IMG/VR virus record: IMGVR_UViG_2541047435_000009
Length of the DNA: 13,670 bases
DNA from: a virus
Taxonomy: Duplodnaviria > Heunggongvirae > Uroviricota > Caudoviricetes
Direction: 5' to 3' (one strand)
Below, piece after piece: positions 1-13,670 of the stretch (positions are counted from its first letter, which is position 1; every line of letters begins with the position of its first letter). Below the pieces are notes generated by a model, which saw nothing but the letters and a program-made list of their open reading frames with translations, was not told the DNA's origin and did not search any database. The translations under genes were made by a program, and so were the position numbers.

Positions 1-1
1 C

Positions 2-139
2 GGCGTGGATAATGCAACCGGCCCCCGACTGGCAGACACCGCTGAACGGGATTATTTCATCCTCAGAGAACGGTTGATGACAATGCAGAAGCAGCTGGAA
101 GGGGCACAGGACTATATCCGCACTCAGTGCCTGAACTAA
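2..139 (+). CDS. Rz: i-spanin (Rz-like), 3' fragment; 5' end lies upstream of the window
   Basis: Frame 2 reads GVDNATGPRLADTAERDYFILRERLMTMQKQLEGAQDYIRTQCLN*, which closely matches the recalled C-terminus of lambda Rz (...PRLADTAERDYFTLRERLITMQKQLEGTQKYINEQCR). Stop TAA at 137-139. Confidence 0.85.
   Translation, partial: GVDNATGPRLADTAERDYFILRERLMTMQKQLEGAQDYIRTQCLN
3..77 (+). CDS. Rz1: o-spanin (Rz1-like), 3' fragment, embedded in the +1 frame of Rz
   Basis: Frame 3 reads AWIMQPAPDWQTPLNGIISSSENG*, matching the recalled lambda Rz1 C-terminus (AWIMQPPPDWQTPLNGIISPSERG). Stop TGA at 75-77, entirely inside the Rz reading frame. Confidence 0.75.
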   Translation, partial: AWIMQPAPDWQTPLNGIISSSENG

Positions 140-338
140 GTTTTGCTGATGCGCCGTATCGTCACCGTATTCCTGCATTAACAGAGACCGCAGCCAGACA
201 GGGAGACTCCTCTGCGAGAGTGTGCGGGGATAATCAAAAACGATACACACCGGGGTTTACCGCGTTAACGGAGCGCGGTGTTGTCCCCTCATAGTCGCCA
301 GTCCGGTGCGATGGTGGAAGAAACTGGATTTTGTTGCA

Positions 339-369
339 AATGATAACCATTATCATTTTTGCGGGTCCT
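339..369 (+). other. cosQ-like element
   Basis: AATGATAACCATTATCATTTTTGCGGGTCCT resembles the recalled lambda right-end sequence GATGATAATCATTATCACTTTACGGGTCCT, which lies about 30 bp upstream of cosN. Confidence 0.6.
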
Positions 370-390
370 CCTGGTGGGGTGGGCCTGAAC

Positions 391-410
391 ACGGGGCGGG
401 CGGGCGCGGA
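391..410 (+). other. cosN-like terminase nicking site; predicted 12-nt cohesive end about 394-405 (GGGCGGGCGGGC)
   Basis: ACG|GGGCGGGCGGGC|GCGG aligns with lambda ...TTACG|GGGCGGCGACCT|CGCGG at the same spacing from the cosQ-like element; the first six overhang bases (GGGCGG) are identical. Exact nick positions are inferred, not observed. Confidence 0.55.
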
Positions 411-590
411 AAAAGGCGCATTTTTGTGATTTTATCGTCATCATCATCATGATGGTAACTTGTTGTTTTTAATGCTGTTAGTATTAAAAAGATGATGATT
501 GTGGTTGTTTTTTGTTCGACATCTTTATATGGCGGCATTTCTTTACAAAAAAACAGAGTCACTTCTGTTCTGCGGTTTATGTGGAGGGAT
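411..590 (+). promoter_or_regulatory. cosB-like region (candidate terminase small-subunit and IHF binding region)
   Basis: AT-rich stretch between the cosN-like site and the Nu1-like start, with CATCATCATCATGATGG (about 440-456, near-palindrome centred on CATG) and GATGATGATTGTGG (491-504). Position is analogous to lambda cosB; individual sites cannot be assigned by eye. Confidence 0.4.
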
Positions 591-594
591 GTAA

Positions 595-1071
595 ATGGAC
601 GGCGAGCTGAAAAATATGAAGTTAAATATTAATCAACTGGCAGCCCTTTCAGGTCTGCACCGGCAGACTGTTGCCGCCAGAATGGCGGATGTTCCTCTTG
701 CACCAGGCAGTAATGAAAAGAAAAAACTGTATCTCCTGACGGATTTGATAACTTCGTTGCTGGAAAAACCACCATCTTCCGAAGATGAGGATATGGATCC
801 TCACGCTCGTAAGGCATGGTATCAGTCCGAGCGCGAGCGTCTTAAATTTCAGCATGAAACTGTTCAGCTTGTGCCAGTCAGTGATGTCAGGCGGTCCTTT
901 TCTGTCGTGGTGAAAGCGATAGTTCAGGTACTGGAAACCTGGCCTGACCGGCTGGAGAGGGACAGGGGGTGGACTGCATCACAACTGAATGAAGTACAGA
1001 TTGTGGTTGATGAGATCCGCGACACACTGGAAAAGGCAGTCATTGACTGTTGTGATGAGGCCGATATGTGA
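595..1071 (+). CDS. nu1: terminase small subunit (Nu1-like)
   Basis: MKLNINQLAALSG... aligns with the lambda Nu1 N-terminal helix-turn-helix region (MEVNKKQLADIFG...). It is the first gene after cos, and its stop overlaps the large-subunit start (ATGTGA). GGAGGG at 583-588 precedes ATG 595; homology instead suggests ATG 616 as an alternative start. Confidence 0.8.
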   Translation: MDGELKNMKLNINQLAALSGLHRQTVAARMADVPLAPGSNEKKKLYLLTDLITSLLEKPPSSEDEDMDPHARKAWYQSERERLKFQHETVQLVPVSDVRRSFSVVVKAIVQVLETWPDRLERDRGWTASQLNEVQIVVDEIRDTLEKAVIDCCDEADM

Positions 1072-3191
1072 ATCAGGTGAACGAGAGCCATAGCCGCGCA
1101 TCCGATATCTGGCGCGAAGTGGCCTCGCTGTTTCGCCCACCCAGCCGGTTACCAGTAGCGGAAGCCATCAGGCGTTATATGCGGGTTCCACGGGGAGCCA
1201 ATACTTCCGGTCCGTGGGAGTCATCGCTGACGCCCTATATGATTGACCCCATTAATACATTATCAGCCCGTGAATATGACGCGGTGGTGTTTGTGGGACC
1301 TGCGCGAACCGGGAAAACCGAAGGGCTGATTGATGGCTGGATTGTGTACGGCATCATCTGTGATCCGGCGGATATGCTGGTGGTGCAGATGACTGAGACG
1401 AAGGCGCGTGAGCATTCCAGAACGCGTCTTTCCAGGACGTTTCGCCACAGTCCGGAGGTCAGCAAGCGCCTCAGTCCTTCCCGTAATGACAACAACGTCC
1501 ACGATAAAATGTTTCTTGACGGCTCCTTCCTGAAGATTGGCTGGCCGTCGATCACCGTCTTTTCCTCTTCGGATTACCGTCGTGTGGCGCTGACGGATTA
1601 TGACCGTTTCCCTGAAAATGTGGACGGGGAAGGGGATGCCTTCACGCTGGCCTCAAAGCGTACCACCACCTTTATGTCCTCGGGGATGACCCTGGTCGAG
1701 AGTTCACCGGGGCGGGATATCACCGATACCAAATGGCGTTGTGGTGGCGCACATGAGGCACCGCCAACAACGGGGATCCTGTCACTGTATAACCGGGGAG
1801 ACCGCCGCCGGTGGTACTGGCCGTGTCCGCACTGCGGGGAATATTTTCAGCCGGTGATGGATAACATGACCGGATACCGGAATAACCCGGATTTTGTGGC
1901 TGCCGGTCAGGCTGCCCGTCTGATGTGTCCGCATTGTCGCGGGCTGATTGCCCCTGAGCAGAAACGCGAACTGAATAACCAGGGGATCTGGCTTCGTGAA
2001 GGTGAACGGGCGGCGGCGGACGGCAGTATCACCGGAACGCCACGAAACTCCCGGATTGCGTCATTTTGGATGGAGGGGCCAGCTGCGGCGTTTCAGACCT
2101 GGGAACAACTGATTTTTAAACTGCTGGCGGCAGAAGAAGAGTATGAGCGAACCGGCAGTGAAGAGACCCTGAAAGCGGTGGTGAACACCGATATCGGACG
2201 ACCCTATCTGCCCCGTTCAGCCACGGAACAGCGTAAAAGTGAACTGCTTGAACAGCGTGCCGAGCCGTTTCCCCGGCGATCTGTGCCGGATGGTGTGCGT
2301 TTTATTGAGGCAACGGTTGACGTACAGGGCGGTAAAAATCGCCGTTTTGTTGTGCAGATCACCGGATACGGAGAGCAGGGGGAACGCTGGATTGTTGATC
2401 GCTACAACATCCGGCATTCACTGCGCTGCAGTCCCAACGGTGAAAGTCTGCCGGTTGATCCGGCGGCATATCCGGAGGACTGGGATTTGTTGCTGACGGA
2501 TGTGTTCCATAAAACATGGCCGCTGGCTTCTGATCCGGATGTGCGCATGCGTCTGATGGCCATGGCGGTGGATACGGGAGGGGAAGCCGGGGTGACAGAT
2601 AACGCCTATCGTTTCTGGCGTCGTTGCCGGAGTGACGGACTGGGCAACAGGGTGTTTCTGTTCAAGGGGGATGGACTTCGCCGTGACAGGCTGATTAACC
2701 GAACCTTCCCGGATAATACCGGCAGAAGTGCCCGCCGTGCCAGAGCCAGTGGCGATGTCGCGCTGTGGCTGGTTCAGACGGATGCGTTTAAGGATCGTGT
2801 AAATAATGCCCTGTGGCGTGACACACCAGGGCCGAACTATATCCACTTTCCCGACTGGCTGGGGCGGTGGTTTTACGATGAGCTGACCTATGAAGAGCGC
2901 GGCAGTGACGGAAAATGGCGAAAACCGGGCAGGGGCGCTAACGAAGCGTTTGACCTGCTGGTTTATGCGGATGCGCTTGCCGTTCTGCATGGTTACGAAA
3001 AGATCCGCTGGCCCTCCGCACCGGACTGGGCACAGCGGGAAACGTGGCTCGTCTTCCCGCAGGAGCGTTCTGGTGAAACGGTATCCCCGGAACTGACGGC
3101 CGGGGCAGAAAAACGCCGTCGCCGGAAGAAAAAACTGCGGACGGAGCGTGCGGAAGATAATCCATGGATAACATCAGGAGGCTGGTTGTGA
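1068..3191 (+). CDS. A: terminase large subunit (gpA family)
   Basis: 707 aa with a GTG start overlapping the Nu1 stop. The N-terminus (...LFRPP...) matches lambda gpA (...LFRPEP...); Walker A GPARTGKT at 1296-1319; basic C-terminus. Position and size fit a lambda-type terminase ATPase/nuclease. Confidence 0.93.
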   Translation: MNQVNESHSRASDIWREVASLFRPPSRLPVAEAIRRYMRVPRGANTSGPWESSLTPYMIDPINTLSAREYDAVVFVGPARTGKTEGLIDGWIVYGIICDPADMLVVQMTETKAREHSRTRLSRTFRHSPEVSKRLSPSRNDNNVHDKMFLDGSFLKIGWPSITVFSSSDYRRVALTDYDRFPENVDGEGDAFTLASKRTTTFMSSGMTLVESSPGRDITDTKWRCGGAHEAPPTTGILSLYNRGDRRRWYWPCPHCGEYFQPVMDNMTGYRNNPDFVAAGQAARLMCPHCRGLIAPEQKRELNNQGIWLREGERAAADGSITGTPRNSRIASFWMEGPAAAFQTWEQLIFKLLAAEEEYERTGSEETLKAVVNTDIGRPYLPRSATEQRKSELLEQRAEPFPRRSVPDGVRFIEATVDVQGGKNRRFVVQITGYGEQGERWIVDRYNIRHSLRCSPNGESLPVDPAAYPEDWDLLLTDVFHKTWPLASDPDVRMRLMAMAVDTGGEAGVTDNAYRFWRRCRSDGLGNRVFLFKGDGLRRDRLINRTFPDNTGRSARRARASGDVALWLVQTDAFKDRVNNALWRDTPGPNYIHFPDWLGRWFYDELTYEERGSDGKWRKPGRGANEAFDLLVYADALAVLHGYEKIRWPSAPDWAQRETWLVFPQERSGETVSPELTAGAEKRRRRKKKLRTERAEDNPWITSGGWL

Positions 3192-3400
3192 GCACAGAAG
3201 AAGCCAGAGAAATGATACAGCGGTACCGTGAAGCGGAAATGGCCGTACTGGAGGGAAAGTCTGTCATCTTCAACGGGCAGCAACTGACGCTGGAAAGCCT
3301 TTCTCAGATCCGCGCCGGACGTCAGGAGTGGGAACGCAGGCTTGCCGCGATGGTGAGCCGCAGGCGGGGAAAACCGGGATTTAAACTGGCGAGGTTTTAA
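3188..3400 (+). CDS. W: head-tail joining protein (gpW-like)
   Basis: About 70 aa ending ...RRRGKPGFKLARF, compared with lambda gpW ending ...RRRGPAGFYV. AGGAGG at 3176-3181 sits 6 nt before GTG 3188, which overlaps the gpA stop as GTGA. An in-frame ATG at 3164 is an alternative start. Confidence 0.8.
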   Translation: MSTEEAREMIQRYREAEMAVLEGKSVIFNGQQLTLESLSQIRAGRQEWERRLAAMVSRRRGKPGFKLARF

Positions 3401-4785
3401 TGGCAATTATTGATGATGTGATCGGCGTGTTTTCCCCCGGGTGGAAAGCAGCCAGACTGCGTTCAAGGGCGTTAATCATGGCCTATGAGGCGGTGAAACC
3501 GACCCGGACACATAAAGCCCGGCGGGAAAATCGCTCTGCTGATCAGCTCAGTAAATACGGTGCGGTTTCCCTGCGGGAGCAGGCCCGTTTTCTGGATATC
3601 AATCATGACCTGGTGATTGGTGTGTTTGACAAGCTGGAAGAGCGGGTGATTGGTGCCAGGGGAATTATTGTGGAGCCTCAGCCATTACGAAAAAACGGGG
3701 AAATGGCGGCTGAGCTGGCTGCGGATATCCGCCGTTTGTGGGCTGAATGGTCCGTGAGTCCGGATGTGACAGGGCAGTATACCCGTCCTGTGCTTGAACG
3801 TTTACTGCTGCGGACCTGGCTGCGGGATGGTGAAGTGTTTGCGCAGATGGTCAGTGGTGCGGGAAACGGTCTGGAACGGACGGCGGGAGTGCCATTCTGG
3901 CTTGAGGCGATGGAGCCGGATTTTGTTCCCATGCGCACTGATGAATCCGCCGGACTGAATCAGGGGGTTTTTCTTGATGAGTGGGGAAGACCGAAAAAAT
4001 ATCTGGTTTATAAAAATTATCCGGTCAGCGGCCGGCAGAGTGATACGAAAGAAATCGCTGCCGGAAAAATGATCCACCTGAAGTTCACTCGTCGTCTGCA
4101 TCAGACGCGAGGCTCATCCATGTTATCGGGGGTGCTGATGCGGATCAGTGCCCTTAAGGAGTATGAGGATGCGGAACTGACAGCGGCGCGTATTGCTGCG
4201 GCGCTGGGACTGTATATCCGTAAAGGTGACGGACAGGACTATGAAGATCCGGGGATCCGCAACGGCCAGTTGCGTGCAGTGGCAGCAGGCAGTCGTCTGA
4301 GTTTTTCCAGTGCGGCGCGTAACTATAACGGCACCTACAGCGCCCAGCGGCAGGAGCTGGTCGAGTCCACGGATGGTTACCTGATCCTGCAGGACTGTTT
4401 TATTGGCGCGGTAACCCGCCCGGTGTACCGGACATGGCTGAATATGGTGGTTGCGGCAGGTCTGCTGAAAATTCCGGCGGATGTGGAGATGAAAACGCTA
4501 TATAACGCGACGTATTCCGGTCCGGTGATGCCGTGGATCGACCCGGTTAAGGAAGCTGAAGCCTGGAGAATTCAGATCCGGGGTGGTGCAGCGACAGAAT
4601 CTGACTGGGTGCGTGCCGGTGGGCGCAATCCGGATGAGGTCAAACGTCGCCGCAAGGCTGAAATTGATGAAAACAGCAGACTGGGGCTGGTCTTTGATAC
4701 TGACCCCGTCAACGACAAAGGAGGCAACAGTGCCGGAACTGAACGACAGTATCAGCGCGACACCGAAAGCCAGCATGAAGAATAA
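3400..4785 (+). CDS. B: portal protein (lambda gpB family)
   Basis: 461-aa ORF directly after W (TAATG stop/start overlap; GAGG 5 nt upstream). Size and position fit a lambda-family portal. Assignment rests mainly on synteny and general portal-like composition. Confidence 0.85.
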   Translation: MAIIDDVIGVFSPGWKAARLRSRALIMAYEAVKPTRTHKARRENRSADQLSKYGAVSLREQARFLDINHDLVIGVFDKLEERVIGARGIIVEPQPLRKNGEMAAELAADIRRLWAEWSVSPDVTGQYTRPVLERLLLRTWLRDGEVFAQMVSGAGNGLERTAGVPFWLEAMEPDFVPMRTDESAGLNQGVFLDEWGRPKKYLVYKNYPVSGRQSDTKEIAAGKMIHLKFTRRLHQTRGSSMLSGVLMRISALKEYEDAELTAARIAAALGLYIRKGDGQDYEDPGIRNGQLRAVAAGSRLSFSSAARNYNGTYSAQRQELVESTDGYLILQDCFIGAVTRPVYRTWLNMVVAAGLLKIPADVEMKTLYNATYSGPVMPWIDPVKEAEAWRIQIRGGAATESDWVRAGGRNPDEVKRRRKAEIDENSRLGLVFDTDPVNDKGGNSAGTERQYQRDTESQHEE

Positions 4786-6757
4786 ATCCTGGTTCAGGAT
4801 GCAAGCTGGGGGGCCGGGTGACGCGGATATTTATATTTATGACGAGATTGGTTTCTGGGGAGTTACCGCGAAGCAGTTTGTCAGCGAACTGAATGCACTG
4901 GGTGATATCACCCACATTAATCTCCATATCAATTCACCGGGTGGCGATGTCTTTGAAGGCATCGCCATTTTTAATGCCCTGAAAAATCAGGGGGCGACCA
5001 TTACCGTGTATGTGGATGGCGTTGCCGCCTCGATGGCATCTGTGATTGCGATGGCCGGTGATACGGTCATTATGCCGGAAAATGCCTTCATGATGATCCA
5101 TAAGCCATGGGGATTCAGTGGCGGGGATGCTGAGGATATGCGCAGTTATGCCGATTTGCTGGATAAAGTCGAATCGGTACTGTTGCCAGCCTATGCGCAG
5201 AAAACCGGAAAAACCACCGATGAAATTGCTGCCATGCTGGCGGATGAGACCTGGATGTCCGGTGCCGAATGTCTGGCACATGGATTTGCTGATCAGGTGA
5301 CGCCAGCCGTTAAGGCAATGGCATGTATTCAGTCAAAACGTACAGAGGAATTTAAAAAGATGCCGGAATCCATTCGAAACATGATTACTCCGCCACGCAA
5401 CAGTGCTCCACGCGTACAGGATGATGGACCTGCAGCCTCCCGGACGCCAGTGCAGGCAGCAGCACCTGTGGTGGATGAAAACAGTATCCGTGCGCAGGTA
5501 CTGGCAGAGCAAAAAGCGCGTGTAAACGGTATTAATGATCTGTTTGCCATGTTTGGCGGGCGTTATCAGACGCTGCAGGCTCAGTGTCTTGCCGATCCTG
5601 AATGTTCGCTGGAGCAGGCCCGCGAAAAGCTGTTGAACGAGATGGGGCGCGAGTCCACGCCATCTAATAAAAATACCCCGGCTCATATTTATGCCGGAAA
5701 CGGTAATTTTGTGGGGGATGGGATCCGCCAGGCGCTGATGGCGCGTGCCGGATTTGAAAAAACCGAACGTGATAATGTCTACAACGGGATGACCCTGCGT
5801 GAATATGCCCGTATGTCACTGACTGAACGGGGTATTGGGGTTTCCAGTTATAACCCGATGCAGATGGTCGGTGCGGCGTTCACACACAGTACGTCTGACT
5901 TCGGTAATATTCTGCTGGATGTTGCGAACAAAGCCATTCTGCAGGGCTGGGAAGATGCCCCTGAAACCTATGAACAGTGGACGCGGAAAGGTCAGTTGTC
6001 TGATTTTAAAATTGCCCATCGTGTGGGTATGGGGGGCTTCAGTGCTCTGCGTCAGGTGCGTGAAGGGGCGGAATATAAATACGTCACCACCGGAGATAAA
6101 CAGGCCACTATTGCACTGGCGACCTATGGCGAGCTGTTCAGTATCACCCGTCAGGCCATTATCAATGATGATCTGAATATGCTGACCGATGTCCCGATGA
6201 AACTGGGCCGTGCGGCGAAATCCACTATTGCCGATCTGGTTTATGCCATTCTGACGTCTAACCCGAAAATCTCCACAGATAATGTAAGTCTGTTCGATAA
6301 AGCGAAACATGCAAACGTACTGGAGAGCGCTGCAATGGACGTGGCATCGCTGGATAAAGCCCGCCAGTTGATGCGCGTTCAGAAAGAGGGGGAGCGTCAT
6401 CTGAATATTCGTCCTGCGTTCGTACTGGTACCGACGGCGATGGAGTCTGTTGCTAACCAGGTCATTCGCTCCTCAAGTGTCAAGGGGGCTGACATTAACG
6501 CCGGTATTATTAACCCGGTGAAAGATTTTGCGACCGTTATTGCAGAGCCTCGTCTTGATGATAACAGCCAGACCACCTTCTACCTGGCTGCGTCAAAAGG
6601 CTCCGATACGATTGAAGTGGCTTATCTCAACGGTGTGGATACGCCATATATTGATCAGATGGAGGGCTTCAGTGTGGATGGCGTGACAACGAAAGTGCGT
6701 ATTGACGCCGGTGTCGCGCCAGTTGATCACCGCGGTCTGGTGAAATGTACGGCGTAA
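4730..6757 (+). CDS. fused prohead protease (ClpP/S14-like) and major capsid protein
   Basis: The N-terminal part has ClpP-like motifs (GVAASMAS serine motif, MIHKPWG histidine motif); the C-terminal roughly 330 aa resemble an HK97-fold capsid domain; a Q/E/A-rich linker lies between. Start chosen at GTG 4730, 5 nt downstream of a strong AAGGAGG (4717-4724); alternatives are ATG 4775 and ATG 4799. Overlaps the portal 3' end. Confidence 0.85.
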   Translation: MPELNDSISATPKASMKNKSWFRMQAGGPGDADIYIYDEIGFWGVTAKQFVSELNALGDITHINLHINSPGGDVFEGIAIFNALKNQGATITVYVDGVAASMASVIAMAGDTVIMPENAFMMIHKPWGFSGGDAEDMRSYADLLDKVESVLLPAYAQKTGKTTDEIAAMLADETWMSGAECLAHGFADQVTPAVKAMACIQSKRTEEFKKMPESIRNMITPPRNSAPRVQDDGPAASRTPVQAAAPVVDENSIRAQVLAEQKARVNGINDLFAMFGGRYQTLQAQCLADPECSLEQAREKLLNEMGRESTPSNKNTPAHIYAGNGNFVGDGIRQALMARAGFEKTERDNVYNGMTLREYARMSLTERGIGVSSYNPMQMVGAAFTHSTSDFGNILLDVANKAILQGWEDAPETYEQWTRKGQLSDFKIAHRVGMGGFSALRQVREGAEYKYVTTGDKQATIALATYGELFSITRQAIINDDLNMLTDVPMKLGRAAKSTIADLVYAILTSNPKISTDNVSLFDKAKHANVLESAAMDVASLDKARQLMRVQKEGERHLNIRPAFVLVPTAMESVANQVIRSSSVKGADINAGIINPVKDFATVIAEPRLDDNSQTTFYLAASKGSDTIEVAYLNGVDTPYIDQMEGFSVDGVTTKVRIDAGVAPVDHRGLVKCTA

Positions 6758-6780
6758 ACGTCGCAGACAACAACTCTGAT

Positions 6781-6800
6781 GGCCCGTAAGGGCTTTTTTT
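6781..6800 (+). terminator. intrinsic-terminator-like hairpin downstream of the capsid gene
   Basis: GCCC-GTAA-GGGC (GNRA tetraloop) followed by TTTTTTT, 25 nt after the capsid stop. The stem is short (4-5 bp), so this may be a partial terminator or an RNA-stabilising element. Confidence 0.45.
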
Positions 6801-6843
6801 GTACCTGAAATCAGCCCCTGAACGGGGCTGTGCGGAGACAGTT

Positions 6844-7167
6844 ATGGCAAAGAATTTTGTAGAAGAAGGAAAAACGGTGGCGATTGTTGCCAGTGCAGCC
6901 ATCAGCAGCGGAGATCTGGTGCAGGTGGGCGATGTTTTTGCGGTGGCGCTGACCGATATTCCACAGGGTGAAACAGGCGACGGCATGACCGAAGGTGTGT
7001 TTATGCTGCCTAAGCTGAAAACGGATGACATGAAAACGGGTAAGAAGGTTTATCTGAAGTCAGGAAAAGTTCAGCTGACTAACAGCGGCTCTGATCCGCT
7101 GGTCGGGGTTGTCTGGGCAGATGCCGGAACCAGTGCAGAAGAAGTGCCGGTAAAACTCAATGTCTGA
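6844..7167 (+). CDS. small head protein, DUF2190-like (putative capsid decoration/cement protein)
   Basis: 107 aa, MAKNFVEEGKTVAIVASAAISSGDLVQVGD..., in the position where lambda encodes gpD/FI. GGAG lies about 8 nt upstream of ATG 6844. The DUF2190 family assignment is from memory of the motif pattern. Confidence 0.6.
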   Translation: MAKNFVEEGKTVAIVASAAISSGDLVQVGDVFAVALTDIPQGETGDGMTEGVFMLPKLKTDDMKTGKKVYLKSGKVQLTNSGSDPLVGVVWADAGTSAEEVPVKLNV

Positions 7168-7435
7168 TCCCTTTTCCCGGCTGGCAGCGCGTATGGATGC
7201 TATCACGGTCAGAAAGATGGGAAAGACAGCCTCGATTAATGATGTCGATATGACTGTGATCCCGGGAGAAACACTGGCAGAGCTGAATGCTCTGTCCGGA
7301 CCTGCGGTCTCTCTGGTGGTGTTTTCTTCGGGATACCGCCCACGGCGCGGGGATCGCGTTGTTTATGACGGACAACAATGGACGGTCACACGGCATGAAC
7401 GCTTTAACGGTAAGCCAATGATCTTTATTGAGTAA
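7160..7435 (+). CDS. FII: head completion / head-tail joining protein (gpFII-like)
   Basis: 91 aa; ...PRRGDRVVYDGQQWTV... parallels lambda FII ...LRRGDTLTIGEENFWV.... Overlaps the upstream stop (ATGTCTGA). Confidence 0.7.
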   Translation: MSDPFSRLAARMDAITVRKMGKTASINDVDMTVIPGETLAELNALSGPAVSLVVFSSGYRPRRGDRVVYDGQQWTVTRHERFNGKPMIFIE

Positions 7436-7446
7436 AGAGGTGTGGG

Positions 7447-8025
7447 ATGAAGGGGCTTGAGAATGCCATCCGCAATCTGAACAGCCTTGATACCCGTATG
7501 GTGCCACAGGCCAGCGCATGGGCGATAAACCGTGTGGCACAGAAAGCGGGCTCGGTTGCCACCCGGCAGGTTGCCGGGAATACCGTTGCGGGAGATAACC
7601 AGGTGAAAGGGATCCCCCTGAAACTGGTTCGTCAGCGTGTCCGGGTGTTTAAAGCCAGTCCGTCAGGAAAAATGACGGCCAGGATCCGCGTTAACCGGGG
7701 CAATCTGCCCGCCATTAAGCTGGGGACAGCCCGGGTCAGACTGGCCCAGCGTGGTGGAAAACTGCAGTACCGTGGCAGTGTGCTGAAGGTGGGTAAATAT
7801 CTTTTCCGGGATGCGTTTATTCAGCAACTGGCGAATGGTCGCTGGCATGTGATGCGGCGTATTGATGGCAAAAATCGTTACCCCATTGATGTGGTGAAAA
7901 TCCCGCTGTCCGGACCGCTGACACAGGCATTTGAAGATGCCCGCGACCGCATCATTGCTGCGGAAATGCCGAAACAGCTGGGGTATGCACTGAAACAACA
8001 ACTGAGGTTATGGCTGACCCGATGA
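7447..8025 (+). CDS. Z: tail completion protein (gpZ-like)
   Basis: 192 aa, the same length as lambda Z, with extensive identity, e.g. ...NGRWHVMRRIDGKNRYPIDVVKIPLSGPLT... versus lambda ...NGRWHVMQRVAGKNRYPIDVVKIPMAVPLT.... Confidence 0.92.
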   Translation: MKGLENAIRNLNSLDTRMVPQASAWAINRVAQKAGSVATRQVAGNTVAGDNQVKGIPLKLVRQRVRVFKASPSGKMTARIRVNRGNLPAIKLGTARVRLAQRGGKLQYRGSVLKVGKYLFRDAFIQQLANGRWHVMRRIDGKNRYPIDVVKIPLSGPLTQAFEDARDRIIAAEMPKQLGYALKQQLRLWLTR

Positions 8026-8423
8026 ACCGACATACACAAATCCGCCAGGTCGTACTGGCACGCCTTCGGGAACAGTGTGGAGACAGCGCCACGTTTTTTG
8101 ACGGGCTTCCGGCATTTGTTGATGCGCAGGAACTGCCTGCCGTGGCGGTGTGGCTGAGTGATGCTCAGTACACCGGAAAAATGACGGATGAAGATGACTG
8201 GCAGGCTGTTCTGCATATTGCTGTCTTCATCCGGGCACAGGCACCGGATTCAGAGCTGGATATGTGGATGGAGAGCACCATTTTCCCGGCCCTGAATGAT
8301 GTATCGGCACTTTCCGGACTCATCGACACCCTGATCCCACTCGGTTTTAACTATCAACGTGATAATGAGATGGCCACCTGGGCGATGGCGGAAATCACGT
8401 ACCAGATCACGTACACGAATTAA
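8022..8423 (+). CDS. U: tail terminator protein (gpU-like)
   Basis: MNRHTQIRQVVLARL...ATFFDG...PAVAVWL...YTG...PDSELDMWMES... aligns with lambda U (MKHTELRAAVLDAL...ATFFDG...PAVAVYL...PDSELDAWMES...). ATG 8022 overlaps the Z stop (ATGA); the ORF-track start at 8010 is a possible alternative. Confidence 0.9.
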   Translation: MNRHTQIRQVVLARLREQCGDSATFFDGLPAFVDAQELPAVAVWLSDAQYTGKMTDEDDWQAVLHIAVFIRAQAPDSELDMWMESTIFPALNDVSALSGLIDTLIPLGFNYQRDNEMATWAMAEITYQITYTN

Positions 8424-8433
8424 GGAGGTGGTA

Positions 8434-9177
8434 ATGACCACGCCAAATCCACTGGCAAAGACGAAAGGTGCGGGGACGACGTTCTGGATGTATACCGGCA
8501 ACGGCGATGCGTTTGCGAACCCTTTGTCGGACACTGACTGGCTGCGTCTTGCGATGGTGAAGGATCTGCAACCTGGCGAAATGACCGCTGATGCAGAAGA
8601 TGACACTTATCTCGATGATGAAGATGCAGACTGGAAAACGACAACCCAGGGGCAGAAATCCGTTGGTGATACTTCGGCGACGCTGGCCTGGCGTCCGGGT
8701 GACAGCGGGCAGAAAAAACTGGTTCAGTTGTTCGACTCCGGTGAAGTCTGCGCGTTTCGTATCAAATATCCCAACGGCACTGTTGATGTTTTCCGCGGCT
8801 GGCTGAGCTCACTGGGTAAAACCATTGCCTCAAAAGACGTGATGACCCGCACAGTGAAAATCAGCGGTGTGGGGCGTCCATATCTGGCAGAGGAGGGCAC
8901 TGAAACTGTGGGCGTTACCGGGCTGACGGTGGCACCGGCATCCGCCAGTGTCAATGTGGGAGCAACCACCACGCTGACCTTTACAGTAAAACCTGACGGA
9001 GCCAGTGACAAAGCGATCAGTGTGCATTCGACAGATCCACAGACAGCCACTGTGACCCTGAACGGACTTGTGGCCACGGTGAAAGGCGTGAAGCAGGGCA
9101 GCGTCAGCATTGTGGGCATGACCGCTGACGGGAATTTTGTGGCTGTGGCTGCGGTGACTGTCAGCGCTGCAGGTTAA
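8434..9177 (+). CDS. V: major tail protein (gpV-like) with C-terminal Ig-like (Big_2-type) domain
   Basis: 247 aa; MTTPNPLAKTKGAGTTFWMY...YLDDEDADW...FPNGTVDVFRGW... is near-collinear with lambda V ([20 protein letters not shown]...). AGGAGG at 8423-8428 precedes ATG 8434. Confidence 0.95.
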   Translation: MTTPNPLAKTKGAGTTFWMYTGNGDAFANPLSDTDWLRLAMVKDLQPGEMTADAEDDTYLDDEDADWKTTTQGQKSVGDTSATLAWRPGDSGQKKLVQLFDSGEVCAFRIKYPNGTVDVFRGWLSSLGKTIASKDVMTRTVKISGVGRPYLAEEGTETVGVTGLTVAPASASVNVGATTTLTFTVKPDGASDKAISVHSTDPQTATVTLNGLVATVKGVKQGSVSIVGMTADGNFVAVAAVTVSAAG

Positions 9178-9197
9178 CAGGACGATACTCATCATTT

Positions 9198-9221
9198 GCC
9201 CCGGTTATCCGGGGCTTTTTT
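9198..9221 (+). terminator. intrinsic terminator-like hairpin between V and G
   Basis: Perfect 7-bp GC-rich stem GCCCCGG / CCGGGGC, loop TTAT, followed by TTTTTT. Confidence 0.6.
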
Positions 9222-9234
9222 GCAGGTGGAGAAC

Positions 9235-9624
9235 ATGATGTTTCTGAAACAGGGCACGTTTAATTATGAAAAGCAGTCCGTGGTGCTCAGTGAGCTGTCC
9301 GGGCTGCAGAGAATTGAATATCTGGCGTTTGTTCAGCAGCGAACGGCAAAGTTTGATGCCGAAGAGGGAGAACTGCCGGAGGCTGAACGACAGATTGCTT
9401 TTCTGCGGATGGGGATGGATATCAATGCCTGGCTGGTTTCCCGCTCACTGTGGAATGCGGAACAGTCTCAGGATGTTGAGACGCTTTGCGCATCCGTTAT
9501 TACAACATGGTCGTATGATGCCCTGGGAGCGGGGGCGGAGATGGTTCTGTCGCTGAGCGGTATGGGAGCCATTGAGAATGCCGGGGATTTGGAGCATGAG
9601 GTGCTGACGCCGGAAAAGTCCTGA
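9235..9624 (+). CDS. G: tail assembly chaperone (gpG-like)
   Basis: MMFLKQGTFNYEKQSVVLSELSGLQRIEYLAF... matches lambda G (MFLKTESFEHNGVTVTLSELSALQRIEHLAL...). Start at ATG 9235 or 9238. Confidence 0.85.
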   Translation: MMFLKQGTFNYEKQSVVLSELSGLQRIEYLAFVQQRTAKFDAEEGELPEAERQIAFLRMGMDINAWLVSRSLWNAEQSQDVETLCASVITTWSYDALGAGAEMVLSLSGMGAIENAGDLEHEVLTPEKS

Positions 9625-9962
9625 CGCGGGAAATGCAGTTTGTCATGCGGCTTGCCCGGGAGTTCCGGCGGGCAGACTGGCGGCGGATGCTGTCGGAAAT
9701 GTCGGCCACTGAGCTTGGTGAGTGGGGCGATTATTTCCGGATGCAGAGCTTCAGTGATGTGTGGATGGATGCGCAGTTTGCCTCGCTGAAGGCATTGATC
9801 GTGAGAATGGTGTCCGGTAGCAGTGATGCTGCGGTGGCTGATTTCAGCCTTTTACCGGAAGAGAACGGGATACCGGAGCGAACGGACGAAGAACTGATGC
9901 ATCTTGGGGAAGGTATTTCCGGAGGTGTGCGTTATGGACCAGATAGCCAACCTGGTCATTGA
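9235..9962 (+). CDS. T: tail assembly chaperone G-T fusion, made by programmed -1 ribosomal frameshift near 9612-9618
   Basis: The -1 frame is open only from 9600 and runs to the stop at 9960-9962, while G stops at 9622-9624. A-rich GGAAAAG (9612-9618) lies in the overlap. The G/T frameshift is conserved in lambda-like tail operons. Confidence 0.7.
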
Positions 9963-12900
9963 TTTGGGGATTGATGCGGCAGAGTTTAAAAATGAAATTC
10001 CCCGTATCAAAAACCTTCTGAATGGTGCAGCCAGCGATGCAGAACGGTCTTCTGCCCGTATGCAGCGTTTTATGGAGCGTCAGACTCAGGCCGCCCGGCA
10101 GACAATGCAGGCGGCTTCTTCGGCTGCAACAGCCGCATCCGTCCATGCGCAGACGGTGGAGAAGAGCGCACAGGCTCATGAACGCATGGCCCGCGAGGTG
10201 GAGCAAACCCGCCAGCGTATGGAGGCACTGAGCCAGAAAATGCGCGAGGAACAGGCGCAGGCCATGGCTCTGGCGGAGGCTCAGGATAAAGCGGCTGCTG
10301 CGTTTTATCGTCAGATTGACAGTGTGAAACAGGCCGGTGCGGGGCTGCAGGAATTACAGCGTATTCAGCAACAGATCCGACAGGCCAGAAACAGTGGCGG
10401 GATTGGTCAGCAGGATTATCTGGCGCTGATTTCTGAGGTTACGGCGAAAACCCGTGTTCTTACACAGGCTGAGGAAGAGGCTACCCGACAGAAAGTGGCG
10501 TTTATCCGTCAGCTTAAAGAGCAGGCAACCCGCCAGAATCTTTCTTCTTCTGAGTTGCTTCGTGCTAAGGCTGCCCAGCTGGGGGTAAGCAGTGCTGCAG
10601 AAGTGTATATCCGCAAAATGGAGCAGGCAGGAAAAGCCACGCATTCGCTGGGTCTGAAAAGTGCAGCAGCCCGTCAGGAGATAGGCGTTCTGATAGGTGA
10701 ACTGGCCCGCGGCAATTTAGGTGCGCTGAGGGGATCCGGAATAACGCTGGCTAACCGTGCCGGGTGGATAGACACACTGATGTCACCGAAAGGCATGATG
10801 CCAGGAGCGGTTATTGGCGGTATTGCCGCGGCTGTCTATGGTCTGGGTAAAGCCTGGTATGACGGTCAGAAGGAGGGGGAAGAATTTAACCGCCAGCTGT
10901 CGCTGACGGGGCATTATGCCGGAGTCACTGCCGGGCAGCTGTGGACGCTCAGTCGTGCTATTTCCGGGAATGGTATCACGCAACATGCTGCAGCCGGTGC
11001 GCTGGCTCAGGTGGTGGGGAGTGGTGCATTTCGTGGAAACGATATCGGTATGGTGGCGAGAGCTGCCGCACAGATGGAGCGATCGGTTGGCCAGTCGGTC
11101 AGCGATACCATAAATCAGTTTAAGCGGCTGAAGGATGATCCTGTAAATGCCGCGAAGGCTCTGGACAATGAGCTGCATTTTCTTACTGCCACTCAGCTTG
11201 AGCAGATACGCGTCCTTGGGGAGCAGGGGCGGTCCAGTGATGCTGCACGGATAGCCATGTCTGCACTGGCAGAGGAAACCGGTCGGCGTACTGCGGATAT
11301 TGATAATAACCTCAATGCGCTTGGCAGTACGCTGAAGTATCTGTCTGATTTGTGGAGTCGTTTCTGGGATGCGGCCATGAATATTGGTCGTGAAGACTCG
11401 CTGGATGAACAGATTGCCGCTTTACAGGAGAAAGTGTCGCGGGCGAAAAGACTCCCCTGGACGGCATCATCTTCTCAGGTTGAATACGATCAGCAGCGTC
11501 TTAACGATCTTCAGGAGAAAAAACGCCAGAAGGATTTGCAGGATGCAAAAGAGCAGGCAGAGCGGAATTATCAGGAGCAACAGAAACGCCGTAATGCTGA
11601 AAATGCTGCACTGAACCGGATGAATGAAACGGAAGCAGCACGACATCAGCGTGAAATAGCGCGTATTAATGCCATGCAGTACGCCGATCAGGCTGTCAGG
11701 GATGCGGCGATACAACGTGAAAATGAACGTTACGAGAAAGCCCTGGCATCCGGTAAGAAAAAAACACGCGAAACCCGTAATGATGAGGCCACCCGGTTAT
11801 TGCTGCAGTACAGTCAGCAACAGGCACAGGTGGAAGGACAGATTGCTGCTGCCAGACAGTCAGCAGGCATTGCCACGGAAAGGATGACAGAAGCGCGTAA
11901 ACAGCTTCTGGCTCTGCAGCAGCGCATCAGCGACCTGGACGGGAAAAAACTGACGGCAGATGAAAAGAGTGTGCTGGCCCGTAAAGATGAACTGATTCAG
12001 GCACTGACGCTGCTGGATGTAAAACAGCAGGAGCTTCAGAAACAGACGGCACTCAACGAGCTGAAGAAAAAAACAATTCAGCTGACCAGTCAACTGGCTG
12101 AAGAAGAGCGCGCTCAGCGTCAGCAACATGACCTGGATATCGCCACGGTGGGTATGGGTGATCAGCAGCGACAGCGATATCAGGTACAACTGAGTCTTCG
12201 CCAGAAATACCAGCAACAGCTGGAGCAGTTGAGGCGGGATAGTGAGCAGAAAGGGACATATAACACGGATGACTACAGAAAGGCCGAGCAGGCGCTGACG
12301 GAGAGCCTGAACCGACAACTGAATGAGAATCGCCGTTACTGGCAACAGCTTGAAGTTGTACAGGGTAACTGGAAAAACGGAGTCCTGCGTGCATTTCAGG
12401 ATTTTACCGTGGATGCAGATAATACGGCAGAAACAGCAGAACAGGTGTTCTCGTCAGCCTTCAGCAACATGGGAAATGGCCTGGCAACTTTTGTCACTAC
12501 CGGCAAACTCAATTTCAAATCCTTCACCTCTTCTGTGCTGTCAGATATGGCGAAAATCCTGGCGCAGGCAACCATGATGAAATCGATAAAAGGGATTGGC
12601 AGTGTACTGGGATTTGATCTCAGCAGCCTTTCCCTGAATGCCAATGGGGGGATTTATCAGTCTGCTGATTTGAGTCGTTACAGTGGCACGGTGGTTAACC
12701 GTCCGACGTTTTTTGCTTTTGCAAAAGGCGCGGGTGTGATGGGGGAAGCGGGACCTGAAGCCATTCTGCCATTGCGTCGTGGTGCTGACGGTAAGCTGGG
12801 GGTTGTGGCGGATATTGGGGGTTCAGGTATGGCGATGTTTTCCCCGCAGTACAACATCGAGATCAATAACGATGGCACGAACGGGCAGATAGGTCCGGCT

Positions 12901-12999
12901 GCCCTGAAGGCGGTTTATGACCTCGGGAAAAAAGCGGCAGCGGACTTTATGCAACAGCAGGCCCGTGATGGTGGTCGGTTAAGTGGAGCATATCGGTAA
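9934..12999 (+). CDS. H: tail tape measure protein (gpH-like)
   Basis: 1021 aa. N-terminus MDQIANLVIDLGIDAAEF matches lambda H (MAEPVGDLVVDLSLDAARF); C-terminus ...EINNDGTNGQIGPAALKAVYD...RDGG matches lambda H (...VINNDGTNGQIGPAALKAVYD...RDGG). Long Q/E/R/A-rich coiled-coil middle. GGAGG lies 8 nt upstream of ATG 9934. Confidence 0.95.
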   Translation: MDQIANLVIDLGIDAAEFKNEIPRIKNLLNGAASDAERSSARMQRFMERQTQAARQTMQAASSAATAASVHAQTVEKSAQAHERMAREVEQTRQRMEALSQKMREEQAQAMALAEAQDKAAAAFYRQIDSVKQAGAGLQELQRIQQQIRQARNSGGIGQQDYLALISEVTAKTRVLTQAEEEATRQKVAFIRQLKEQATRQNLSSSELLRAKAAQLGVSSAAEVYIRKMEQAGKATHSLGLKSAAARQEIGVLIGELARGNLGALRGSGITLANRAGWIDTLMSPKGMMPGAVIGGIAAAVYGLGKAWYDGQKEGEEFNRQLSLTGHYAGVTAGQLWTLSRAISGNGITQHAAAGALAQVVGSGAFRGNDIGMVARAAAQMERSVGQSVSDTINQFKRLKDDPVNAAKALDNELHFLTATQLEQIRVLGEQGRSSDAARIAMSALAEETGRRTADIDNNLNALGSTLKYLSDLWSRFWDAAMNIGREDSLDEQIAALQEKVSRAKRLPWTASSSQVEYDQQRLNDLQEKKRQKDLQDAKEQAERNYQEQQKRRNAENAALNRMNETEAARHQREIARINAMQYADQAVRDAAIQRENERYEKALASGKKKTRETRNDEATRLLLQYSQQQAQVEGQIAAARQSAGIATERMTEARKQLLALQQRISDLDGKKLTADEKSVLARKDELIQALTLLDVKQQELQKQTALNELKKKTIQLTSQLAEEERAQRQQHDLDIATVGMGDQQRQRYQVQLSLRQKYQQQLEQLRRDSEQKGTYNTDDYRKAEQALTESLNRQLNENRRYWQQLEVVQGNWKNGVLRAFQDFTVDADNTAETAEQVFSSAFSNMGNGLATFVTTGKLNFKSFTSSVLSDMAKILAQATMMKSIKGIGSVLGFDLSSLSLNANGGIYQSADLSRYSGTVVNRPTFFAFAKGAGVMGEAGPEAILPLRRGADGKLGVVADIGGSGMAMFSPQYNIEINNDGTNGQIGPAALKAVYDLGKKAAADFMQQQARDGGRLSGAYR

Positions 13000-13328
13000 T
13001 GGAGACGTTTCACTGGAAAGTGCGCCCGGATATGAATGTGGTATCAGAGCCGAAAGTGGTGACAGTGAAGCTGGGCGATGGTTATGAACAGCGTCGTGCG
13101 GCGGGACTGAATAACCAGTTGTCGACTTACAGCGTGACGATACGTGTTCGTAAATGTGAACACCCATCTTTAAAAGCCTTTCTGGAACGGCACGGTGGCG
13201 TCCGTGCATTTCAGTGGACGCCACCTTATGACTGGAAACCGATCAGGGTGGTTTGTCGTAAATGGTCGGCAAGCGTGGGGGCGCTGTGGGTAACCATAAC
13301 GGCAGATTTTGAACAGGTCGTGGCATAG
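12999..13328 (+). CDS. M: minor tail protein (gpM-like)
   Basis: 109 aa, the same length as lambda M. METFHWKVRPDMNVVSEPKV...GDGYEQR...HGG...WTPPY...ADFEQVV aligns with lambda MKTFRWKVKPGMDVASVPSV...GDGYSQR...HGG...WTPPY...AEFEQVV. TAATG overlap with the H stop. Confidence 0.92.
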   Translation: METFHWKVRPDMNVVSEPKVVTVKLGDGYEQRRAAGLNNQLSTYSVTIRVRKCEHPSLKAFLERHGGVRAFQWTPPYDWKPIRVVCRKWSASVGALWVTITADFEQVVA

Positions 13329-13337
13329 GAGGCTCTG

Positions 13338-13670
13338 ATGCAGGATATTCCACAGGAAACACATCATGAGACGACACGCCTCACTCAGTCAGCCCAGGCG
13401 GTGCTCTGGGAAATCGATCTGACAGAGGTCGGTGGTGAACGTTATTTTTTCTGTAATGAGCAGAACGAAAAAGGTGAGCCGGTTACCTGGCAGGGGCGGC
13501 AGTATCAGGCATACCCCATTCAGGGGACGGGATTTGAACTGAACGGCAAGGGCAGTTCTGCCCGTCCGACACTGACGGTTTCTAACCTGCACGGCATGGT
13601 CACGGGGATGGCGGAAGACCTGCAGAGTCTGGTCGGCGGAACGGTGGTCCGGCGTAAGGTTTACGCCCGT
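13338..13670 (+). CDS. L: minor tail protein (gpL-like), 5' fragment; continues beyond the window
   Basis: MQDIPQETHHETTRLTQSAQAVLWEIDLTEVGGERYFFCNEQNEKGEPVTWQGRQYQAYPIQG... is near-identical in pattern to the lambda L N-terminus (MQDIRQETLNECTRAEQSASVVLWEIDLTEVGGERYFFCNEQNEKGEPVTWQGRQYQPYPIQG...). AGGAGG lies 6 nt upstream. Confidence 0.92.
   Translation, partial: MQDIPQETHHETTRLTQSAQAVLWEIDLTEVGGERYFFCNEQNEKGEPVTWQGRQYQAYPIQGTGFELNGKGSSARPTLTVSNLHGMVTGMAEDLQSLVGGTVVRRKVYAR

Follow-up and report, generated by a model that had tools for sequence, protein, structure and literature searches.

Phage lambda packages its DNA from a composite site, cos, which is made up of cosQ, cosN and cosB and is served by the terminase subunits gpNu1 and gpA. 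Feiss and co-workers have described a rule for cosN in lambda-like phages: cosQ, base pairs 1-6 and the CG flanks are conserved and base pairs 7-12 are free, a pattern already published for N15, Gifsy-1 and phiD326 (PMC4669245). The 7-bp cosQ is itself highly conserved (PMC4669245). In these three phages, base pairs 7-12 drift so that two or three positions differ from lambda, and exactly 12 nt lie between the CG flanks. The cos of Gram-negative PICIs retains cosQ, cosN and their spacing and has an unrelated cosB (Fillol-Salom 2019, PMC6739421; Murialdo & Feiss 2022, PMC9026076). There rpp comes next, with no terminase genes.

A second set of relatives consists of phages whose small terminase (TerS) belongs to the DUF1441 family. 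A putative cos, GGGCGGCGCGCT, has been given for mEp213/LLS (PMC12315714), and in mEp460, cdtI and Tritos the putative overhang is GGGCGGGAGCGT. The cdtI and Tritos records start with GGGCGGGAGCGT/CGCGG (a slash marks a nick; GGGCGG is homologous) and end in CACG, and that of Hafnia phage yong2 starts with CGCGGG. In the records of cdtI, Tritos and LLS, cos may have been placed by inference rather than by measurement; the Ayreon paper states that its opening is arbitrary. The mEp213 and mEp460 records open at the terS ATG and are uninformative on the ends. A Stx phage with a PhageTerm-mapped cos (PMC7946995) was rejected as a comparator, being an unrelated 3'-cos phage.

Here we analyse a 13,670-nt stretch of viral DNA (IMG/VR record IMGVR_UViG_2541047435_000009), which we call the window. 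It comes from a prophage of the VT1-Sakai (Sp15) type, to which it is 99.8% identical (AP000400.1). The original prediction placed a lambda-like cos with a diverged cohesive end between Rz and the small-terminase gene. Both neighbours proved to be as described (Table 1), and the reading as a lambda-type cos is supported by position, cosQ, the left half of cosN with its CG flank, the diverged right half, a gpA-family large terminase (TerL) and the layout of cosB. We consider it highly probable that positions ~363-526 are the cos (cosQ-cosN-cosB) of this VT1-Sakai/Sp15-type lambdoid Stx prophage, lambda-like in its working. Identity, synteny, family-wide conservation and protein families were all observed directly.

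Table 1. Features of the cos region and its neighbours, in window coordinates; bp are counted from the predicted top-strand nick.
Feature	Position	Strand	Basis or remark
Rz (spanin/endopeptidase) 3' end, last lysis gene	2-139	+	AP000400.1 annotation; stop codon 137-139
AT-rich palindrome AAATGATAA-CCA-TTATCATTT	338-358		inverted repeat; outside cosQ proper
cosQ GGGTCCT (packaging-termination subsite)	363-369	+	= lambda 48473-48479; nearly invariant in 51 distinct subfamily sequences
cosQ-cosN spacer CCTGGTGGGGTGGGCCTGAAC	370-390	+	21 nt; lambda 20 nt, mEp460/cdtI type 19 nt
cosN	392-408		left flank CG 392-393; predicted top-strand nick between 393 and 394
Invariant right flank CGCGGAAAAAGGCGCATTTTTGTGATTTTAT (A5-N6-T5 motif), between cosN and first candidate TerS site	405-433	+	(near-)invariant in 51 distinct subfamily sequences
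R3-like candidate TerS site ATCGTCATCATCATCAT	434-450	+	bp 41-57 from nick; lambda R3 bp 50-65; subfamily-invariant
IHF-like site AAACAACAAGTTA	456-468	-	1 mismatch vs WATCAANNNNTTR; weak consensus match; between R3-like and R2-like repeats
R2-like inverted copy AAAAAGATGATGAT	486-499	-	bp 93-106; subfamily-invariant
Last conserved cos block TTTTTGTTCGACATCTTT	509-526	+	beyond 526 sequences diverge into different contexts
terS, small terminase, 158 aa, DUF1441 family	595-1071	+	Pfam PF07278 E 3.8e-48; LC567842 annotation = terminase small subunit
terL, large terminase, lambda gpA family (ATPase + endonuclease domains)	1068-3191	+	PF05876 E 1.8e-81; PF20454 E 6.2e-84

On the prophage map the element (363-526) sits at the junction of the lysis and head genes, just upstream of terS; the 3' end of Rz forms the left edge of the intergenic region that carries it. 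Downstream comes a complete module of terS, terL, portal and protease-capsid, so this is the cos of a phage and not of a PICI satellite. Of 5426 complete E. coli genomes, 757 (~14%) carry the region, 289 of them at an identity of at least 99%. GenBank AP000400 and RefSeq carry no cos feature here, and they list TerS only as 'hypothetical' or 'DUF1441 family protein'.

How closely does the site match lambda? A block, ATGATAACCATTATCATTTTTGCGGGTCCT, occupies positions 340-369, ACG follows at 391-393 and GGGCGGGCGGGC directly after it at 394-405. Aligned to the right-end/left-end junction of lambda (J02459), the block matches positions 48451-48479 at 26 of 30 positions with one 1-nt gap (E 3e-5, in a small search space). 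The whole block had been likened to the lambda cosQ region. The match to lambda and the exact GGGTCCT bear this out in part; only these 7 bp, found also in >100 related cos sites, are cosQ, and the AT-rich palindrome to their left is not conserved in the family. At cosN, ACG/GGGCGG (ACGGGGCGG, 391-399) is identical to lambda in 9 of 9 positions. The spacing is lambda-like, as predicted: from the end of cosQ to the predicted top-strand nick it is 24 nt, one more than the 23 nt of lambda. The overhang begins 5'-GGGCGG (394-399), as in lambda, and continues GCGGG(C)(G); positions 1-6 equal those of lambda and positions 7-12 differ in all six (GCGGGC vs CGACCT), again as foreseen.

Taken as a composite motif, GGGTCCT-N15-30-ACGGGGCGG has a single occurrence in the window, and none of 200 dinucleotide-preserving shuffles contains it. 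A likeness so far beyond chance makes it extremely improbable that the resemblance is incidental, that is, that the region is a Fur-regulated promoter/terminator or an sRNA gene in a phage that packages by headful from a pac site. Such a reading would also have to account for a TerL of the gpA (5'-cos) family and for the conservation of cosQ, cosN and cosB as one unit upstream of terS genes. It draws on the palindrome, which matches a Fur box (GATAATGATAATCATTATC) at 16 of 19 positions, and on an Rfam search of positions 1-1200 that returned a single sub-threshold match, to PrrF, an sRNA regulated by Fur (20.5 bits, E 0.96; gathering score 90). No Rfam family reached threshold, no terminator was found, and promoter-like sites were not in excess (one against 0.6 expected). 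RNA folding of the conserved block at 140-337 gave z-scores of only -0.15 and -0.47.

The palindrome is shared with lambda (48451-48466, one mismatch) and with mEp213, and the expected count of ATGATAATCATTATCA at up to two mismatches is 0.01. Lambda attains the same 16/19 Fur-box score. Other family members have a GC hairpin followed by T6, or other hairpins, at this position. A Fur box beside cosQ would add to the function of cos and would not replace it.

Conservation across the family follows the published rule. Scans of IMG/VR recovered >200 loci with the layout GGGTCCT-N19-21-ACG/GGGCGG-N6-CGC. Among >100 related cos sites, cosQ and the left half CG/GGGCGG are held in common and the right half varies freely; the left half with its CG flank is kept in all family members sampled. 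Outside the subfamily to which the window belongs, CGC lies exactly 12 nt after the nick in 97 of 108 distinct sites, which present 16 different 12-mers, every one with GGGCGG. The same scan recovered overhangs of the N15 type (GGGCGGCGTCCG) and of the Gifsy-1 type (GGGCGGCAGCGT). Natural cosN variants of lambda-like phages are reportedly also the subject of Vahanian et al. 2017 (Virology 509:140). In the subfamily, represented by 51 distinct sequences, positions 363-399 and 405-526 are almost invariant and the contexts upstream and downstream are mosaic.

Divergence of the right half is therefore expected rather than surprising, since a conserved first half with a free second half has already been published (PMC4669245). 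The differing sticky-end sequence is an ordinary, already described kind of variation. Unlike that of lambda, the predicted overhang of the window consists entirely of G and C. Two features set it apart from the described variants: it has no base in common with lambda at positions 7-12, and the distance between the flanks varies within the subfamily (12, 13 or 14 nt), unlike the constant 12 nt of N15, phiD326 and Gifsy-1. Searched for in the literature, the overhang GGGCGGGCGGGC itself led only to papers on G-quadruplexes and aptamers, none on phages.

To the right of cosN, positions 405-526 appear to form a conserved cosB laid out as in lambda, with R3-like, IHF-like and inverted R2-like elements at lambda-like distances. 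We infer that TerS binds at the R-like repeats. The R3-like candidate is the left arm of two inverted repeats, and motifs of the type GTCATCA(T/C)C stand at the matching place in mEp213, mEp460 and yong2. Within these arms lies a perfect 9-bp inverted repeat: ATCATCATC (440-448) and GATGATGAT (491-499) are reverse complements at 9 of 9 positions, with 42 nt between them. Lambda R2 is likewise inverted relative to R3 (PMC9026076). The IHF-like site overlaps the invariant TTGTTTTTAA (463-472), and the I1 region of lambda has an equivalent one-mismatch IHF match on the same strand at bp 79-91. The last conserved block is a possible R1-like site, a weak consensus match (CGACATCTT vs CGTCATCAT). 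The terS ATG lies at bp 202 from the nick, compared with bp 191 in lambda. The R-site sequences themselves are unrelated to those of lambda.

Closer counterparts are found in mEp213/LLS, mEp460, cdtI, Tritos and yong2. These phages share with the window cosQ, the CGCGG-A5-N6-T5 flank, a G-rich spacer that is similar (CCCGGTGGGGTGGCCTGCC) and GTCATCA-type cosB repeats; the right flank CGCGGAAAAAGGCGCATTTTTGTGATTTTAT is homologous to CGCGGAAAAAGGCTAGTTTTT of mEp460, cdtI and Tritos. TerS identity is 50-57% for the mEp213 and mEp460 groups and yong2 and 38% for cdtI and Tritos. They differ in having a 19-nt spacer and an overhang interval of exactly 12 nt, whereas the window's subfamily has a 21-nt spacer and a shorter interval of variable length before CGCGG.

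Both terminase genes are intact. TerL aligns with lambda gpA over its full length (BLASTP: 24% identity, 675 columns, E 1e-18). TerS falls in the Pfam family DUF1441 and not in Phage_Nu1, and BLASTP gave no alignment with lambda Nu1. A profile alignment (hhalign) of its family with Nu1-type TerS alignments is collinear over 137 columns and starts at the HTH region (probability 69.6%, E 4e-5), and a PDB profile search gave a weak match of the N-terminus to an HTH regulator (E 0.077). TerS may thus be a remote, collinear relative of Nu1, a homology resting on the 70%-probability profile alignment.

How might this terminase act on the site? Protein-DNA contacts, nick positions and overhang length we infer by analogy with lambda. 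TerS would bind the inverted ATCATCATC/GATGATGAT repeats of cosB (434-450 and 486-499), probably over an IHF-type bend at ~456-472, and would thereby place two copies of the gpA-family TerL on cosN. One copy would nick the top strand after ACG, between 393 and 394, in the lambda-identical half-site CG/GGGCGG; the second, anchored by cosB, would nick the bottom strand about one helical turn to the right. Packaging would then proceed rightward into the head genes and end at the next cos, where cosQ GGGTCCT (363-369) would be required. On this scheme the left end of virion DNA would start 5'-GGGCGGGCGGG.

For phages with near-identical cos sites, packaging is documented in the literature. The Stx2a phages of E. 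coli O145:H28 strain 12E129 (LC567841 and LC567842) do not differ from the window in cosQ, cosN, cosB or terS and have a single substitution, in the spacer between cosQ and cosN; once they are induced, their DNA resists DNase (PMC8112680). Treatment with mitomycin C likewise leads to packaging of Sp15 DNA (PMC2669165). Sp15 has defects in head-formation and recombination genes, and its packaging may depend on other prophages, since its head formation is described as defective (PMC2669165). These defects, the degradation of many O157 prophages and the violation of the CG-flank/12-nt rule by the window's register would suit a decaying relic, recognisable by descent and no longer cut, for example through inactivation by the extra G in cosN. 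We think this very unlikely. About 35% of subfamily loci share this register, spread over several versions of the sequence, which marks it as old and maintained; terS and terL are intact; and the inducible 12E129 phages with identical cosN and cosB are packaged, as is Sp15 DNA (PMC8112680; PMC2669165). Published physical mapping of the ends was found neither for this phage nor for any subfamily member, and all deposited subfamily phage genomes are in prophage coordinates, none opened at cos.

The functional cos that we favour leaves a choice of overhang length. The conserved nick flanks of the subfamily stand 12, 13 (as in the window) or 14 nt apart (0, +1 or +2), although TerL is 100% identical and TerS up to 100%. 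From position 13 after the left nick, the sequence reads CGGAA at 16 sites, GCGGA at 14, and CGCGG and CGGGA at one each. In the commonest form, ACG/GGGCGGGCGGCG/CGGAAAAA, 12 nt and the CG flanks coincide. The window has one extra G in the interval; its positions 13-14 are GC, and CG comes after 11 or after 13 nt. Unlike in lambda, a 12-nt overhang and two CG flanks cannot both hold, the right flank being 1 nt out of register. Because this register is polymorphic in the subfamily, 13 and 11 nt are live alternatives to 12.

The likeliest single option, to which we would give slightly less than an even chance, is a 12-nt overhang, GGGCGGGCGGGC, with the bottom strand nicked after position 405. 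The right nick would then be flanked by GC in place of the 'highly conserved' CG (PMC4669245), so that one of the two rules, CG flanks or 12 nt, must give way.

A 13-nt end (5'-GGGCGGGCGGGCG) is a substantial possibility, though we lean against it. The bottom strand would be nicked after 406 and each nuclease would cut beside its own CG flank, with ACG on the left and CGGAAAAA, held at a set distance from cosB, on the right; the additional G would lengthen the overhang and leave the nick unshifted. The window is indeed the commonest 12-nt sibling form plus one G inside the interval, and neither the right flank nor the interval between it and the R3-like repeat varies across the subfamily. TerS at R3 is believed to anchor the bottom-strand nick in lambda, where the CG flanks are conserved (PMC4669245, PMC9026076). 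Nor is length fixed in the wider terminase family. Cyanophage Cr-LKS3, whose TerS is 32% identical and whose TerL is lambda-like, has an overhang that also starts GGGC between CG flanks at both nicks, and its 5' ends have been mapped to 9 nt (GGGCTCGCG; PMC9303873). The host and genome of Cr-LKS3 are unrelated, and it serves here only to show that overhangs in this terminase lineage need not be 12 nt long. Against 13 nt, every recognisable site outside the subfamily (97 of 97) has a spacing of 12 nt, suggesting that the TerL pair is geometrically constrained. Moreover, TerL 100% identical to the window's pairs with both 12-type and 13-type cosN, so one enzyme would need two staggers.

We regard an 11-nt end (5'-GGGCGGGCGGG), with the bottom-strand nick after 404 and immediately 5' of CGCGG, as distinctly unlikely. 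Its nick would sit where the homologous right nick sits in lambda, mEp213, cdtI, Tritos and yong2: in lambda and the DUF1441-TerS relatives, CGCGG(A/G)AA comes straight after the 12-nt overhang, and the yong2 record opens exactly at CGCGGG. CGCGG lies 35 nt from cosQ, just as it does in lambda, and the variable positions of the subfamily extend right up to CGCGG. The cost is that the commonest subfamily variant would have a 10-nt end, and most members would depart from an otherwise universal 12 nt. The only contig found to end inside cosN stops 10 nt after the nick, where a draft assembly breaks off in a repeat rich in homopolymers. We rejected it as a proxy for a physical end, because draft assemblies break where the cos sites of co-resident prophages diverge and this contig contains homopolymer errors.

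The one aspect of broader mechanistic interest is the 12/13/14 register polymorphism. Occurring as it does with an identical terminase, it is an experiment of nature on whether, in lambda-type terminases, the enzyme fixes the nick spacing or the site directs it. If the nicks follow the flanks, which we think somewhat unlikely, sibling phages sharing one terminase would have ends of different length, with the stagger set by the DNA site. Co-resident prophages would then carry sticky ends of incompatible length. This could be a barrier to cos-mediated exchange within the O157 prophage pool or, alternatively, a diversifier of such exchange driven by mismatch repair.

An unannotated and very common element now has a name and coordinates. 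Knowing the cos helps in opening phage genome assemblies correctly and in reading the read-start pile-ups of induced lysates. Together with its specificity determinants, it should help to predict which O157/EHEC prophages package by means of each other's terminases, a question that bears on the mobilisation of stx and effector genes.

We joined both ends of lambda (J02459) and aligned them to window positions 201-620. The sequence ATGATAACCATTATCATTTTTGCGGGTCCT (340-369) agrees with lambda 48451-48479 at 26 of 30 positions, with one gap, and within it GGGTCCT (363-369) is identical to the 7-bp cosQ of lambda (48473-48479). Downstream, ACGGGGCGG (391-399) matches the lambda right-end/left-end junction at nine of nine positions. 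The nick lies 24 nt from cosQ (23 in lambda), so the lambda-like spacing and the parallel placement of ACG before the cut, both part of the original prediction, are borne out. So is the division of the overhang into a half shared with lambda (GGGCGG) and a half that differs: the next six bases, GCGGGC in the window and CGACCT in lambda, have no position in common. The prediction left it to be checked whether this resemblance exceeds chance. The window contains a single copy of the composite GGGTCCT-N15-30-ACGGGGCGG, and 200 dinucleotide-preserving shuffles yielded no copy; the palindrome near cosQ is likewise unexpected by chance. The site lies between Rz and the small-terminase gene, as claimed, and the sequence observation as a whole holds as written.

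The AT-rich palindrome at 338-358, counted in the original prediction as part of the cosQ region, is not conserved in the family: directly before cosQ, other members carry GC-rich hairpins with T6 after them, or other hairpins. This palindrome matches the Fur-box consensus GATAATGATAATCATTATC at 16 of 19 positions, as does lambda J02459 at 48447-48465. Within 45 nt upstream of cosQ, 54 of the 134 distinct cos contexts of lambda type have a match of at least 15/19, and their flanks are diverged. A literature search found no paper tying a Fur box to cosQ. The palindrome may serve as an input for host iron or as a roadblock where the late operon meets cos; alternatively, it may be no more than inherited sequence.

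Bases 1-620 of the window are 99.8% identical to VT1-Sakai (Sp15), the Stx1 prophage of E. coli O157:H7 Sakai (AP000400.1), whose annotation has no cos feature. In terL, Pfam recognizes the gpA ATPase (E ~1e-81) and gpA endonuclease (E ~1e-84); downstream lie a portal of the lambda family and a fusion of ClpP and capsid. The region 330-600 is present in 757 of 5426 complete E. coli genomes, at 99% identity or more in 289, and in these TerS is labelled only 'DUF1441 family protein'.

Coordinates of features at and around the predicted cos site
Feature	Window position	bp from nick	Remarks
Rz	ends at 139		AP000400.1 annotation
Right flank CGCGGAAAAAGGCGCATTTTTGTGATTTTAT	405-433		invariant in subfamily alignment
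ATCGTCATCATCATCAT, R3-like candidate	434-450	41-57	
IHF-like site	456-468	63-75	minus strand; 1 mismatch to consensus
Inverted copy AAAAAGATGATGAT, R2-like candidate	486-499	93-106	9/9 complementary to 440-448
TTTTTGTTCGACATCTTT	509-526	116-133	last conserved block
terS (small terminase)	595-1071		'hypothetical protein' in AP000400.1; Pfam DUF1441, E 3.8e-48
terL	1068-3191		'terminase large subunit, similar to lambda A' in AP000400.1

Between Rz and the palindrome, 140-337 is a block of about 200 nt without an annotated gene. It is 91-97% conserved in many Stx phages and recognisable in mEp460; it has no Rfam match, and its folding on either strand resembles that of shuffles (z -0.15, -0.47).

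IMG/VR was scanned for the general motif and for a version specific to the window's subfamily (a group of EHEC-prophage cos sites), each yielding at least 120 loci. Outside the subfamily, 97 of 108 distinct sites among the matches listed consist, in this order, of GGGTCCT, a spacer of 18-21 nt (19-20 in nearly all), ACG, the nick, GGGCGG, six variable bases and CGC. They carry 16 different 12-mers among the matches listed; those found include the overhangs of lambda itself and of the N15 (GGGCGGCGTCCG) and Gifsy-1 (GGGCGGCAGCGT) types. Lambda-like cos variation is reportedly the subject of a dedicated survey by Vahanian et al. in 2017. Lambda-like phages conserve cosQ, bp 1-6 of the overhang and the nick-flanking CG, and bp 7-12 drift, because TerL nicking the right half is anchored by cosB-bound TerS (Feiss and colleagues, PMC4669245; PMC9026076). 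In layout, these IMG/VR sites follow exactly this published pattern.

Two main families of first ORFs lie 3' of the listed sites, Nu1-type and DUF1441-type, with 41 distinct sequences each. Among these sites the Nu1-type ORFs mostly accompany the lambda overhang; the DUF1441-type ORFs never do, and occur with 11 different right halves. BLASTP of the DUF1441 TerS against Nu1 gave no alignment, and a PDB profile search with TerS gave a marginal HTH match at the N-terminus only. Despite the silence of BLASTP, the two families are collinear over 137 columns in profile-profile comparison (probability 69.6%, E 4e-5), which suggests that the DUF1441 TerS is probably a distant relative of Nu1.

Across 51 distinct aligned sequences of the subfamily, 363-399 and 405-526 are nearly invariant, and these segments are joined to at least three unrelated upstream and at least three downstream contexts. 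A conserved core with changing flanks is what marks a functional module. An invariant TTGTTTTTAA overlaps the IHF-like site, and the terS ATG lies at bp 202 from the nick. Lambda has the TerS-binding repeat R3 at 50-65, the IHF site I1 at about 79-91, an inverted R2, R1, and Nu1 at 191 (PMC9026076). The order and distances of the R3-, IHF- and R2-like elements match these, and the logic of cosB therefore appears lambda-like, whereas its sequence is unrelated. The latter would fit a different TerS specificity.

Stx2a phages of strain 12E129 (LC567841, LC567842) are identical to the window in cosQ, cosN, cosB and terS and differ by a single spacer substitution, and their DNA turns DNase-resistant upon induction (Nakamura et al., PMC8112680). 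Packaged Sp15 DNA has been detected after mitomycin C; Sp15 has head-formation defects, and other prophages may help its packaging (Asadulghani et al., PMC2669165). As deposited, the records of cdtI and Tritos, more distant phages with a DUF1441 TerS, start GGGCGGGAGCGT/CGCGG and end in CACG, and that of Hafnia phage yong2 starts at CGCGGG; these openings are homologous to the predicted nicks. The mEp460_4F5 record (LR595868.1; L240/L241) begins 5 nt upstream of the predicted nick. Its junction reads CCACG/GGGCGGGAGCG/CGGAAAAA, the cosN being 3 nt shorter than that of mEp460 (GGGCGGGAGCGGCG/CGG). The shortening is either a further case of natural length variation or an artefact that arose when the junction of the cohesive ends was assembled.

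In the window's subfamily the cosQ-cosN spacer is 21 nt, and the interval from the nick after ACG to the invariant CGGAAAAA is variable. Among the loci listed it is 12 nt in 69 (commonest form GGGCGGGCGGCG), 13 nt in 38 (the window's GGGCGGGCGGGCG and four other versions) and 14 nt in 3. A TerS 100% identical to the window's occurs with the 13-nt interval in 12 of the loci listed and with the 12-nt interval in 5; TerL is 99.7-100% identical across the two. In the 12- and 14-nt types a 12-nt overhang is followed by the canonical CG; in the 13-nt type GC follows 12 nt, and CG comes after 11 or 13. Where, then, would the second nick fall? The enzyme may fix a 12-nt stagger and tolerate the right flank, a reading that agrees with the mutation-insensitive right half in lambda and that we hold tentatively, as just short of probable. 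That the nicks instead track the flanks, leaving a 13-nt overhang, is possible if doubtful; this agrees with nicking that is anchored by R3 at 47 +/- 2 bp (Higgins & Becker, as cited in PMC9026076) and with Cr-LKS3, which belongs distantly to the same TerS lineage and whose mapped ends are 9 nt long (PMC9303873). A right nick just before CGCGG, homologous to lambda, cdtI and yong2, would leave 11 nt and seems improbable. The GTCATCA repeat lies 43-46 bp from the left nick in the various family members; the window's 44 is mid-range, so this spacing separates none of the three. A site-directed, variable stagger in this subfamily is rather unlikely. The only contig found to end inside cosN (L169) was rejected as evidence on ends.

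The top strand around cosN (373-408) is predicted to be strongly G-quadruplex-prone (GGGG-T-GGG ... GGGG-C-GGG-C-GGG). A literature search on the predicted 12-mer, (GGGC)3, returned the G4-forming aptamer T40214, (GGGC)4, of which it is three quarters.

A group of Stx1a phages, such as Stx1_9793 (LC645428.1, L248 ~1070-1400), has Rz to cosQ in common with the window at about 93% identity and switches exactly after GGGTCCT (369/370): from there on, the spacer, cosN (GGGCGGCGACCT) and cosB are genuinely those of lambda, and Nu1 is nearly so. It follows that cosQ marks a recombination joint of the mosaic, at which the lysis module meets alternative packaging modules. Pairs of cos sites in tandem, 2.54 kb apart on the same strand, occur in IMG/VR loci L141 (reverse strand, ~10176 and ~12715), L117, L161 and L169 among those listed. 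Between them lie two separate genes, one for a protease of the ClpP type (199 aa) and one for a protein of the Phage_capsid_4 family (430 aa). In the window the two domains, a ClpP-type prohead protease and a major capsid protein, are fused in one 724-aa ORF (4583-6757; Pfam). Such fusions are known from Gifsy-2-like heads (PMC12315714). At the first tandem site cosB is of another kind (GGCACCATCACCACCAC), and a 75-aa ORF without a Pfam match, the protease and the capsid come after it; the second has the window's cosB type, and the first ORF after it is 93 aa. The unit might represent a duplication or a capsid cassette like that of a satellite.

On the features that sequence can test, the site is predicted to work like lambda cos, the 12-nt/CG-flank register and a Nu1-type TerS aside. 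That the overhang diverges in its second half is known and expected of a lambda-like cosN. The new elements are limited to an explicit account of this very common EHEC-prophage cos with its cosB and, as far as we found in the reachable literature, a polymorphism of inter-nick length with identical terminase.

What the first reader, a model, noticed from the sequence alone, without database searches (positions are those of the whole stretch)
4730..6757. Single ORF fusing ClpP-like prohead protease, linker and HK97-fold capsid domain, replacing lambda C/Nu3/D/E
Where lambda has separate protease/scaffold (C, Nu3), decoration (D) and capsid (E) genes, this phage has one ORF of about 675 aa with ClpP-type serine and histidine motifs at the N-terminus and a capsid-like C-terminal domain. 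It begins at a GTG with a strong AAGGAGG ribosome-binding site inside the last 56 nt of the portal gene. The capsid subunit would then have to be released by self-processing. An in-frame ATG at 5360 (GAGG about 11 nt upstream) could alternatively allow independent initiation of a scaffold-capsid product, analogous to nested Nu3 within lambda C.
Basis: partly seen in the sequence, partly recalled or inferred. Interest (0 to 1): 0.5.

Follow-up and report, generated by a model that had tools for sequence, protein, structure and literature searches.

The report
Fused protease–scaffold–capsid phage head gene
This is an ordinary, already catalogued prophage head gene of the Salmonella Gifsy-2 type, one reading frame joining a ClpP-like protease, a helical scaffold-like linker and an HK97-fold capsid protein; the one part worth an experiment is comparative evidence for a second, internal translation start that would make a protease-less scaffold-capsid product.

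Summary
Window 4730-6757 (+) is one uninterrupted 675-codon gene. It has a ClpP/S14 protease domain (aa 22-191, Ser101 and His124 invariant), a disordered-plus-helical linker (aa 224-326) and an HK97-fold capsid domain (aa 327-675).

The GTG start at 4730 with AAGGAGG upstream, inside the last 56 nt of the portal gene, is conserved in relatives. NCBI's annotation pipeline uses the same start.

The gene is not new. It scores 991 bits against NCBIfam NF045540, [quoted passage not shown] (cut-off 475). It is about 96% identical to proteins of phages mEp460 and cdtI, and 68% identical over its full length to the Gifsy-2 "tripartite capsid gene" (Effantin et al. 2010).

One claim is wrong. Lambda D is not replaced: a separate head-decoration gene follows at 6844-7167.

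- The ATG is kept in 41 of 42 relatives.
- A GAGG-type motif lies upstream and is held on the minor Glu codon GAG.
- Synonymous variation dips locally.
- The site is among the least-structured mRNA positions in the gene.

The Met is absent in more distant family members, and no experimental data exist. I rate internal initiation about 55% likely.

The parts
3400..4785 (+). Portal gene (lambda-family portal). Its last 56 nt overlap the start of the fusion gene.
   Evidence: Pfam Phage_portal_2, E 1.4e-64. It is 100% identical to the VT1-Sakai portal except for a 117-nt in-frame gap.
4718..4724 (+). Shine-Dalgarno AAGGAGG of the fusion gene, 5 nt before GTG 4730
   Evidence: Sequence. AAGGAG(G) is conserved upstream of the aligned start codon in relatives.
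4730..6757 (+). Fusion gene: ClpP-like prohead protease, scaffold-like linker and major capsid protein. 675 aa, 73.2 kDa.
   Evidence: NCBIfam NF045540, 991 bits against a cut-off of 475. PHROG 133. Same CDS as PGAP calls in E. coli RM14723. 68% identical to the Gifsy-2 protein. Mass.
4793..5302 (+). ClpP/S14-fold protease domain (aa 22-191)
5030..5032 (+). Codon for Ser101 (TCG), the predicted catalytic serine in GVAASMAS
   Evidence: Invariant in 98 aligned homologues and in 133 of 134. Lies in the query stretch GVAASMA matched to ClpP's GMAASMA; identifying that motif as the active-site serine motif is from my own knowledge of ClpP.
5099..5101 (+). Codon for His124 (CAT), the predicted catalytic histidine in MMIHKPW
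   Evidence: Invariant. Aligned to the ClpP MIHQP motif.
5246..5248 (+). Codon for Glu173 (GAG), the likely third triad residue; by my reading of the alignment it lies opposite an Asp that I take (from memory of ClpP) to be the catalytic Asp171
   Evidence: Glu in 113 and Asp in 14 of 134 homologues. Position read by hand from the alignment. The triad role is inferred.
5345..5349 (+). Candidate internal Shine-Dalgarno GAGGA (codons Glu206-Glu207), 10 nt before ATG 5360
   Evidence: A GAGG, AAGG or GGAG motif is present in all 41 relatives that keep the ATG. Codon 206 is GAG in 27 of 28 Glu, against a gene-wide GAG share of 0.39. It is the most codon-invariant of 24 conserved Glu columns.
5360..5362 (+). 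In-frame ATG (Met211), candidate internal start for a 465-aa, 50.6-kDa scaffold-capsid product
   Evidence: ATG in 41 of 42 loci and in Gifsy-2. Local dip in synonymous variation at aa 193-217. Least-structured 0.3% of in-frame positions in the window. Only one of 9 conserved Met codons with both an SD-like motif and open structure.
5399..5467 (+). Disordered Pro/Ala/Gln-rich linker (aa 224-246), variable in length and sequence
   Evidence: AF2 pLDDT below 50. Variable region in the alignment.
5477..5650 (+). Helical scaffold-like (delta-domain-like) region, aa 250-307
   Evidence: AF2 helices 250-273, 280-288 and 294-307 with pLDDT 81-94. The scaffolding role is inferred by analogy.
5651..5707 (+). 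Flexible segment (aa 308-326), the likely site of the maturation cleavage that frees the capsid subunit
   Evidence: Low pLDDT, especially 316-318. Length-variable stretch just before the conserved H-I-Y-A-G-N-G-N motif. The cleavage site itself is inferred.
5708..6754 (+). HK97-fold major capsid protein domain (aa 327-675)
6781..6801 (+). Terminator-like hairpin plus T-run between the capsid gene and the decoration gene
   Evidence: The equivalent site in mEp460 is annotated as a rho-independent terminator.
6844..7167 (+). Separate head-decoration (cement) gene, 107 aa; the functional counterpart of lambda D
   Evidence: Pfam Phage_cement_2, E 1.4e-20. PHROG 122 'head decoration'. 61% identical to the Gifsy-2 gene at the same position.

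Best explanation
Window 4730-6757 is the head-assembly gene of a lambdoid E. coli prophage of the Gifsy-2 / mEp460 / cdtI / VT1-Sakai head type. It is a single polypeptide carrying three parts in order.

1. A ClpP-family serine protease, with Ser101, His124 and probably Glu173.
2. A flexible linker followed by a short helical, scaffold-like domain.
3. An HK97-fold major capsid protein.

Shown here: the architecture, the folds, the family membership, the start codon and the synteny (terminase, small head-tail joining gene, portal, fusion gene, decoration gene, tail genes).

Inferred from the family and from established knowledge of HK97, lambda and Gifsy-2: the subunits assemble through their C-terminal capsid domains into a procapsid on the portal, with the protease and scaffold parts pointing inward. 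The protease then cuts itself and the scaffold away, most likely within aa 308-326. This leaves a mature capsid subunit of about 39 kDa. The shell expands on DNA packaging and is cemented by the separately encoded decoration protein (6844-7167).

Additional proposal, about 55% likely: ribosomes also start at ATG 5360 (Met211). This would give a 50.6-kDa scaffold-capsid protein without the protease. That product would co-assemble with the full-length protein and set a sub-stoichiometric protease dose. It is the same logic as Nu3 nested in lambda C.
For: Architecture and family:
- Pfam and NCBIfam hits.
- AF2 model with mean pLDDT 85.2 and clear domain boundaries.
- ClpP fold and HK97 fold.
- Ser101 and His124 invariant.
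- 68% full-length identity to the Gifsy-2 protein and about 95% nucleotide identity to mEp460, cdtI and others.
- Same gene order as mEp460 and Gifsy-2.
- PGAP names the homologue 'ClpP-like prohead protease/major capsid protein fusion protein'.
[quoted passage not shown] PMC8538268 lists Gifsy-2 among phages with a trimeric decoration protein at the 3-fold axes.

Start codon.

Internal start:
- ATG kept in 41 of 42 loci at 48-96% aa identity, with an SD-like motif upstream in all 41.
- Codon 206 fixed on the minor codon GAG.
- Synonymous observed/expected ratio falls to 0.76-0.80 at aa 193-217. This is the only dip of that depth outside the portal overlap.
- The 60 nt around the ATG fold at -1.6 kcal/mol against a gene median of -14.3. 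The site ranks among the least-structured 0.3-4.4% of positions in 21 of 22 homologues.
- It is the only one of 9 conserved Met codons that combines both features.
- Residues 209-220 onward also align to a second fusion family with a different N-terminal part (NF045541, PHROG 4523). Met211 therefore sits at a module boundary.
Against: Nothing contradicts the fusion-gene reading.

For function in this particular genome: the neighbouring portal gene lacks 117 nt present in the otherwise identical VT1-Sakai portal. The prophage may therefore be defective.

For the internal start:
- In 133 more distant representatives (35-60% identity) the column is Ala, Val, Ile, Leu or Pro rather than Met. What is conserved there is a protein motif, F/Y-x-x-x-P.
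- The SD-to-ATG spacing of 10-11 nt is longer than optimal.
- The Lys/Glu/Asn-rich peptide here forces A-rich codons, which by itself lowers mRNA structure.
- The synonymous dip is modest.
- No proteomic or ribosome-profiling data were found.
Confidence: 0.9

Rival explanations
1. Only the full-length 675-aa protein is made. Met211, the upstream GAGG and the open mRNA structure would be by-products of a conserved protein motif (R-x-E-E-F-x-x-M-P) and of the A-rich codons of a Lys/Glu-rich inter-domain segment.
For: In more distant family members the position is Ala, Val, Ile, Leu or Pro, while Pro212 (117 of 134) and Phe/Tyr208 are conserved. The motif therefore has a protein-level role without a Met. 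The SD spacing is 10-11 nt. The synonymous dip is only about 24%.
Against: A protein-level constraint does not explain why Glu206 is fixed on the minor codon GAG in 27 of 28 sequences. Neighbouring Phe, Lys and Ile codons vary freely. It also does not explain why the one sequence without the ATG (L042) has GAA there. The site stays among the least-structured positions even in GC-rich Pseudomonas relatives.
Confidence: 0.4
2. The long ORF is an artefact. A sequencing error or frameshift would have joined a separate protease gene to a separate capsid gene.
For: None found. Database entries do show frame-joining artefacts nearby: 1159-aa portal-plus-fusion 'proteins'.
Against: The same uninterrupted frame occurs in dozens of independent genomes and phage isolates at 48-96% identity. 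A curated NCBIfam model covers the whole length. The Gifsy-2 gene has been studied as a single composite gene.
Confidence: 0.01
3. The gene is intact but idle here. The window would come from a defective prophage whose head module can no longer build capsids, so the fusion gene is a relic in this genome.
For: The portal ORF is 100% identical to the VT1-Sakai portal but lacks 117 nt in frame (about 39-41 aa in the portal core). The fusion gene is itself a recombinant of two lineages.
Against: The fusion gene, the decoration gene and the tail genes are all open. An in-frame deletion is not proof of loss of function. Only 13.7 kb of the element is visible.
Confidence: 0.3

Closest known systems
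Gifsy-2 'tripartite capsid gene' (Salmonella phage Gifsy-2, NC_010393 22471-24561; Effantin et al. 2010, Virology 402:355)
   Same: 68% identical over the full length. Same order of protease, central region and capsid domain. Same neighbours: portal upstream with overlap, and a 107-aa decoration gene downstream at 61% identity. Gifsy-2 has the same GAGGAG-N10-ATG at the equivalent Met221.
   Different: Gifsy-2 is 696 aa as annotated, against 675 aa here, with a longer N-terminus and linker. The biochemical and cryo-EM data exist only for Gifsy-2. I could not open that paper. What I say about its content rests on citing papers and on memory.
NCBIfam NF045540 / PHROG 133: ClpP-like prohead protease/major capsid protein fusion proteins of E. 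coli phages mEp460, cdtI, phi458, Tritos, Ayreon, VT1-Sakai, 1720a-02 and Pseudomonas MD8
   Same: 991 bits against a cut-off of 475. About 95% nucleotide and 96% aa identity to mEp460-type genes. 57% aa identity to MD8, which is annotated 'protease and major capsid protein'.
   Different: The window gene is a mosaic. Up to about 5209-5229 it is nearly identical to the 1720a-02 / VT1-Sakai lineage, and after that to the mEp460 lineage.
Lambda C / Nu3 (protease-scaffold gene with a nested in-frame scaffold gene)
   Same: Same genome position after the portal. ClpP/crotonase-superfamily serine protease followed by a scaffold-like segment. A candidate nested in-frame start with its own SD.
   Different: Here the capsid protein is part of the same polypeptide. 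The protease scores as S14 ClpP rather than S49 SppA-type. The nested product is only predicted.
HK97 gp5 (capsid protein with an N-terminal delta domain as built-in scaffold) and gp4 protease
   Same: HK97 fold. A helical segment precedes the capsid domain. A protease is expected to remove it.
   Different: In HK97 the protease is a separate gene of a different family (from my own knowledge: Pfam Peptidase_S78, formerly U35). HK97 stabilises its shell by covalent cross-links and has no decoration protein. Here a cement protein is encoded downstream.
NCBIfam NF045541 'prohead protease/major capsid protein fusion protein' (second fusion family) / PHROG 4523
   Same: Residues 220-672 align to it (399 bits). 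The scaffold-capsid part is therefore homologous.
   Different: The score is below that family's cut-off of 525. Its N-terminal part does not match the window's protease region.

Membership tests
ClpP-like prohead protease/major capsid protein fusion (NCBIfam NF045540; Gifsy-2-type tripartite capsid gene) | Single uninterrupted ORF spanning protease, linker and capsid domains | tested here: met
   The same frame is found in 37 other genomes.
ClpP-like prohead protease/major capsid protein fusion (NCBIfam NF045540; Gifsy-2-type tripartite capsid gene) | Whole-protein score above the curated cut-off | tested here: met
   991.3 bits against a cut-off of 475, covering aa 32-674 of the protein and positions 2-651 of 652 in the model.
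ClpP-like prohead protease/major capsid protein fusion (NCBIfam NF045540; Gifsy-2-type tripartite capsid gene) | N-terminal ClpP/S14 fold with catalytic Ser and His | tested here: met
ClpP-like prohead protease/major capsid protein fusion (NCBIfam NF045540; Gifsy-2-type tripartite capsid gene) | C-terminal HK97-fold capsid domain | tested here: met
ClpP-like prohead protease/major capsid protein fusion (NCBIfam NF045540; Gifsy-2-type tripartite capsid gene) | Location in a head module between the portal and a small decoration gene | tested here: met
ClpP-like prohead protease/major capsid protein fusion (NCBIfam NF045540; Gifsy-2-type tripartite capsid gene) | Proteolytic release of the mature capsid subunit in the procapsid | not testable with these tools
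   Needs N-terminal sequencing or mass spectrometry of virions. The site is predicted within aa 308-326 from the model and the alignment.
Nested in-frame scaffold gene (lambda C/Nu3-type arrangement) | Conserved in-frame start codon with its own ribosome-binding site inside the longer gene | tested here: inconclusive
   ATG plus an SD-like motif is conserved in 41 of 42 subfamily members. There is synonymous constraint and open mRNA structure. The Met is not conserved in distant family members.
Nested in-frame scaffold gene (lambda C/Nu3-type arrangement) | Detected shorter protein product | not testable with these tools
   No proteomic or ribosome-profiling data were found.
Lambda gpC protease (peptidase S49, SppA-like) | Best match to S49/SppA-type profiles | tested here: not met
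   Best matches are the S14 ClpP profiles. SppA_dom reaches only 26.8 bits against a cut-off of 155. SppA appears only as a more distant structural neighbour.
   A separate decoration gene is present at 6844-7167. Its listed Pfam matches were Phage_cement_2 (above cut-off) and Phage_cement (below cut-off); no other Pfam family was reported for it at E<=0.01.
HK97 gp5-type capsid protein with built-in delta-domain scaffold | Helical N-terminal extension directly preceding the HK97-fold domain | tested here: met
   Helices at aa 250-307, then a flexible segment, then the capsid domain. The scaffolding function is inferred.
HK97 gp5-type capsid protein with built-in delta-domain scaffold | Covalent Lys-Asn chainmail cross-link | not tested
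   The presence of a cement protein gene suggests non-covalent stabilisation instead.

The most novel reading that the evidence does not exclude
In the gammaproteobacterial branch of this fusion family, including this gene and Gifsy-2, the composite capsid gene may really be two nested genes. Translation from the main GTG gives protease-scaffold-capsid. Translation from the conserved internal ATG (Met211, window 5360) gives scaffold-capsid alone. The two products would co-assemble through their shared capsid domain. The ratio of the two starts would then set how many protease copies each procapsid contains. I found no paper that proposes or tests this, but I could not read the Gifsy-2 paper itself.
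Probability: 0.55. Interest if true: 0.45.

Novelty: already known. Interest (0 to 1): 0.25.

Why it matters
The fusion itself needs no follow-up. It is a curated family with an experimentally studied member, and near-identical copies sit in thousands of E. coli genomes.

What could matter is how a phage controls protease dose when protease, scaffold and coat are one gene. If every one of the roughly 415 subunits of a T=7 shell carried a protease, that would be far more than the few dozen copies HK97 proheads carry (figure from memory). A conserved internal start would solve this in the same way as lambda C/Nu3 and herpesvirus UL26/UL26.5. That would extend a recurring nested-gene design to fused capsid genes.

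It would also change annotation, from one product to two. It would matter for reading capsid-sensing defence systems that respond to capsid precursors. The test is cheap: two point mutations and a gel.

Tried and rejected
1. AF2 without an alignment gave an unusable model, with mean pLDDT 40.5. It was replaced by a run with a 98-sequence alignment.

3. The Gifsy-2 paper could not be opened by DOI or PubMed id. Its content is cited second-hand or from memory.

4. Literature searches for an internal start or proteomics of such fusion genes found nothing relevant (one malformed query). Two candidate papers were unrelated.

5. I suspected that the 60-nt block around ATG 5360, identical in five E. 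coli phage sequences, marked a recombination junction exactly at the module boundary. The junction is instead at 5210-5229, inside the protease domain. I dropped that argument, and I count the five-sequence identity as weak evidence only.

6. I considered whether the 1159-aa portal-plus-fusion proteins in the database reflect programmed frameshifting. Their frame junctions lie at different positions, so they are independent indels or sequencing errors.

7. Alternative starts at ATG 4775 and ATG 4799 (the latter is used in the GenBank mEp460 record) were rejected. ATG 4775 is absent in the mEp460 lineage. In relatives such as MD8 there is no Met at the position of ATG 4799, and its annotated start lies well upstream of the conserved S-W-Y/F motif.
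Full report
**Observation**

The window has one long + strand frame ending at TAA 6755-6757. The ORF tool lists it from GTG 4583, and the frame is open from 4529. It lies 56 nt before the stop of the portal ORF (3400-4785). From there the product is 675 aa.

In 39 aligned relatives the same column holds GTG (28) or ATG (6), with AAGGAG(G) 5-6 nt upstream. The remaining five have a start one or two codons away. PGAP annotates the E. coli RM14723 homologue with exactly this start and length.

Two other in-frame ATGs, at 4775 and 4799, are not conserved. The second is the one used in the GenBank mEp460 record. The coordinates and the start are therefore confirmed.

**What it is**

- Pfam finds CLP_protease at aa 46-191 (E 1.5e-36) and Phage_capsid_4 at aa 378-672 (E 2.3e-54).
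- NCBIfam NF045540, [quoted passage not shown], scores 991 bits against a cut-off of 475 over essentially the whole length.
- PHROG 133 covers aa 14-675.
- An AlphaFold2 model built on 98 homologues has mean pLDDT 85.2. Its parts are:
  - a compact domain at aa 22-191;
  - two short helices at aa 203-207 and 213-219;
  - a disordered stretch at aa 224-246;
  - helices at aa 250-307;
  - a flexible stretch around aa 316-318;
  - a large alpha/beta domain at aa 327-675.
- Ser101 (GVAASMAS) and His124 (MMIHKPW) are invariant in the family. The GVAASMA and MIHKPW stretches are matched to ClpP's GMAASMA and MIHQPW; that these are the active-site serine and histidine motifs is from my knowledge of ClpP.
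- Glu173 (Glu in 113 and Asp in 14 of 134 sequences). By my own reading of the alignment it lies opposite a ClpP Asp that I take, from memory, to be the catalytic Asp171.

**Surroundings**

The gene order is small terminase-like DUF1441, large terminase, a small ORF, portal, fusion gene, a terminator-like hairpin (6781-6801), a 107-aa gene (6844-7167), then the lambda Z-, U- and V-like tail genes. mEp460 and Gifsy-2 have the same order.

The 107-aa gene is a head-decoration (cement) protein. It hits Pfam Phage_cement_2 (E 1.4e-20) and PHROG 122 'head decoration' (E 1.8e-47). It is 61% identical to the Gifsy-2 gene in that position. The fusion gene therefore stands in for lambda C, Nu3 and E, but not for D.

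**How known it is**

- The DNA is about 95% identical to phages phi458, mEp460, cdtI, Tritos and Ayreon, and about 80-82% identical to VT1-Sakai, 1720a-02 and several Stx2 phages.
- Eighty phage records carry a full-length relative, including Pseudomonas MD8, annotated 'protease and major capsid protein'.
- The 13.7-kb window as a whole matches DNA in 5078 of 5426 complete E. coli genomes. All eight listed hits carry the PGAP fusion-protein name under the match. The gene alone was not searched against that collection.
- More than a hundred clusters at 50% identity are full-length fusions.
- The protein is 68% identical over its whole length to the Gifsy-2 gene product.
- The literature cites that gene as "the tripartite capsid gene" (Effantin et al. 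2010). [quoted passage not shown] PMC8538268 lists Gifsy-2 among phages with a trimeric cement protein at the 3-fold axes.
- I could not open the 2010 paper. Anything more specific about it would come from memory.

**Mechanism**

The following is inferred, not shown. By analogy with HK97, lambda and Gifsy-2, the subunits assemble through the capsid domain with the protease and helical parts inside the procapsid. The protease then removes everything N-terminal of the capsid domain. The shell expands and binds the cement protein.

The alignment and the model place the likely maturation cut in the flexible, length-variable aa 308-326. This lies just before the conserved H-I-Y-A-G-N-G-N motif. The cut would leave a subunit of about 39 kDa.

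**The internal start**

I tested this on 42 homologous loci at 48-96% aa identity: the window, four phages and 37 genomes.

1. The ATG is present in 41 of 42 loci, and also in Gifsy-2. A GAGG, AAGG or GGAG motif lies about 9-11 nt upstream in all 41. The single sequence with ATT instead of ATG also lacks the motif.
2. Codon 206 supplies the motif. It is GAG in 27 of 28 sequences with Glu, although GAG makes up only 39% of Glu codons in these genes. It is the most codon-invariant of 24 conserved Glu columns. Of the five most invariant two-fold columns it is the only one held on GAG, the minority Glu codon in these genes; the other four are held on AAA, CAG or AAC, which I take from general E. 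coli codon usage to be the commoner codons (not measured here).
3. A pairwise synonymous-difference profile (32 sequences, 15-codon windows) has two minima. One is at aa 1-22, the portal overlap and main start, with observed/expected of 0.60-0.80. The other is at aa 193-217, with 0.76-0.80. All other sampled windows (every fifth codon) lie between 0.81 and 1.19.
4. The 60 nt centred on the ATG fold at -1.6 kcal/mol against a gene median of -14.3. The site is among the least-structured 0.3-4.4% of in-frame positions in 21 of 22 homologues, including GC-rich Pseudomonas relatives.
5. Of nine conserved internal Met codons, only Met211 combines an SD-like motif with open structure.
6. Residues 209-220 onward also align to a second fusion family with a different N-terminal part (NF045541, PHROG 4523). 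Met211 therefore sits at a module boundary.

Evidence against the internal start:

- In 133 more distant representatives the column is Ala, Val, Ile, Leu or Pro. The conserved feature there is a protein motif, F/Y-x-x-x-P. The start would therefore be specific to one subfamily.
- The SD spacing is long.
- The local Lys/Glu/Asn-rich sequence favours A-rich, unstructured RNA in any case.
- I found no experimental data.

I put internal initiation at about 55%.

**Verdict**

Interest is low for the fusion itself. It is moderate for the nested-start hypothesis, which two point mutations or one initiation-profiling experiment could settle.

Noticed in passing
window 3400-4785 (gap near 4246-4260): The portal ORF is 461 aa. 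Its DNA is 100% identical to the VT1-Sakai portal but aligns in two pieces spanning 1503 nt there, so the window lacks 117 nt in frame. Against the 502-aa RM14723 portal the gap is 41 aa. The prophage may be defective.
   Followed up: partly
window 4583-6757, junction at 5210-5229: The fusion gene is a recombinant. From 4583 to 5229 it has 1 mismatch to phage 1720a-02 but 103 to mEp460. After 5209 it has only 2 mismatches to mEp460 up to 5420, and it is 97-100% identical to mEp460 to the end. The crossover lies inside the protease domain (about aa 161-167), not at the domain boundary.
   Followed up: yes
window 4529-4729; database proteins P0005-P0015, P0063, P0078: The fusion gene's frame is open for 201 nt upstream of its start, inside the portal gene. 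Public databases hold many 1080-1159-aa portal-plus-fusion 'proteins' whose frame junctions lie at different positions. They are independent indels or sequencing errors, not one programmed event. The same open stretch explains over-long N-termini such as P0003 (707 aa) and the CP-1639 CDS.
   Followed up: yes
window 6781-6801: A GC-stem hairpin followed by T7 lies between the capsid gene and the decoration gene. The equivalent site in mEp460 is annotated as a rho-independent terminator. It might lower decoration-gene or tail-gene transcription relative to the capsid gene.
   Followed up: no
window 4730-6757, aa 220-672: The scaffold-plus-capsid part also matches a second curated fusion family (NF045541, 399 bits, below its cut-off of 525; PHROG 4523 'major head and protease protein'). 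That family's N-terminal part does not match the window's protease region. This suggests that the N-terminal module has been exchanged on a common scaffold-capsid backbone.
   Followed up: no
window 7160-7435: This 91-aa ORF hits Pfam PF13856 'Gifsy-2', described as 'ATP-binding sugar transporter from pro-phage'. It also weakly hits Phage_attach (head-tail attachment). PGAP calls the homologue 'DNA breaking-rejoining protein'. Its position suggests a head-tail joining protein, so both names look misleading.
   Followed up: no
window 595-1071: The gene before the large terminase is a DUF1441 protein. Its counterparts in mEp460 and Gifsy-2 are annotated as the small terminase subunit.
   Followed up: no

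What the first reader, a model, noticed from the sequence alone, without database searches (positions are those of the whole stretch)
9600..9640. G/T programmed -1 frameshift with a non-canonical candidate slip site (GGAAAAG rather than lambda GGGAAAG)
The T reading frame is the -1 frame relative to G and is open only from 9600, whereas G terminates at 9622-9624, so any frameshift must occur in about 25 nt. The only slippery-looking sequence there is G GAA AAG (9612-9618). The A-site shift AAG to AAA is classic, but the P-site shift GAA to GGA needs a mismatch at the middle codon position, unlike lambda's G GGA AAG. Either this phage uses a weaker or mechanistically different slip site, or the G:GT ratio is set differently.
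Basis: partly seen in the sequence, partly recalled or inferred. Interest (0 to 1): 0.55.

Follow-up and report, generated by a model that had tools for sequence, protein, structure and literature searches.

The report
Common G-GAA-AAG tail-chaperone frameshift site
This is the ordinary lambda-type G/GT tail-chaperone -1 frameshift of a very common E. coli prophage; its "odd" slip site G GAA AAG is the majority form in this gene family and is already marked as the slippery sequence in the phage N15 GenBank record.

Summary
Gene G (9238-9624) ends at TGA 9622-9624. The T frame is the -1 frame and is open only from 9600. G GAA AAG (9612-9618) is the only slippery sequence in the 25-nt overlap. 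G and T are lambda gpG and gpT equivalogs, lying between the tail tube and tape measure genes of an mEp460/cdtI-type prophage found in 1848 of 5426 complete E. coli genomes.

In a comparison of 321 related loci (54 clusters at 90% nt identity), GGAAAAG is the heptamer in 41 clusters and lambda's GGGAAAG in only 3. All seven bases are invariant while flanking third codon positions vary freely. The site always lies 11 codons upstream of the conserved LAREF motif of T. ATG 9633 has no Shine-Dalgarno sequence and is not conserved.

I found no conserved downstream structure or upstream Shine-Dalgarno-like stimulator.

The N15 GenBank record already labels GGAAAAG as the slippery sequence, so this is a known kind of signal.

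One point remains open. In a reconstituted in vitro system this heptamer behaved as poorly slippery, and its efficiency in vivo has not been measured in anything I found.

The parts
9238..9624 (+). Gene G, the tail assembly chaperone (128 aa, MFLK...TPEKS*). An alternative ATG lies at 9235; ATG 9238 sits 6 nt after GGAG 9228-9231 and aligns with lambda's Met1.
   Evidence: Pfam Phage_TAC_2 1.8e-39. NCBIfam TIGR01674 equivalog 5.7e-56. PGAP annotates a CDS from this start.
9600..9624 (+). The G/T overlap: the only stretch where the 0 frame (G) and the -1 frame (T) are both open. Any -1 shift must occur here.
   Evidence: -1 frame stop at 9597-9599, G stop at 9622-9624.
9612..9618 (+). Slip heptamer G GAA AAG. 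In the 0 frame it reads (CC)G GAA AAG = Pro-Glu-Lys; in the -1 frame, GGA AAA. tRNA-Lys re-pairs AAG to AAA. tRNA-Glu re-pairs GAA to GGA, with a G-U pair at the middle position.
   Evidence: All 7 columns invariant in 28 of 28 GGAAAAG clusters while flanking third positions vary. It is the heptamer in 283 of 321 loci and 41 of 54 clusters. The same heptamer is annotated as the slippery sequence in N15 record AF064539.
9618..9962 (+). T segment, read in the -1 frame after the shift (VLTREMQFVMRLAREFRRADWR...PGH*). The GT fusion is join(9238..9618, 9618..9962): 241 aa, junction ...LTPEK|VLTRE...
   Evidence: Pfam Phage_tail_T 5.1e-15. NCBIfam TIGR01715 equivalog 2.3e-39, covering fusion residues 132-238. 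The alignment with 41 clusters from the heptamer onward is gap-free.
9633..9635 (+). ATG used by PGAP and several phage records as an independent start for T. I judge that it is not the real way T is made.
   Evidence: PGAP CDS from this ATG. Best anti-Shine-Dalgarno duplex upstream is only -1.1 kcal/mol. An ATG at this codon occurs in only 2 of 36 clusters. In 19 of 36 clusters the first ATG is at codon 23, after the conserved LAREFxRPDWR motif.
9598..9603 (+). GAGGTG, a Shine-Dalgarno-like hexamer 8 nt 5' of the heptamer. It is a candidate stimulator only and is not established.
   Evidence: [quoted passage not shown] N15/phi80-type relatives with the same heptamer have nothing comparable.

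Best explanation
This is the tail assembly chaperone pair G/GT of a lambdoid (mEp460/cdtI-type) prophage.

Most ribosomes translate G from ATG 9238 to TGA 9622-9624 and release the 128-aa chaperone. A small fraction slip back one nucleotide on G GAA AAG (9612-9618) and continue in the -1 frame to 9962. This yields a 241-aa GT fusion with junction ...TPEK|VLTRE....

The driving event is the known shiftiness of E. coli tRNA-Lys, which moves from AAG to AAA. The neighbouring tRNA-Glu re-pairs from GAA to GGA using G:C, G-U and A:U pairs. The site is therefore intermediate between a hexanucleotide NNA_AAG motif and a canonical X_XXY_YYZ heptamer.

No RNA structure or conserved Shine-Dalgarno-like stimulator accompanies it, so the shift is probably low-level, as in lambda.

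By homology with lambda, G and the G part of GT coat the tape measure protein H (gene start 9934), and the T part recruits the tail tube protein.

Status of each step:
- Shown: the frame map, the gene identities, and the conservation and position of the heptamer.
- Inferred: that the shift happens, its efficiency, and the two-tRNA versus one-tRNA detail.
For: - Frame map and unique heptamer.
- G and T are lambda gpG/gpT equivalogs lying between the tail tube and tape measure genes.
- At 67-70% nt identity, Gifsy-1, Fels-1 and Gifsy-2 keep CCGGAAAAG-YCC-TGA exactly.
- Across 321 loci (54 clusters), GGAAAAG is the heptamer in 41 clusters. Every locus has a slippery heptamer inside the overlap.
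- Nucleotide-level selection, each in 28 of 28 clusters:
  - Position 1 is G, although it is a third codon position; background G3 at fourfold sites is 34.7%. In the initial 28 clusters the preceding codon varies among CCG, GCG, CTG, TTG, GTG and ACG; ATG is also seen in the expanded 41.
  - Glu is always GAA (background 55%).
  - Lys is always AAG (background 37%).
- The site is always 11 codons 5' of LAREF and homologous in position to lambda's G GGA AAG.
- The junction rule reproduces UniProt P03735, lambda GT.
- N15 record AF064539 annotates GGAAAAG as the 'slippery sequence for -1 translational frameshift'. The Gifsy-1 and Gifsy-2 records describe T as part of a frameshift product.
- Literature: tRNA-Lys A_AAG shiftiness and NNA_AAG motifs; X_XX = G_GA listed among the recognised intermediates between the hexanucleotide and heptanucleotide situations (PMC5009743); GAA to GGA re-pairing via G:U discussed in PMC10885494.
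Against: - There is no direct protein evidence for GT in this phage type. The predicted fusion sequence is absent from a collection of 15 billion proteins.
- In a reconstituted E. coli system, AUG GAA AAG (= G GAA AAG) gave mainly 0-frame product at all EF-G concentrations. [quoted passage not shown]
- No conserved stimulator was found that could compensate.
- Family variants with worse 5'-codon re-pairing (G GCA AAA TAG) and one A GAA AAG locus (L249) suggest the 5' tRNA's re-pairing may matter little.
Confidence: 0.82

Rival explanations
1. Single-tRNA slippage. Only tRNA-Lys slips, on A_AAG (the hexanucleotide GAA_AAG type). This could occur in the A site or as peptidyl-tRNA in the P site while the next codon is awaited. 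tRNA-Glu does not re-pair, and the leading G is irrelevant to the mechanism.
For: [quoted passage not shown]
- A_AAG and NNA_AAG frameshifting is established in E. coli (PMC5009743; PMC4066793).
- Family variants G GCA AAA TAG and G GAA AAA TAG rely on Lys-tRNA next to a stop codon: 17 of 17 loci with an AAA-ending heptamer have TAG as the next codon.
- One locus (L249) has A GAA AAG.
Against: - Position 1 of the heptamer is G in 28 of 28 (and in the expanded set 41 of 41) GGAAAAG clusters across seven different preceding codons, although it is a third codon position with 34.7% background G. This is expected only if GGA in the -1 frame matters.
- In this window the codon after AAG is TCC, neither rare nor a stop.
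Confidence: 0.3
2. T is translated independently from ATG 9633, as PGAP and the mEp460/cdtI/Tritos records annotate it, and no frameshift is needed.
For: - An ATG exists at 9633, and annotators have used it.
- The NCBIfam T model starts about there, at fusion residue 132.
Against: - No Shine-Dalgarno sequence: -1.1 kcal/mol.
- The ATG is Leu (CTG) in Gifsy-1, Fels-1, N15 and lambda. An ATG at this codon occurs in only 2 of 36 clusters.
- In 19 of 36 clusters the first ATG lies after the most conserved T motif.
- The -1 frame always extends back over a slippery heptamer within the overlap, in 321 of 321 loci.
- Annotators disagree on the start: Ayreon uses a start about 70 nt further downstream.
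- In lambda, the T segment is made as part of the frameshift fusion gpGT (review PMC5009743).
Confidence: 0.05
3. Stimulated frameshifting of the dnaX type. The weak heptamer is boosted in this phage by the upstream Shine-Dalgarno-like GAGGTG (9598-9603, 8 nt 5') and/or by a downstream structure.
For: [quoted passage not shown]
- AGGA or GAGG occurs at similar distances in Gifsy-1, Gifsy-2 and Fels-1.
- Shine-Dalgarno-like elements 6-17 nt upstream are known stimulators (PMC4066793).
Against: - 16% of windows in the same gene pair equally well. The region encodes acidic residues (GAG/GAC codons), which generate such motifs anyway.
- N15, phi80 and mEp213-type relatives with the same heptamer have none: about 0 kcal/mol.
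- Downstream folding is no better than in shuffles: z = -0.77 and +0.92; family median z = -0.05.
- The consensus structure has 4 pairs, -1.5 kcal/mol, and no covariation.
- No Rfam frameshift element was found.
Confidence: 0.15
4. Transcriptional slippage on the A run, rather than ribosomal slippage, produces the -1 frame mRNA.
For: The heptamer contains a run of four A residues.
Against: - From my own knowledge, productive RNA polymerase slippage needs much longer homopolymer runs, about 8 or more.
- A four-A run would not explain the invariant flanking G bases or the AAG/GAA codon choice.
Confidence: 0.01

Closest known systems
Bacteriophage lambda G/GT -1 programmed frameshift (Levin, Hendrix and Casjens 1993; Xu, Hendrix and Duda 2004, 2013, 2014, as cited in PMC5009743)
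   Same: - Homologous G and T genes (NCBIfam equivalogs) in the same order, V-G-T-H.
- T is in the -1 frame and overlaps the end of G.
- The slip site is at the homologous position, 11 codons before LAREF/LAREM.
- The A-site codon is AAG.
- No evident RNA stimulator.
   Different: - The heptamer is G GAA AAG, not G GGA AAG. The P-site tRNA is therefore tRNA-Glu with a middle-position G-U after the shift, not tRNA-Gly with a wobble-position change.
- The G stop is 1 codon after the heptamer, not 5.
- T is shorter (114 aa after the junction, against 151 in lambda).
Phage N15 genes 14/15 (GenBank AF064539); also phi80, HK225 and mEp213
   Same: The same heptamer, GGAAAAG, sits at the same position. 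In N15 it is explicitly annotated 'slippery sequence for -1 translational frameshift'.
   Different: - About 36% protein identity to this window's GT.
- The preceding codon is GCG, not CCG.
- The G stop is 5 codons downstream.
- Nothing I could read gives experimental verification for N15.
Hexanucleotide NNA_AAG and tetranucleotide A_AAG frameshift motifs (IS1222 G_CGA_AAG, B. subtilis cdd; Licznar et al. 2003, as summarised in PMC5009743)
   Same: The shift is driven by tRNA-Lys(UUU) moving from AAG to AAA, and the 5' codon ends in A.
   Different: - Here the base before the 5' codon (G) is conserved and gives tRNA-Glu two Watson-Crick pairs plus a G-U pair in the -1 frame.
- The IS3 region used to test these motifs carries a pseudoknot stimulator; none is found here.
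G_GA-type heptamers of eukaryotic RNA viruses (X_XX = G_GA in insect-specific flaviviruses, some umbraviruses, dianthoviruses and mesoniviruses; PMC5009743)
   Same: X_XX = G_GA, so the 5' tRNA must re-pair from a GAN codon to GGA with a middle-position mismatch. The review lists these among the intermediates between the hexanucleotide and heptanucleotide situations.
   Different: These use eukaryotic ribosomes. The full heptamers are not given in the text I read; from my own knowledge they are typically G_GAU_UUY and usually depend on strong 3' RNA structures.
E. coli dnaX A AAA AAG
   Same: The A-site codon is AAG, read by the single E. coli tRNA-Lys. The window has a possible upstream Shine-Dalgarno-like element.
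   Different: dnaX has perfect P-site re-pairing, a proven Shine-Dalgarno stimulator and stem-loop, and very high efficiency (about 80% in the system of PMC6787027). Neither stimulator is supported here.

Membership tests
Lambda-type G/GT tail assembly chaperone frameshift | Two overlapping ORFs between the major tail tube gene and the tape measure gene, the second in the -1 frame | tested here: met
   V-like tube protein ends at 9177, G is 9238-9624, the T frame is 9600-9962, and the tape measure gene starts at 9934.
Lambda-type G/GT tail assembly chaperone frameshift | The upstream ORF is homologous to gpG and the downstream frame to gpT | tested here: met
   Pfam PF06894 1.8e-39 and PF06223 5.1e-15. 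NCBIfam equivalogs TIGR01674 5.7e-56 and TIGR01715 2.3e-39.
Lambda-type G/GT tail assembly chaperone frameshift | A slippery sequence lies inside the overlap, is conserved among homologues, and is at the position of lambda's site | tested here: met
   A heptamer lies within the overlap in 321 of 321 loci. It is always 11 codons 5' of LAREF. GGAAAAG is invariant in 41 of 54 clusters.
Lambda-type G/GT tail assembly chaperone frameshift | A GT fusion protein is made at a low, fixed ratio to G and is required for tail assembly | not testable with these tools
   This needs protein analysis or genetics. The predicted fusion is not in the protein collection.
Canonical X_XXY_YYZ tandem-slippage heptamer | X1 = X2 = X3, so the P-site tRNA keeps its first two pairs in the -1 frame | tested here: not met
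   The heptamer is G-G-A. GAA to GGA leaves a G-U pair at the middle position.
Canonical X_XXY_YYZ tandem-slippage heptamer | Y1 = Y2 = Y3, so the A-site tRNA re-pairs cognately (AAG to AAA) | tested here: met
   A AAG at 9615-9618.
Hexanucleotide NNA_AAG / A_AAG single-tRNA slippage | An A_AAG core, with the 5' codon not required to re-pair | tested here: inconclusive
   The core is present. The invariant G at position 1 argues that re-pairing matters. L249 (A GAA AAG) and the G GCA AAA TAG variants argue that it can be dispensed with.
dnaX/IS-type stimulated -1 frameshift | A conserved 3' stem-loop or pseudoknot | tested here: not met
   z = -0.77 and +0.92 in the window. Family median z = -0.05. 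RNAalifold gives 4 pairs, -1.5 kcal/mol, and no covariation. No Rfam hit.
dnaX/IS-type stimulated -1 frameshift | A conserved Shine-Dalgarno-like element 6-17 nt 5' of the motif | tested here: inconclusive
   GAGGTG lies 8 nt upstream in the window (-6.9 kcal/mol). It is not above the gene's own background and is absent in N15/phi80-type relatives.

The most novel reading that the evidence does not exclude
G GAA AAG may work at a biologically sufficient level in vivo, either through middle-position G-U re-pairing by tRNA-Glu (mnm5s2UUC anticodon) or through a stimulator not yet recognised (for example the nascent peptide ...TPEK, the YCC 3' context, or an E-site effect). Biochemists have used this heptamer as a poorly slippery comparison sequence, yet it is the majority slip site of lambda-type tail chaperones and appears to act without any RNA stimulator. 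If the reading is right, the rule that the P-site tRNA must keep its first two pairs would be looser in bacteria than reconstituted systems suggest.
Probability: 0.25. Interest if true: 0.45.

Novelty: already known. Interest (0 to 1): 0.2.

Why it matters
There are two practical consequences and one scientific one.

Annotation. RefSeq/PGAP and most phage records of this very common prophage type annotate T as a free-standing protein from ATG 9633. That protein is probably never made as such. The real product, GT (241 aa), is missing from protein databases.

Gene finding. Frameshift finders that accept only X_XXY_YYZ will miss the majority slip site of the lambda G/T family.

Mechanism. The family offers a natural series of slip sites at one homologous position: G_GAA_AAG, G_GGA_AAG, A_AAA_AAG, C_CCA_AAA, and NNN_AAA followed by TAG. 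This series could be used to measure how much P-site re-pairing contributes to -1 frameshifting in vivo. That is worth a small experiment, but it is not a surprise to specialists.

Tried and rejected
1. Downstream stimulatory RNA structure. Folding 9619-9720 and 9619-9670 gave z = -0.77 and +0.92. For 36 cluster representatives the median z was -0.05. RNAalifold on 41 clusters gave 4 pairs and no covariation. Rejected.
2. Known RNA families. Rfam at E <= 1 over 9400-9900 returned only a spurious lncRNA hit.
3. Upstream Shine-Dalgarno-like stimulator. One is present in the window but is neither above background nor family-wide. Left as unproven.
4. Independent T start at ATG 9633. Rejected on Shine-Dalgarno strength and conservation.
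5. Other GGAAAAG copies in the window. Only 1029-1035 is in register, and the -1 frame there closes after 3 codons. Chance occurrences.
6. Literature. Searches for GGAAAAG, G GAA AAG and spelling variants together with frameshift or slippery found no paper in the held library that discusses this heptamer in phages; only Peng et al. 2019 uses it, in vitro. Licznar et al. 2003 (PMC212731) is not held. I did not try to retrieve Xu et al. 2004 or Levin et al. 1993 and know them only through the review PMC5009743.
7. Exact look-up of the predicted GT fusions of this phage and of N15: absent. Lambda GT was present, as a positive control.

Full report
**Observation**

The sequence at 9560-9670 was read in all three frames.
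- Gene G occupies the frame whose codons start at positions = 1 mod 3. It reads ...GAG GTG CTG ACG CCG GAA AAG TCC TGA, with the stop at 9622-9624.
- The frame one base behind (-1) has TGA at 9597-9599 and is then open until the stop at 9960-9962.
- Both frames are therefore open only between 9600 and 9624.
- In that stretch GGAAAAG (9612-9618) lies in X XXY YYZ register, and it is the only position where the A-site codon could re-pair.

The heptamer by itself is not rare. It occurs seven times in the window against 2.1 expected, and 3 of 200 shuffles reach seven. One copy, at 1029-1035, is in register in the small terminase gene but leads into a -1 frame that closes after three codons. So the evidence has to come from context and conservation.

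**What the genes are**

| Feature | Family match |
|---|---|
| 0-frame ORF | Phage_TAC_2, lambda gpG (1.8e-39); NCBIfam equivalog TIGR01674 (5.7e-56) |
| -1 frame | Phage_tail_T (5.1e-15); NCBIfam equivalog TIGR01715 (2.3e-39) |
| Upstream genes | Z-, U- and V-like tail genes |
| Downstream gene | lambda-type tape measure protein |

The DNA is 98-100% identical to phages Ayreon, phi458, cdtI, mEp460 and Tritos. It is present in 1848 of 5426 complete E. coli genomes, including O157:H7 strains.

RefSeq/PGAP and the mEp460, Tritos and cdtI records annotate G and T as two separate genes. PGAP, mEp460 and Tritos start T at ATG 9633. Ayreon uses a later start.

**Comparison with relatives**

Gifsy-1, Fels-1 and Gifsy-2 are only 67-70% identical in DNA, yet they keep ACR CCG GAA AAG YCC TGA exactly while the flanks diverge.

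I then collected loci from one genome per species, from viral contigs with four different queries, and from named phages. I anchored each locus on the conserved LAREF motif of T. This gave 321 loci, which fall into 54 clusters at 90% nucleotide identity.

| Heptamer at the homologous position | Clusters |
|---|---|
| GGAAAAG (incl. N15, phi80, HK225, mEp213, and prophages of Citrobacter, Kosakonia, Kluyvera, Enterobacter, Providencia, Sodalis and others) | 41 |
| GGCAAAA | 4 |
| GGGAAAG (lambda, Stx2a phages, Edwardsiella) | 3 |
| GGAAAAA | 2 |
| AAAAAAG (VT1-Sakai/Stx1 phages) | 1 |
| CCCAAAA (a Vibrio phage) | 1 |
| GGGAAAA | 1 |
| AGAAAAG | 1 |

In all 321 loci the heptamer lies inside the G/T overlap. 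In every cluster except the Vibrio phage it lies exactly 11 codons before LAREF, with a gap-free alignment downstream.

My rule for building the fusion is to read the 0 frame through AAG and then re-read its last base. Applied to lambda, it reproduces UniProt P03735 (GT_LAMBD) exactly.

**Selection acts on the nucleotides, not only on the protein**

In 28 GGAAAAG clusters (the initial 36-cluster set) all seven columns are invariant. The neighbouring third codon positions carry 0.02-0.17 bits.
- Position 1 is the third base of the preceding codon. In the initial 28 clusters that codon is CCG, GCG, CTG, TTG, GTG or ACG; ATG is also seen in the expanded 41. The third base is always G, against 34.7% G at fourfold sites elsewhere in the same genes.
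- Glu is always GAA (55% elsewhere).
- Lys is always AAG (37% elsewhere).

If the shift occurs at the heptamer, the -1 frame codons GGA and AAA are never decoded as such. T-frame coding therefore cannot explain this pattern. This is the signature of a functional slip site, and the invariant leading G argues that GGA in the -1 frame matters.

**Independent initiation of T is unlikely**
- ATG 9633 has no Shine-Dalgarno sequence (-1.1 kcal/mol).
- Only 2 of 36 clusters have an ATG at that codon. It is Leu in lambda, N15, Gifsy-1 and Fels-1.
- In 19 of 36 clusters the first ATG of the T frame is at codon 23, beyond the most conserved motif, LAREFxRPDWR.

**Stimulators**
- The 50-100 nt after the heptamer fold no better than shuffles: z = -0.77 and +0.92.
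- The family median z is -0.05.
- A 41-sequence consensus fold has four invariant pairs, -1.5 kcal/mol, and no covariation.
- Rfam finds nothing relevant.
- The window has GAGGTG 8 nt upstream (-6.9 kcal/mol against the anti-Shine-Dalgarno sequence), and its closest relatives have AGGA or GAGG nearby. But 16% of windows in the same gene pair as well, the region encodes acidic residues, and N15/phi80-type members have nothing comparable.

I treat the Shine-Dalgarno-like element as unproven. The site appears to be a bare heptamer, which is also my recollection for lambda's site (I did not read Levin et al. 1993).

**Mechanism**

Established knowledge, as summarised in PMC5009743, PMC4066793 and PMC6787027:
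- The single E. coli tRNA-Lys shifts readily from AAG to AAA.
- A_AAG and NNA_AAG motifs support low-level -1 shifting.
- Adding a re-pairing 5' codon raises the level.
- Intermediates with X_XX = G_GA are recognised in several RNA virus groups.
- Mismatches in P-site re-pairing are tolerated in dnaX variants; first-position mismatches were the ones measured.

Here tRNA-Glu would re-pair from GAA to GGA with G:C, G-U and A:U. PRFect's authors discuss the same G:U re-pairing for the actinophage motif GGGGGAA (PMC10885494).

The most likely event is therefore a low-frequency slip of the two tRNAs on G GAA AAG. This gives the junction ...TPEK|VLTRE... and a 241-aa GT. By homology with lambda, G and GT bind the tape measure protein and the T part recruits the tube protein, in a ratio of about 30:1 (PMC5009743).

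The main mechanistic rival is slippage of tRNA-Lys alone. The family variants in which the heptamer ends in AAA support that rival. In 17 of 17 such loci the next codon is the stop TAG, and the 5' codon may be GCA, which cannot re-pair well.

**Is it known?**

Yes, in kind.
- The G/T frameshift is textbook.
- The Gifsy-1 and Gifsy-2 records describe T as part of a frameshift product.
- The N15 record (AF064539) carries a feature, 'slippery sequence for -1 translational frameshift', on exactly GGAAAAG.

I could not find three things in the held literature:
- any measurement of this heptamer's efficiency in vivo;
- any statement that it is the majority form;
- any deposited GT fusion for this phage type or for N15.

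One paper used AUG GAA AAG as the less slippery comparison to AUG GGA AAG. It found mainly 0-frame product in a reconstituted system (PMC6924986). There is thus a mild tension between the biochemistry and the strong natural conservation. A low required GT level or the in vivo context could resolve it.

**Verdict**

The feature is an ordinary, already recognised form of a well-known recoding signal, so interest is low. The useful by-products are an annotation correction (GT is join(9238..9618, 9618..9962), and T is not an independent gene) and a natural series of slip-site variants suitable for a simple reporter experiment.

Noticed in passing
L015, L017, L045, L273, L275, L276 and relatives (17 loci): A second solution exists within the same gene family. 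When the heptamer ends in AAA (G GCA AAA, G GAA AAA, G GGA AAA), the next 0-frame codon is the stop TAG in 17 of 17 loci. This suggests Lys-tRNA slippage while a stop codon occupies the A site. AAG-ending heptamers are mostly followed by sense codons.
   Followed up: partly
window 1029-1035 (+): A second GGAAAAG lies in X XXY YYZ register (CTG GAA AAG) near the end of the small terminase ORF (595-1071). The -1 frame closes at 1044, so a shift would only truncate the protein. It is probably a chance occurrence, and it shows the heptamer is tolerated inside an ordinary gene.
   Followed up: yes
window 9198-9215 (+): A GC-rich hairpin (7 pairs) followed by TTTTTT lies between the tail tube gene and G. 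It is annotated as a terminator in the Ayreon, mEp460 and N15 records. A partial terminator here would lower G/T/H expression relative to the tube protein.
   Followed up: no
window 9836-9853 (+): A small hairpin (GGCTG-ATTT-CAGCC) plus TTTT lies inside the T coding segment. The mEp460 record annotates it as a rho-independent terminator. My terminator scan did not report it.
   Followed up: no
window 9633; L004, L164, L165: PGAP/RefSeq (WP_001161009.1) and the mEp460, cdtI and Tritos records annotate T as a free-standing CDS. The predicted 241/242-aa GT fusion, and N15's, are absent from a 15-billion-protein collection, whereas lambda GT (P03735) is present.
   Followed up: yes
L047-L052, L055-L058, L067-L069 (genome contigs): Lambda-identical G/T junction sequences sit on short, often roughly 1x-coverage contigs in assemblies labelled Neobacillus, Oceanobacillus, Pseudomonas, Kitasatospora, Chromatium, Shewanella, Leeuwenhoekiella, Pseudoxanthomonas and Psychrobacter. 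This is almost certainly lambda DNA contamination. L007 ('Bacillota MAG') and L012 ('Proteobacteria MAG', soil) carry this E. coli prophage at 99% and 94% protein identity, which is probably misbinning.
   Followed up: no
L249 (hept 699-705) and L234 (hept 699-705): Two single natural variants of the slip site were found. L249 has A GAA AAG (GCA GAA AAG, position 1 not G). L234 has G GCA AAG, in an otherwise N15-like sequence. They may be weakened or inactive sites, or evidence that the 5' codon is dispensable.
   Followed up: no
window 9934-9962 (+): The tape measure gene, whose start is ATG 9934 per PGAP, overlaps the last 29 nt of the T frame. G, T and H are therefore packed together with overlapping ends.
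   Followed up: no
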